Shown: positions 1 to 64,000, numbered from the stretch's first letter. The stretch: DNA of 64,000 bases from Deltaproteobacteria bacterium (GCA_040218735.1 JAVJQW010000062.1:256001-320000), one strand, 5' to 3'. Made by a program: numbers and translations. Notes: generated from the sequence alone by a model not told the origin.

Positions 1-2
1 CG

Positions 3-566
3 ATCGACGAGAACAACGAACGCCAAGAGGAGCTCACCGCCCACCCCGGCTGGTCGTACTACGGCGAGGACGTCCCGTCCTTCGACGCGCTCCTCGGGCA
101 GCTGATGAACGTGGTGAAGAAACACCCAAAGACCACGTTCATCGCGGTGCACTTCGGCAACCACGCGGAGGATCCGTTCTGGGTGGGGCGGATGCTCGAC
201 GAACACCCGAACCTGTACGTCGACATCGCGGCGCGCGTTGTGGAGCTCGGACGGCACGACCCGAAGAAGCTCCGCGCCGTGTTCATCGAACACCGAAAGC
301 GCATCCTCTTCGGCAGCGACCTCGGCGTCACGCCGCGCGGCGGGCTGATGCTCGGCTCGTTCGGCGAGGAGCCGAACCGCCGCGACGAGGTGGGCCCGTT
401 CTTCGCCGCGCACTGGCGCTGGCTCGAGACCGCGGACACCCTCGACAGCCCGACCCCGATTCAGGGCCGGTGGAAGATCCACGGCCTCGAGCTGCCGTCC
501 GACGTGCTCGACGACATCTACCACGGCAACGCGGAGCGCCTGTTCGGCGCACCCGCGAAGCCTTGA
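3..566 (+). CDS. amidohydrolase family protein (Amidohydro_2-like), 5'-truncated by the window edge
   Basis: Frame is open from position 3. Motifs TTFIAVHFG, HPNLYVDIAAR, RILFGSDL and C-terminal IYHGNAERL are typical of the amidohydrolase TIM barrel. Confidence 0.85.
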   Translation: MDENNERQEELTAHPGWSYYGEDVPSFDALLGQLMNVVKKHPKTTFIAVHFGNHAEDPFWVGRMLDEHPNLYVDIAARVVELGRHDPKKLRAVFIEHRKRILFGSDLGVTPRGGLMLGSFGEEPNRRDEVGPFFAAHWRWLETADTLDSPTPIQGRWKIHGLELPSDVLDDIYHGNAERLFGAPAKP

Positions 567-567
567 A

Positions 568-1902
568 TCAGTTGTTGTCCTGGGTGCCAGTGCAGTTGTG
601 GTTCATCAGCGTAGTGAAGAACCCCGTCCCGAAGACGCTGCTGTTGTTGTGGTAGAAGTCGCGGAGGTTGCGACCGTTCGAGTCGCCGCCCGACGGCTCG
701 TTGTCGTCGCGGTTGCCGGTGCCGCTCGCGAAGCGATCCCACGCATCCGACAGCGCTCGCGGTGACGTGTTGAAGTCGTCCGGCCAGCTCGCTGCGCCGG
801 CCGCCGCCTCATTGTTCGAGTCGACGAGGTCCCAGAAGCCCTTCACGCTCTGCAGCTGAACCCCGGAGTTGGCGCTGCACGTGGCGTTGATCGGTGCGGC
901 CGTCTCGACCTGCAGACCCGCGACGCGCGGCAATGACCCCGAGTTGTTGTCGTCCCACCAGCTCACCGCCGACGAGAAGTCGGCCCACGCCTCCATCACC
1001 GCGGCCGACTCGAACTCGGTCCCGGTGCGCGACCAACCGCTGCCGTTGAGCGAGTAGTCGAACGCGAGGCCGTCGCGGTGGAACTCCGTGAACATCAAGA
1101 GGTGCCCCAGCTCGTGCGCGGAGGAGCGACCGTTCGTCGCGACGCCGCTGGTGTTGATGATGAACCGCCCGCGATCCTGCGCGGAGCCGCCGCCCGGGCA
1201 CGTGGTGTTCGGCGTCGTGCCGTTCACACACGGGAACACCATCTCGATGACGCCGCTGGCCGTCCCGTCGAACTCCGCGTTGAACGTCTCGAGCGCGCGC
1301 TGCGCGGTGTCGAGCGCGAGGACGCGGTCGGAGCGATCCGTCGTGTTCGACGTGGTGATCGCGAGCGCGAACCCGGGCGGGAGGATGTCGCACGACGCGC
1401 CCGCCTGGCAGTCCACGGCCACGAAGGCGTCCGGATCCGTGCCGTCGCCGTTGCGCCAGCTGATGACCGGGTAGCTGCTCGCGGTCTCGTCGAGCGCGCG
1501 GACCTTGTCGCCGTTCAGGCCGGTGTGGCGCACCTCGTTGATGTACTTCACGTACACGTCGGGGTTCGCTTCACCGAGGTCGATGTCCGGGACCGAGTTC
1601 TCCCACTCGAAGGTCGCGCAGCCCGGGCCGTCGGTCGTCTTGATGAAGCGCCCGATGAACTCGTCGTCGCCGACGGGGTCCTTGTCCCAAAGCTCGAAGA
1701 GGTGACCGACGGCGGGTGTCGCGGTGTTGTCCGCGTGGCGCCCGCGTTTGTTGCCGGTCTCGGTGTCGGACGGGCTGCTGCTGGTGTCGCGGCCCTCCCG
1801 GAAGTTCAGCGAGAAACACACCGTGCGCGTCGCCGCGGCGGCTTGGGGGGTGTACAGGAGCGCGGCGGCCCCGAGGACGAGGGTCGAAGTCAGCTTTTTC
1901 AT
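568..1902 (-). CDS. secreted gluzincin-type zinc metallopeptidase-like protein
   Basis: Signal peptide MKKLTSTLVLGAAALLYTPQAAA. AHELGH (HExxH) with a downstream EAWAD third-ligand-like motif. GAAGGAG RBS upstream. Confidence 0.7.
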   Translation of the reverse strand: MKKLTSTLVLGAAALLYTPQAAAATRTVCFSLNFREGRDTSSSPSDTETGNKRGRHADNTATPAVGHLFELWDKDPVGDDEFIGRFIKTTDGPGCATFEWENSVPDIDLGEANPDVYVKYINEVRHTGLNGDKVRALDETASSYPVISWRNGDGTDPDAFVAVDCQAGASCDILPPGFALAITTSNTTDRSDRVLALDTAQRALETFNAEFDGTASGVIEMVFPCVNGTTPNTTCPGGGSAQDRGRFIINTSGVATNGRSSAHELGHLLMFTEFHRDGLAFDYSLNGSGWSRTGTEFESAAVMEAWADFSSAVSWWDDNNSGSLPRVAGLQVETAAPINATCSANSGVQLQSVKGFWDLVDSNNEAAAGAASWPDDFNTSPRALSDAWDRFASGTGNRDDNEPSGGDSNGRNLRDFYHNNSSVFGTGFFTTLMNHNCTGTQDNN

Positions 1903-1932
1903 GTCTTGGTTTCTCCTTCGGCGTGGGCCGGC

Positions 1933-2661
1933 TCAGGACTCGAGGTCTTCCTTCGACTGCACGTCACGGACGCCGTCCGGGCGACGACCGTGCATCCGCG
2001 AGTCGCGTACCGGCTTGGCCCCTTCGATGCGCAGATCGGAGCCGCGGTCGGCGCCGGGGACGATCGTGGGATCGAATTCGACGCGCCCCCGCTGGAAGCG
2101 GTACGAGTGGCCGTCGGGGCTCAGGTGCACCTCGACGGGATCCACGATCGCGTTGAAGTCCTTGCCCGAGATCGCACGAAGCTCACCGCCCTGCAGCCGG
2201 TAGTAGCGACGCGCCATCGTCGTGAACGGATGCTCCGGATCGCCGTGCGCGATGTTCGCGGTGACGACGATGCGCTCCGCGACGAGCGCGTCCTGCGCCG
2301 CGCCCTTCGGGAGCGCGCGCGCCACGAGGTCGGCCTTCGGTGTGGGGACGGCGACGGCCTGGTCCGTGAAGGCGGCGTCGCGATCGGTGATCCGGACGAC
2401 CGCGTTCGACGCGACGACGCGCCCCTCGTGGTCCTTCAGATCGTGGTGGAAGAGCTCGCTGGTGATCGCGACGTCATAGACCCCGTCGAGCTCCCACTCG
2501 ACCTTCGCGTCGTCGACGCCCGTCACCAGCCGCACCGGGTCGAGCGCGTCTTCGTGCGGATCCGAGTGCCGAGTTGGGTTCGTGGTGAGACCGAGGGCCG
2601 CGACGAGCGAGGCTCCGCCGAGGGCCAACGCCAGGCGGCGCAGCCAGATGTTCTTCGTCAT
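1933..2661 (-). CDS. exported hypothetical protein
   Basis: ATG at 2661 follows an AAGGAA RBS. N-terminal basic + hydrophobic segment. Lies 30 bp upstream of the peptidase gene. Confidence 0.65.
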   Translation of the reverse strand: MTKNIWLRRLALALGGASLVAALGLTTNPTRHSDPHEDALDPVRLVTGVDDAKVEWELDGVYDVAITSELFHHDLKDHEGRVVASNAVVRITDRDAAFTDQAVAVPTPKADLVARALPKGAAQDALVAERIVVTANIAHGDPEHPFTTMARRYYRLQGGELRAISGKDFNAIVDPVEVHLSPDGHSYRFQRGRVEFDPTIVPGADRGSDLRIEGAKPVRDSRMHGRRPDGVRDVQSKEDLES

Positions 2662-2782
2662 GTTGCCTTGTTCCTTTCGCGCTCCGGAGGAAGACCGGAG
2701 CGTCGACAAGGAGATGTGCGATCAACCGCGCGGATCTCACGCGCGGCAGCGAAGAAGATTGTCGGAAGCTAGAGCGCCGCCC

Positions 2783-3253
2783 TCAGCGGTTGGTGAGGAT
2801 CGCGGAGGCGGCTTCGGTGGCCTGCGTGTGCAGCTTCTCGATGCTGTCGGCCTTCAGCTCGGTGCGGCCCACGGGCCGCGCGGTCTCGGTGTCGATCATC
2901 GACAGGCTCATGACGAACGTCTTACCGAGGCGGCTGATCGTCCCGGACACGATGAAGCGGGCCTGCATCGCCTTGCCCATGCTCGAGTAGCAGCTCGCGT
3001 CCGCGCAGGTGTCGAAGCTCGCGGCGAGCGCGCCGAAGCGCATCATGTTCCGAAGGTCGTCGCCGCAGAGGACGTCGTACTTGGCGGTCTTGGAGATGGC
3101 GTTACAGGTGGCGGTGGAGATGACCTGAGCCTCGTGCGCCTCGACGCCCTGGGCGACGAGGTCCTGCACCAACATCTTGGGCTTGGCGGCCCACGCGGGC
3201 GCGCTGGTCATCGTGAGGCCCAACAGCAAGGCGATGGTCGCGATTCGCGTCAT
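2783..3253 (-). CDS. secreted CsgG/TolB-N-like alpha/beta domain protein
   Basis: Signal peptide. CADASC..GKAMQARFIVSGTISRLG..MSLSMID pattern is characteristic of this myxobacterial domain. Confidence 0.7.
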   Translation of the reverse strand: MTRIATIALLLGLTMTSAPAWAAKPKMLVQDLVAQGVEAHEAQVISTATCNAISKTAKYDVLCGDDLRNMMRFGALAASFDTCADASCYSSMGKAMQARFIVSGTISRLGKTFVMSLSMIDTETARPVGRTELKADSIEKLHTQATEAASAILTNR

Positions 3254-3257
3254 GGCT

Positions 3258-3851
3258 TCACTCTCCCTTCGTTTCCCCTTCTCGCTCGAGCGCGCGCTCG
3301 ACAGCGACGCGGATCCGCCCGAGGTGCCGATCCCAGGATACCCCCTCGTTGCGAGCGGGCGGCGCGAGACGGACGACCTCTAATCGCGAGTCAACCACAA
3401 GAACCTCGCCGGGTCGATCGGACTTCAGCGCGCGCCGCACGATCCCGTGCTCGTCCACGCTGACTGGGTAAGGGTATTCCGACCTCAACAACTTCGCGCG
3501 CGCCTCCCCGGCGGTCTCCTCCTCCGCCAACACCACGCCGACGAACAGGCTTCCCTTCGCCCACGGCCGCGTCGCAAACCCGGTCATCTGGTCGCAGAAC
3601 GTCCGCGAAGCGCCCGTCTTGGCCGGCCCCGGGCAGTCCGACGGCGCGACGAGGAACAGCACGACGACCTTGGGAGACGGAAGTCCCGCGACGTCGTCCC
3701 GCGCGCGCGCGCCGATGACGTCCTCCAGGTGCAGAATGCGGTGGCCCCCCAGCGCCTTCGGGTTCGCGACGCCGAACGTGACCCATCCCGGCACACGCTC
3801 CACGGCCGTCTGACCGCTGAGCGCGCCGAGGACGAGGAGCGCAGCGAGCAT
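3258..3851 (-). CDS. exported thioredoxin-fold (redoxin-like) protein
   Basis: ATGA overlap with the upstream gene. KVVVLFLV..C, LFVGV, YPYPVSVDEHGIVRRAL..RPGEVLVVD resemble the TlpA/redoxin fold. Confidence 0.6.
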   Translation of the reverse strand: MLAALLVLGALSGQTAVERVPGWVTFGVANPKALGGHRILHLEDVIGARARDDVAGLPSPKVVVLFLVAPSDCPGPAKTGASRTFCDQMTGFATRPWAKGSLFVGVVLAEEETAGEARAKLLRSEYPYPVSVDEHGIVRRALKSDRPGEVLVVDSRLEVVRLAPPARNEGVSWDRHLGRIRVAVERALEREGETKGE

Positions 3852-4993
3852 CAGAAGCGGAGCATCATCGCGGCGGCGGCCCCGTCGCCCGTGGGCGCGA
3901 CGCCGAGCGACAGCTCCGTGCCGTCTTCGTCCATCCCCGGCTCGGAGCCGTCCGGCCACTCGAGCACGAGCGCGACGATGGTCGCGATCCCGAACGCGGC
4001 CGTCACGCCTATCGCGACGTTGGTGATGGCCTCCGTCTGCTCGCCGTCCTCACAGATCGGTGTGGTCGGAGCCATCACGCAGTTCACGCGCATCGCCTCG
4101 GTGTCCTTCTCGAGGTCGAGCACCTTGAGACCGAAGTACGCGATCGCCGCGCCCGAGACGGCGGTGAGTGTCCCGAAGATCAACGTGTAGAACAGGCCGA
4201 ACTCCGGCTCGTCGTCCACGGGCCCGGTGACCGTGATCGGCGGCTCCGTGGGCGGCGGCGCGGACGCCACGGGCGGCGGAGGCGGCGGCGGCGCGGCCTT
4301 CTTCTCCGGCGTGAACTCCACCCGCACCGTCTCGGTCCGACCGCCCTCGATGCGCCCGCGCCAGTGCACGGACTCGAAGCCGGTCTGTTTGATGATCAGG
4401 TGGTGCTCACCCGGGACGAGCGTATCGAGCGCGGGGCGCGTGATCTTGGCGTCGTCGAGGAGCAGCTCGGCCCCCTCCAGGGACCCGAGCCCACCCGCGG
4501 TCAGCAGCTTGATCCGGCCCGTGAGCGGGGCCGGATCGCCGCCGGCCCCCTTCTCGACGTGCCAGCCGTACGCCTCGACGGCGTCGACCGTGAAGTCTTG
4601 GAGCTTCGCCTCGTGTTTGGAGCCGCGTTTGTTCGCGACACGCACGCGCGTGACGATCAGGTTCGCCCGCTTGGGCGTCCCTTCGAGCTGGATGCGAATC
4701 ACGTCCGTCGCGCCGACGGTGCGCCCGATCCCCGCGAAGCACGCGTAGCTCGCCTTCGCGCAGCCCGCCGCGATGAGCAGGTCGGGCACGCCGAGCGCCG
4801 GGGCCGGCATGAGCGAGGCCTCCGGCATCGCCGCCTTCACACGCTCGCGCGCGACGCGGTCGAGGTCCTTCACGAACTGCGCGTCGAACCCGGACTGCTC
4901 GACGGGCAGCACCAGCACGCTCCAGTCCGCAGCCTCCGCCGCGGGGGCCACGCCACACAGCAGTGCGGCTCCGATCCACGCCCCTACTCGCAC
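3851..4993 (-). CDS. PEGA domain-containing membrane protein
   Basis: GTG start at 4993 with signal peptide. EGAELLLDD..PGEHHLIIKQTGF PEGA motif, Pro-rich linker, two TM segments and a C-terminal beta-strand ending in F. Confidence 0.75.
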   Translation of the reverse strand: MRVGAWIGAALLCGVAPAAEAADWSVLVLPVEQSGFDAQFVKDLDRVARERVKAAMPEASLMPAPALGVPDLLIAAGCAKASYACFAGIGRTVGATDVIRIQLEGTPKRANLIVTRVRVANKRGSKHEAKLQDFTVDAVEAYGWHVEKGAGGDPAPLTGRIKLLTAGGLGSLEGAELLLDDAKITRPALDTLVPGEHHLIIKQTGFESVHWRGRIEGGRTETVRVEFTPEKKAAPPPPPPPVASAPPPTEPPITVTGPVDDEPEFGLFYTLIFGTLTAVSGAAIAYFGLKVLDLEKDTEAMRVNCVMAPTTPICEDGEQTEAITNVAIGVTAAFGIATIVALVLEWPDGSEPGMDEDGTELSLGVAPTGDGAAAAMMLRF

Positions 4994-5055
4994 AGAGCGC
5001 CGGTAGCACGCACCCGGCGAGCCGGTCAAACCGACACCAAGCGCTCGGACGCCGT

Positions 5056-5784
5056 CTACGCGCGGCGGACGACCCAGGTGGGATCGATCGCGGCCAGGAA
5101 CGCATCCCGGCCCTCGGCGACGCGCGACGCGTCCCGGCCCTCGACCGTGACCTTGGTCTTGAACTCGTCGGTGTCGAAGCGGGGATAGGAGCCGAAGTCG
5201 ACGTCGTCGAACCGCCCCGCAATCGCGGTGAGCGCCTCCGCGAACCGATCCTCGCTCACGGACAAGAAGATCTGCTCGAGCACGAACGGCGTCTCGGCGA
5301 GGCGCGCGCGGAGGAAGCCGAACTTCGCCCGCAGGAACATCGGCACGCCGGGGAAGACGTAGACGTTGTTCATCTTCACGATCGGGTAGCGCAGCTCCTC
5401 GAGCCCGCACAGCTCAGCGCCACGCGGCAGCAGCGCCATGCGCTCCACGGCCTCGTTCATACGTTCGCCGAAGTGCTCGACGAGCATCTGGTGGAGCGTG
5501 GGGTTCCTCTCGATCGGGACGTCGAAGGCCTGGGCGATCGCGGTGAGCGTCATGTCGTCGTGCGTCGAGCCCACGCCCCCCGTGGTGAACACGTGCGTGA
5601 AGCGCGACGCCATGTCGCGGACGTCGGCGGCGATCGTGTCGACGTCGTCGCGGATGAACGCGACGCGCATCAGATCGATCCCCATCGCGTAGAGCTCGCG
5701 AATCAAGAACTTCGCGTTCTCCTCCTCGACCTTCCCGGAGAGGACCTCGTTCCCGATCACGACGATGCCGGCGGTGCTGGCCAT
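5056..5784 (-). CDS. CinA N-terminal/molybdopterin-binding domain protein (COG1058 pyrophosphatase-like)
   Basis: IGNEVLSGKVEEEN, TTGGVGSTHDDMT and FPGVP motifs. No C-terminal PncC domain. Confidence 0.9.
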   Translation of the reverse strand: MASTAGIVVIGNEVLSGKVEEENAKFLIRELYAMGIDLMRVAFIRDDVDTIAADVRDMASRFTHVFTTGGVGSTHDDMTLTAIAQAFDVPIERNPTLHQMLVEHFGERMNEAVERMALLPRGAELCGLEELRYPIVKMNNVYVFPGVPMFLRAKFGFLRARLAETPFVLEQIFLSVSEDRFAEALTAIAGRFDDVDFGSYPRFDTDEFKTKVTVEGRDASRVAEGRDAFLAAIDPTWVVRRA

Positions 5785-5888
5785 TCGCCCGAGCGTTTAA
5801 TGGCTCGGGGCCGGACCGTCAAACGGCCCGCGGCGCACAAACCGTTGAACGCCTTCGGACCCCACCGGCACTGACGGGGTGAAGCTCG

Positions 5889-6521
5889 ATGAACGTCGCC
5901 AAGACCACGCTGCGTCCCGGACGCCGACCCACTCCTCTGCCCGCGTCCGACCGCCGCGTCGGCCCGCCCGACGAAGTACCGTGGTCGCGGCGGGTGATGG
6001 CGTCCCTGTTGCCGTGGGGCCCGCTCGCCGCAGACGCCGAGGGCGTCGAGCTCGGCGCGGGTGTCGGCGCCTGGGCCACCGCCGTCGCGCCGAACGTCGG
6101 GCGCCTGCACGTGTTCACGGATGCGGCGAACATCGACGTCGCCCGCCGCGTGCTCGCGGCGCACGAACACGTCGAGATCTCGGACGCGGATCACATCGAC
6201 CTCCCCGACGCGAGCCAAGCCTTTGGGTACGCGCTCGGCGGCCTCGCCGATCCCGAAGCGCAGCTCGTCGAGCTCGCGCGGGTGCTCGCGCCGGGCGCGC
6301 CGCTCGCCGTCTACTTCCCCGCGCCGAAGGACGCCCCGTGGCCCGCCGCGCCGCGCCTGTTGCGCCGGTTCCTCCGACCTTCGCCGCACACCGGCCGCGA
6401 GGACGTCGTCGCGCTCCTCGAACGCTGCGGCTTCACCGACGTGCGCTTCCTCCCGGTGCCTCCGGACTGGCGCGTCATCGCGAAGCGTCGACGTCAGCCG
6501 GGCCGCGGCACCTTGCTGTAG
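5889..6521 (+). CDS. class I SAM-dependent methyltransferase-like protein
   Basis: Motif I ELGAGVG, DADHIDLPDAS, ELARVLAPGA and LLERCGF. Confidence 0.65.
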   Translation: MNVAKTTLRPGRRPTPLPASDRRVGPPDEVPWSRRVMASLLPWGPLAADAEGVELGAGVGAWATAVAPNVGRLHVFTDAANIDVARRVLAAHEHVEISDADHIDLPDASQAFGYALGGLADPEAQLVELARVLAPGAPLAVYFPAPKDAPWPAAPRLLRRFLRPSPHTGREDVVALLERCGFTDVRFLPVPPDWRVIAKRRRQPGRGTLL

Positions 6522-7888
6522 ATCTGCCTCAGCTTGTGCCCCTGCGCCTGTCGCTCCAGCGAGTCGACGGGCGCGACGTCGAGCTTCAACCGCCCGACGT
6601 GGTTGTCCGCGAAGTACGTCGAGAAGCGCCGCTCGAGCTCGGCCGTCAACGCCGACGCGTCGGCGCCCGCGTCCGCGACGTAACGGATCGACAGGGCGTT
6701 CTGCGCTTCGTGCACGAGCTGGTACTGGAGCAGCCCGCGCAGGTCGAGGAAGAGCACTTCGAACGGCACCGGCGGGAACGCGCGGAACGCGCCGGCGTCG
6801 TCCTCCAGGTAGAACGTGTCGTCGCTACGCCCCTCGACGCGGATCATCGGGAACGCCGCGCCGCAACCGCACTGGCCTTCGAGCACCGTCACGGAGTCCT
6901 CCAGCACGTAGCGGATCAGCGGCTGCCCGTAGTTTTCGAGGTTCGTGAGGTACACCCGCGCGCTCGGCGTTCCGACAGGCACCGGACGGCCATCGGCGTC
7001 GACCGGTTCGAGCACACAGAGATCTTCGTTCACGTGCAGGTTGCCGAGCTTGCACTGGTTCCCGATCGTCAGGCACTCGGTCGCGCCGTACGTCTCGGAC
7101 ACCTCCGCGTTCGGGAACGCGCGGCGGATCGTCTCGCGCGCGAGCTGCGACACCGGCTCGCTCCCCAGCGACACGAACTCCGGATCGATCGCGAGGTCCC
7201 CGGCGAGCTGCGCGCCCGCGAGGACTTCGAGGTAGGTCGGGTAGCTGTGCAGGTAGTGCGGCCGGTAGCGGTTGAGGCGCGCGACGGTCTCCTCCAGCGG
7301 GCTCGTCACCGAGAACGCCGACATCTTCATGAACGCGCGCGCGAGCAGCGGCTGAAACGTCGACACCAGCGCGGTGATGTAGTGCCCGCCGGTCGCGATC
7401 GTCATCGCCATGCGGTAGCGCCGCCCCCAGCAGAAGCGGATGATCTCGTGCGGCACCAGCCGGTGCCTCAGGATGCGCGCGAGGAGCCCGCCGTTCAGCC
7501 GCGCCCAGGCGTCGCGGTCGGTGACGAAGTACCCGACGCGCCCCGTCGTCCCCGAGGTGGTCGCGACGACGAAACGCCCGTCGTAGAGCCGCCCGACGTT
7601 CGCGGGATCCTCCGTGAACACCCGCGCCTGCTCCAACGTGAGCGCGCGGTTCGCGATCGAGTCGTCGAAGCGCGCCATCAGCTCCGGCTTGGTGATCGGC
7701 TCGATCCGATCGAGGTGGTCCGGGCTCGGATCGTCGATGCGCTCCGCGTACAGCGGCGTCGTCGCCTTCGCGTGCGCGAGCAGCGCCGCGAGCCGGGCGC
7801 GCTGCACTTCGGCCATGCGCTCCGGGGACAGCCGGCGCTCGCGGTACAGGCAGCCGACGGCCGCGCCGAGGAAGCGCGTGAGGCTCAT
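6494..7888 (-). CDS. phenylacetate-CoA ligase (PaaK/CapK) family adenylate-forming enzyme
   Basis: TTSGTTG P-loop, YGATE, PLIRYVLED and VEGRSDD. Confidence 0.88.
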   Translation of the reverse strand: MSLTRFLGAAVGCLYRERRLSPERMAEVQRARLAALLAHAKATTPLYAERIDDPSPDHLDRIEPITKPELMARFDDSIANRALTLEQARVFTEDPANVGRLYDGRFVVATTSGTTGRVGYFVTDRDAWARLNGGLLARILRHRLVPHEIIRFCWGRRYRMAMTIATGGHYITALVSTFQPLLARAFMKMSAFSVTSPLEETVARLNRYRPHYLHSYPTYLEVLAGAQLAGDLAIDPEFVSLGSEPVSQLARETIRRAFPNAEVSETYGATECLTIGNQCKLGNLHVNEDLCVLEPVDADGRPVPVGTPSARVYLTNLENYGQPLIRYVLEDSVTVLEGQCGCGAAFPMIRVEGRSDDTFYLEDDAGAFRAFPPVPFEVLFLDLRGLLQYQLVHEAQNALSIRYVADAGADASALTAELERRFSTYFADNHVGRLKLDVAPVDSLERQAQGHKLRQIYSKVPRPG

Positions 7889-7901
7889 GATGGGTCCGCC
7901 G

Positions 7902-8522
7902 TCAGCGCTCCCAGTCGTCGGGGGCGCCCTCTTCCTCTTGGCCGCCCGAAGCGGCGGCGTCGCTCGCGAGGGAGTACCTCAGCAGGCTCCGCTTGGTCTG
8001 CGGCGTGCGCTTGCCCTGGATCTCCGCCTCGGTCTCCATCTTCACGAGGCCGACGCCCTTCGCCCAGGTGAACCGCGCGTGCAGCGTGACGTTTTCGTCG
8101 CGGCGGATCTCCGAGGTGACCACGAGGCAGTCGTCGAACGAACCCGCCGCGGCCGAGCAACGCTCGCCGACGGAGTCGATCCGGTAGCGCTCCACCGCGG
8201 ACGCCGACACGATCGCCTTCCACGTCTGCCCCGGCGCGAGCGGCTCCTGGATCAGATAACGCGCGCGATCCCGCAGGCCGTCGTTCACGTGGCGCAGCTC
8301 GCCCTGCTGGTTGTCGCGGAAGTAGCCGTCGTCGGTCTTCGACAACACCTCGACGGTCTGTTCGCCCTGCTGCCCCTGGAAGTTCATCTTGTAGGTCCAG
8401 CTCGCGCCGACCTCGAGCGGCGCGTAGTCAGCGGCCCGCGGACCGGACGCGTCCGATCCCGCAGTGGGCGTCGACGCGCAGGCGCCGAGGAGGAGCGAAG
8501 CCAGGAGGGACGTGCGTCGCAC
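7902..8522 (-). CDS. lipoprotein, beta-rich hypothetical (DUF3108-like)
   Basis: GTG start with lipobox LLGAC. YAPLEVGASWTY, AAGSFDDCL and WAKGVGLVK patterns. Confidence 0.75.
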   Translation of the reverse strand: MRRTSLLASLLLGACASTPTAGSDASGPRAADYAPLEVGASWTYKMNFQGQQGEQTVEVLSKTDDGYFRDNQQGELRHVNDGLRDRARYLIQEPLAPGQTWKAIVSASAVERYRIDSVGERCSAAAGSFDDCLVVTSEIRRDENVTLHARFTWAKGVGLVKMETEAEIQGKRTPQTKRSLLRYSLASDAAASGGQEEEGAPDDWER

Positions 8523-8600
8523 GCTGCTGGTGTACCAACGCGCGCCCCGATTTTCGACCGCTTCTGACGCGTCTCGCCCTCGCGCTGCTAATGTGACGCG

Positions 8601-9560
8601 GTGTTCTGGAGGCGTTCGAAGGACCGTAGACCGGCTGTCACGCTGATCACCGGGTTCCTGGGCTCCGGGAAGACGACCCTGCTGAACCGCCTCCTCGCGA
8701 ACACCGACGGCTTCCGGGTCGGCGTGCTGGTCAACGACTTCGGGGAGGTCAACATCGACGCCGAGCTCGTCGTCGGCGTCGAGCGCGACAAAATCAGCCT
8801 CGCCAACGGCTGTATCTGCTGCACGATCCGCGGCGACCTGATCCGATCCGTGAACCGGCTCCTGAAGAGCAAGGACGCGCTCGACCACATCCTCGTCGAG
8901 GCGAGCGGGATCTCCGAGCCGCTCCCGATCGCCCAGACGTTCCTCAAGATGCAGGCCGAGGAGCGCCTCACGCTCGACGGGATCGTCGCCCTCATCGACG
9001 CCGAGGGGTTCATGGACCTCCGCCCCGACCAGCGCCTCCTCGCCGAAGCGCAGATCAAGGTCGCGGACCTCATCGTCCTCAACAAGGCGGACCTCGTGGA
9101 CGAGGACAAACTCGCCCTGCTCCGCCGCGTCGTCCGCAGCAGCGTCCCGAGCGCGCGGCTCTTCGCCACCGAGCAGGCCGACGTCCCGCTCGAAATCCTC
9201 GCGAGCACGCGGATGCCCGGCGAGCGGACGCTCCCCGACGAAGACGGCCACCACCACCCGGAGCGACAGTTCGAGACGGTCGCGCTGAGCGCCACCACCC
9301 CCCTGTCCCTGGAGCGCTTCCAACGCGCGATGGTCACGCTGCCGACGTGGCTCTACCGGGCGAAGGGGTTCGTCGAGCTCGTGGAGCTGCCCAAACACCG
9401 CGCCGAGTTCCACCTCGTGGGGCGCCGACTCACGGTGACGACCAGCCGCCGGTGGAAACGCGGCGAACGGGTCTCGCGGCTCGTCTTCATCGGCGACGCC
9501 GACGGCTTCGACGCGCAGGTCCTCGACGAGGCCGTGCGGCGCAGCGTCTCGCAGAACTGA
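8601..9560 (+). CDS. CobW/COG0523 family GTPase metallochaperone
   Basis: TGFLGSGKTT, GCICC, EASG and NKAD motifs, a short His stretch and a CobW_C YRAKG motif. Confidence 0.93.
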   Translation: MFWRRSKDRRPAVTLITGFLGSGKTTLLNRLLANTDGFRVGVLVNDFGEVNIDAELVVGVERDKISLANGCICCTIRGDLIRSVNRLLKSKDALDHILVEASGISEPLPIAQTFLKMQAEERLTLDGIVALIDAEGFMDLRPDQRLLAEAQIKVADLIVLNKADLVDEDKLALLRRVVRSSVPSARLFATEQADVPLEILASTRMPGERTLPDEDGHHHPERQFETVALSATTPLSLERFQRAMVTLPTWLYRAKGFVELVELPKHRAEFHLVGRRLTVTTSRRWKRGERVSRLVFIGDADGFDAQVLDEAVRRSVSQN

Positions 9561-9578
9561 CCCACGACGTCGGGTCGT

Positions 9579-10919
9579 TCAGAGCGCGTCGACGACCTGC
9601 ACCGATCGCTCGTCGGTCCAGCTCTCGGCGTCGAGCGTCGCGGTCACCCGCAGCGTGATCGTCGCGCCGATCAAGTCGCGCGCGTCGCGGATGTCGAGGA
9701 CCACACGATCGCCGACGCGAACCCACGCGTCCGGTTCGGACAGCACGCCCCTCGGGGACAGCTCCGCGCGTGTCTCGTAGCTGACGCGCTGACCGCTGCC
9801 GTCGAGCGCCTCGTAGCTCAGCCGCACGCCGTCGGGATCGAAGCCGCCGAAGCGAACCGCGACGTCGATGTGCCACCCGCCCTGGATGCCCTCGACGATC
9901 TCGACGTCACCGCCCGGGGCCAACGGGACGAACTCGGTCGTGCCGGTGCCGAGCTCGAGCCACGTATCGCCGTGCACCGCGGGGCTGAGCTCGGGGTGCG
10001 AGGGCGTCGGCGGGCCGACCATGAAGTCCGCGCCGGAGTCCTGCGTGTCCTGCCACGTGCCCCCGCTTCGGATCCGGTGGAGTGACTCACCGACGTAGGT
10101 GTCCGAGACCCAGTTGAAGCCGCGGTCCACCTGCGACGGGAGCCGCTTGAAGGCCGCCGAGTCGCCGTCCATCAGCGCTTCGACCCCGTCGAGCACGGCC
10201 GCGGCGGGCGCCGTCGGGAGCGGTCCGAACGGCCCGGGCTCGGTGCCCAGCGCGGTGTCCGCCTCCAGGATGACCAGGCTCGCGCCGAACACGGGCACCA
10301 GCCAGTCGAAGCCGCCGTTGAACACCACCATCTCCAGGTTGGGGACCGTCGGATGATCCTCGTCGCGACCCGGGACGTAGGCCTCGAAGTCCGCGCCGGA
10401 CAGATCGATGGTCGAGAAGGGGCGATGGTTGGTGCCGTCGTGCACGACCAAGAGCTGCTCGCCCGGCTCCAGTCGAGCGCCGACCGGGATCCGCCAGACC
10501 GAATTCAGGACGACCGTGTCCGGACGGCGATCGCCGAAGCCGTCCGGCGACGTGCCCGGGTTGATCTCACCCGCGACGCCGAACGCGTCGGCGACCAACA
10601 CACCGCCGAGATCCAACGGCGCGTCGCTGGCGTTCACCAGCTCGATGAACTGATCCGAGAAGTAGTGGTCCGTGCCGCCCGCGGGGGCGGCGCCGCTGTA
10701 GTACAGCTCTTCGATCAGCAAATCGCCTTGGCGCGGTCGCACCGCCGGAATCGGTGCACACACCCCGGCGTCGTCTCGAACCTCACCACGCCCGCACGGC
10801 GGCGGTCCGGCGTCCCGCACGGCGGTCCCCGCGTCCGACGGGCCCGCGGGCGAGGACGGCTCCCCCGCGCACGCGACGAGCAGCCAACACCCGAGGGCGG
10901 GGGCCACCTTGCCGCGCAT
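9579..10919 (-). CDS. lipoprotein with DUF4876/lamin-tail-like domain
   Basis: Lipobox LVAC. LLIEELYYSG..YFSDQFIELVN, IDLSGADFE and C-terminal ELGTG..GIQGGWH domain. Confidence 0.7.
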   Translation of the reverse strand: MRGKVAPALGCWLLVACAGEPSSPAGPSDAGTAVRDAGPPPCGRGEVRDDAGVCAPIPAVRPRQGDLLIEELYYSGAAPAGGTDHYFSDQFIELVNASDAPLDLGGVLVADAFGVAGEINPGTSPDGFGDRRPDTVVLNSVWRIPVGARLEPGEQLLVVHDGTNHRPFSTIDLSGADFEAYVPGRDEDHPTVPNLEMVVFNGGFDWLVPVFGASLVILEADTALGTEPGPFGPLPTAPAAAVLDGVEALMDGDSAAFKRLPSQVDRGFNWVSDTYVGESLHRIRSGGTWQDTQDSGADFMVGPPTPSHPELSPAVHGDTWLELGTGTTEFVPLAPGGDVEIVEGIQGGWHIDVAVRFGGFDPDGVRLSYEALDGSGQRVSYETRAELSPRGVLSEPDAWVRVGDRVVLDIRDARDLIGATITLRVTATLDAESWTDERSVQVVDAL

Positions 10920-10997
10920 CACCTTCGTCTCGAACACGAGGTGAAGGCCTAGCCTCGGGGTCCGAGCTTGTCGACCTCGATCCGTGCTTCGGTCGGG

Positions 10998-11933
10998 TCA
11001 GGGCGGCGACGTCTTCAGCTGCTGCGCTTCGCGAGCCTCGAGCTCTTCGAGGGCCTGGCGCGCGACCTCGCGCAGCGCCTCGTCCGGATAGCCGCTCTGC
11101 ACCGTGAACAAGTACCCCTTCGCGTCGCGGCCGCCGAGCTGGGCGATCGCGAACAGGATCTGCGCGAGGTACGAAGGTGGCCGGCGGCGGCCCGCGTCGA
11201 TCAGGACCGGCACGGCCTCCGGATCTCCGATCGCGACCAACGCCCCGATCGCCGCGAGGACGACGCGCTGCTTTTCCTCTTCGTCGCGGACGATCTCGGA
11301 GAGCTTCGGCACGGCGGCGCGGATCTGGTTCTGAGCGATCAGGCGCATCGCGCCGAGCCGACGTTTCTCGTCGGCGTCGTCGAGCGTGGCGAGGAGCGTC
11401 GCCTCGTCGGCGTCCTCCAGCTTCATCGCAAACGTGAGCTCCCCGATGAGCTCGCCGACCGCCTCCGCGGCGAGCTGGTCGAACGTGAAGCTCGGGTCGA
11501 CGTTCTTCGCGTGTAGCAGCTCGGCGGCGTACTCGCGCTCGCCGGCCGCGAGCGGGTGCAGCCGCATCCCGATCATCACGGCGCGCCGCACCTTCCCTTC
11601 GAGGGTCGCGGGATCCTCTTCGCCCTCCGGGATCGCCGAACGCTCGGTGAGCAGGCCGACGCGGACGTCGAGCTGCCACTTCGTCTCCTGGCCGCGCGCG
11701 TTGCGGAACTCGAAGCCCGGGATCTGTTTCATCCCCGCGGCGATCGCGGCCTCGAGCTGTTTGCGATCCAAGCGCGCCGGCGCCGTCTCGTCCGCGAGCG
11801 TGCGGTCGAGGATATCGACGTAGGTGATCGGCTTTGCGTCCTCGCACCCGCGCAGCTGACAGGAAGTCAGCGCGAAGAGCGCGCTAGATGCCCAGAAGGA
11901 GGCGCGTACCAAAGTTGTGCGCGAGGCCCGCAT
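10998..11933 (-). CDS. HEAT-repeat lipoprotein
   Basis: Lipobox-like ALTSC. C-terminal HEAT repeats (AAIGALVAIGDPEAVPVLI, AIAQLGG, VARQALEEL). Start uncertain. Confidence 0.75.
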   Translation of the reverse strand: MRASRTTLVRASFWASSALFALTSCQLRGCEDAKPITYVDILDRTLADETAPARLDRKQLEAAIAAGMKQIPGFEFRNARGQETKWQLDVRVGLLTERSAIPEGEEDPATLEGKVRRAVMIGMRLHPLAAGEREYAAELLHAKNVDPSFTFDQLAAEAVGELIGELTFAMKLEDADEATLLATLDDADEKRRLGAMRLIAQNQIRAAVPKLSEIVRDEEEKQRVVLAAIGALVAIGDPEAVPVLIDAGRRRPPSYLAQILFAIAQLGGRDAKGYLFTVQSGYPDEALREVARQALEELEAREAQQLKTSPP

Positions 11934-12618
11934 CGATGATCTTCTGGCGCTGCGACTCGATGTCGTAGTCGACGCGCACGTACTCGAACTTCCGCTCCTC
12001 GGTGTCGTAGATGCCGGCGCACGCGCGCGGATCGTAGTCGCGGGGCTGGCCGACGGAGCCGACCGTGATCACGTACTTCATCTCCGGCTTGAGCGTGAAC
12101 TTCGGCGCGACGACGTCGAGGGCGTCGTCCTCGGTCAGCGCGAACACCTTCGTGAGGTGGCTGTGCCCGATGAACGTGACGTCCGCGAGGTCGTCCTTCT
12201 GGACGAGCAGGTCCCGCGCCTGATCGAGCGCGAAGATGTAGTCGTACTCCTCGGGCTGGAATGGCGATCCGTGCGACAGCTCCACGTGCTCGACGCGGTG
12301 GGTGTACGGCAGGCCTTCGAGCCACCCGAGGTTGTCGGGCGACAGACGCTCGCGGCACCAGTCGAGCGCCTCACGCGCGGCGTCGTAATAGTACGAGTAG
12401 TCCATGCGGCCGGCGACGGCGGCGTCGTGGTTGCCGAGCAGCGTCACCTCGCACAGATCGCGGATGCGCGAGCAGCACGCGTCCGGCTCCGCGCCGTAAC
12501 CGACGATGTCGCCGAGGCAGTACCAGCGATCGATCCCGCCGATCTCGTCGAAGCGAGCGAGGATGGCTTCCAGGGCTTCGATGTTCCCGTGGATGTCCGA
12601 GAGAATCGCGTAGCGCAT
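11884..12618 (-). CDS. metallophosphoesterase family protein
   Basis: Complete motif set: SDIHGN, GDIVGYG, GNHD, HGSP, GHSH, GSVGQPRD. Confidence 0.93.
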   Translation of the reverse strand: MRYAILSDIHGNIEALEAILARFDEIGGIDRWYCLGDIVGYGAEPDACCSRIRDLCEVTLLGNHDAAVAGRMDYSYYYDAAREALDWCRERLSPDNLGWLEGLPYTHRVEHVELSHGSPFQPEEYDYIFALDQARDLLVQKDDLADVTFIGHSHLTKVFALTEDDALDVVAPKFTLKPEMKYVITVGSVGQPRDYDPRACAGIYDTEERKFEYVRVDYDIESQRQKIIDAGLAHNFGTRLLLGI

Positions 12619-12762
12619 TAGAGCCTCGCCACCGTAGTCGCGAGCGCCCCCCCGCGCAATCTCAACGACGACGCGAAGTCACATGAGGGGCGATGGCCGT
12701 CGCGGGTGAACCCTCGGGCCACCTGGATCTCGGGGCGAGGACGCCCTATCAAGAGAGGGAAC

Positions 12763-15435
12763 ATGTGGCATTTCCTCGGGCAGCGCAGCGCCGGTCTGTA
12801 CGCCAAGAAGTCCTTTCGGCTGCCCACGGCGACGATCCACTACGCGCCGGATCGTCAGGCCCGCGTGGAGCGCCTCGGTATCGAGGTGTGGCTCGATGGG
12901 AGACAACCGCGCATCCGGGGGCGTACCCGCCTCGACTTGGTGATGTTGAGCGACACGCCGGAGCTTTCGCTCGACGCCGCCGAGCTGTCGATCGATCGGG
13001 TGACCGCGTCGTTCGACGGGCTCGCCGTCGACACCCACCAGGTCGCGTTCACGACCGAGGACTCGCGGCTGTTCGTGACCTTCGATCCGCCGCTCGCCGC
13101 GCGCGATCGCTTGAGCTTGGAGATCGACTACCACGGGGAGCCGCGCCGCGGCCTGTGGTTCGTCGGTCCTAACCTCTTCGATCCGGAGCGCCCGACCGAG
13201 GTTTGGACGCAGGGCCAGGACGACGACAGCCGCCACTGGTTCCCGTGTTTCGACAGCCCGAACCAAAAGGCCCCCACCGAGCTCATCGCGCACGTGCCGC
13301 CGGGCGCGTTTGCGCTGTCGAACGGTGAGCTCGTCGCGAAGGAGGAGTTCGCCGACGAGTCCGTCTATCGCTACGTCCAGAAGATCCCCCACGCGACGTA
13401 CCTCATCTCGCTCGTCGTCGGTGACTACGAGGCGATCGAGATGCGCGCGGGGCAGCTCCCCGTCGTCGCGCACGTGCACCCGCACCAGCGCGGGATGGGC
13501 GAGCGCACGTTCGAGAACACGCCGGCGATGATCGAGCTGTTCGAGTCGAAGATCGGCGTGCCCTACCCCTACGCGCAGTACGCGCAGATCGTCGTCGCCG
13601 ACTTCATCTTCGGCGGGATGGAGAACACGTCCGCGACGACCCTCACGGATCAGATCCTCTTCGACGAACACAGTGACGCCGACTTCCGCCCGGTCGCGGA
13701 GTCACTCATCGCGCACGAGCTCGCGCACCAGTGGTGGGGCGACCTCGTCACCTGCCGCGACTGGTCACACGCGTGGCTCAACGAAGGATTCGCGACGTAC
13801 TTCGAGCTGCTGTGGCGCGAGCACGTCGACGGCCCCGACGAAGCGACCTACGCGCGCTTCATCGACATGGAGGCGTACTTCGCGGAGCGCTACCGCCGCC
13901 CGCTCGTGGAGCGCACCTACGAGGAGCCGATCGAGCTGTTTGACCGGCACCAGTACGAGAAGGGCGCGTGTGTCCTGCACCTGCTGCGCTTCCTCCTCGG
14001 CGAGGACGCCTTCTGGCGCTCGCTGTCGCACTACTGCGAGACGCACCGCGAGGGCTCCGTCGAGACGCACGATCTGCGGCGCGCGATCGAGACCACCACC
14101 GGGCGCAACCTGGAGGTCGTCTTCGACCAGTGGGTGCACAGCGCGGGGCACCCGCACGTGCGCATCTCGGGTGCGTTCGATCCGATCGGCAAGGTCTTCG
14201 CGCTGACGGTCGAGCAGACGCAGCGCGGCGATCAGATCACCTCGACGTTCGACATTCCCGTGGACGTCGAGATCGCGTTCGAAGGCGACGCCGAGGTGCA
14301 CCGCGTGCAGCTGTCGGCGCGGCGCCAGGTGTTCCGGCTGCCGGCGCCAACGCGACCGACGTGGGTCATCTTCGACCGCGGCGGACACCTGCCCAAACAG
14401 ATCGACAACCGCCTCTCGGCGACGATGTTGCGGTCGATCGTCGACGACAGCGACGACGTCGTCGCGGTCATCCTCGCGGCGCGCACGCTCGTGAAGCGCT
14501 CCGATCCCGCGTCGCTCGCCTGCGTGACGGACGCCCTCGCGAACCACGCGTTCGCGGGGGTCCGCGCGGAGTGCGCGAAGGCGCTCCGGTTCGCGCCCTC
14601 CCCTCAGACCTTGGAGGCGCTGATCGACGCGGTGCTCGAGGACGGCGACGCCCGCGTCCGCCGCGCGGCGATCCGCGCGCTCGCGCGGTTCGAATCCGAC
14701 GCCGAGACGATCGGCGCCTTCCTCGTCCGCCACACCGAGATCGAAACCTCCGACTACGCGATCGCCGACACCGCGCGGACGATCGGCCAGCTCCGCGCCC
14801 CGCAGGCGCGCGACTTCCTGATGACCTGCCTCGGGCGCACCGGCCACAACCACGTGATCCGCGCTGCGGCGGTCGAAGGCCTCGCGAAGCTGCGGGACGC
14901 GTCGCTGCTCGACACCATCGCCGTACGGCGCCAGCCGTCGGAGCACCCGCGCGTGCGCGAGGCGGCGGTCACCGCGATCGGCGAGCTGGCGCGGTTGCTC
15001 CCCGAGCGCCGCGCGGATCGGGTCGCGGCCCGCGAACGCCTCGAAGCGCTCCTGGACGACCCCTGGTTACGCGTCCGCATCCGGGCCGCCGAAGCGCTCG
15101 GCGGGCTGCGCGACGTGGAGGCTGCGGACGCCCTCCGCCGCGCCGCCGAACGCGAGCTCGACGGGCGCGCGCGCCGTGCGATGCGGGTCGCCGCGAGTGA
15201 CCTCGCGGATCGCACCACCCCGCTCGCGGAGGTGAAGTCGGTGCGCGAGGATCTCGATCGCCTCCGCCACGCCCAGACGCAGATCCTCGCGCGCGTCGAA
15301 GGTGTGGAGCGCCGCCGCAAGACGACGCGCGTCGACGTACGCGGCGTCGAAGCGATCCCGGCCCCCGAGCCGAAGGCCAAGCAGAAGAAGAAGCGGAAGA
15401 AGAAGCGGAAGAAGAAAAAGAAGAAGAAGAAGTAG
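12763..15435 (+). CDS. pepN: M1 family aminopeptidase with C-terminal HEAT repeats
   Basis: GGMEN, HELAHQWWG..WLNEGFA and YEKGA motifs, then HEAT repeats. ATG 12763 follows GAGAGGG. Poly-Lys tail. Confidence 0.92.
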   Translation: MWHFLGQRSAGLYAKKSFRLPTATIHYAPDRQARVERLGIEVWLDGRQPRIRGRTRLDLVMLSDTPELSLDAAELSIDRVTASFDGLAVDTHQVAFTTEDSRLFVTFDPPLAARDRLSLEIDYHGEPRRGLWFVGPNLFDPERPTEVWTQGQDDDSRHWFPCFDSPNQKAPTELIAHVPPGAFALSNGELVAKEEFADESVYRYVQKIPHATYLISLVVGDYEAIEMRAGQLPVVAHVHPHQRGMGERTFENTPAMIELFESKIGVPYPYAQYAQIVVADFIFGGMENTSATTLTDQILFDEHSDADFRPVAESLIAHELAHQWWGDLVTCRDWSHAWLNEGFATYFELLWREHVDGPDEATYARFIDMEAYFAERYRRPLVERTYEEPIELFDRHQYEKGACVLHLLRFLLGEDAFWRSLSHYCETHREGSVETHDLRRAIETTTGRNLEVVFDQWVHSAGHPHVRISGAFDPIGKVFALTVEQTQRGDQITSTFDIPVDVEIAFEGDAEVHRVQLSARRQVFRLPAPTRPTWVIFDRGGHLPKQIDNRLSATMLRSIVDDSDDVVAVILAARTLVKRSDPASLACVTDALANHAFAGVRAECAKALRFAPSPQTLEALIDAVLEDGDARVRRAAIRALARFESDAETIGAFLVRHTEIETSDYAIADTARTIGQLRAPQARDFLMTCLGRTGHNHVIRAAAVEGLAKLRDASLLDTIAVRRQPSEHPRVREAAVTAIGELARLLPERRADRVAARERLEALLDDPWLRVRIRAAEALGGLRDVEAADALRRAAERELDGRARRAMRVAASDLADRTTPLAEVKSVREDLDRLRHAQTQILARVEGVERRRKTTRVDVRGVEAIPAPEPKAKQKKKRKKKRKKKKKKKK

Positions 15436-15438
15436 GCG

Positions 15439-15663
15439 CTAACCTTCCTGCTTCTCCAGCACCGCGAGCACGCCGAGCGAGATCTCCGCGAGGCGCGCGA
15501 TCAGGACGTTCCGCTGCTCCGGGCTCAGCCGCTTCGCGGCGCGCGCGAGGTTCAGGCGCCCCACGTCGGACGCCTTCTCCTGGCTCCACTCCTTGAGGAC
15601 CCGGCGCACGGCGTCGTCGACCTCGAACGTCTCCTGCGTGCGGAGGCGATCGCGGAGGCTCAC
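15439..15663 (-). CDS. small hypothetical protein
   Basis: GTGA overlap with the upstream ORF. Helical, normal-composition 74-aa product. Confidence 0.6.
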   Translation of the reverse strand: MSLRDRLRTQETFEVDDAVRRVLKEWSQEKASDVGRLNLARAAKRLSPEQRNVLIARLAEISLGVLAVLEKQEG

Positions 15664-16103
15664 GAGTCGTCCCCCGGAGCGTCCGGCGTCCCCGTCGTGA
15701 CGGAGTCACCGATCGAGCCCTCGCCGCGCCGCGGCGTCGTGATCGCTTCGCGGCGCGCGCGCAGACGCGCGGCGCCGGCGCCGACCTCGATCCCGTCGCG
15801 CGCGCGACGGACCGCTTCCTTCAGGACCGGGTTCTTCACGCGAGGGGGCGTCGGGTCGATCAGCTTCCGCGCGCGCTTGCCCAAGGCGCGGGTGTCGAGG
15901 CCGCGCACGATCCCCATGCCGAGCCCACGCGCCATCGACGCGCCGATCGCGGCCGCGGTGATCCCGGTGGTGCGGTGCGACGCGGCGTCGAGGATGTCGA
16001 GCCACTCCTCGATCGTCAGATCCAGCGCACGCGCGAGCGCGCGCTGGTCTTCGGCCCACTTGGCGAGTGCGTCGGACGCCGGCTCGGTCACCGGCCCCAG
16101 CAT
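15660..16103 (-). CDS. hypothetical protein
   Basis: Fills the gap co-directionally between neighbours with plausible composition. Confidence 0.55.
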   Translation of the reverse strand: MLGPVTEPASDALAKWAEDQRALARALDLTIEEWLDILDAASHRTTGITAAAIGASMARGLGMGIVRGLDTRALGKRARKLIDPTPPRVKNPVLKEAVRRARDGIEVGAGAARLRARREAITTPRRGEGSIGDSVTTGTPDAPGDDS

Positions 16104-16128
16104 ACCGCTTCGCGCGCCTTCGCGGTCT

Positions 16129-18264
16129 TCAGAAACACCGGTCCCGGTCGACCGACGTCACCGGGAGCTTCAACGGCTCCAGCGCATAGGTCCCGCCGCC
16201 GAGCCAGACGAGCTCTCCGACCGGCCACCAGTCGTCCTCGCTCAACACCCGCTCCAGGACGTCCCGCCGCACGCCGAGCGAGCGCAGCTCGACGGTCGCC
16301 GTCACCGGCGCAACGGCTCGGGCCGCGTGCACGTACAGCGTGTACAGCTGCGCCCCTTCGCGGACCAACGCCCGCTCGCCGACCGCGCCGTCCGCGGACT
16401 CCAGCACCAACCGCGGATCCCGCAGCGTGGGCCCCAGCGGGCTCACGGCCGGCGCGGGGTTACAGAAACAGACGTCACCCGGGCGATCGAACGGGCCACC
16501 GCTCTGCTGGACGAGGTGCAGATCGAGATCCGCGTCCGTGGGGGACCACGTGACCGCGACGTCGACCCCGTAGGTATCGGCGGGCGGGATCGTCGTGGCG
16601 GACATCGGCACGCGCTGCACGCCCAGGTCCGGATCCGTCGACGTGATGGCGAGCGTCGCGGTGAGGGTGCTGTCGAGGTTCTCGGGCGCCGAGAACGTCA
16701 CGTGGATCGGGACCCGCTCCCCGGGCTGCAGGACCCGCGGCAGCGCCCCCGGCTCCACGACCCAGCGCGGATCGTTCGACGTCACCGCGTCGACGCGCAC
16801 CGGCACGGGCCCCACGCTCCGCAGGTCCACGCGCTGCACGGAGACCTCGTCACGCGGCACCCACCCGAACTCCAGGGACGACCGCTCCACCAACAGGTCC
16901 GGGACGGGCTCCGTCGCGGTCGCGGTCAACACCACCCGTTGCGACTCCAACGCGTCGAACACGAGCGCGGCCGTGACGGGGCCGTCCGCGAGCGGCGCCG
17001 CGGTGATGGTGAGGGTGTGCGTGTCACCGCGGACGAGCGGGAGGTCTCCCGGCCAGTCCTCGATCGTGAACGGTGCGTCGGGCGGGTCGATGGCCATCGC
17101 GCGCACGTCGATCGTCGAGATCCCGGTGTTGGCGATCGTGAACCGACGCGGCGTCGGGTGGGCGCGCGAGATGGTGCCGAAGTCGAGGCGGCGCGCGAAG
17201 GCGACGTCGGCGCTGGACAGCGAGACGCCGTTCCCGCTCAGCGGGATGCTCGTGGGTTCGAGGAGCCCGGTGCTCTCGACCGTCACGGACGCCGCGAAGG
17301 GCCCCGCCACCTCGGGCGTGAACGTCACGGGCACGCGGACGATCGCGCCCGCGTCGAGTGAGAACGGGACGGCGGGCGCCGATTCGCCGAGCGCGAAGCG
17401 CCCGCGTGGGTCGTCCACGGTGAGCGCCGTGACGTCGTGCGGGGTCGAGCCCACGTTGCGGAGCTCGAGCTCCTGCGTCCTCGTCTCGCCGACGAACACC
17501 CCGACGAACTCCAGCCCGTTGCCCGGGAGGACCTCGAGCTCCACGGTGATGGCCTCGCCGTAGAGCGCGACGCCGACGGGGTCGGTGCCGGTGCTGTCGG
17601 ACGCGACGACGACGCGACCCTCGTCGGCGAGCGAGTCGCTGGGGGCGTAGGTCACGAGGAAGTCGACGGACTCGCCGCTGTCGAGGCTGGTCAGGTTGTC
17701 CAGCGCGACGACGAACTCGGACGAGGTCCCCATCTGCAGCGCGAGGGAGAAGATCGTGACGCGACCGAGGCCGCGGTTGCTGAGCGTGACGGTGGCGGTG
17801 GCGATCGTCCCGACGACGATGCGTCCGAAGTCGATGGTGTCGGGCGACGCGACGAGGTTGGGGTCGGCGACGACGGCGGTGACGAGGACTTCGAAGCGCT
17901 CCCCGTCGACGACGAAGGTGACGGTGTCGCGGCGGGTGCCGACCTGCGCGGGTGTGAACACCAGCTCGACGTCGGCCAAGCCCTGTCGTCCGAGGCCGGC
18001 GGGGGTCCCGCGGACTTCGAGCTCGTTGCGGAGGCTCTCGGCGATCTCGACGCGCTCGATCGCGAGGGCGCCCAACCCGAGGTTTTCCACGCGGAGGGAC
18101 GCACGGGCTGCGCGGCCCACGGCGACCCGTCCGAATGCGACGATGTCCGGGGCCACGTCGAAGGGGACGGACGCGGGCGCGTCGTCGCCGCCTCCGCCGC
18201 AATCGCAGCCCCCACCGAGGGCGACCAGGCCCAGCGCCCAGGTCACGAGCCTTCGCGAGCGCAT
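16129..18264 (-). CDS. choice-of-anchor D (ASH/Ig-like repeat) lipoprotein
   Basis: GGCDC lipobox, five repeats of the xFGxV...NxG Ig-like module, and a C-terminal TWS.TDADLDLHL domain. Confidence 0.85.
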   Translation of the reverse strand: MRSRRLVTWALGLVALGGGCDCGGGGDDAPASVPFDVAPDIVAFGRVAVGRAARASLRVENLGLGALAIERVEIAESLRNELEVRGTPAGLGRQGLADVELVFTPAQVGTRRDTVTFVVDGERFEVLVTAVVADPNLVASPDTIDFGRIVVGTIATATVTLSNRGLGRVTIFSLALQMGTSSEFVVALDNLTSLDSGESVDFLVTYAPSDSLADEGRVVVASDSTGTDPVGVALYGEAITVELEVLPGNGLEFVGVFVGETRTQELELRNVGSTPHDVTALTVDDPRGRFALGESAPAVPFSLDAGAIVRVPVTFTPEVAGPFAASVTVESTGLLEPTSIPLSGNGVSLSSADVAFARRLDFGTISRAHPTPRRFTIANTGISTIDVRAMAIDPPDAPFTIEDWPGDLPLVRGDTHTLTITAAPLADGPVTAALVFDALESQRVVLTATATEPVPDLLVERSSLEFGWVPRDEVSVQRVDLRSVGPVPVRVDAVTSNDPRWVVEPGALPRVLQPGERVPIHVTFSAPENLDSTLTATLAITSTDPDLGVQRVPMSATTIPPADTYGVDVAVTWSPTDADLDLHLVQQSGGPFDRPGDVCFCNPAPAVSPLGPTLRDPRLVLESADGAVGERALVREGAQLYTLYVHAARAVAPVTATVELRSLGVRRDVLERVLSEDDWWPVGELVWLGGGTYALEPLKLPVTSVDRDRCF

Positions 18265-18347
18265 CCCGAGGACATTCGACCAGGTCCGTCGAGCGGCGTC
18301 GAGCCCGCCTTGCCGACGACGACAGGTGTAGCTATGGTCCGCGCGCG

Positions 18348-19424
18348 ATGCCCAAACAGCACGATTCCTCGCACCGTTTCGCCGCCCTCGCGGCCCTCGT
18401 GATCACCCCCGCGCTCCTGCTGGGGTGTCCGAAGGCGGAGGAGAAGAAGGCCCCCAAGAAGGCGGCCGTGAAGAAGGAGACGCCCCCGGCCAAGAAGGCC
18501 CCGGCGATGGCCTCCGACGCGGACTGTATCGCGCCGTGGAAGACCGACGGCGAGGCGCAGAAGATCGCCGCGGGTGACCGGGCGTTCGACCGCACCGGCG
18601 CCAAGCTGAAGGAGTCCAGCACGGACGACGACAAGAAGGCCGTGATCGGCGTCCTCGCGAACATCAAGGAGGACACCGCGGACAACCTGGAGAACATCCA
18701 GACGTTCCTCGAGTACTTCGAGGAGAAGAAGGTCGACTCGATCGTGATCGCCGGTGACCTCGGCGAGACGAAGAGCCAGATCGAAAACGCGCTCCTCCCG
18801 ATCGCGGCGAAGGGCCTCCCGACGTTCGTGGTAATCGGGAACCGCGAGAAGAAGTCGGACTTCAACGACGCGGTGCGGAGCGTCGCCGGCAAACACCCCA
18901 ACGTCGTGAACCTCAACCACGTCCGCCTCGCGGCGCTCGACGACGTGTCGATCGTCTCGGTGCCCGGCTACTACGACAAGGCGTACATCCACGCGGAGGA
19001 TGGCTGCGCGTACACGCAGGCCGACATCGACGCGACCGCGAACATCGTGAAGGCCGCCGAGGGCGCGCCGGTCATCGTCGTCAGCCACGGCCCGCCGAAG
19101 CAGGACGGGACGGAGGCGCTCGACCGCACGCTCGAGCAGGCGAACGTCGGCGACCCGATGCTTGCGAAGATGCTCGCGTCGACGGGTGTGAAGCTCGGCA
19201 TCTTCTCGAACATCCAAGAGGCCGGCGGCCGCGCCACGGACCTCTCGGGCAAGACGGTCCTCGAAGCGGGCAAGCCGCAGGACAGCCTGTTCCTGAACCC
19301 GGGCGCCGTGGACTCGGTGAGCTGGCAGATGAACGACGGCACGCGCTCCGTCGGCATGGCGGCCGTCCTCACGGTGGACGGCGGCAAGGCCATGTTCGAT
19401 GTGAAGCGAATCCCTGAAGGTTAG
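18348..19424 (+). CDS. metallophosphoesterase-fold lipoprotein with degenerate metal ligands
   Basis: Lipobox LLGC. AGDL, VIGNRE and VSHGPP are present, but DxH is NIK and GHxH is SNIQ. Confidence 0.8.
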   Translation: MPKQHDSSHRFAALAALVITPALLLGCPKAEEKKAPKKAAVKKETPPAKKAPAMASDADCIAPWKTDGEAQKIAAGDRAFDRTGAKLKESSTDDDKKAVIGVLANIKEDTADNLENIQTFLEYFEEKKVDSIVIAGDLGETKSQIENALLPIAAKGLPTFVVIGNREKKSDFNDAVRSVAGKHPNVVNLNHVRLAALDDVSIVSVPGYYDKAYIHAEDGCAYTQADIDATANIVKAAEGAPVIVVSHGPPKQDGTEALDRTLEQANVGDPMLAKMLASTGVKLGIFSNIQEAGGRATDLSGKTVLEAGKPQDSLFLNPGAVDSVSWQMNDGTRSVGMAAVLTVDGGKAMFDVKRIPEG

Positions 19425-19744
19425 CCTCGAGGGGCACGGCTGACTTCGTCAGCGTGCGGCGCACGCGCACGCTCCAGCCGCGCCAGCGCCAAATCCAACT
19501 CCGCCACCCTCCGCCGCAGGCCCCCCACGCGCCGTCGCAACTTGCGAACGTCCTGCCGCGTCGGGAGCGCGGCGAAGTGCAGGACGGCGCCCTGCACGTC
19601 CTCCACCGCGGCGCGGAGCGACTGCACGGTCGCGAGCATCTCTACGAGGCGATCGGTGCGGTAGTGGTCCGTGACGACGCGGAGCGGGAGCGTCCACAGC
19701 GGCGGTCGAGGAGGCGGCGGCTCGGACACGACGCCGCGGAGCAT
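19421..19744 (-). CDS. small coiled-coil hypothetical protein (PhaE/phasin C-terminal-like LPTRxDV motif)
   Basis: LPTRQDVRKLRRRV followed by a heptad pattern. Fills the gap between two plus-strand genes. Confidence 0.5.
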   Translation of the reverse strand: MLRGVVSEPPPPRPPLWTLPLRVVTDHYRTDRLVEMLATVQSLRAAVEDVQGAVLHFAALPTRQDVRKLRRRVGGLRRRVAELDLALARLERARAPHADEVSRAPRG

Positions 19745-19761
19745 GCGCGATCGGCGCGAGC

Positions 19762-20595
19762 ATGGCGAGCGCGTTCGAGCGCGCCGGACCGGCGACGCAC
19801 TTTCTCGATTCGAGCCACGTGATCCCCCCGGTGGTGGAGATCGGTGGGGATGTTTACGATTCCGTAGACGTGGCCTCGCACTCCAACAAGGGCTGGTCGG
19901 GCGTCCCGGGGTTCGAGGAGGTCGAGGCCTCGGCGACGACGGCGCCCCCCGACGAGACCGACGCGGCGATGACCGTGCCGGCGCTGGAGTTCGATTATCA
20001 GGCGTCGGTCGAGACCACCGCGCGAGACGACAGCCCGGCGGAACGCCTCACGCTCCCCCCGCCCCCCGACGACGCTTGGGACGCCCCCACGCTGACGCCG
20101 AACCAGGGGCGGATGGGCGCCGAGCTCGCGAAGAAACTGACGACCGACAAACCCCGCACGCCGCCGCCGCCCGACCCCGCGGCGCGCGCCGCCTACCGCA
20201 ACGTGATCATCGCGACCGTGGTCGCCTCAGTGCTGTTGGGCCTCGCGATCGCGTACACCACGAAGCGCGCGTCCGTGCAGACCGCCCCGCAACACCCCGT
20301 GCCGACGGCGCCCAAGCGCCCGGTCGCGAAGCCCGAGCCCGCCGTCCCCGAGCCCAAGGCGCCCGCCGCCCCGGTGCGGCCGATGGTCACCGTGGTGAGC
20401 GTGCCGGCGGGCGCCGAGGTCGAGATCAACGGCGCCCCGGCCGGCACGGCGCCCGTCGTGAAGCCGGCGCCCGAGGGGGTGGTCGAGCTGGAGATCACCG
20501 TGAAGCTCGCGGGCCACGAGGCGTGGCGCGCGCAGGTGCGGCCGAACGAGCTGGGGCACTACAGCGTGAACGCGAAGCTCCGCGCGAAGCGCTGA
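19762..20595 (+). CDS. single-TM PEGA domain protein
   Basis: Acidic disordered N-terminus, one TM, Pro-rich linker and VVSVPAGAEVEING..GTAP PEGA motif. Confidence 0.75.
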   Translation: MASAFERAGPATHFLDSSHVIPPVVEIGGDVYDSVDVASHSNKGWSGVPGFEEVEASATTAPPDETDAAMTVPALEFDYQASVETTARDDSPAERLTLPPPPDDAWDAPTLTPNQGRMGAELAKKLTTDKPRTPPPPDPAARAAYRNVIIATVVASVLLGLAIAYTTKRASVQTAPQHPVPTAPKRPVAKPEPAVPEPKAPAAPVRPMVTVVSVPAGAEVEINGAPAGTAPVVKPAPEGVVELEITVKLAGHEAWRAQVRPNELGHYSVNAKLRAKR

Positions 20596-20611
20596 GCGCG
20601 AGGGGAACGCC

Positions 20612-21016
20612 GTGACGCTGTCGCTGGCCCTCGAAGATCAACAGCTGTGCACCCACCCGGGTGATCTCATGTCGCTGCCGCCCGTCGTCGTCGACAACCA
20701 CGTCGTCGTCGTCGCGTACGGCGGGGAGGACCTTCGGATCGTCCACGGCGCCCTCGCCTGGCGGGGCCTCGACGCGGCGGTCGCACGGATCGGCGCGTGG
20801 CCCGCGGACCAGGTTCGGGCGCGGCTGCTCGAGATGGAGCTCGACGCCACGGAGGCGTCGGCGCTCGGCGCCCTCGACGTGCAGATGGTGGAAGCGCTCG
20901 CCGAGGACACCCCCCAACGCCGGGCGGTCCTCGCCGGGTATGTGCTGATCGCGCTGCGAAACGCGCTGCGAAACGCGCCTCGGACGGACGCACCGAACCA
21001 GGCGTCCGGTCGATAA
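20612..21016 (+). CDS. hypothetical protein
   Basis: GTG start after GAGGGG RBS. Ends 10 bp before the next gene. Confidence 0.55.
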   Translation: MTLSLALEDQQLCTHPGDLMSLPPVVVDNHVVVVAYGGEDLRIVHGALAWRGLDAAVARIGAWPADQVRARLLEMELDATEASALGALDVQMVEALAEDTPQRRAVLAGYVLIALRNALRNAPRTDAPNQASGR

Positions 21017-21026
21017 CCACACCGCG

Positions 21027-23471
21027 ATGACGGGCATCGAAGGCCCGCGAGACGTTCGCCGAGGCCCCAGCGGGATCGCCGACGTCTCCGAACCCGCTCC
21101 GGTCGGGGTGCGCGAGGACCGCGCCGACGCCGAGATCCCGCTGGCACCCACGACGCGCTACATCGCCGCGTCGAGCCCCGAAGCGACGGACCTCGGGTGG
21201 ATCGAGGATTGGGCGGCGCGCAGCGGGCAGATCACCGACGCGGAGCTCACCGCGCTCCGCGGCCTGGTCCTGGAGCTGAGCAAACAAGAGCTGCAGGCGC
21301 TCCGTCCCCGTATCCAGAAGCGCGTCGGTCGCGAGCGCCTCGACGCGCTCAAGGGGACCGGCGTGCTGCACGGGACCGCGACCGTCGACAAGGTCATGCA
21401 GATGATCGGCGGACCCGGGCGCCTCGGCCGCCTCCCCGCGCGGCTCAAGACCTCCATCCGCACGGCGCGCGAGCAGAACATCCACGCGCTGATGCAGCGA
21501 GCGGCCCTCCGGCTCGTGAACGGCAACGACGGCCTGTTCCGCACCGTGAACCTTGGCGACCCCACCCACCCCGAGGGCTTCCCGATCGAGATCCGCGGGG
21601 AGCGCGTCGACAGCGTCGCGCAGCGCTACGCCCTGCTCGACGGCGTGGCCCGTCTGGTGCGCGTCGGTTTCTCCGAAGAAGAGATCCGGGCGCTCGCCGA
21701 CGACGCGGTCACAACCGCCGTCCCGGCCGACGCCTCGCCCGCGCAGCGGGCCCAGCTCGGCGTCAACGCGATCCTGGACCGTGGTCAGGAGGCCTACGCG
21801 AAGCGCGCCCGGAAGTTCGAAGACATCCCGGCCCCCACCGCGATGACCGCAGCGCAGCGCGAGCAGATCGCGGAGCGCCTGTCGCAGGCGCGTTGGCTCG
21901 AGTCGAAGGTGCTCGCGGCGTTCGAGGACAGCCCCGTGCGACCGCTCGGCGACTACACCGAGGACCTCACCGCGCTGTTCGACCACGCGACGTTCGAGGA
22001 CGTCGCCGAGTCGCTCGACGCGAGGTTCGAGACGGTGCTGACCTTCGGCGTCGAGCGCGGCCTGCGGATCGACTTCGTCCCGAAGCTCGACACCGTGAAG
22101 TTCGAGCGCATCGCCGCCGAGCGCGGCGGCCCGGTGCGTGACGTCAGCGACCAGCGCCTCCCGGACGACCACGCCGTCCGCTTCCAGCTCGACGATCTCC
22201 GCCGACGCCTCGACGCCGGCGATCGCTCGGCGGTCGGCGTCGCATACTGCACGCAGACCTTCCCGATGGAGATCCTCGAGCGCGCGGCGGCCGGCGAGGT
22301 GCACGTCGTCGGCTACGACGGCTCCCACACCAACGGCGTCGACTACATCCGGAGCCGCCACGGCGTCACCGACGACGGCGCACGCCTCGGCGCCCGAGTG
22401 ATGGGGCTGCAGGGCGTGTACGGATCGTTTTCGCGTTCACTCGTCACGCTCGACGACGGGCAGCAGTTCCTCCTCGTCACCGGGTACGGCGTGTCGCGGC
22501 AGCTGAACAACGTCGCGACGCTGCTGCTCTACGAGGACGACGAGGGACGGCGCCTCCCGGCGAGCCAGATCAGCCTCGCGACCGATCACTCGGACCTCAC
22601 CGCCACGCTGCGCGCCGACATCCAGCTCGCGATCCACACCGACTGGGACCAGCGCGAAGGGCGCCCCGACCAGATGCCGACGCGGCTGATGATCCTGCAG
22701 AACCCACCGCACCTCGAGCAGCTGTTGCAAGACAACTTGCGATGGGGCGCGACCCCGGACAATCCGATGCTTCCGTTCTTCGTCGCGTACCGAACGCACG
22801 AGGACGGAACCGAGGAGCGCATCATCGTCCCGAAGGTCGGCGGCGGCGGTGTCTACGGCGACACCGCCGGGCACTTCATCGAGGCCTTCTTCACCAGCGG
22901 GTTCGACAACCTCGTGGACGACGTCCTCTTCAACGGTGCCGCCGGCGGCTTCGCGGGCACCCGCGAGGACGGCGCGTTCGTCGACGAAGACCGGCGAGGC
23001 CTCCCGCACGTCGAACCGGGCGGGCTGATCGAGCCGACCTACGCCGTCGAGCAGTACGGCGACGGCCGCGGGCCCATCACCATCCCCGGGATGCTCCCGG
23101 CGGACGTCGCCGAGTGGCCGGAAGAGCTCGTCGACGCCGCGAAGGACGCCCACGTCTCCTTCACCGGCCGCCACGTCGCGGTCATGGCGCCGGCCATCGA
23201 GACGTTCGGCATGATCCACGACCTCGTTGGGCGTGGCTTCGCTTCCGTCGACGTCGAGGCGGGCGCGGTCATGGACACCTGCCGCCGTCTCGGCAAGACC
23301 GCCACCGTGGTCTACACCCACTCCGACGACCCGCGCGCCTCGGAGCTCGAGCCGACGACGGCGCTGGGCATGGTGGCCCCCTTCTTCGAGGGCTCACACT
23401 ACGACGACAAGTTGTTCGGGTTCTTGAAGGCGCTGTGGGACCACAGCCACGCGAAGCGAGCGGCGAAGTAG
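21027..23471 (+). CDS. large protein with C-terminal nucleoside phosphorylase-I (PNP/UDP)-fold domain
   Basis: 814 aa. C-terminal VLFNGAAGG, PGGLIEPT, APAIET, GFASVDVEA and THSD align with the NP-I motif order. Confidence 0.7.
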   Translation: MTGIEGPRDVRRGPSGIADVSEPAPVGVREDRADAEIPLAPTTRYIAASSPEATDLGWIEDWAARSGQITDAELTALRGLVLELSKQELQALRPRIQKRVGRERLDALKGTGVLHGTATVDKVMQMIGGPGRLGRLPARLKTSIRTAREQNIHALMQRAALRLVNGNDGLFRTVNLGDPTHPEGFPIEIRGERVDSVAQRYALLDGVARLVRVGFSEEEIRALADDAVTTAVPADASPAQRAQLGVNAILDRGQEAYAKRARKFEDIPAPTAMTAAQREQIAERLSQARWLESKVLAAFEDSPVRPLGDYTEDLTALFDHATFEDVAESLDARFETVLTFGVERGLRIDFVPKLDTVKFERIAAERGGPVRDVSDQRLPDDHAVRFQLDDLRRRLDAGDRSAVGVAYCTQTFPMEILERAAAGEVHVVGYDGSHTNGVDYIRSRHGVTDDGARLGARVMGLQGVYGSFSRSLVTLDDGQQFLLVTGYGVSRQLNNVATLLLYEDDEGRRLPASQISLATDHSDLTATLRADIQLAIHTDWDQREGRPDQMPTRLMILQNPPHLEQLLQDNLRWGATPDNPMLPFFVAYRTHEDGTEERIIVPKVGGGGVYGDTAGHFIEAFFTSGFDNLVDDVLFNGAAGGFAGTREDGAFVDEDRRGLPHVEPGGLIEPTYAVEQYGDGRGPITIPGMLPADVAEWPEELVDAAKDAHVSFTGRHVAVMAPAIETFGMIHDLVGRGFASVDVEAGAVMDTCRRLGKTATVVYTHSDDPRASELEPTTALGMVAPFFEGSHYDDKLFGFLKALWDHSHAKRAAK

Positions 23472-24431
23472 CTACTCCGCGGCCTCTTCTTCCGTCGCGT
23501 TCGGGTCCTTGCCCGCGATCTCTTCCTCGGTCGCCTCGATGACGTCGGCGTCCCAGCTCTCGCCTTCCTTGAGCTGCCAGCTCGGCGGGATCGGGAGCTT
23601 CTCCCACATCAACATCGCGTCGTAGTTCCCGCCGCCCTTCTTGGCCGTGTACGAGTACTCGATGTCGACGCTCTTCGCCTCGCGCGGCATCGTCGGGAAC
23701 CAGATGTAGCCAGGCGAGACGTACGCCGGGAACTCCGCGATGTACTTGTGCGGGTTCTGGATGATGATGCGCGGGGTCGCGTCACCCTCGGCGCGGCCGA
23801 GCACCTTCTCGACCTCTTCTTCGACCTTCTTGCGGCCCTTCTTCACCTCTTCGGTGGTGACCGTCCAGTAGCGCATCCCTAGCTGGCCCCACGAGACGCG
23901 AGTGCTGTCCTCGATGCCCCAGAAGAAGAACTTGCCCTCGAGGATCGGGTTGCCCTCGTCGTCGCGCGTCCGCTTCATCTCGTAGATGTCGAGGCGCGTG
24001 TCGCCCTCCCCGCGCATCGTGAGGACGGGCTGCCACTTGGCGTCCATCAGCGTGTCGTAGGCGCCCTTCACGATGTCGTAGCCCTCGAGCATCGACTTGC
24101 GCTGGGCCTCCTTGATGAGCCCCTCCTTGAAGTTCGCCTCGACGTCGGCCTTGTACTGCTCGGCGTTCCGCCACTCCGGCTTCTCGTCGTAGACCGACTT
24201 CTTCAGCTCGCTCTCGTACGCGCCGATCGCCGCGTGGACGCCACGCACGTACGCGCCGTCGTCCTCTTCCTTGGCGGCCGCGCGCGCCTTGTCGGCGAAC
24301 GAGCGACGGGCGTCCGCGAGGCGCTCCTCGATGCGGACCCGCGCCTCCTCGTTGCTCTTCTGGACCCAGAGCCAGCCGCCGCCGACGACCAAGATCCCGA
24401 AGATGATGACGATACTGAAGAATCGCTGCAT
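23472..24431 (-). CDS. membrane-anchored hypothetical protein
   Basis: N-terminal TM helix, strong GC3 bias and GGGGGA RBS. Confidence 0.8.
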   Translation of the reverse strand: MQRFFSIVIIFGILVVGGGWLWVQKSNEEARVRIEERLADARRSFADKARAAAKEEDDGAYVRGVHAAIGAYESELKKSVYDEKPEWRNAEQYKADVEANFKEGLIKEAQRKSMLEGYDIVKGAYDTLMDAKWQPVLTMRGEGDTRLDIYEMKRTRDDEGNPILEGKFFFWGIEDSTRVSWGQLGMRYWTVTTEEVKKGRKKVEEEVEKVLGRAEGDATPRIIIQNPHKYIAEFPAYVSPGYIWFPTMPREAKSVDIEYSYTAKKGGGNYDAMLMWEKLPIPPSWQLKEGESWDADVIEATEEEIAGKDPNATEEEAAE

Positions 24432-24495
24432 GGCTGGTCCCCCGTATTACAGTTTGGGCGAGGGGCGCAATCCATTACCTCGCGGCGCTCGGTCA

Positions 24496-25158
24496 TCAGT
24501 CCGACCGCCACAGCGGCTCGAACAGGTCGATCGTCCACCGGCTGAAGACAACTTCCGCGCGCGACGTCACTTTCGACTTGTCCGAAAACCGCCAGGCCCG
24601 GCAGCCCGCGTCGAGCGCCCCCTCCACGTCCACGTCCTCGCGATCCCCCACGTGGACAATCGACGCGAGCGGTGCGCCGGTGGCCTCCGCCACCGCCTCG
24701 AACGCACGGCGGCTCGGCTTCAGCACCCCCAGCCGATCCGCGCCGATCCGCGCCCGCCAGGGCAGATGATCCAGCCCCAGGTACGCGAGTTTGTCGTCCG
24801 GCGCGTAGTCGGAGAGCACCGCGAGCTGCACCCCCTTCGCAGCCGCCGCCTCCAGCGCCCCCGCCACGCCCGGGTAAGGGCGCACGCGGCTCGTCAGCGC
24901 CTCGGGCATCGCCTCGCGCAGCTCGTCGAGCCGCTCGGCGCACGCGTCGACGGTCATGTTGAACGACGGCGCGATGAGCTCCGCCTCGCGGCGCTCGAGC
25001 GCCTGCGGCGAGTCGAAGGGCCCCTCATGGCGGATCTTCTCCCGCGCCGCGACGAGCGCGACGAGGAGGCCACGTTCCCACCGCAGCCGCCACGCGACGC
25101 GCAGCCGGCGGACGCGGTACAGCGTCCCGTCGACGTCGAGCGACAGCACGGTGGTCAT
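24496..25158 (-). CDS. HAD family hydrolase
   Basis: DVDGTLY, LSD, KP and HVGDREDVD motifs. Confidence 0.9.
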   Translation of the reverse strand: MTTVLSLDVDGTLYRVRRLRVAWRLRWERGLLVALVAAREKIRHEGPFDSPQALERREAELIAPSFNMTVDACAERLDELREAMPEALTSRVRPYPGVAGALEAAAAKGVQLAVLSDYAPDDKLAYLGLDHLPWRARIGADRLGVLKPSRRAFEAVAEATGAPLASIVHVGDREDVDVEGALDAGCRAWRFSDKSKVTSRAEVVFSRWTIDLFEPLWRSD

Positions 25159-26843
25159 TCATCGGCTCCGTAGCGCGCGACGACGCCGAGGCCCTTGACG
25201 AAGCCGACGTCCTTCGCGAGGTGCGGCGGCTTCACGTGGCTGTCGGGCGCCCCGTCCGAGACCCGGCGCCGCCGCTCACGGTCGTACGCGCCGGGCTCCA
25301 CGACCCACAGCTCGGGTGCGCCGAGGCGCTGCGAGCTGCGCTTCGCGGCGTACTCCATGTTCACGTCGGACAGCGCCGCTTCGAACGCGGCGAGGTATCT
25401 TCGCGCCGCGCCTTCATCGAGCGCCGCGCGCGGCTCCACCGCGAACACGTAACGCGGGGGCTCGGTCAGCCGGCACGCGACGGTGAACCCGGCCGCGGCG
25501 ACCCCCGTCTCGGCTTCCGCGCGCGCGGCGGCGTCGACGACGTGTCGCTCGCCGATCTTCTCGCCGGTGATGCTGAGCATGTTGCCGCCCTTGTGCACGA
25601 AGGCGACCTCGGCGGTGTTCTCGAAGTGGCCGACACACTCCACGACGTCGTTGATGTCGTAGCGATACAAGCCGTGCGACCCGGTGATCAGGACGCGGTA
25701 GCGCTGCCCGAGCTCGAGCCCGTCGGCGAGCACCGGATCACCGCCGGCCTCGGGGACGAACTCGAGGAAGTGCCCGAGCACCGAGACCACCCCGCCCTTC
25801 GACTGGGGCGACAGCGGGATCGAGAAGCCGCCCTCGGTCGCGAGGAAGCCGTAGTCGAGCGCTTCGCGCCCCGGGTAGTAGCGCTCGAGCTGCGGCGTGT
25901 AGAACGGCGCGCTGCCGCCCTTCCAGCAGCACAGCCCGCACAGCTCGGGCCACAGATCGGTCGCGACGACGTAGCCGTGTTTGGCCTTCGAAGCCTCCAG
26001 GCGTCGCGCGGCGTCGGGGCGCTTGCGGAGCGCCATCGCGAGCGGCTTCTTCGTCGCGTCGGGGAGCGCGTCGAGCCCGCGCATCGTCCCGTCGTACAGA
26101 TCCTTGGCGAGCGCCTCCGCGTCCTCGTCCAGCTTCTTCGCGAAGAGCACGAGCGTCGAAGGGTTGATCGCCGCCGCGAGCGACACGCGCTCCTGCGCGG
26201 CGAACCGGAGGATCGCGTAGTACTTGAGATCGAAGTCGTCGATCGCAAACGCCGCGCGCGGGGTCGCATCGAGCGGGTTCCCGGTGAGCGCCTGCTCCAC
26301 CGCGCCGGGTTTCGTCGTGAGGCCGACGGTGACGGAGCCGTACGGCGTGCCCTTCGGCGTCGTCCCCTCGACGCGCGGCGAGTGCATGGTGAGGATCCGC
26401 CCGCGCACGAGCCCCGGGAACGCCTGCACGACCTGTCGCGCCCACACCCGCCGCGGGAGCCGATACTCCGCGACGTACACCGGCGTGACCGGGATGTACT
26501 TCGGCGTCCCGGTGGTGCCGCTCGAGCGCCCGAAGAAGAACGGCTCATCGGGGATGAGGACGTTCGACTCCCCCTCGACCATCCGCGACAGGTACGGCTC
26601 GAAGTCGTCGTACGTACGAACGGGGACCGCGCGTTGGAAGTCCTCGACGGTGCGAATCGATCCGAAGTCGTGCTCGCGCCCGATCGCCGTGTCCTTCGCG
26701 CGGTGCACGAGCGCGAGGAGGCGCGACGTCTGCGCGGCGCGGGGATCCTGCGTCGCCTCCACGAAGCGACGCCACGACCCGGAGAACAACAGCCGCGCGC
26801 CCGCGCGGATGGCGTCGTCGGGGAGCAGTCCGATCCCCTTCAA
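25155..26843 (-). CDS. GH3 family acyl-acid amido synthetase-like protein
   Basis: RSSGTTG..KYIP, ATEG and GLYRYDINDVV motifs. ATGA overlap with the HAD gene. Confidence 0.9.
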   Translation of the reverse strand: MKGIGLLPDDAIRAGARLLFSGSWRRFVEATQDPRAAQTSRLLALVHRAKDTAIGREHDFGSIRTVEDFQRAVPVRTYDDFEPYLSRMVEGESNVLIPDEPFFFGRSSGTTGTPKYIPVTPVYVAEYRLPRRVWARQVVQAFPGLVRGRILTMHSPRVEGTTPKGTPYGSVTVGLTTKPGAVEQALTGNPLDATPRAAFAIDDFDLKYYAILRFAAQERVSLAAAINPSTLVLFAKKLDEDAEALAKDLYDGTMRGLDALPDATKKPLAMALRKRPDAARRLEASKAKHGYVVATDLWPELCGLCCWKGGSAPFYTPQLERYYPGREALDYGFLATEGGFSIPLSPQSKGGVVSVLGHFLEFVPEAGGDPVLADGLELGQRYRVLITGSHGLYRYDINDVVECVGHFENTAEVAFVHKGGNMLSITGEKIGERHVVDAAARAEAETGVAAAGFTVACRLTEPPRYVFAVEPRAALDEGAARRYLAAFEAALSDVNMEYAAKRSSQRLGAPELWVVEPGAYDRERRRRVSDGAPDSHVKPPHLAKDVGFVKGLGVVARYGADE

Positions 26844-26863
26844 CGCGATGGTCGCGAGCCCGC

Positions 26864-27787
26864 TCAGGGCTCGACCTTCACGAGCCGCGCGGCGGCGTGC
26901 TCGGGGGCGACGGGGTTGAACGGCAACAGCTCGTCGAGCGCCGCGCGCGCCGTGACGATCGGCCGCACCGCGAAGTGCCAGTGGAAGTGTTTGGCGTCAG
27001 CGCCCGCGTCCGGCGGCGCGGTGCGCAGCACATAACGATACGCCGGGCCGTCGAGGGCGGTCGTCAGCCGCGACAGCGTACGCGCCAGGAGCCCGGCGGC
27101 GTCTTCGAGGTCCGCGTCCGACGCGGCGAGGAAGCTCGGGTGATGGCCCTTCGGTGCGATGAGGATCTCGAACGGATTTGCGGAGGCCCACGGGCAGAGC
27201 GCGACGTGCCGCAGCCCGTCCTCGACGATGCGCACCTTCTCGTTTCGCTCGAAACGAATCATGTCGCACAACACACACGCCCCGGTCTTCCGGTGGTGCC
27301 CGAAGAACGCGGTGAGGATCTGCCGCGCCGCGTCCGGCACGAACGGGAGCGCGAACACCTCCGAAGTCGCCCCTTCGGTCGTCGCCCCCGCGGCGGCGCC
27401 GTGCGCCTTGGTCACGCCGAAGAACCGCGTGCGGTTGTCGTCGGCGAGCTCGAGCATTCGGTCGCGATACAGCCGCAGCGTCGCCGCGACGGTCGCGTGG
27501 TCGAGCGACTCCAGCGGCGCGTCGACGCTCTCCACGATCTGCTCGTGACGCCCGGCGGAGGTCGCCGCGGTGTACAGGCCGTCCGCGAGCCGCGTGCGGT
27601 CCACGGGTGACTTCCGATCCAACACCGGGTCGGGCGCGTAGTCGTGACTCGGCGCCTCATCGACGGTCACCTTCGCGAGCGGCACGGCCGCCGACGTCAC
27701 GACGATCTCCCGCTCGGGGGCTTCGGCGGTAGCGACGAGGATCCAGCGCCCGGTCAGCGGATCCCGTCGGGCCTCGGTGCTGGACAT
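26864..27787 (-). CDS. GalT-like (HIT-fold uridylyltransferase) protein lacking the catalytic HPH motif
   Basis: RRDPLTGRWIL, GRHEQIVES, CVLCD, PFEILIAP, FHWH and NPVAPE are present. The expected GASLEHPHSQ reads GATTEGATSE. Confidence 0.8.
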   Translation of the reverse strand: MSSTEARRDPLTGRWILVATAEAPEREIVVTSAAVPLAKVTVDEAPSHDYAPDPVLDRKSPVDRTRLADGLYTAATSAGRHEQIVESVDAPLESLDHATVAATLRLYRDRMLELADDNRTRFFGVTKAHGAAAGATTEGATSEVFALPFVPDAARQILTAFFGHHRKTGACVLCDMIRFERNEKVRIVEDGLRHVALCPWASANPFEILIAPKGHHPSFLAASDADLEDAAGLLARTLSRLTTALDGPAYRYVLRTAPPDAGADAKHFHWHFAVRPIVTARAALDELLPFNPVAPEHAAARLVKVEP

Positions 27788-27820
27788 CGCGCGCGAGACT
27801 CGGTCGAGGGCAGGTCGAGG

Positions 27821-29824
27821 TCAACGGGCCGGACGCGAGGTGAGCACCACCGAGAACTCGCGGTGGGCCCCGGGCGCGAGATCGAGATCGAAGGCGAGCA
27901 CCTCGACACGCCCGAGGAGCGTGGGGTGCAGGCCATCCTCCCGCCGGGTCGTCGCTTCGAGCGCGTACGTGTGGCGACGCTCGGCGTCGGCTTCGAGGGC
28001 GACCTCGACGCCGGACTCCGCGTCGACGACCGCGGTGACGTCGGCGCCCGCCGGCCCGACGAACGTGGTCGGGACCTCCACGACGAACGCGCCTTCGAGC
28101 GCGCCCTCGCCCGTGTTCGTGACGCGGTAGTCCACCGAGAGCCGCGCCTGCTCCATGTCGAGCGCGACGGTCTTCTTCACCGCGAGCGGTAGCCGCGCGG
28201 CGTCGGCCGCGAGGTCGAGCCGCACGGTGACGACGTCGTCGGAGTCCTCACCCGCGACGTCGAGTGATTCGATCGCGTAGTCCACGTCCGGGAGCCCGGA
28301 GCGGTCGTGGGCCTCCGCGTCCGCGAGGACGTCGGGTTCGGGGTGACGCGGCAGCACCCGGTCCACGAACAACGCGCGTGGGCGCACGTCGACCGGCCCG
28401 CTACGATACGGCTCGGCGTGTCGCGCGACGACGTCCGCGATCGCGAGGCCCGAGAGTTTGTCGTCGCAGTCGACAACGGTCCCGCCCCCGTGGGGACGCA
28501 CGACGACATGTAAATACCGGCTCTCGAGCACGACCTCTTCGCGGCCGTCGAGATCCAGGTCCTCTTCCTCGTACGCGACGTAGTCGTCCTCGCCCTGCTG
28601 GAGGGCGTCGAGGATCCGCTCCGCTTCGAGCAAGGCGGCATGCGCGCCGCGCCTGAGGTGCGCGGTGTAGATCCCGCCGAACAACCCGTGCCAGTAAACA
28701 CACGCGCTCTGGCCTCGGTACAGCGCGCGTTGCGCAGTCCCGAGGTGATCGCCGACCTCGTCGCTCAGGCCACCGCCTTCGCTCGCGTCGATCGCGACCT
28801 CCATCTCGCTCTGCATGCGATCCGAAACGCGGAGCATCTTCTTGTGGAGACGATCCGCCTCCGGGTACTTCGCGAGGAACGCACCGAAGTTGCGGCCCTG
28901 CACCCGCGGCGTCGCGACGTCCGCGAGCTGCCGCTCCTCGAGCGTCAACGTGGTGCGCTCGCGCTCCCGACTCGCGGCGGCGGGGAGCGCCCAGGTCATC
29001 AGCTCGTCGTAGGCGCCCTGCGCGAGGTACACGCGGCCCCGCGGTGGCGTGGACTCGAGGAGCTCGGTCGGGAGCTTGGTCTCGACGCGCCCCTGCGCCT
29101 GCGCTTCGTCGAGCGCCGCGAGGAACCGTTCGAGCCAGCCCTGCTCGAACACCCAGCGGTGGGTGTCCGGCCACAGCCCGAGCTTCTCGGCGTCGTCGGC
29201 GTAGACGACCGCGCCGTCGCCGGGGCTCTCGACGATCGTGCGGAGGACGTCGTCCGGTGCATTGAATGGAATCGCGTAGCGGAGGCTTCGGTGAATCGGG
29301 AACAGCGACACCGGCGCACCGGCACGCTCGGTGACGAAGTGCCCGCCGACCTCCTCCGCGGACAGCCCCGCGTCGAGGAAGTGCCGATCGTCGACGAAGG
29401 TGTACGCGAGCTTCTGGTTGAAGAGCAGGCGCGGGAGCTCCGGCTCCCAGACGCGCTCGGTCAGCCACGCGCCGCGCGGGCGCGCGCCGAGGTAGCGCTC
29501 GCAGAACATCCCCATCATCGCGAGCTGGCCGGTGGCGTCCGACTCGGGGATCTGGGTGAGGACCGGCTCGTAGAAACCGCCACCGAGCAGCTCGGCGCGC
29601 GGCGTGCTCACGAGGGCGCGGATCTGTTCCATGAAGTCCGGCGCGTGGGTCTTCAACCACTCCAGGAGCGCCCCCGAGTAGTGGAGCGTCACGCGGACTT
29701 CGGGGTGCGCTTCGAGCGCTTCGAGGAGCGGCCGGTAGCAGTCCGTCAGCGCGCGATCCATCACGTGTCGCAGGTTGTGCGGCGGTTGGTGGTGATGGAG
29801 GACGAAGACAAACGGGCGCGCCAT
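27821..29824 (-). CDS. GH57 4-alpha-glucanotransferase/alpha-amylase
   Basis: HHHQP, GGFYEP, WLTERVWEP (nucleophile E), DDAEKLGLWP (acid/base D) and YWHGLFGGIY. Confidence 0.92.
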   Translation of the reverse strand: MARPFVFVLHHHQPPHNLRHVMDRALTDCYRPLLEALEAHPEVRVTLHYSGALLEWLKTHAPDFMEQIRALVSTPRAELLGGGFYEPVLTQIPESDATGQLAMMGMFCERYLGARPRGAWLTERVWEPELPRLLFNQKLAYTFVDDRHFLDAGLSAEEVGGHFVTERAGAPVSLFPIHRSLRYAIPFNAPDDVLRTIVESPGDGAVVYADDAEKLGLWPDTHRWVFEQGWLERFLAALDEAQAQGRVETKLPTELLESTPPRGRVYLAQGAYDELMTWALPAAASRERERTTLTLEERQLADVATPRVQGRNFGAFLAKYPEADRLHKKMLRVSDRMQSEMEVAIDASEGGGLSDEVGDHLGTAQRALYRGQSACVYWHGLFGGIYTAHLRRGAHAALLEAERILDALQQGEDDYVAYEEEDLDLDGREEVVLESRYLHVVVRPHGGGTVVDCDDKLSGLAIADVVARHAEPYRSGPVDVRPRALFVDRVLPRHPEPDVLADAEAHDRSGLPDVDYAIESLDVAGEDSDDVVTVRLDLAADAARLPLAVKKTVALDMEQARLSVDYRVTNTGEGALEGAFVVEVPTTFVGPAGADVTAVVDAESGVEVALEADAERRHTYALEATTRREDGLHPTLLGRVEVLAFDLDLAPGAHREFSVVLTSRPAR

Positions 29825-29843
29825 GGCCGGGCGGGAATCTACC

Positions 29844-30075
29844 AGGTGGCCGACGAAAAAGACGCTCGGTCACGTCACAGCGGCCGGGCGCGGTCCACCT
29901 AGACAATAGGGGCTGGCGAGCCCCTAACGAGTGCCTCTGAAAGCCGGGGGGCCATTGGCCCCTCACTTTCGTATCGATTGCGAGAACGTTTCGAGGGCCC
30001 CCAACCCTCGTCCCTTTTCATCATCAACCCTTTGTCCCCGCTACCCTTACCCCTTGGGGGTAGCGGGGGCCCTTT
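29844..30075 (+). ncRNA. candidate structured non-coding RNA (six consecutive hairpins)
   Basis: Stems at 29844-29900, 29907-29926, 29946-29964, 29967-29985, 29992-30010 and 30034-30070. The non-canonical pairs are G-U on the plus strand. No family recognised. Confidence 0.35.
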
Positions 30076-30083
30076 GATCACAC

Positions 30084-30917
30084 TCACCCCAACCGGGCGA
30101 CGATCTTCGAGACGAGCGCGATGAAGTCCTCTTGGACGGCGGCGCCGGCGGCCTTCACTTCGTCGTGGGAGAGCGGCCCGGCGGCGAGGCCGGCGCCCTT
30201 GTTCGAGATGCACGACAGGCCGAGGACGGACGCGCCCATGTGGCGCGCGGCGATGACCTCGAGGACGGTCGACATGCCGACCGCGTCGGCGCCGAGGCGA
30301 CCGAGCATCCGCACCTCCGCCGGGGTCTCGTAGGACGGTCCGAGCAGACCGGCGTACACCCCTTCGCGCAGCTTCAGCTCGATCGACTCCGCGACCTCAC
30401 GCGCGACCTGGCGCAGGTCCGCGTCGTAGGGATCCGTCATGTCCGGGAAGCGCGGGCCGAGCGCCATGTCGTTCGGTCCGAGGAGCGGGTTCGTGCCGGT
30501 GAGGTTGAGGTGGTCGGAGATCAGCATGATCTCCTTCTCGTCGAAGTCCGGGTTCACGCCGCCCGCGGCGTTGGTGACGATCAGCCGCGTCGCGCCGAGC
30601 CGCACCATCACGCGGATCGGGAACACGACCTCCGACGCCGGGTACCCCTCGTACAGGTGCACGCGCCCCTGCATCGCGACCACCGGCACACCTTGGAGCG
30701 TGCCGATGACCAGGCGCCCCTCGTGGCCTTCGACGGTCGACGTTCGAAAGCCCGGGATCCGATCGTAACCGACCGTCCCCGCGATCTCGATGCCGTCGAC
30801 GAGACCGCCGAGCCCGGAGCCGAGCACGATCCCGAGCGTCGGCTGCGCGCCGGGCACGGCTTCACGGACGGCCTCGACCGCTCGCTGAATCACCACGGAC
30901 TGGGTTTCGTTCTCCAT
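30084..30917 (-). CDS. punA: purine-nucleoside phosphorylase (trimeric, PunA/XapA type)
   Basis: LGSGLG, GRVHLYEG, TNAAGG, GPSYETPAE, VGMSTV and SHDEV motifs. Confidence 0.95.
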   Translation of the reverse strand: MENETQSVVIQRAVEAVREAVPGAQPTLGIVLGSGLGGLVDGIEIAGTVGYDRIPGFRTSTVEGHEGRLVIGTLQGVPVVAMQGRVHLYEGYPASEVVFPIRVMVRLGATRLIVTNAAGGVNPDFDEKEIMLISDHLNLTGTNPLLGPNDMALGPRFPDMTDPYDADLRQVAREVAESIELKLREGVYAGLLGPSYETPAEVRMLGRLGADAVGMSTVLEVIAARHMGASVLGLSCISNKGAGLAAGPLSHDEVKAAGAAVQEDFIALVSKIVARLG

Positions 30918-30941
30918 GCGCGTCTCCCTCGGCGTCGCGAG

Positions 30942-32252
30942 CTACAGCTCGCCGAGCCGCTCCTTGATCAGCACCGTCGGCTCGGGTGCTTCTTCGGACA
31001 GCTCGATCGCGCCGAGGAGGATCTCCTTCGCGGCGGCGAGTTTGCCTTCGTCGTTGTAGTCGGCGCGCGCGATCGGCTGGCCGGCTTCGAGTGTGTCGCC
31101 CAGCCTAAAGCCGATATCGAACCCCACCGAGAGGTCGACCGCGTCGGAGGACTTCGCGCGCCCCGCGCCGAGGACCATCGCCGCCCGCCCGATCGCCTCG
31201 ACGTCGAGCCGCGACACGATGCCGGCGCGATCGATCGTCACGTCCTGCGTGTGTTTCGCGGTCGGGAGCTTGTCACGCGCGTCGAGGGACGCCGGGTCGC
31301 CGCCCTGGGCCTGCACGACCTTCCGGAGCTTCTCCAGCCCCCGTCCGTCCGCGATGGCGCGGCGCATTCGCGTCTTGCCGTCGTCGAGCGAGTCGGCGAC
31401 CCCGCCGAGCACGAGCATCTCCGCGCCGATCTCGACGGTGAGCGTGACGACGTCCTCGGGGCCCCCGCCGCGCAGCACCTCGATCGCCTCCCAGGTCTCG
31501 TTGGCGTTGCCACACGCACGACCGAGGACCTGGTTCATGTCCGTCACCAGCGCGCGGACCTTCTTGTTCATACGATCGCCGATCGAGATCATCGTGCGCG
31601 CGAGCGCCCGTGCGTCGTCGACCGACTTCATGAACGCGCCGGACCCGACCTTCACGTCGAGGACGAGCCCGTCGATCCCCTCCGCGAGTTTCTTCGACAT
31701 GATCGACGCCGCGATCAGCGGGATGGACTCGACCGTCCCCGTCACGTCGCGCAGCGCGTAGAGCTTCTTGTCCGCGGGCGCGAGCGAAGCGGTCTGCCCG
31801 ATCAGCGCGAGGTTGTGCTCGCGCACGATCTCCACGAAGCGGTCGTCGTCGATGTCCACGGTGAAGCCCGGGATCGCGGAGAGTTTGTCGAGCGTCCCGC
31901 CGGTGTGGCCGAGCGCGCGCCCCGAGATCATTGGCACCGGCACGCCGCAGGCGGCGACGAGGGGGGCGAGGCAGATCGAGATCTTGTCGCCGACGCCGCC
32001 GGTGGAGTGTTTGTCGACCTTCTTGCCGGGGATGTCGGCGAGGTCCATCACCCGGCCGGACTCGAGCATCGCGCGGACGAGCGCCGCGAGCTCGGCGCCG
32101 CTCATCCCGCGGAAGAAGACGGCCATCGTGAACGCGGCCATCTGGTCGTCGCCCACGTCGCCCTTGGTGTAGGCGTCGATCAGCCACTCGATGGCGGCCT
32201 CTTCCAGGCTGCCGCCGTCGCGTTTGGTGCGGATCAGATCCACGGCGCGCAT
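30942..32252 (-). CDS. pdp: pyrimidine-nucleoside/thymidine phosphorylase
   Basis: DKHSTGGVGDK, SGRALGHTGGTLDKL, SIMSKKLA and DVKVGSGAFMK motifs. Confidence 0.95.
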   Translation of the reverse strand: MRAVDLIRTKRDGGSLEEAAIEWLIDAYTKGDVGDDQMAAFTMAVFFRGMSGAELAALVRAMLESGRVMDLADIPGKKVDKHSTGGVGDKISICLAPLVAACGVPVPMISGRALGHTGGTLDKLSAIPGFTVDIDDDRFVEIVREHNLALIGQTASLAPADKKLYALRDVTGTVESIPLIAASIMSKKLAEGIDGLVLDVKVGSGAFMKSVDDARALARTMISIGDRMNKKVRALVTDMNQVLGRACGNANETWEAIEVLRGGGPEDVVTLTVEIGAEMLVLGGVADSLDDGKTRMRRAIADGRGLEKLRKVVQAQGGDPASLDARDKLPTAKHTQDVTIDRAGIVSRLDVEAIGRAAMVLGAGRAKSSDAVDLSVGFDIGFRLGDTLEAGQPIARADYNDEGKLAAAKEILLGAIELSEEAPEPTVLIKERLGEL

Positions 32253-32304
32253 CGTCCGCGTAATGGATCAGGTTCGCAGGGCGAGCGCAACCAGAACGCC
32301 GCTA

Positions 32305-33270
32305 TCAGAAGCCCAGGTCGTCGTCTCCGCGCGCGACGCCGCGCTCCTGCCGGTACAGGATCCCCGCCAGATCGATCCCCACGATCGGCAAGCCCTCCGC
32401 GAGGTCGATCGCGAGGAACAACGCGGGGCTCACGGGGCCGAAGTGGCCGCGAGCGCCGATGGTGAGCTGGACGGGCTGCGTGAGGTCGACCCCGGCGGCC
32501 TCCCCCGTCACCGCGATCGTGTTCCCGAGCTGGAGGTAGGGCTCGATCGCCGACACCGGCTGCACCGCGAGATGCACGAGCCAGTGGAACATCATCAAGA
32601 ACTCGGCGTCGCGCTGCGCCGTGAAGGCCGGCGCGAGGGAGAGCTCGACGAGGCCGGTGAACACGTTGACCGAGACCCCGGCCTGGAAGCGGGGGCGGAA
32701 CGTCATCAGGCGCGTCACGTACAGCTCGGGATCGTAGCTGCGGATGCTGGCGATCGCGTGCATCGGATCCGTCGGCGCCTCGAGCGCGAAGCCGATCGCG
32801 CGCGGCACTTCCGGGGCGGTCGGCGCGTAGACGTCGAACCCGAAGCCGAACGTGAGGTGCGGCCGGTTGCGGCTTCGTGGGTCGCCGGGGAGCGCCACGT
32901 CGAAGCCGCCCGCCAACCCGAGCTTGAAGTTGCCGATGAAGAACTCGTTGACCCCGGGCTTCGGCGCGTAGGCCCCGAAGGGGAGCGCGGCGACGATCGC
33001 GAGGCCGTCGGTGAGCCGCAGCGCGGTGGACAGCTCGAACGCCCACCGCACCGTCTCGCGCTGGACGTCGACCGGATCCGAGAACGCCCCGCGCGTCGTG
33101 AGGTGGAAGCGTGAGTAGCCGTGCGGGTCGAGGGTGTCGACGCTGACGAACGGGGGACGCAGGCTCACCAGATCGTTCGCGCTACCGAACTCGAAATCCT
33201 GATCGGTTTGCGCGTAGGCCGAAGCCGACGCGCCGAGGAGGACTACCGCGAGGAGCGACGCGCGATGCAT
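32305..33270 (-). CDS. predicted outer-membrane beta-barrel protein
   Basis: Signal peptide MHRASLLAVVLLGASASAYA, many alternating amphipathic beta-strands and a terminal Phe. Confidence 0.65.
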   Translation of the reverse strand: MHRASLLAVVLLGASASAYAQTDQDFEFGSANDLVSLRPPFVSVDTLDPHGYSRFHLTTRGAFSDPVDVQRETVRWAFELSTALRLTDGLAIVAALPFGAYAPKPGVNEFFIGNFKLGLAGGFDVALPGDPRSRNRPHLTFGFGFDVYAPTAPEVPRAIGFALEAPTDPMHAIASIRSYDPELYVTRLMTFRPRFQAGVSVNVFTGLVELSLAPAFTAQRDAEFLMMFHWLVHLAVQPVSAIEPYLQLGNTIAVTGEAAGVDLTQPVQLTIGARGHFGPVSPALFLAIDLAEGLPIVGIDLAGILYRQERGVARGDDDLGF

Positions 33271-33310
33271 CACGGACGGAGCATAACGCACCGCCTCGCG
33301 GAGCCAAGAA

Positions 33311-34186
33311 TCAGTACCCCTTGCCCCCGGTCTTGCACTGCACGATCGCGACAGAGCTGGAAGCCCCGATGCGGTTCGCACCCGCGGCGATCACCTTGTT
33401 GGCGTCTTCGATCGTCCGCACGCCGCCGCTCGCCTTGACCCCCAGCGCGTCGCCGACGACGTCGCGCATCAAGGCCACGTCCTCGGCCGTCGCGCCGCCG
33501 CCCGAGAACCCGGTCGACGTCTTCACGAACGCCGCGCCCGCCGCCGCGCTCAGCGTGCAGGCCATGATCTTCTCGGGGTCGGTCAGTTTGGACGTCTCGA
33601 TGATGACCTTCACCGGCGTACGTCCGGCGGCGTCGACTACGGCGCGGATGTCGTCGAGCACGTACTTGTGATCGCGCGACTTGAGGGCGCCGATGTTGAT
33701 CACCATGTCGATCTCACCCGCGCCGGCGCGGATCGCCTCGCGGGTCTCGAAGGCCTTCGCGCCCGGGGTCCCCGCGCCGAGCGGGAACCCGACGACCGCG
33801 ATCGCCTTTACGTTGGAGCCGGCGAGCAGCCCCGCGCAGTAGCGGACGTTGGCGCTGTTCACACAGACCGTCGCGAAGCCGAAGCGTTTGGCTTCGTCGC
33901 ACAGCACCTTCAGCTCGTCCTTCGTCGCCTCGGGCTTGAGCAGCGTGTGGTCGATCAGCGGCGCGACGTGGCCACACGGCGTCGCCTCGATCGGCCCGCT
34001 CGTCCCCACGCGCTTCGCGCCGAGGTTCACCGCGCCGATGACGGTGCGGGTGTCGCACTTGTCCGCGACCGCACACGACGCACACGGCGCCACGGGGCCG
34101 GCCATCGACGGGGACTGCTGCGCGATCTCCGCGCGCACGCGCTGGGTGATGATTTCGACGAGCCTGTCGACGTCGGTGTCCTTCAA
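33311..34186 (-). CDS. deoC: deoxyribose-phosphate aldolase with N-terminal encapsulation-peptide-like extension
   Basis: [43 protein letters not shown] and RIGASS motifs, plus a ~70-aa N-terminal extension. Confidence 0.95.
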
Positions 34187-34944
34187 GACTTCTCTCCTGC
34201 TAACGCCCGGCGGACCTCTTGCTCCACCACCGCACGCACGGCGTCCACGCCGGACGCGGCCGTGCTCACGGAAGCGGCCGTGCTCGCGGGCGCCGGCGAG
34301 CCGCGATGCAGGCCCGCCTTCTTCCTCAGTTCGGTCAGGTACGCGCGCTCGTCGTCCGCGAGCGGCGGCGGTGCTCCCACGCCTCCGCGCGCGATCGACA
34401 CGATGCGCGCGAAGTGCTCGACGAGCTCCACCCGAAGGTACGCGGTCTCCAGATCCGGGCCCACCGCGATGACGCCGTTGCCCGCCAAGAGCAACACGTC
34501 GGCGTGCGCGAACGCCGCACCGACCGCGCCGGCGGCCGCCGGATCCTTGGGGAGGAACCGCGGCACGAGCGGGATGTGCTCGCCGATCGAGACGAACACC
34601 TCGGGCATCGTCACCGGCCCCAGCGGGACCTCCGCGAGCGCAAACGCCGAAGCGTGCGGCGGGTGCGCGTGGATGATGGCCTTCGCGTCCTCGCGCGCCG
34701 CGTAGGCGCCGACGTGCAGCGCGACTTCACTCGGCGGACGACCGCGCGAGGTCGGCTTTCCGGCGGCGTTGCACGCGACGATCGTGTCCGGCGTGCAGAC
34801 CCGCTTGCTGACGGCGGTCGGCGTGATCAGGAAGCCGTCGCGCGACCGCAGTGACACGTTGCCGTCGTGGTTCGCCACGAACCCCTGCGCGTGCAGGAGC
34901 AGGCTGTACTCGGACACCTCGCGGCGCTGCTTGAGATCGTTCAC
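34183..34944 (-). CDS. class II aldolase/adducin family protein with C-terminal encapsulation-peptide-like helix
   Basis: [18 protein letters not shown] and IIHAHPP motifs. Ala/Ser linker followed by [16 protein letters not shown]. Confidence 0.92.
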
Positions 34945-35231
34945 CGGGTCACCCCCGGGACATCGACGGTGTCGACGATGCCGACGATCGTCTCCAGGAT
35001 CGGGAGCGTCGCCGTCAGGTCCCCCACGAGGATCTGCCGCACGCCGTTGCCCTCCTTGAGGACGAGCACCGTGTCGCCGATACCGGCCTGCGCGTTGTCG
35101 ACCGCGATGATCTCGTCACCGCGATCCTTGCCGCGCTCGTCGATCGGCTGCACGAGCATCAGCTTGTAACCGACGTAACCCGGGTGTTTGGCCGAGGCGA
35201 CGACCGTGCCGACGACGCGACCGAGGATCAT
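34941..35231 (-). CDS. EutN/CcmL family BMC pentamer (vertex) protein
   Basis: MILGRVVGTVVASAK, KLMLVQP, AVDNAQAGIGDTVL and IVGIVD motifs. Confidence 0.95.
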   Translation of the reverse strand: MILGRVVGTVVASAKHPGYVGYKLMLVQPIDERGKDRGDEIIAVDNAQAGIGDTVLVLKEGNGVRQILVGDLTATLPILETIVGIVDTVDVPGVTR

Positions 35232-35506
35232 CGCCCCGCCTCGCGATCGACCTGGTCGACGATGCCCACGATCGCGGCGTCGACGGGCACGAACCGCACC
35301 GGCGTCGCGTGGGAGGCCTCGCGCGCGCTCACGCAGTAGACGTGGTCCCCGACCCCGGCCTGCGCGGCGTCACACGCGACGATCGGCGGCGCGTCCTTCG
35401 CGTTGCCCTGGCTGTCGAGCGCCTCGACGAGGAGGAGCTTCACCCCCTCCAGGCCTTCGTACTTCACGGACGCGACGACCGTGCCGATGACCCGCGCCAG
35501 GAACAC
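35228..35506 (-). CDS. EutN/CcmL family BMC pentamer (vertex) protein
   Basis: MFLARVIGTVVASVK, KLLLV, ACDAAQAGVGD and PVDAAIVGIVD motifs. Confidence 0.95.
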   Translation of the reverse strand: MFLARVIGTVVASVKYEGLEGVKLLLVEALDSQGNAKDAPPIVACDAAQAGVGDHVYCVSAREASHATPVRFVPVDAAIVGIVDQVDREAGR

Positions 35507-35541
35507 GCCCGCGTCCTAACGCGAAAACGGCGGCCGGTCAT

Positions 35542-38274
35542 CTACAGACCGAGGCCCATGGCGGTCCACACCGCCAGGAGGCGCTCCGAGAGGGCGTAAC
35601 GCGTCAACGCGAGGCCCCGCGCCGTCCTCGGGCCGACCTCCGCGAGGGCCAGCGCCGGGTCCTGGACGGCAATGAGCCCCGCGCGGTCCAACGCCATGAC
35701 CGCGGCCGGTGGCGCCTCGTCCTCCTCCGGCGCAAAGCTCAGCCCCGCGAGCAGGCGCGGATCGGTGAGGGCCGCGAAGCTGCGCGCGAGGTCGAACCGC
35801 AGACGACGGGGGTACGCGAGCAGCGCCGACGGCACCGCAGCCCACCGTGGGGGCGTGCTCCGGACCCGGACGTCGTCGGCGATACGAATGTCGATGTCCC
35901 GCCCTTCGAACGCGGTCCGCACCGCGTCGACCGCCTCGAGCGCACCCGCCGACAGCTCGGCGAGCGGCGGGGCCTCGTCGGCCTCCGTGGGGAGCGCCGG
36001 CGCTTCGAGGCGGTCCTCGAGATCGTCGATCCACCCCGGCGGCACCGGCGCCCGCGGGGTCGGCTCGAGCTCGTGCCGATGCGCTTCGTAGGTCATGCGG
36101 TCCGCGGCGTCGTCCACGCTCCGGGCGACGAGCACCGCAGAAGCGAGGAACGCACCGATCCGATCCTGCCGCTCCACACACGCCATCCGCACGCACCGCA
36201 GCGCCTCGTCGACGAGCACGTGGTCCGCGAAGCGCGTCGACAGCTCGAACGCCGTCTTCGCCGCTTCGATGTCGCCGGGGTCCACCGACAACGCGGCGCG
36301 GAGGAGCCGCACCCCCGTGCCTCCGTCCCCGCGATCCACGGCCCGCCGCGCGAGCGCGATGCGCAGGACGTTCGTCGAGGGCTCTTCGAAGCGCTCCGCG
36401 AGCGCCTGCGCGCGGTCCTCGTCGACCACGTCGACCAGCGCCGCCGCGACCTCGGCGTCGTCGGGGTCCTCGGCGCACACCCCTTCGAGGAACCGCGCGG
36501 CGACCTCGGTCCGGCCGACCGCGTACGCCGCGAGCCCGACGTCGCGCCGCACCTCGAGCTCGGCTTCGGCGGTCACGTCGAGCAACCCGTCGCACCATGG
36601 TCCACCCACGCGCGCGAGCGCGGCCGCCTCACACGTGAGCGCGGCGCGTAGCGCATCGTCGTTGGCGACCTCCCAGGCGCTGATCAGCGCGCGCTCCGCG
36701 GCGGTGAAGTCACCACCGACCCGCGCCAGGCGCGCCAGCGGCAACCCGACGTCCGCACGAAGCTCCACACCGACGCCATCGAGCCCTGCGCTCGCCTCCA
36801 CGAACCGGCCCTGGCGCACGAGGCCCAGCACGGCCTCCGCGCCCAGGCTCCCGGAGGCGTCCAGCAGGGTCGGGGCGCCGAACGCGTCCTCTTCGGTCGA
36901 CGGTGCGAAGGCCGCATCATGGAGCGTCGGCGCGTCGAACGGGCTCGCCTTCGGATCGAGCAGGGTCGGCGCATCGAAGCCCGACTCGGGCTCCGTCGGG
37001 ACGTCGGCCAACGGCGACCGCGAATCGGGTTGGGTGTCGGGGCCACGCGCGAGCATCGCCTTCGCCTCGCGCTCCACGACGCGCGCGCCCTCCGAGTCCC
37101 CCACGTCCTCGCGGAGCACCCGTGCCAGGCGCATCAGGATCGCGCCGCGGTCCGGCCCGGGCAGCCAGGTGTGCGAAGCGCCGGCCGCCAGCACGCGCGC
37201 GAGGAGGCGCGGCGCGTCGAGGGTCTTCGCGAGCCGCTCCGAAGCCGCGAGCGTCTCTTCGAGTGAGTCCTTGTAGATCGCGTTGCGGACCAGCTCGACG
37301 AGGACGCGAATGCGACGCGGTCCGTCCGTCACGTGCTCGGACAACGCGAGCAAACCGTCGGGCCCCGCCGCCGCGGCGCGACGCTCCAGCGCACGCGCGA
37401 GCCCCTCTTCGTCACCGCTGGCACGCACCACACGGACCATCGCTTCGAAGTACGTGATCTGCTGCGGCGCATCCGCGAACGCCGCAGCGCGCACGCGATC
37501 CGCGGCCGTGGGATCCTGCGCACCGTCCGCACCGCTCGCGATCTCGTCGAGCAGCGCGACGCGCCGGGGGATCGACATCCACGGCAGCACCCGCGCCGCG
37601 ACGTCGTACAGCCCCTTCGAGAGGCCGAGCTCGATCGCCTTCTCGACCAGGCTCTGGTCCAGGGGCGCCCGCGCACCGATCGCGTGACGCAGCTGCTCGA
37701 GGGCTTCGTCCGGATCGTCGTCGGTGGACGTCTCCTCGAACCGCAGCGGGCCGGTCTCGACCGCGCTCAGCTCGACCCGGCTCTTGCGCCCTTCCCGCTC
37801 CGCCGCGAGCCGATCGTCGATGCGATCCGCCGCCCGTTCCGCGTCGGCCGACAGCGGCGTGTGTGGCGAGAGTCGCGCCGCCTCCCGGTACAGACCGCGC
37901 GCCTCTGCGATGCGGCCGAGGTTCGTCGCGAGCACGTCCGCGCGCCGCACCACGAGGCGCGCGCGCGTCGCTTGTTTCTCGGTGGCGCGTGCGGCGAGCG
38001 CGAGGAGATCGGCGAGATCCTCGTGGGCCTCCATCCGCTGCGCGAGCGACAGCGCGCGTCCGATCGCGAGACGAGCGCCCGGCGCGTCCTTCAGGACTCG
38101 CCGCAGCAGCACCATCGCGGCGCGCGGGTCGTTCAGCTCGCTGTCGCGGATGTCCGCGGCGCGCACCAGCATCTCGACGCCGACATCACCGGCGAGCGCG
38201 ATGCCCGTCGCTTCCAGCTCTTCCGCGAGTCGACGCGACGCTTCGCGGTCGCGAGCGCCCTCCCCGTCCGCCAC
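35542..38274 (-). CDS. large alpha-solenoid (TPR-like) protein
   Basis: 910-aa Ala/Leu/Arg-rich helical repeats (LGRIAEARGLYREAARLSP, LRAALSVDPGD). Co-directional with neighbours. Confidence 0.7.
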   Translation of the reverse strand: MADGEGARDREASRRLAEELEATGIALAGDVGVEMLVRAADIRDSELNDPRAAMVLLRRVLKDAPGARLAIGRALSLAQRMEAHEDLADLLALAARATEKQATRARLVVRRADVLATNLGRIAEARGLYREAARLSPHTPLSADAERAADRIDDRLAAEREGRKSRVELSAVETGPLRFEETSTDDDPDEALEQLRHAIGARAPLDQSLVEKAIELGLSKGLYDVAARVLPWMSIPRRVALLDEIASGADGAQDPTAADRVRAAAFADAPQQITYFEAMVRVVRASGDEEGLARALERRAAAAGPDGLLALSEHVTDGPRRIRVLVELVRNAIYKDSLEETLAASERLAKTLDAPRLLARVLAAGASHTWLPGPDRGAILMRLARVLREDVGDSEGARVVEREAKAMLARGPDTQPDSRSPLADVPTEPESGFDAPTLLDPKASPFDAPTLHDAAFAPSTEEDAFGAPTLLDASGSLGAEAVLGLVRQGRFVEASAGLDGVGVELRADVGLPLARLARVGGDFTAAERALISAWEVANDDALRAALTCEAAALARVGGPWCDGLLDVTAEAELEVRRDVGLAAYAVGRTEVAARFLEGVCAEDPDDAEVAAALVDVVDEDRAQALAERFEEPSTNVLRIALARRAVDRGDGGTGVRLLRAALSVDPGDIEAAKTAFELSTRFADHVLVDEALRCVRMACVERQDRIGAFLASAVLVARSVDDAADRMTYEAHRHELEPTPRAPVPPGWIDDLEDRLEAPALPTEADEAPPLAELSAGALEAVDAVRTAFEGRDIDIRIADDVRVRSTPPRWAAVPSALLAYPRRLRFDLARSFAALTDPRLLAGLSFAPEEDEAPPAAVMALDRAGLIAVQDPALALAEVGPRTARGLALTRYALSERLLAVWTAMGLGL

Positions 38275-38301
38275 GGGCGGGAGGTTAACGAAGGTTGCGA
38301 C

Positions 38302-40056
38302 CTAATACGACTGCCGCTGCAGGATGAACGGCACGACGATCTGCTGCGCCGGCCCCTCGAACGTCGGGAAACGCCAGCCCTTGATCTTCTTCGCGATGCA
38401 GCTGCCCAGGCGACTCCCGGAGAATGCGGTCGTCGCGACGTCGACCTTCGAGACCTTGCCGCTCGACTCGACCGTCACTTCGAACTCGATCTTGCCGCCG
38501 AGGTTCTCCTGCGCGCGCAGCGACACCTCGAAGCACGTCGACACTGCGCCCTTGCGCGCCGCGATGACGCGGTTGATGTCGCTCTCGGTCAGCGCGCCCG
38601 CGCGATCCGGCGGCGCGACGTCCTCGATACCCGACCCCGGGAGCTGCGCGTCCTTCACGCCCGCGACACCCGCGGCGCCGCCCGTCCGCAGCGGGTCGTC
38701 GATCGCGATGCCTTCGGCTTCGCCGGCGCCGCGCGTCCCGCGGTCGAGGCCCGCGACGGCACCGTCTTCGATGTAGCCGCCCTCGGTCGTCTTCTTCTTC
38801 GTGGCCGTCGACTTCTTCTTCTTCACCACGCGCTTTTTGGGCTTCTTCCCCTCGAGGAGGTGCGCGTAGTTGCCGTCGTCCTCGTCGTCGACGAGCTCGT
38901 CCGAGTCCTCGCCATCCGCGTCCGCGCGCGCGAACGGGTTGCCGATCCCCGGGATGCTGATCTGGATGATCCCGTTGGCCCAGGCCCCGACGAACGCCGC
39001 GATGAGCAGCACCGCGACCCCGCCGATCATGAACCCGACCCGGTTGCGCTTGCGCTTCTCGTTGACGCCGGCCGCGGCCACGAAGAACCGCGTCGACTCG
39101 CGCACGACGTCCGGCTCGTCCTCGGCGCGCGGGACGTTCGCGAAGATGTCGTCTTCCTTCGCCTCGAACGCGAGGAGGTCTTCGATCGAAGGTGTGTGGT
39201 CATCGCCCGCGACCTTCGCGGACGCCACCGCCTGCGAGGCCCGCTCGGCGGCCTCGGGCTCGGCGCGGGTCGTCTGCCCCTCGCCCTCGATCCCGAGCGC
39301 CTCGTTCAGCACGACGTCGAGCTGCTCGGCGCGGTCGGTCTTGGTCGCCTCTTCCTCGACGGGCCCCAGCACGCCGGCCTGTTCGACCGCGGTCTGATCG
39401 TCGTCGGCGACGTCGTCGTCGATCGGAGTGGCGCCGAGCTGCCCGCGCGCGGCGCGCGCCGACGCCATGTCCACGACGTTGTCGGGATCCGAACGCGGCG
39501 CGGGTGCTTCGATGGAGACGGGCGGCGGGGGCGGCGGCTTCTTCTTCGGCGCCGTGATGTATTCGGCGAGATCCGCGACGTCGCGGACGCGCTGCCAGTT
39601 GTCCATCCCGTCGTGCCACACGTAGTGGCGGCCGATGACCTCGCGGTTCTTCAGCTTGCCGACGAGCTCGGCGAAGGCATACGGCCCGTGTTGCGCCCCG
39701 TCGATCGCGACGTACCATTCGACGCCGGCGATCTCGAGGTTGGCCGGCACCGGCGCGATGCTAGTGGGCATGTCGTCTGCTTCCGCGGAGCCTCGGTCCA
39801 TGGCGACGTCGTAGGCCGAGGCGAGCGCGGCCGAGCCGCCCACGCGGGCGACCTTACCGCTACGCTGGACCTCTCCTACCTTTTCCTCTTCGGCCACCGG
39901 GGCGACGGCTGTACCCCCTCCGGCGTCGCGGGCGAGCGATTCGCGGACCAGGATCTTCGAACCGCACTTCTTACAGCGGATGGTCAGGATCTTCCCTCGG
40001 ACCTTTTCGTCCGAGATCTGGTACTTCGTCCGGCAGCTCCCGCAGAGAAACTTCAT
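38302..40056 (-). CDS. AgmX/GltJ-like protein: zinc ribbon + GYF_2 + TM + AgmX/PglI C-terminal TonB-like domain
   Basis: MKFLCGSC..RCKKC, WYVAIDGAQHGPY..VWHDGMDNW, one TM and CFEVSL..GSCIAKKIKGWRFP. Confidence 0.88.
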   Translation of the reverse strand: MKFLCGSCRTKYQISDEKVRGKILTIRCKKCGSKILVRESLARDAGGGTAVAPVAEEEKVGEVQRSGKVARVGGSAALASAYDVAMDRGSAEADDMPTSIAPVPANLEIAGVEWYVAIDGAQHGPYAFAELVGKLKNREVIGRHYVWHDGMDNWQRVRDVADLAEYITAPKKKPPPPPPVSIEAPAPRSDPDNVVDMASARAARGQLGATPIDDDVADDDQTAVEQAGVLGPVEEEATKTDRAEQLDVVLNEALGIEGEGQTTRAEPEAAERASQAVASAKVAGDDHTPSIEDLLAFEAKEDDIFANVPRAEDEPDVVRESTRFFVAAAGVNEKRKRNRVGFMIGGVAVLLIAAFVGAWANGIIQISIPGIGNPFARADADGEDSDELVDDEDDGNYAHLLEGKKPKKRVVKKKKSTATKKKTTEGGYIEDGAVAGLDRGTRGAGEAEGIAIDDPLRTGGAAGVAGVKDAQLPGSGIEDVAPPDRAGALTESDINRVIAARKGAVSTCFEVSLRAQENLGGKIEFEVTVESSGKVSKVDVATTAFSGSRLGSCIAKKIKGWRFPTFEGPAQQIVVPFILQRQSY

Positions 40057-40156
40057 GCCCAATTCCCGGGGTGACCCCCCGCGCCTAGATGCGAAGGGGA
40101 GTGTACCAGATACGAACGGTCGGCGACGGTCACAATAGGCCGATCAGAGTCATCGA

Positions 40157-41548
40157 TCAGAGCAGACCGATGAGGTGCGCCTTGATGGTCTTGCGAACCG
40201 CGGTGCTCGGGCTGGCTTCCAGCGCACGCATCCACAGCTCCACCGCCTTGGACTTGAAGCCCTGGCGCTCGTAGAGCACGGCGAGGTTCTTGAGTGCGGA
40301 GAATTGTCCCGGTGCCAGCTCGACGACGCGCTCGTACTGCGAGATCGCCTCGTACATCTTGCCGGCGCGGTGTAGGGCAGTCCCGAGCACGAAGTGTGCG
40401 CGCGGGTCGAACGGGTCCGCGCGGACGGCGGTCTGGGCGTGCTCGATCATGCGCTCGAGGTCGCCGGCCTTCGCCGCCTGGGCCGCCTTCGCGACCTCCT
40501 CGGCGGCGCGACGGTTCGCCTCGGCGCGATCCGCGGGCGGCGGGCCGCCCTGCACCTTGCTGAGCACCTCTTCGACCTTGTGGACGAGCTCCATCACGCG
40601 GAACGGCTTCGTGATGTACTCGTCCGCGCCGTAGATGCGCTTCACGTCCTGGATGAAGTTCCAGCCGGTGTAGATCGCCGAGATGATGATCACCGGGACG
40701 TGCGCGTACTGCTGCGACTTCTTGATCTGGCTGCAGATCTCGAACCCGTGGATCTCGGGGAGCATCGCGTCGAGCAGGACGATGTCCGGGTCGTGGGCGC
40801 GGAGCTGATCGAGCGCCTCGCGCCCGCGCGCCGCCGTGACGACCTCCAAGCCGCGGTGTGACAGCGCCTTTTGGATGATGTCGAGGATCTCGGGCTCGTC
40901 GTCGACGGCCAGGACCAGCGGCTTTTCGCGCGCGGGGCGCGGGGCCTTCTCGACGGGGAGCGCCGGGAACGCGTCGAGCGCCGTGCTGGACAGCTCCGGC
41001 TGCATGTCGGCGTCCTGCGCCTGCTCGAGCGGCGCGGTGACGACTTCGAGGTGCGCCTCGTCGTGCTCGGCGGCGGCGCCCTTGCAGACGGCGTCGCCGT
41101 TGTCGCGCGCCATGTACGCGGCGGCGATCATCTCGTCGAGGCGGACCCGCGGGGCGACGTGGGGCAACACGGCCCGGCCCGAGGCAAACGCGATCTCGTC
41201 GAGGAGCGCCTGGTGCTTCGGGTTGGTGATGGCGAGCGCGAGCGCTCCACCGACCTCCCCCACCGGAAGGACGCCGTGGGACGCCGCGACCTCCCGCGGG
41301 AGGACGGCGAGGAGCTTGGTCGGGATGGTGCACTTCGAGAGGACCACGCCGGGGACGCCGAACTGCTCGGCGAGCGCCGTCGTAACCTCGGCTTCGTCCG
41401 CGAATCCGAGGCGGATCAGGGTCGAGCCGAGCGGGAGGAGCGAGACACCCTGGGCCTCGGCGGCCTTTTCGAGCGCGCCCTTCTCCACGGAGCCCCGCCG
41501 CAGGAGGATCTGGCCGATCGTTGGCGTATCGCTTTGGGCCGTCGCCAT
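40157..41548 (-). CDS. response regulator with N-terminal MshEN/T2SSE_N domain and C-terminal TPR
   Basis: IGQILLRRG..LGSTLIRLG..ALAEQFG, receiver motifs VDDE, LLDAMLP and TKPF, and C-terminal TPRs. The start could be 41602. Confidence 0.88.
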   Translation of the reverse strand: MATAQSDTPTIGQILLRRGSVEKGALEKAAEAQGVSLLPLGSTLIRLGFADEAEVTTALAEQFGVPGVVLSKCTIPTKLLAVLPREVAASHGVLPVGEVGGALALAITNPKHQALLDEIAFASGRAVLPHVAPRVRLDEMIAAAYMARDNGDAVCKGAAAEHDEAHLEVVTAPLEQAQDADMQPELSSTALDAFPALPVEKAPRPAREKPLVLAVDDEPEILDIIQKALSHRGLEVVTAARGREALDQLRAHDPDIVLLDAMLPEIHGFEICSQIKKSQQYAHVPVIIISAIYTGWNFIQDVKRIYGADEYITKPFRVMELVHKVEEVLSKVQGGPPPADRAEANRRAAEEVAKAAQAAKAGDLERMIEHAQTAVRADPFDPRAHFVLGTALHRAGKMYEAISQYERVVELAPGQFSALKNLAVLYERQGFKSKAVELWMRALEASPSTAVRKTIKAHLIGLL

Positions 41549-41700
41549 GGGGGGCAGGCGGGAAGGTAACGCGCCTTCGGCGAAGTCGGAAGTGTGTACC
41601 ATGTCGATACCGTCAGATCGGACGATCGCCCCGGATCAGAAGGTGCGAGCACACGCACGTGACGAAATTCGAGACGTTCGCGCAGAGCGCCCGCCGGCGG

Positions 41701-42714
41701 TCAGCGGCGGCGACCGACGGTGATCGGGTAGTCCACGTTGCGGACTTCACCCTTGTATTCGCGCCATCGGACCTTCGCGAGCTGCTGGGTCATGCACGCG
41801 TTGAGCTCCGAGCGGCGCAGGAAGCGGTCCTTCAGGCTGACGTTCTGGGCGCGCCCCGCGTTGTTCACCGAGAAGCGCAGCACGATCTGCTCGCCGACGC
41901 TCTCCGGGTCGCGCTGCATCTGACCCACGATGCAACGCTTGAATCCGCTGAACGCCCGGGCGACCCCCGCCATGATCTCCTCGCGCGTGAGCTCGCCCGT
42001 CTGGGCCTTGCCCCCGGAGAAACTCGCGACCCGGCGACGGCGGCGGCGCTTCTTCGACTTCTTGCCCGTCGGCGCGGGCTCGTCGACCAGCGCGAGGAGC
42101 GGCGGCTCGATGGTGACGCTCGCGAGGAGGTCGTCCATCTCCTTGCGGAGGGCGTCCTCCTGCGCGGCCTTGTCGGCCTCCGCCGCCTGCTCGCGCGACG
42201 TGATGATGTACCAAGGTATGGCGACCGCGGCCGCGACGACGACGGCGACGGTGCCGCCGATCAGGGTCGCGCGTTTCTTGAAGCGCTCCTTGGCGACGCG
42301 GCGTGCCTGCTCCTCGGCTTCGCGGACCTCTTCGAGGTGCGCTTGGACCTTCGGCAGGTGCGCGCGGAAGACGCCGATGCGGCGCAGCGGGGAGAACTCA
42401 CCGTCCTCGACGGCCACGAGCGTCTCCGCGTCGACCTCGGCTTTGTAGAGCATCTCGAGGAGCTCTTTGCTCTTCACCGGCCCGAAGACCTGACCTTGCT
42501 GCTGGTACAGCCAGTTCGTGTCGAGGCTGCGGGCTTTGTCGGTGCCCTCCTCGAGCATGTCCGCGAACAGATCCGCGTCGCTCGCGATGCCCGACCCCGC
42601 GCGCGGCGGCGCCTTCGGACGGGGCGGCGGCCGCGGCGGGCCGTCCTGATCGTCCATCAGATCCGCATAGGCGTCCGCGTCGTCCGCGATCCCGTCGTCC
42701 CGCCCTGCCGACAT
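41701..42714 (-). CDS. GYF-like + TM + AgmX/PglI C-terminal domain protein
   Basis: WLYQQQGQVFGPV, a TM helix, then FKRCI..LRFSVNNAG..CMTQQLAKVRW..YPI. Confidence 0.8.
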   Translation of the reverse strand: MSAGRDDGIADDADAYADLMDDQDGPPRPPPRPKAPPRAGSGIASDADLFADMLEEGTDKARSLDTNWLYQQQGQVFGPVKSKELLEMLYKAEVDAETLVAVEDGEFSPLRRIGVFRAHLPKVQAHLEEVREAEEQARRVAKERFKKRATLIGGTVAVVVAAAVAIPWYIITSREQAAEADKAAQEDALRKEMDDLLASVTIEPPLLALVDEPAPTGKKSKKRRRRRRVASFSGGKAQTGELTREEIMAGVARAFSGFKRCIVGQMQRDPESVGEQIVLRFSVNNAGRAQNVSLKDRFLRRSELNACMTQQLAKVRWREYKGEVRNVDYPITVGRRR

Positions 42715-42771
42715 GCCGGCGCATGGTATGCCACGAATTCGGGCTGCGTCGAGAGCCCCTCGTGAATCCAT

Positions 42772-43476
42772 TCAGTAGACGACGCGCGTGAGGTAGAGCC
42801 CGTCCGGAGCCAGCGGTGTGGCTGTCCGCGTGCGGTCCCGAGTATGGGAGAGCGCGACGAGGTAGTCGTCCGGGGCACCGGCTTGGACCGCGGCGATCGC
42901 GGTCGCGGTCAACACGCGTACCTGCCGTCGCAGGAACCCGTCGGCGGCGAGCTCGACGCGGAGTCGTGACCCGTCGCGTCGTGCCCGCGCCGTGTGCAGG
43001 TGACGAACGGTGCTCTTGCCCCTCGGGGTGTCGCGCGCGAAGGCGGAGAAGTCACGGCGCCCGAGCAGCTGGACCAGTAGTCGGTCGACGCGCGTCGCGT
43101 CGACGTCGCTGTCGACGAAGTAGACGTAGGCGCGACCCCGCGCGGAGAAGGCCGCGTGGAAGTGACGCGGGACCTCTTCGACGTTGAGCGCGGCGAGCGC
43201 TTCGGGTGCAGCGCGATCGATGACGTCGCGGACCGCTTCCGTCGTCACGGGTGTGCGCGTGTGAAACGAGATGACCTGCCCGGTGGCGGAGACACCGCGG
43301 TCGGTGCGCCCGGCGACGGCGAGGCCGGTCGCTTCGATCGGCTCGAGCGCGGCGCGCAGGGCACCTTCGACCGTCACGCGGTCGGGCTGTCGCGCGAATC
43401 CGAAGAACGCCGCGCCGTCGTAGGCGAGCGTCACCTTGAACGTCCGGCGCGGACGCTTCGGCGGGGTCGCGGTCAA
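42772..43476 (-). CDS. truA: tRNA pseudouridine(38-40) synthase
   Basis: LAYDG..FFGFARQ, AGRTDRGV, FHAAFSA, DFSAF, GFLRRQVR and GLYL motifs. Confidence 0.9.
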   Translation of the reverse strand: MTATPPKRPRRTFKVTLAYDGAAFFGFARQPDRVTVEGALRAALEPIEATGLAVAGRTDRGVSATGQVISFHTRTPVTTEAVRDVIDRAAPEALAALNVEEVPRHFHAAFSARGRAYVYFVDSDVDATRVDRLLVQLLGRRDFSAFARDTPRGKSTVRHLHTARARRDGSRLRVELAADGFLRRQVRVLTATAIAAVQAGAPDDYLVALSHTRDRTRTATPLAPDGLYLTRVVY

Positions 43477-45335
43477 CGCACCCGGCGGCGGAGCTGCTCG
43501 ATGACGGAGTCGATCTCGGGCGCCATCGGGTGGCTCGGGCCGAGCTCACGCGCGCGTTCGTAGGCGCGCATCGCGGAGTCGTAGCGCCCCGAGAACTGAT
43601 CCGCGGAGCCCTTCAACACCCACGCACGATACGAGCGCGGATCGATCGCGAGCGCGCGGTCCGCCATCGCGCGGGCCTCGCCGAGCCGACCCGTGTCGAC
43701 GTAGACCTGCCCGCTCAGCACGAACACCGCAGCGTCGTCGGGACGCGAGCCGCGCAGCTGATCGAGGAGGCGCCCCGCCTCGCGATACCTTCCGGCGTCG
43801 AGGAGGCGCTCGGCGCGTTTGACGTCCTCGGGTGCGTCCGGCGCCGCGATCGTGGCGCGGTTGGCGTCGGAGGAGTCCGGCGTCACGGTCGCCGTGGCGA
43901 CCGTCGCGGTCGTCGTCGTCGACACGATCAGCGGGGGCGGCGGAGGCGGCGGAGGCGGAGGCGGAGGGTCCTCGCCGCGCATGCTCCAGAGCACCGCGCC
44001 GATCACCAACACCGCGACGAGCGCGACGATCCAGCCGGTGGATCCCGAGCCCCCGCTGACACCCGCTTCGCGCAACACCGCGTCGTCGTCGTCCGCGGGG
44101 CCGGGGCGCCGCGTGCTGATCGGGACCTGCGCCCGCACCCGCGCGGCGGAGTCGGAGCGCATCGGCGGCGCCGATGCCGCGCCGGAGGACGCCGCGCCCG
44201 GCGACGCTCCCACGGCCGCCGCGCCCGAGGACGCCGCGCCCGAGGACGCCGCGCCCGAGGACGCCGCATCGTAGGACGCCGCGCCCGAGGACGCCGCATC
44301 GTAGGACGCGCCCGGCGAAGCGCTAGAGGACGGCGCATCGTAGGACACGCCCGGCGAAGCGCCAGAGGACGCCGCATCGTAGGACACGCCCGGCGAAGCG
44401 CCGGAGGACGCCGCGCCCTGTGACGCCGCGCCCGACGCTGACCCCCGCGCGGCGGATGACGCCGGCGCGCCCGGTGACTGCGCGCCGGACGACTGCGATG
44501 GTGACGCACCCGGCGACGGTGCGGACGACGGCGCGCCCACGCCGCCCACCGGCGGGAGCGGCGCGGCGGCGACGGGCGGCGGCGTCGGGGCCTCCGAGGC
44601 GTCGGACGGAAGCTCGCGCGTCTGCTCGATCGGCTGACGCCCCGGCGCGACGAAGGCGTTCGAGAACGCGTCATCGGAAGCGAGCGCCGAGGGTGCCCCC
44701 TCGCCCCAGTCGTCGCCGACCGCGGTCGGCGTCGGTGCGAGCTCGGAGGCCGGCGCGGCCGGCTGACTCGGCGCGGGGAGCAACGGGTCGTGGCGTTCGA
44801 CGACGCCGAGATCGAAGAGGCGGCGAAGGATGCGCGCGGTCAGCGCGCACGGGTGCCCGGCGGCGCGCGTCACCGACGCGACGGTGTGCTCGCCGTCGAT
44901 GAGCTTCAGGATGGCGGTCGCGGCGTCCGGAATCTGCGCGCTCACCTCGGCGATCCGATCGGATCGTGTGGCGAGCACGGCGGCGATGCCTCCGAGCGGC
45001 GCGACGAGATCGAGGTACGCGAGCGCCGCGACCTCGGCCTCGGCGAAGGCCTCCTCGAACGGGACGGGATCCCCGGGCGCCGCCTTCGGCACCGGGTCGA
45101 CCTCGACGTGACCTTCGCGCGCGATCGCCGCCCACAAGAGCGCGTCGGTGCCGCTCCACACCGCGGTGCGCACCATCGTGATCGCGCCGTCCTGCATGAA
45201 CAGATCGATCGCGGGCGCCGCGTCGCCGGCCGCGTCCGAGGGGACGACGCGAACGAGCTGCGTACGTTCGAGCTGTCCGAGACGTTCGAAGAGCGCAGCC
45301 TTGGATTCGGCGTCGAAGGGGACGGGACGCGACAT
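43473..45335 (-). CDS. DUF4388-like/TM/TPR membrane protein with low-complexity repeat linker
   Basis: LFMQDGAI, ILKLIDGEHTV..LRRLFDLG, a long Ser/Ala/Gly linker, one TM and C-terminal TPRs. Start uncertain (45335 or 45434). Confidence 0.72.
   Translation of the reverse strand: MSRPVPFDAESKAALFERLGQLERTQLVRVVPSDAAGDAAPAIDLFMQDGAITMVRTAVWSGTDALLWAAIAREGHVEVDPVPKAAPGDPVPFEEAFAEAEVAALAYLDLVAPLGGIAAVLATRSDRIAEVSAQIPDAATAILKLIDGEHTVASVTRAAGHPCALTARILRRLFDLGVVERHDPLLPAPSQPAAPASELAPTPTAVGDDWGEGAPSALASDDAFSNAFVAPGRQPIEQTRELPSDASEAPTPPPVAAAPLPPVGGVGAPSSAPSPGASPSQSSGAQSPGAPASSAARGSASGAASQGAASSGASPGVSYDAASSGASPGVSYDAPSSSASPGASYDAASSGAASYDAASSGAASSGAASSGAAAVGASPGAASSGAASAPPMRSDSAARVRAQVPISTRRPGPADDDDAVLREAGVSGGSGSTGWIVALVAVLVIGAVLWSMRGEDPPPPPPPPPPPPLIVSTTTTATVATATVTPDSSDANRATIAAPDAPEDVKRAERLLDAGRYREAGRLLDQLRGSRPDDAAVFVLSGQVYVDTGRLGEARAMADRALAIDPRSYRAWVLKGSADQFSGRYDSAMRAYERARELGPSHPMAPEIDSVIEQLRRRVR
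44185..44420. repeat. in-frame tandem repeats with 15-bp and 39-bp units (SSGAA / SSGASPGVSYDAA)
   Basis: GAGGACGCCGCGCCC repeats with a 15-bp period. GCATCGTAGGAC recurs at 44296, 44335 and 44374. Confidence 0.9.
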
Positions 45336-45438
45336 CGGCCGCTCCTGGATAACGTGCCGAACGAGAGCGGTCCAGCTTACGAACGGGCGAGTCGACCTTG
45401 GCGTCGGCGCCGAAGATGAGGCAGCCTTCGCCACCGTG

Positions 45439-46098
45439 ATGCGCGTTACATCGTTCGGGCTCGCGGCCCTCCTCCTCCTCGCCGGCTGTCCCGCGAAGGA
45501 GTCCGCGCCGGCGGCCGCACCGACGAAAGAAGCCGCCGCGCCCCCGCCGGCGATCCGCGTCGCGGCCGACCGCGAGGACCTCGTCTTCAGCTACCCGGTC
45601 GAGGGCGGGCGCCGCTTCGAGACCGCGACCTCGGTGGGTGCGATCCCCGAGGACGGTAAGAAAGGCGTCGTCGTGATGGACCTGTCGATGAGCCCGGAGG
45701 AGCGCCAGGCCGGGCGCTACATCTACGTCGCCGACCTCAGCAGCGAAAATCCCGACGGCACCTTCCCCGTCGCGGTAGCGAGCCGCTACGGGTTCGAAGC
45801 CAAGCTCACCGGCACGAGCACGGGCGGCGCAGCGTCCGGGGACGGCGTGGTGGTGTACTCCACCTCGTGGTGCGGCGCCTGCAAGAAGGCGAAGCGCCTG
45901 CTGAAGCAGTGGAAGGTCCCGTTCGAGGACAAGGACGTCGAGGCGTCGGCGTCGGCGCAACGTGAGTTGTCCGCGAAGGCGGCGGCGCAGGGCGTGCGAC
46001 CGAGCGGCGTGCCGGTCATCGACGTCGCGGGGACGCTGTTGATGGGCCTCGACGAAGCGACGCTGAAGCGGACGCTCCAGGCGAAGAAGCTCCTATGA
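45439..46098 (+). CDS. glutaredoxin (NrdH-like) domain lipoprotein
   Basis: Lipobox LAGC. YSTSWCGACKKA and GVPVIDV motifs. Confidence 0.88.
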   Translation: MRVTSFGLAALLLLAGCPAKESAPAAAPTKEAAAPPPAIRVAADREDLVFSYPVEGGRRFETATSVGAIPEDGKKGVVVMDLSMSPEERQAGRYIYVADLSSENPDGTFPVAVASRYGFEAKLTGTSTGGAASGDGVVVYSTSWCGACKKAKRLLKQWKVPFEDKDVEASASAQRELSAKAAAQGVRPSGVPVIDVAGTLLMGLDEATLKRTLQAKKLL

Positions 46099-47229
46099 CG
46101 GGCGCCGCGCGGGGAGCCGCGACGCCGACGGAATGCCACCTTCGTCGAGGTCGGCGAGCTCGTCCTGCACCTTCGTGCGCGTGAGGCTCTCGATCTCCTC
46201 GCTGACCTCCTGCAACAGCAGTCGGCGGTCGCGCAGCGGGAGGAAGGCGCTCTTGAAACCCATCATGATGACCTGACCGAGCTCCTCGAGCGTAAACTGC
46301 ATTCGCTCGTGCGCGAGCCACAGCTCCTTGGTGACGCTGGTGTCGGTCATCAAGCGGTTGTCGGTGTTGATGGTCACGCGGATGCCGTAGTCGAAGTAGA
46401 AACGCATCGGGTGGTCCTCGAGCGAGGACACTGCGCGGGTCTGCACGTTCGAGGACGGACACACCTCGAGCGCGATGCGGTGGTCGTTGACGTAGTTCAG
46501 CAGATCGCCGTCCTCGGCGAGGCGGCAGCCGTGGCCGATGCGGTGCGCGCCGCAGTAGTGAATCGCTTGGTGGATCGACTCAGGGCCGTACGCTTCGCCC
46601 GCGTGCAGCGTGCAGTTGACGTTGTTGTTGAGGATGAGTCGAAACGCCTCGACGTGGTCCTTCGCCGGGTGGTCGACCTCCGCGCCCGCGAGGTCGAAGC
46701 CCACCACACCGCGGTGTTTGAACGCGATCGCGAGCTCCGCCATGCGCAGCGAAGTCAGCGGATCCATGTTGCGGATGCCGCACAGGATGATGCCGCTCTG
46801 GATGCCGTGGATGCGTTCCGCTTCGCGTAGGCCCTGGACGACGGCCTCGACGATGTTCGGGAGCGGCAGCCCCATCTGGGTATGGAGCACCGGCGCGTAG
46901 CGCACCTCCATGTAGCGGACGTTCTCCTTGGCCGCGTCCTCGGCGAGCTCGAACGCGGTGCGGTAGAGCGCTTCCTCGTTCTGCATCACGGACAGCGTGA
47001 TGGCGAAGGCTTCGAGGTAGTCGGCGAGCGACTCGCAGTTCTCCCCGGCGTGAAGCGCCCGACGCAGGCCCTCGACGTCGTGCGCGGGGAGGCGCACGCC
47101 GTCCTGTTCGGCGAGCTCGAGGATGGTTTCGACGCGGAGCGAGCCATCGAGGTGGCAGTGCAGATCGGTCTTCGGGAGGCGCTCGAGCAGCGCGTACGTG
47201 AGCTCGACGGTCTCGGGGCTCGTCGTCAT
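46093..47229 (-). CDS. add: adenosine deaminase
   Basis: PKTDLHCHLDGS, GFDLAGAE, HAGE, HRIGHG, CPSSN and INTDN motifs. Confidence 0.95.
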   Translation of the reverse strand: MTTSPETVELTYALLERLPKTDLHCHLDGSLRVETILELAEQDGVRLPAHDVEGLRRALHAGENCESLADYLEAFAITLSVMQNEEALYRTAFELAEDAAKENVRYMEVRYAPVLHTQMGLPLPNIVEAVVQGLREAERIHGIQSGIILCGIRNMDPLTSLRMAELAIAFKHRGVVGFDLAGAEVDHPAKDHVEAFRLILNNNVNCTLHAGEAYGPESIHQAIHYCGAHRIGHGCRLAEDGDLLNYVNDHRIALEVCPSSNVQTRAVSSLEDHPMRFYFDYGIRVTINTDNRLMTDTSVTKELWLAHERMQFTLEELGQVIMMGFKSAFLPLRDRRLLLQEVSEEIESLTRTKVQDELADLDEGGIPSASRLPARRPS

Positions 47230-47359
47230 CGAGCGCGAGCATAAACAGGGCGCGTACGCGTAACCAACTTCTCGCCGGTGCGTCGGGGCGTGCGCGGCGA
47301 GCGGCGTGGGCGCGCACGCGCCCGTGTGGCACGGAACCTGCGGAAGGCGTGGGTCCATC

Positions 47360-50300
47360 ATGACGACGCTCTCTTCGCCGGGGCCCTGCCCCGAAGACCG
47401 GACTCGTTCGCCCGAGAGGCGCGACCGGTCGTCCCGGCCGACGCCGTCCCTCCCGGACGACGCGCTCGACCTCCTGGACGATCCGATCGACGACGGCCCC
47501 GCGGCGGTGTCGTCGCTGCTGTCCCGCGCGCGGCTGCCGATCACCGCGGAGGGCATCCTGTGGTTCATCGGCGTGGTCCTCGTGCTCGCCGGGTCGCTCT
47601 ACTTCACCGAGAGCAACTGGGACCGTTGGTCCCCCCCGGTGCGAGCCTCGGTCGTGACGATCGGCTTGGTCCTGTACCAGGCGTTGTTCGTCGGCCTCGC
47701 CGCGTTCCTGGCGGCGAGGCGCGCGCCCGCACTCCCCGTCCGGGTGCTCGCGGGGCTCGGCGCCGCGTTGGTCGTGATGATCGGTTGGTCGGCGGCGGCC
47801 CTCGCGGGCCACGTGCTCGTGCTCGCCATCGCCGCGGTCATCGCGGCGGCGGCGCTCGCGACGGTCGCGATGCGCGTCGGCGACGTGCGCGCCGAGGCCC
47901 GCGGCGTCGCACGCTGGATGGGCGCAGCGGCGGGCGCGGTGATGATCGCGATGACGTGCTCGCGGCAGCCGGCGCTCCTCGCAACCTCGGTTGCAGCGGT
48001 GGCGACTTTGCTCTTGGCGCGCGCGACGTGGGCCGCGGCGACGGCATCACGCGGAGTGTTCGGCTTCGCGGCGACGTACGCGGCGTACCTCGGCGTCGCG
48101 ACGACGGTCGGGGCAGCCACGCACCCCGACGTCGTCCCCGCCTGGATCTTCGCCCCCGCGATCGCGGCGGTCGCCGTCGTCGTCGATGGGGCAGCGCTTC
48201 GGCGCGTGGCGGGCGGGGCCGCGACGCGGATCGTGGTGATGGTCGCGTCCGTCACCGCGCTCGGGTTCGCGTTGACTTCGAACATCGCGCCGGTCGCCGG
48301 CCGCGTCGCGGTGCTGGTGACGGCGGCGCTGGCGACCTGGGCGCTCTTCGTTCGCGCGCGTCGCGATGGGCGCCGTCTCCCGATGGCGCTCGCCGTCGTG
48401 TCCGGTCTGTTCGTGTACTTCTTCCTGCCGGCGCCGTTCACCGCGGTGATCGAGCTGGTGCTCTCGAGCGCGAAGTCGGCGCTCGGCTACGACGACCGCC
48501 CCCTGCCCGTCGCGTACTACGGGGTCACGTTCGTGCCGTACCTCGCCGCGTGGTGGATCGCGGAGCGCCGCGGCATCTTCGGCGGCCTCGCCTCGGCGGT
48601 GCGCCTCGTGCTGTTCGGCGTGGCGGCGACGCTCATTACGTTGGCGTTCACGCAGTGGTCGGACCCTCGGCCCGTGCTGTTCACGGTCCCGATCTACATC
48701 CTCGCGTTGGCGATCGACGCGCGCATCGGGCGCACGAACCGCGTCGCCCGCTTCGCCACCGTGCCGCTGCACGCGGCGTGTGTCTTGGTGGTCCTCTACG
48801 CGCTGCGCGGGACACACGCGTGGTTGGGCGCGGACGTCTGGTTCTTCGGACTCGCGGCCGCGGCCGCGGCGTTGGCGCCGTGGGCGCGAGGTGTCTTGGC
48901 GGCGCCGGCCGAGCAGACCGCAACCGCGCGACGCACCATCGTTCGAAGCTACGCGACCGCCGCCGCCTTGGCGGCGCTGGCGGGGCCGTTGGTCATCTTC
49001 GGCGTTGGCCTCCCGATCGATCCGGGGCTCTTGATCGCGACGCTTGCGCTGACGTCGGCCGCGCTCCTCACATTTGCGTCGCCCCGCGTGGAGCTCAACG
49101 CGATCGCGCTGCTCGGCGCGCTCGCGGTGGGCATCGCGTCGCGTCCCGAGTTGGCGGCGCCCATCACGGTGTGCGTAGCGGCGGCGTGGGGGGTGCTCGG
49201 GATCGTCCCGGGCGGCGCAACCTCCCTTGCGGCGCGTAGGCTCGCACCGCTCGGCGCACTCGCTAGCGCCCTCCTCGCGCTGCTCGGCGGCGGCGCGTGG
49301 TGGCCTGCCGCCGTCGCGATCCTCGTCCTCACCGCGAGCGCGATTCGAAGCCCGTGGTGGATCGTCGCGGCCGGCCTCGTGTCCGCGGCGCTGTCGGCGC
49401 GCCTCGCGCCGGAGCTCGGGCTCCCCGGCCCGCTCACCGTGGGCGCGGTCGCCTGCATCCTGTCATGGCTCGCCCACGTCCTCGGCGCGCGCTGTCGCGC
49501 GGCGGCTTCATCATCGGCCGGAGCGGCGGTCACGAACGAACCGCGCCCCGCGGCGCAGAGCGCCTCGCCCGCCAGCGAGCTCGCGTCGAGCGAGGCCGGG
49601 GGAACCGAAGCGTACGCGATGAACCACGGCGCGGACCGAGCCAAGCCCGGCGCGCACGCCGACGAGCGGAGCGAATCCCATCCAGCGTACCGTCGCGCAG
49701 GTCGAGCCGAGCTCGCGTCGAGCGCAGCGCTCAGCTCGAACGCCGACGAGCGAAGCGAAGCGACCGCAGCGCACCCGCGACGCGCGGGCGCAGCCGAGCC
49801 CGGCTCGAACGCCGACGAGCGAAACGAGTCGACTGCAGCCCACCCGCGACGCGCCGGCGAAGCGGAGCCCGGCTCGAACGCCGACGAACGATTCGAATCG
49901 ACCGCAGCCCCCCCGCGGCGCGCAGGCGCAGCCGAGCCCGGCTCGAACGCCGACGAACGATTCGAGTCGACCGCAGCGCACCCGCGGCGCGCCGGAGCAG
50001 CCGAGCCCGGCTCGAAGGTCGAGGAGCGAAACGAGTCGACCGCAGCCCACCCGCGACGCGCCGGCGAAGCGGAGCCCGGCTCGAACGCCGACGAACGATT
50101 CGAATCGACCGCAGCCCCCCCGCGGCGCGCAGGCGCAGCCGAGCCCGGCTCGAAGGTCGAGGAGCGAAACGAAGCGAATCCGGTGCACCGGCGCGCAGGC
50201 CGAGCCGAGCTCGGCGCCGGCGACGCCCCGCCTACTCCCGCGCCACAGGGCGTCGCGAAGATCGTATCCGCGGCCCTCGCGCGGTTCGCGGCGCCCCTCG

Positions 50301-53300
50301 ACGTGGCTGCGCTCGCGTCCGGAACGGTCGCCGCCGTCGCCCTGGTGCGCGTCGACCCGAGCGCAGCGCTTGCGTTGTGGCTCCTCGTCGTCGCGTCGGT
50401 CGTGCTCCGCTGGGTACGGGCGACGCCCCGGCTCGGCACTTTGACGCTCGTCGCTGGCACGGCGGCCACGCTCGGGTGGTTCGAACCACGGCTCCTGTTG
50501 GCGCCCGCCGCGTTCACGATCGCACTGGCGCTCCTACGCTCGGCTTCGTCGCGCCGGATGAGGATCGCGGCGTTGCTGGCCGCCGTGCTCGCAACGATCG
50601 CCACCGCCGACACAATCGAAGCGATCCCCTTCGCGCTGGGACTCCTCGGCGCGGCGACGATCGCGATCCACGCGCTAACGAACGGCGCCCGCCGAATCGG
50701 CGCCGCGCTCGCCGCAACCACCGCGTTCGCCGCCGCCGTCGAGCTCGCCCCTGAAGCGCTCCTCGTCGCGCTCGCCTTCCTCGTCCCGCTCGTCTACACC
50801 CGCTGGCGCCACCGCCCCGCAGGCGCACGCGCGACGCGCGGCCATCACGGCGCTGCGGAGCTCGAGGGCCTCACCTCGGCGACCGAAGTCGGCATCAAGG
50901 ACGACAACCGCGTACGCACGGCGAACGACGACGCATCGCCCGAGGTCGCCATCGCCCAGGCTCCACACGTCTTCGAAGGCGCTCCTCATCAGACCGCCAG
51001 CGGCGAGGCTCCGCACATCATCGAGAACGCACCCCATGGCGTGACCCTCGGCGAGCCCCCGCTCATCTTCGGCGACGCCCCCCCCGAGGCCACCACCGCC
51101 GAGGCTCCACGCTTCGTGGACGACGCACCGCCCAAGGCCAACACCGCCGAGGCTCCACGCGTCGTCGGCGACGCAGCGCCCGACGGCATCCGCGGCGAAC
51201 ACTCCATTCACCGCGCCCTCGGCGACGCGGCGACGTCGCACGATTCCAGCGCACGGCACGGCGTCGGCACGCCATCGCCCGACGACGAAGTTCACGGCGC
51301 CGCCTCCCACTCGCATGCCACCCCGCAGGCCGAAGCGGCACCCGAGGCGTTCCTCGCGTTCGACTTCGAGGCGCTGGTCGACGTCGCCAACACTCGCGCC
51401 CGCCGAGCGACCTCGCCGTGGTGCCTCCTCCTCCTGGTGGCCCCGCTCCTCGCGCTGATCGGGACCGCCTCCGTCACGGCGGGGACGCCGTTCGCCTCGG
51501 CGCTCCCGTCCGCGTTTGCGCTCGTGCTCGGGATGACGATCGTCGGCCGCCCGTGGCGGTCGCTCGCACCGCTCCTCGCGGCGTGGGGTGGATTCGTCCT
51601 CGCCCTCCTCGCGGAGCGCGCGCTCGACCTCCCGCTCGCGATCGGCACCAGCGTCGTCGCCTTCGTCGGTACCATGGCCTGCCGACTCCACGCGTCACGC
51701 CGCCAACCACCGCCCCTGCTCCCGCGTCTCGCGACGGCCCTCGCCATCGTGGCGGCGATCCTCACCGTCTCCATCGATGCGCCCTTCGTGATCCTCCGCA
51801 GCCCGTACACGTTCGCCGGCTGGTTCGCCTGGCTCGCGGCGCTCGGCACGCTCCTGTACGCCGTCACCGGTCTCCGCTGGGTACACGCGCTCGTCTTGAT
51901 CACCGCGACCCTCGGAGGCCTCGCCCCCCTCTTCGATCTCATCGAAGGCATCACGAACCTCCCGAACGGGACGAGCTACCTGTGGGCGCACGTCCTCGCC
52001 ACGGGGCTCCTCGCGACCCTCCCCTCGCTCCACCAGACCGACCGCGGCGCGGGTTTCTTCAAACGCCCGTTCACCCCCGGCGTCCCGGCGTTCGTCGTCG
52101 TGTTGATGCTCGCCGTCGGCGCGATCGTCGCGGTCGCGCTCCAGGTGAGCGGCGGCCACGTGGTGTCGCTCCCGATCCTCGGCCTCACGCTCGCCGCTGT
52201 CTTCGTCGCTCACACCCACCGCGCACGTTTCACCGGCCACGCCGCCGTGCTGACCGTCCTCTCGCTCGGCCTCCACGTCGGCGCGGATCTGTACGCGCTC
52301 CCGGGCGCCGCCGTCGGTACCGCGGCCGCCGCGCTCGGCATCCTCGCGTGGGGCCGAGGTCGCCCCTCCGCGAACGTCGTCGCGTTCACGGCGATCGGCG
52401 TCGCGGTCTGCATGACCCGACTCGCGACGCACGGCTTCTCCACCAGCCTCGTCCTCGCGATCCTCACCGCGGGCCTCGCGCTGCTCTACACCCGCACTCC
52501 GCGCCGCGAAGTGTTGATGCTCGGCGCGCTCGCGGCCGCCGGCTCTACGACGTGGGGTTGGTTCGGCGTCGGGCGGATCCTCTCCACGGGGCAGGGGCCG
52601 GTTCACATCGTCCCGTTCGTCGCGTCCGGCTTCCTCGCGGTCGCCGCCCTCCTCTACGTGCTGAGGCTCGTCTACGCGCCGCCGCTCCCGCGCGGCGACG
52701 AAGAGCGCCACTTCGATCGACCGCTCGCGGGCGCACGCCGCATCCTCGTCGCCGCCGCGGTGCTGGCCACCGCGGGCCACGTCGCCATCGTCACCGAACC
52801 GCGCACGCTCGCGCTCCTGTTGAACCTCGCCGTGGTGTCCGTCGGCCTCGCGACGTTCGCCCGCGCAGCGCAGCGCCGAGGCCGAGGGGTCGACGCCCTC
52901 CTGGTCCAGGCGACGCTCTTCGTCGCGTGGTGTCTGCTACGACGCCAATTCGCGTTCCTCGCAGGCGTGGCTCACGCCGACGCCTACGCGATGCTCGCCG
53001 CGGCCTTCGCGTACACCGGCGTGCACGCGCTCGTGCAGCGCGGCGCGCTCGCGCCGGCCTACGCCCGCTCCGCCCGCCTGTTCTCGATGTTGCTGCCGGT
53101 GGGCGCAGCGCTCTTCTTCGAGCCCGACGTCTCCTGGCGCACGTGCGCGATGATGACCGGCGCCTCCCTCGCCTACGCGTTCGCCGCGCGGATCGGTGTC
53201 GCCCGCATCGCTGCGCCGCTCGCGACGATCCTCCTCAACGCCGCAACCGTCGTCGCCTGGGTGAAGGCCGGCGTTCAGGATCCGCAGCTGTACGCGCTCC

Positions 53301-53722
53301 CGATCGGCGCGAGTTGCCTCTTCCTCGCGCACCTGTACCGCGAAGAGCTCTCCGACAGCGCCGTCGCGACGATCCGCGTCATCGCGCTGTTCGGCGTCTA
53401 TCTGTCGAGCTTCGTCTCGGTCCTCACCTTCGACGCCCCCTCGCACAGCCTCGTCATGGCCGTCCTCGCGGTGCTCGGAGCCCTCGCGGGGGTCACACTG
53501 CGCGTCCGGAGCTACCTGCTCCTCGGCGCCGGGTTCCTCGTCGTAGATCTTGGAACCTCGGTCGTGCGTTTTGGTCTGTCAGGACAGACCGCGGCGACCC
53601 TGGTGCTCACGTGCCTGGGTCTTTCGCTGCTCGGCGGGTTGGTCGTCTGGTCTTTGAACCGGCGCCGGATCGTCGACTGGTGCACCGCGTTCGGAATCGA
53701 GGTGCGGCAGTGGGAGGTGTAA
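47360..53722 (+). CDS. giant polytopic membrane protein (~2120 aa, DUF2157-like N-terminus)
   Basis: Single uninterrupted ORF with dozens of hydrophobic segments. WFIGVVLVLAGSLYF..NWD N-terminus and QLYALPIG/LRVRSYLLLG C-terminus. Confidence 0.8.
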   Translation: MTTLSSPGPCPEDRTRSPERRDRSSRPTPSLPDDALDLLDDPIDDGPAAVSSLLSRARLPITAEGILWFIGVVLVLAGSLYFTESNWDRWSPPVRASVVTIGLVLYQALFVGLAAFLAARRAPALPVRVLAGLGAALVVMIGWSAAALAGHVLVLAIAAVIAAAALATVAMRVGDVRAEARGVARWMGAAAGAVMIAMTCSRQPALLATSVAAVATLLLARATWAAATASRGVFGFAATYAAYLGVATTVGAATHPDVVPAWIFAPAIAAVAVVVDGAALRRVAGGAATRIVVMVASVTALGFALTSNIAPVAGRVAVLVTAALATWALFVRARRDGRRLPMALAVVSGLFVYFFLPAPFTAVIELVLSSAKSALGYDDRPLPVAYYGVTFVPYLAAWWIAERRGIFGGLASAVRLVLFGVAATLITLAFTQWSDPRPVLFTVPIYILALAIDARIGRTNRVARFATVPLHAACVLVVLYALRGTHAWLGADVWFFGLAAAAAALAPWARGVLAAPAEQTATARRTIVRSYATAAALAALAGPLVIFGVGLPIDPGLLIATLALTSAALLTFASPRVELNAIALLGALAVGIASRPELAAPITVCVAAAWGVLGIVPGGATSLAARRLAPLGALASALLALLGGGAWWPAAVAILVLTASAIRSPWWIVAAGLVSAALSARLAPELGLPGPLTVGAVACILSWLAHVLGARCRAAASSSAGAAVTNEPRPAAQSASPASELASSEAGGTEAYAMNHGADRAKPGAHADERSESHPAYRRAGRAELASSAALSSNADERSEATAAHPRRAGAAEPGSNADERNESTAAHPRRAGEAEPGSNADERFESTAAPPRRAGAAEPGSNADERFESTAAHPRRAGAAEPGSKVEERNESTAAHPRRAGEAEPGSNADERFESTAAPPRRAGAAEPGSKVEERNEANPVHRRAGRAELGAGDAPPTPAPQGVAKIVSAALARFAAPLDVAALASGTVAAVALVRVDPSAALALWLLVVASVVLRWVRATPRLGTLTLVAGTAATLGWFEPRLLLAPAAFTIALALLRSASSRRMRIAALLAAVLATIATADTIEAIPFALGLLGAATIAIHALTNGARRIGAALAATTAFAAAVELAPEALLVALAFLVPLVYTRWRHRPAGARATRGHHGAAELEGLTSATEVGIKDDNRVRTANDDASPEVAIAQAPHVFEGAPHQTASGEAPHIIENAPHGVTLGEPPLIFGDAPPEATTAEAPRFVDDAPPKANTAEAPRVVGDAAPDGIRGEHSIHRALGDAATSHDSSARHGVGTPSPDDEVHGAASHSHATPQAEAAPEAFLAFDFEALVDVANTRARRATSPWCLLLLVAPLLALIGTASVTAGTPFASALPSAFALVLGMTIVGRPWRSLAPLLAAWGGFVLALLAERALDLPLAIGTSVVAFVGTMACRLHASRRQPPPLLPRLATALAIVAAILTVSIDAPFVILRSPYTFAGWFAWLAALGTLLYAVTGLRWVHALVLITATLGGLAPLFDLIEGITNLPNGTSYLWAHVLATGLLATLPSLHQTDRGAGFFKRPFTPGVPAFVVVLMLAVGAIVAVALQVSGGHVVSLPILGLTLAAVFVAHTHRARFTGHAAVLTVLSLGLHVGADLYALPGAAVGTAAAALGILAWGRGRPSANVVAFTAIGVAVCMTRLATHGFSTSLVLAILTAGLALLYTRTPRREVLMLGALAAAGSTTWGWFGVGRILSTGQGPVHIVPFVASGFLAVAALLYVLRLVYAPPLPRGDEERHFDRPLAGARRILVAAAVLATAGHVAIVTEPRTLALLLNLAVVSVGLATFARAAQRRGRGVDALLVQATLFVAWCLLRRQFAFLAGVAHADAYAMLAAAFAYTGVHALVQRGALAPAYARSARLFSMLLPVGAALFFEPDVSWRTCAMMTGASLAYAFAARIGVARIAAPLATILLNAATVVAWVKAGVQDPQLYALPIGASCLFLAHLYREELSDSAVATIRVIALFGVYLSSFVSVLTFDAPSHSLVMAVLAVLGALAGVTLRVRSYLLLGAGFLVVDLGTSVVRFGLSGQTAATLVLTCLGLSLLGGLVVWSLNRRRIVDWCTAFGIEVRQWEV
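49734..50216 (+). repeat. 69-bp (23-aa) in-frame tandem repeat, 7 copies
   Basis: GCTCGAA starts at 49734, 49803, 49872, 49941, 50010, 50079 and 50148. Encodes SNADERxESTAAHPRRAGAAEPG. Confidence 0.95.
50954..51190 (+). repeat. 48-bp (16-aa) degenerate in-frame tandem repeat, 5 copies
   Basis: AGGCTCC/AGCCCCC at 50958, 51006, 51054, 51102 and 51150. Encodes EAPxxxxDAPPxxxxA. Confidence 0.85.
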
Positions 53723-53838
53723 AGCACGTGGTCAGTCGCGCAACCATCGACCGTGGTCGACGGCACCACGCCTCCGGTTTCTCCAATCATTTTCAACACA
53801 AAGTCAGGAGCACACCCCTTGCGTAAGCCAACCGCACG

Positions 53839-54336
53839 ATGTCGACCCACACCGAGACCCGATCGATCTACAGCCACGTGAAGACCCAAGAGCGCACCAC
53901 GACCCGCAAGGCGCGCCAGGCGCGCCGGCACCGCGCCCGTCAGCGCATCACCGCCGACGCCGAGGCCCCCGGGCTCCGCGTCGAACGCATCCGCCCGATC
54001 CGCGAGATGCTGCGCGTGTACGCCGACGCCGATCACGTCCGCGCGTGCCCCCTCACCGGCTACCTGTCGGTGCTCGAAGCCGAAGTGACGATGCTCGAGC
54101 GCTGGGCCAACGGCCGCACGCAGGACGAGCAGCGCGCGGGCCCGACGATCCGCCGCGCGCTGGAGCTCCTCCGCGCCTTCAGCCGAATCTCGGTGCTCGA
54201 CTTCTCCGACGTCCCCGACGAGGACCGCCCGAAGCTCGTCGCGCTGCTCGCCCTCGAGCATCGCTGGTGCTACGCGGCGGCCGGGACGTCCCGAGAGCAC
54301 TTCAAGGTCGCGACGGGGCGCACCGGAGCGCGCTGA
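53839..54336 (+). CDS. hypothetical protein with Arg-rich N-terminus
   Basis: 165-aa ORF with high GC3, preceded by its own AT-richer intergenic region. Confidence 0.6.
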   Translation: MSTHTETRSIYSHVKTQERTTTRKARQARRHRARQRITADAEAPGLRVERIRPIREMLRVYADADHVRACPLTGYLSVLEAEVTMLERWANGRTQDEQRAGPTIRRALELLRAFSRISVLDFSDVPDEDRPKLVALLALEHRWCYAAAGTSREHFKVATGRTGAR

Positions 54337-54355
54337 CGCCGCGCGCTTCGGAGAC

Positions 54356-55111
54356 CTAACCGATCTCGACCATCACACACGTGATGTTGTCCTTGCCGCC
54401 CCGCGAGTTGGCGAGGTCGATGAAGGACTGGCAGCTCTGCTCGAGCGTCGCGTTCACGACGATCGGCGCGATCTCCGGCGTCTCGAGGTAGCCGTGCAGC
54501 CCGTCCGAGCACAGCAGGTACCTATCACCCGGTTGGATCGGCACGACGAAGGTGTCGACCTGCACGTAGTCGCGCGGACCGACGGCTCGCGTGATGACGT
54601 TCCCGCGCGGTGAGCTCTTGGCCTGCTCGGCGGTAATGAGCCCCGCCTTCATCTGGAGCTGAACCAGCGTGTGGTCCTCGGTCACCTGCCAGGTCCGCTG
54701 TCCGCGCACGAGGTACGCGCGTGAGTCACCGACGGAGCCGATGACGGCGATGTTGTGGACGACCGCCATGACGGTGATCGTGGTGCCCATCCCCTTGTTG
54801 TTCGGGTCTTGCTCGGCGATCCCGAAGACCATGTAGGTCGCAGCCTGGATTGCGCTCTCGATGAGGCGGCGAAGGGAGGCGACCGTCTCCTCCGACGGGC
54901 CGTCGACGTAAGCCTGGAGGGTCTCGGAGCCACGCCGCACCATCCCGTGCACGGCTTCGACGGCCTCCCAGGAAGCCACCTCGCCGGCGGCGTGTCCGCC
55001 CATACCGTCCGCCACGACGTACAGGCCGATCTCGTCCGTCGCGAGGTAGGCGTCCTCGTTGTGGTCGCGCTTCATCCCCACATGGGTCAGCGCCGAAGAG
55101 GTACACCGCAT
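54356..55111 (-). CDS. PP2C-type Ser/Thr protein phosphatase (Stp1/IreP family)
   Basis: RDHNED, VADGMGGH, GMGTT, VGDSRAY, LLCSDGL and GGKDNIT motifs. Confidence 0.95.
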   Translation of the reverse strand: MRCTSSALTHVGMKRDHNEDAYLATDEIGLYVVADGMGGHAAGEVASWEAVEAVHGMVRRGSETLQAYVDGPSEETVASLRRLIESAIQAATYMVFGIAEQDPNNKGMGTTITVMAVVHNIAVIGSVGDSRAYLVRGQRTWQVTEDHTLVQLQMKAGLITAEQAKSSPRGNVITRAVGPRDYVQVDTFVVPIQPGDRYLLCSDGLHGYLETPEIAPIVVNATLEQSCQSFIDLANSRGGKDNITCVMVEIG

Positions 55112-55284
55112 GGGCGGCCGCGAGCATAGTGCCCGACCCTTGAGGGCTCAAGCCCAACGGTGCCCGTTCGTCGCTCCCCAAGAGGTCGTTGCGATCCCAC
55201 GAAGAGAACCGATTCGAGGCCCGCGCCGCGTACGCGCGTGTCGCCCTTTGAAAACGGCCCCGAAGGCGGCATTCTCGCGCCGAT

Positions 55285-56067
55285 TTGGCTCATCGCTTGG
55301 TCCCAACGCTCTTGGCCGCCGCCGTGTTCGGCGGCGTGTTCCTCTCGCCGCTCGCGGGCCGAGCCGATCCGCAGGACGGTGCGGACGCAAACGAGAGCGC
55401 CAGCGAGGAGGCGCCCCCGCCGGCCAAGACCGATCCCCTCGCCGGCGCCGACGCGCCCGCGCCGGATCCGGGCGCCTCGACCACGACGTTGGTTCGGGGC
55501 CTCTCCTGGGACATGCGCGGCGGCCAGGTCCCCAAGTCCGGCGCGCTGGCCGAGGTTCAGCTCGGCTTCCCGGGCCTGCTGACCGCGGCGTACCACTACG
55601 CGCTGCAGCCGGGGTTCTCGGTCGGCGGCCTCGTCTCGCTCGACTACGCCTACTACGTGCCGTCGGCGGCCTGGACCACGAGCCTGATCCTCGCCGCGCC
55701 GGTCCGCTACGCCCTGCTGACGTCGGACACGATGAACGCAGCGATCCGCGCCGATCCGGGGATTCGGCTGGTGCTGGACGAGCCCTTCACGTTCGGGATC
55801 CTCGCGAACGTCGAGGGCGTGATCGGTTGGACGATCTACAACCGCTTCGTCGTCGGCCTCGGCGTCGACGTCCCGCTCGCCCTCATGATCCCCACCCGCG
55901 GCACCGTGAATCTGTCGGTCCCCGTGCTCTTCGGGCCCGTGGCCGAGATGCACCTCTCCCCGCCCCTCGCGGTCACCCTCGATGCGAAGATCGGCCCGTC
56001 GTTCAACACGTCCGGCGGGACGCAGCTCGGACTGCAGCTCCTGGTCGGCGCCGCCTACCGGCTGTAG
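55285..56067 (+). CDS. predicted outer-membrane beta-barrel protein
   Basis: Signal peptide, amphipathic strands and C-terminal GAAYRL beta-signal-like end. Confidence 0.7.
   Translation: MAHRLVPTLLAAAVFGGVFLSPLAGRADPQDGADANESASEEAPPPAKTDPLAGADAPAPDPGASTTTLVRGLSWDMRGGQVPKSGALAEVQLGFPGLLTAAYHYALQPGFSVGGLVSLDYAYYVPSAAWTTSLILAAPVRYALLTSDTMNAAIRADPGIRLVLDEPFTFGILANVEGVIGWTIYNRFVVGLGVDVPLALMIPTRGTVNLSVPVLFGPVAEMHLSPPLAVTLDAKIGPSFNTSGGTQLGLQLLVGAAYRL

Positions 56068-64000: not shown

Follow-up and report, generated by a model that had tools for sequence, protein, structure and literature searches.

Introduction

A stretch of 64,000 nucleotides from a Deltaproteobacteria bacterium (GCA_040218735.1, JAVJQW010000062.1:256001-320000; hereafter the window) carries, on its minus strand, genes for two vertex proteins of a bacterial microcompartment (BMC), followed by those of two aldolases, a predicted outer-membrane barrel and two nucleoside phosphorylases. 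This arrangement raises the question of whether a myxobacterial BMC handles nucleoside sugars, as the initial annotation of the sequence had proposed, and which of the adjoining genes belong to such an organelle.

An organelle that consumes the sugar of DNA is an idea that has already been published. The substrate proposed for the SPU BMCs, in the passages devoted to them, is deoxyribose-5-phosphate from DNA breakdown (Axen 2014, PMC4207490; Sutter et al. 2021, PMC8217296; PMC11585597), and an SPU-like nucleic-acid catabolic role is considered to fit Myxobacteria in the part of Sutter et al. 2021 that deals with it. The present locus, as read from its sequence, supports this idea. What is new here is that the genome's only DERA carries an extension that appears from its alignment to be homologous to that of the SPU enzymes, and that this extension tracks the presence of BMC-P genes within the family.

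The gene cluster

The first gene of the set (35506-35228, GTG start) encodes a BMC-P paralogue, the pentameric vertex protein (EutN_CcmL/BMC-P, PF03319, 88.7 bits in Pfam), and the second BMC-P paralogue (35231-34941; PF03319, 80.6 bits) begins with an ATG that overlaps the preceding stop. They are followed by AldII, a FucA-like class II aldolase (34944-34183; Aldolase_II, PF00596, 132.6 bits), and by DeoC, the deoxyribose-phosphate aldolase or DERA (34186-33311; DeoC in Pfam, 56.6 bits; TIGR00126, 274 bits). These four genes are joined by 4-nt overlaps (ATGA, GTGA and TTGA), which were read in the DNA. Behind them lie, on the same strand, the gene of a predicted outer-membrane β-barrel channel with a COG4313/FapF-like fold (33270-32305; fold match and signal peptide), pdp, encoding a thymidine/pyrimidine-nucleoside phosphorylase (32252-30942; NF004490, 556 bits, residues 1-433), and the gene of a punA-type purine-nucleoside phosphorylase (PNP; 30917-30084; NF006054, 371 bits; TIGR01700, 326 bits), preceded by gaps of 40, 52 and 24 nt, respectively. 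The chain of overlaps and the co-directional spacing of the last three genes at 24-52 nt, both pointed out in the initial annotation, were confirmed by the Pfam matches and the reading of the junctions.

The tight gene string starts before position 35506, since the gene of a 910-aa TPR-containing protein (38274-35542, minus strand; weak TPR matches) stops only 35 nt ahead of the first BMC-P gene. This conserved upstream neighbour stands outside the BMC and marks a synteny break point, as its gene is immediately followed by the BMC-P pair, both in this genome and in relatives, and by deoC in two BMC-less relatives (L083 and L085).

A probable split BMC of the HO type

There is no PF00936 match in the window. 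In the genome, such matches are confined to another contig (C61:148390-151935), where the main locus (L008) has the order BMC-T, BMC-H (105 bits), BMC-P, aldehyde dehydrogenase (AldDh; Aldedh, 106.6 bits) and BMC-T; its BMC-P is one of the three PF03319 matches of the genome, the other two being those of the window. The AldDh, BMC-H and BMC-T genes (C61) and the satellite, with the DERA and BMC-P genes only (C18), are therefore on separate contigs. The AldDh starts with a helix, which is its most amphipathic window, and continues with a Pro-rich linker; a tblastn search with this protein gave no paralogue on the satellite's contig. The initial annotation had supposed that the system is split across loci, with BMC-H/T, aldehyde dehydrogenase, rpiB and deoB all missing from the window, and this is borne out by the shell genes and the helix-bearing AldDh on C61. 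Its expectation of rpiB and deoB elsewhere failed: RpiB (PF02502) and DeoB (TIGR01696) have 0 matches each in the genome, which is 96.5% complete, so that one pathway step is left without an assigned gene.

This layout is that of the HO-type BMC, which is described, in the passages of Sutter et al. 2021 (PMC8217296) on this type, as having a type I (split) locus in about 40 genomes besides that of Haliangium ochraceum. As described there, the BMC-P triplet is split 1 + 2, the main locus consists of BMC-H, two BMC-T, BMC-P and AldDh, and the satellite consists of two BMC-P and a PF00596 aldolase. The present system has these features, and it is also similar in that the loci inspected showed neither PTAC nor an alcohol dehydrogenase. 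A further mark of the type in that work is that its AldDh clusters with the AldDh of SPU5 and SPU7. The same passages report that in some HO genomes a pfam01791 enzyme encoded elsewhere bears an EP-like extension at its N-terminus. In contrast to that layout, the extended DeoC is here a translationally coupled fourth satellite gene, followed by the deo cluster, and the same holds in the other BMC-bearing genomes of the family, where BMC-P, BMC-P, AldII and DeoC are contiguous in 8/8. The same four genes open the satellite in a second family (f30, 2/2 genomes), and in the wider phylum DeoC is part of the satellite locus in 17/40 other genera.

DeoC and its N-terminal extension

DeoC is the single DERA of the genome (one match). 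Its TIGR00126 match spans residues 74-283, the cut-off of this model being 117 bits, and it scores up to 255 bits against solved DERAs, with the Lys-bearing segments VKVI, VKTSTGF and VKASGG identical or conservative with respect to 8qps and 6d33. The 73-residue N-terminal extension comprises a helix (3-23), a linker and a CxxCx5C motif. No window of the protein is more amphipathic than this helix; in the AlphaFold2 model it is followed by a low-confidence linker (24-45, with pLDDT <50 at 24-34), and the region of the Cys motif is of low confidence as well. The length of the linker varies across the alignment. The terminal helix on a flexible linker, noted earlier for this aldolase, is thus confirmed by the model, and the extension has the predicted pattern of an encapsulation peptide (EP), in which a terminal amphipathic helix is set off from the domain by a linker of low conservation.

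Judging from an alignment that begins at residue 1-7, the extension is homologous to that of the DERAs of SPU-bearing phyla, e.g., Anaerolineales. The SPU enzyme is extended at its N-terminus by about 70 residues, which form a helix and a short, poorly modelled segment, and DERA is stated to occur among BMCs only in SPU loci, in the passages of Dwyer, Sutter and Kerfeld 2024 (PMC11585597) concerned with this enzyme. Relative to the SPU BMCs as described there, the system shares a PF01791 DERA that is extended N-terminally to a similar length, the acylating AldDh partner and the proposed substrate; it differs in that the DERA is encoded outside the main shell locus (C18 vs C61), in the presence of a class II aldolase, and in the lack of any PF02502 RpiB-like gene in this genome.

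The family was sampled with 20 genomes, all of which encode a single DeoC. This DeoC is extended in 9/9 genomes with BMC-P genes and in 0/10 scorable genomes without them, an eleventh BMC-P-less genome having been left out of the scoring since it has only a DeoC fragment. The contrast is found even within one genus, in which G007 has both BMC-P and the extension, and G006 and G008 have neither. Because these relatives are not independent, the figures reflect few evolutionary events. In the wider phylum, a helix is present at the start of DeoC in 22/22 inspected BMC-bearing genomes with DeoC away from the satellite, 20 of which are detected by the regular expression for the extension. Outside the family, the correlation between extension and BMC is imperfect: a helix-like DeoC N-terminus was recognized by eye in four of the eight inspected BMC-P-less genomes (G029, G027, G061 and G056), and the regular expression detects two of the eight. 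Three of the four were searched for BMC domains, with no match in G027 and G061 and only a weak one in G029.

The locus is thus probably the satellite of a split HO-type BMC, providing two of the three vertex genes and two cargo enzymes, with DeoC shared with the adjoining deo cluster downstream. Similar amphipathic terminal helices are present on AldDh, DeoC and AldII. In the pathway that would follow, Pdp and PunA would act in the cytosol and release (deoxy)ribose-1-phosphate, and a mutase would make deoxyribose-5-phosphate from it (DeoB was not found, and the genome has four PGM/PMM-family genes). Deoxyribose-5-phosphate would then pass into the shell, where DeoC would split it into glyceraldehyde-3-phosphate and acetaldehyde, and the acylating aldehyde dehydrogenase would turn the acetaldehyde into acetyl-CoA ahead of its escape. 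The notion of a myxobacterial BMC that handles nucleoside sugars stands in part: it is favored by the split system, the conserved gene order and an extension that follows the BMC in the family, whereas the linkage of pdp and punA is not specific to the BMC and DeoB was not found.

The class II aldolase

A different assignment of roles, by which AldII is the signature enzyme and acts on another sugar phosphate (e.g., a fuculose-, rhamnulose- or 5-deoxyribulose-1-phosphate-like one) and DeoC is an accessory or second entry enzyme, is doubtful, although it is the strongest of the alternatives. For the PVM, GRM5 and ACI BMCs, a PF00596 aldolase is given as the signature enzyme in the passages of Sutter et al. 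2021 (PMC8217296) on those types. Across the satellite loci fetched from 40 further genera in the phylum, AldII is present in 38/40 and DeoC in 17/40. AldII resembles FucA, scoring 67-72 bits against solved fuculose-phosphate aldolases, and has an EP-like C-terminal tail, consisting of a linker and an amphipathic helix (residues about 215-253), which is kept in 9/9 family members and vindicates the second terminal helix of the initial annotation. Against this assignment, AldII falls under all NCBIfam equivalog cut-offs, and the C-terminal helix is missing in family f9 (13 loci, one genome each), including G217, a 9.42-Mb single-contig genome, as well as, about seven loci excepted, in the 38 of other genera that contain AldII; the helix of DeoC, on the other hand, is kept in the 22 genomes mentioned above, even far from the satellite.

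The active site of AldII was compared with the FucA residues Glu73, His92, His94 and His155 (E. coli numbering), whose positions agreed with the 1dzw alignment. The equivalents of the Glu and of the first two His are present in 47/47 AldII orthologues, whereas the third zinc histidine, H155, is replaced by Asn here and in 34/47 orthologues, among them the full set of 9 from the family, which makes the chemistry of AldII uncertain and further argues against its role as signature enzyme. The identification of AldII as a true FucA was rejected on the basis of this replacement and of the TIGR01086 score (72.7 bits vs a cut-off of 400).

The barrel and the phosphorylases

The barrel ORF has a signal-peptide-like start and no match in Pfam or NCBIfam, with none in Pfam even at E ≤ 1. 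It is modelled by AF2 as a β-barrel (mean pLDDT 78), for which the best solved folds in Foldseek are FapF (TMq 0.59) and the COG4313 channel 4rl8 (TMq 0.54); part of its look-alikes in the atlas carry PF13557 (transporters). As for the phosphorylases, pdp is the sole copy in the genome (one TIGR02644 match), and punA is among three PF01048 matches.

It is improbable that all seven genes form one operon dedicated to the organelle, with the phosphorylases and the barrel recruited to feed it the sugars of prey DNA. Such an operon would fit the co-directional genes, their short gaps, the absence of intergenic terminator-like sites on the minus strand across the seven genes, and the fact that the only Pdp of the genome is encoded here. 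It would also fit the relatives in which Pdp follows the satellite (7/8 BMC-bearing genomes of the family) and family f30, where 2/2 genomes have the order BMC-P, BMC-P, AldII, DeoC, Pdp, NupC transporter and PNP. However, the deoC/PNP cluster is present in 10/10 BMC-less relatives, eight of which also have Pdp in it and five the barrel gene, and the TPR gene is the immediate neighbour of deoC in L083 and L085. Four BMC-bearing relatives (L014, L015, L016 and L019) and five BMC-less ones have the barrel gene on the opposite strand, so that the unit is broken in most relatives and only in this genus could a single transcript run from BMC-P to punA. Moreover, the termini of Pdp and PNP are not extended, Pdp is nearby in just 3/40 satellite loci from other genera, and neither Pdp nor PNP occurs in 22 further loci with BMC-P and an extended DeoC. 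The deo-type adjacency is about equally frequent whether or not DeoC is extended (Pdp or PNP in 6/33 extension-less loci vs Pdp in 6/46 extended ones), which weighs on the reading as an HO-type satellite too.

The two phosphorylase genes thus go with deoC and not with the BMC. The claim that the phosphorylases are joined to the BMC holds for their adjacency, here and in most BMC-bearing kin, and is weakened by the same cluster in the BMC-less kin. Within the reading of the locus as an HO-type satellite, this adjacency would be inherited deo-operon synteny, and not recruitment to the organelle. The classical deo/nup operons, such as deoCABD of E. coli and dra-nupC-pdp of B. subtilis, likewise group deoC with pdp and a purine-nucleoside phosphorylase gene, and family f30 has a NupC-type transporter between them. 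The present cluster differs from them in having no deoB, in containing the outer-membrane barrel gene, and in the BMC-type extension on the DeoC of BMC-bearing genomes.

Possible other functions of the extension

The CxxCx(2-6)C motif is kept in 42/48 DeoC extensions from BMC-bearing genomes, and the latter half of the extension is similar to the C-terminal segment of DeoC (local score 40 vs 28.6 ± 4.7 for shuffles, 21/1000 of which reach it). These features, together with the four helix-bearing genomes that have no BMC-P genes, would suit an extension serving in metal/redox sensing or oligomerisation, with the adjacency to BMC-P a synteny accident, but this is very unlikely given the distribution within the family and within one genus, the coupling of DeoC by 4-nt overlaps to AldII and the BMC-P genes, the helices of the same pattern on AldDh and AldII, and the SPU6 DERA, which, when stripped of the homologous extension, becomes soluble and stays active in the passages of PMC11585597 on that enzyme.

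Satellite locus

The locus lies on the minus strand of a window with about 70% GC, located at C18:256001-320000 in a source genome of 11.6 Mb (70 contigs, 96.5% complete). Two BMC-P genes (35506-35228, 88.7 bits, and 35231-34941, 80.6 bits, in Pfam/NCBIfam matching) are followed by a gene for a class II aldolase, AldII (34944-34183; PF00596, 132.6 bits), and by deoC, which encodes the deoxyribose-phosphate aldolase, or DERA (34186-33311; TIGR00126, 274 bits against a cut-off of 117); these four genes are joined by 4-nt overlaps (ATGA, GTGA and TTGA). Gaps of 40, 52 and 24 nt then separate deoC, an ORF for a predicted outer-membrane barrel (33270-32305; signal-peptide-like start, fold match only), the thymidine/pyrimidine-nucleoside phosphorylase gene pdp (32252-30942; 556 bits) and the PunA-type purine-nucleoside phosphorylase (PNP) gene punA (30917-30084; 371 bits). 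Upstream, a gene for a 910-aa TPR protein stops 35 nt ahead of the first BMC-P gene. The Pfam/NCBIfam matches and the DNA junctions confirm the gene content, overlaps and order of the initial annotation, and the locus is a real, well-formed satellite of the Haliangium ochraceum (HO) type of bacterial microcompartment (BMC).

A sigma-70 scan of the locus returned no promoter-like site, with 0.2 expected, and the sole minus-strand terminator-like site within it sits inside the barrel ORF, both being uninformative at 70% GC. The co-directional genes downstream (27821-29824 and 23472-27787) are unrelated to nucleosides, with a GH57 glucanotransferase-like product, a weak GalT-like match, a GH3-family adenylating enzyme and a HAD hydrolase. 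GC content drops from about 0.70 through 0.64 to 0.54 across the final 6 kb (58001-64000).

Main locus

The genome has four PF00936 matches, all on another contig at C61:148390-151935, and its third PF03319 (BMC-P) match lies within the same locus, which reads BMC-T, BMC-H, BMC-P, aldehyde dehydrogenase, BMC-T. At the N-terminus of the aldehyde dehydrogenase, an amphipathic helix precedes a proline-rich linker. The expectation that the system is split across loci therefore held, with shell genes and aldehyde dehydrogenase on C61 and two BMC-P genes in the window, and the layout matches the split locus, type I, that Sutter et al. 2021 (PMC8217296) describe for HO. In the main locus, a 115-aa ORF at L008:11752-12099 is probably no gene, as it lacks a family match and has an Arg-rich translation. 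The only PduL-type phosphotransacylase of the genome, and its only PF06130 match, forms one part of a 616-aa fusion with acetate kinase on a third contig (L121:6257-8107, on C58; acetate kinase 414 bits, PduL 248 bits), where it adjoins a Na+/H+ antiporter-family gene among unrelated genes.

The DeoC extension and the organelle

The modeled DeoC has a helix at residues 3-23 (pLDDT 74-84), a disordered stretch (24-45), a weak helix (46-54) and a confident barrel from residue 72. Between the first helix and the DERA barrel lies a cysteine motif, CxxCx(2-6)C (residues 35-72; window 34186-33968). The second half of the extension resembles the C-terminal segment of the enzyme itself, with a local score of 40 against 28.6 ± 4.7 for shuffles, of which 21 in 1000 equaled it.

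The GTDB order and class of the window comprise the same 20 genomes, all of one family, and nine of these have PF03319 matches, three apiece. BMC-P, BMC-P, AldII and DeoC are contiguous in all eight BMC-bearing genomes other than the source genome. DeoC gives a single match per genome in all 20, and this match starts at query residue 1-27 in the nine BMC-bearing genomes and at 64-75 in 10 BMC-less ones, the BMC-less G009 being left out of the scoring because it has only a DeoC fragment. When the N-termini were read upstream as far as the preceding stop codon, all nine BMC-bearing DeoCs shared the helix D-[VI]-D-x-[LI]-V-[ED]-x-I-x-x-R-V, a linker whose length varies and CxxCx5C, and neither helix nor cysteine motif was present in the 10 scorable BMC-less enzymes. 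More broadly, 42 of 48 extensions from BMC-bearing genomes carry CxxCx(2-6)C, against 0 of 10 BMC-less family genomes. Even a single genus (g7) holds both states, G007 having the BMC and the extension, and G006 and G008 neither. In a DeoC tree, the extension-bearing enzymes fall in a cluster of 27 rows with short branches, to which the DeoC of the BMC-less G008 also belongs, and the other BMC-less DeoCs lie outside it on long branches; being midpoint-rooted with several unsupported forks, the tree gives no direction of events.

Across the phylum, 156 of 401 sampled genomes have PF03319 matches, a count that takes in one unpublished genome (G185). Forty of them were chosen, one per genus with contiguous assemblies favored, and their BMC-P pairs were fetched. 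AldII was within the satellite locus in 38 of the 40 genera and DeoC in 17; in the other 23, DeoC was present elsewhere in the genome in every case. Among 22 of these distant DeoCs inspected, a similar N-terminal helix was seen by eye in all 22 and recovered by a regular expression in 20, and the cysteine motif was found in 19.

Of 27 phylum genomes without PF03319 matches, 25 have DeoC, and in 22 of these 25 the alignment begins at residue 55 or later. Of eight such loci inspected upstream, four (in G029, G027, G061 and G056) have a helix-like N-terminus, so that outside the family the extension is strongly, though not absolutely, tied to the organelle. BMC-domain matches are absent from G027 and G061, and G029 has one weak match. 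In G027, G061 and G056 (loci L114, L116 and L117, no BMC-P match) the helix-like N-terminus is kept without the cysteine motif and may be a relic of a lost organelle.

Nucleoside phosphorylases as neighbors

To take the nucleoside phosphorylases as part of the organelle is a tempting over-reading, which the window and its relatives correct. Pdp comes next after the DeoC region in seven of the eight other BMC-bearing family genomes, two of these loci ending at a contig edge inside pdp, and PNP is seen in five; in G007, neither lies within about 8 kb of the satellite. The BMC-less family genomes have the same neighbors, with PNP beside DeoC in 10 of 10 and Pdp in 8 of 10, and in two of their loci (L083 and L085) the TPR gene directly abuts deoC. 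The deo cluster is thus the common ground of the family, and its variable module is BMC-P, BMC-P and AldII together with the DeoC extension.

Across the 40 genera, Pdp lies within the satellite locus in 3 and PNP in 2. Both phosphorylases are found there in two loci of one other family, f30 (L040 in G267 and L041 in G122), in the order BMC-P, BMC-P, AldII, DeoC, Pdp, NupC-type nucleoside transporter, PNP, all in one direction. The NupC homologue of the window's genome is on a separate contig (C70:119054-120412). A DeoC-alignment scan of named contigs returned 80 loci, one of which, from a close relative, was set aside. The matches cover the extension in 46 of the other 79, including Haliangiales, Myxococcales, Polyangia, Hyalangium and Bradymonadales MAGs and also DERAs of phyla bearing sugar-phosphate-utilization (SPU) BMCs, for example Anaerolineales. 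Among these 46, BMC-P lies within 9 kb in 22 and Pdp nearby in 6, and none has both; among the 33 extension-less loci, Pdp or PNP is nearby in 6. Proximity of Pdp being similar with and without the extension, the adjacency of DeoC and Pdp is ordinary deo-operon synteny that is not enriched with the tag. The phosphorylases are neighbors through the older deo synteny of DeoC and not components of the organelle, and a single transcript running through them would be confined at most to the window's genus. Two further proposals for PNP were discarded: its amphipathic N-terminal stretch belongs to the region matched by the family profile (residues 9-275), which argues against a targeting helix, and a DHAP shunt (MTA phosphorylase plus class II aldolase) does not fit an enzyme above the PNPH/PunA cut-offs that scores 69 bits for MTAP against a cut-off of 275.

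Function of the HO organelle

DeoC is very probably cargo of the HO-type BMC. This lends support to the hypothesis, already in print, that deoxyribose-5-phosphate is processed by this organelle. Three arguments favor the function: DeoC is in the satellite operon, the genome has no other DERA, and the DeoC tag is gained or lost along with the organelle. Genome searches also found Pdp to be the sole pyrimidine-nucleoside phosphorylase, four PGM/PMM-family genes, and no match to DeoB or RpiB in this 96.5% complete assembly.

Because the only DERA would be a tagged cargo protein, all deoxyribose-5-phosphate catabolism might obligatorily pass through the HO BMC. Joined to the proposals that the organelle is an RpiB-less relative of the SPU type, that the tag was stripped in place when the organelle was lost and that the cysteine motif possibly serves metal or redox control, this reading has in our estimate about an even chance of being right as a whole. 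If true, the "functionally enigmatic" HO organelle, whose shell is the field's standard model and the one chiefly used in structural and engineering work on bacterial microcompartments, would be an RpiB-less relative of SPU metabolosomes.

In the sections drawn on here, Sutter et al. 2021 (PMC8217296) describe the HO satellite, still call the native function of the HO shell enigmatic, note that some HO genomes have a pfam01791 enzyme with an EP-like (encapsulation peptide) extension at another site in the genome and suggest for Myxobacteria a nucleic-acid catabolism of the SPU kind; their Supplementary Data 2 may already show DeoC in HO satellite loci. As the idea is in print already, what the window and its relatives add is evidence for it and a cleaner design for experiments, and no new concept. 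The corresponding sections of Dwyer et al. 2024 (PMC11585597) characterize the SPU DERA extension and confine DERA, among BMCs, to SPU loci, and the words "nucleoside", "phosphorylase" and "phosphopentomutase" are absent from the main text. A 2025 preprint (PMC12747264), in the portion used, reports SPU-type compartments in deep Myxococcota and Hodarchaeales and reconstructs a cytosolic route from nucleosides to Dr5P. The cysteine motif of the DERA extension is not discussed in these sections of the SPU and HO papers, and, judging by titles and abstract openings, no publication was found that ties HO loci to nucleoside phosphorylases.

Class II aldolase and outer-membrane barrel

Terminal helices had been described on both aldolases, and both are upheld, that of DeoC by the modeled helix 3-23 and that of AldII by a C-terminal helix in 9 of 9 family members. 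In other genera only about seven loci have the AldII helix, and the 13 genomes sampled from family f9 lack it. AldII is FucA-like, yet under every NCBIfam equivalog cut-off. All 47 orthologues compared, each next to a BMC-P pair, retain the FucA Glu and two His, and the third zinc ligand, His155 in E. coli, is Asn at residue 156 of AldII (window 34183-34944). At this position 34 of the 47 have Asn, including all nine BMC-bearing family members, and 11 have His; the remaining two are poor, apparently frameshifted loci.

The barrel ORF (33270-32305) has no Pfam or NCBIfam match. Modeling from 11 aligned orthologues gives a β-barrel (mean pLDDT 78); among solved folds it is closest to FapF (TMq 0.59) and to the COG4313 channel 4rl8 (TMq 0.54), and some of its atlas look-alikes carry PF13557. 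Its conserved place inside the deo cluster suggests a predicted nucleoside channel. The gene was not detected in the BMC-bearing family loci L017, L018 and L020. Among the family genomes compared, it is co-directional with deoC and pdp only in the window and a same-genus genome; in nine others (BMC-bearing L014, L015, L016 and L019 and five BMC-less genomes) it lies on the other strand, indicative of a local inversion.
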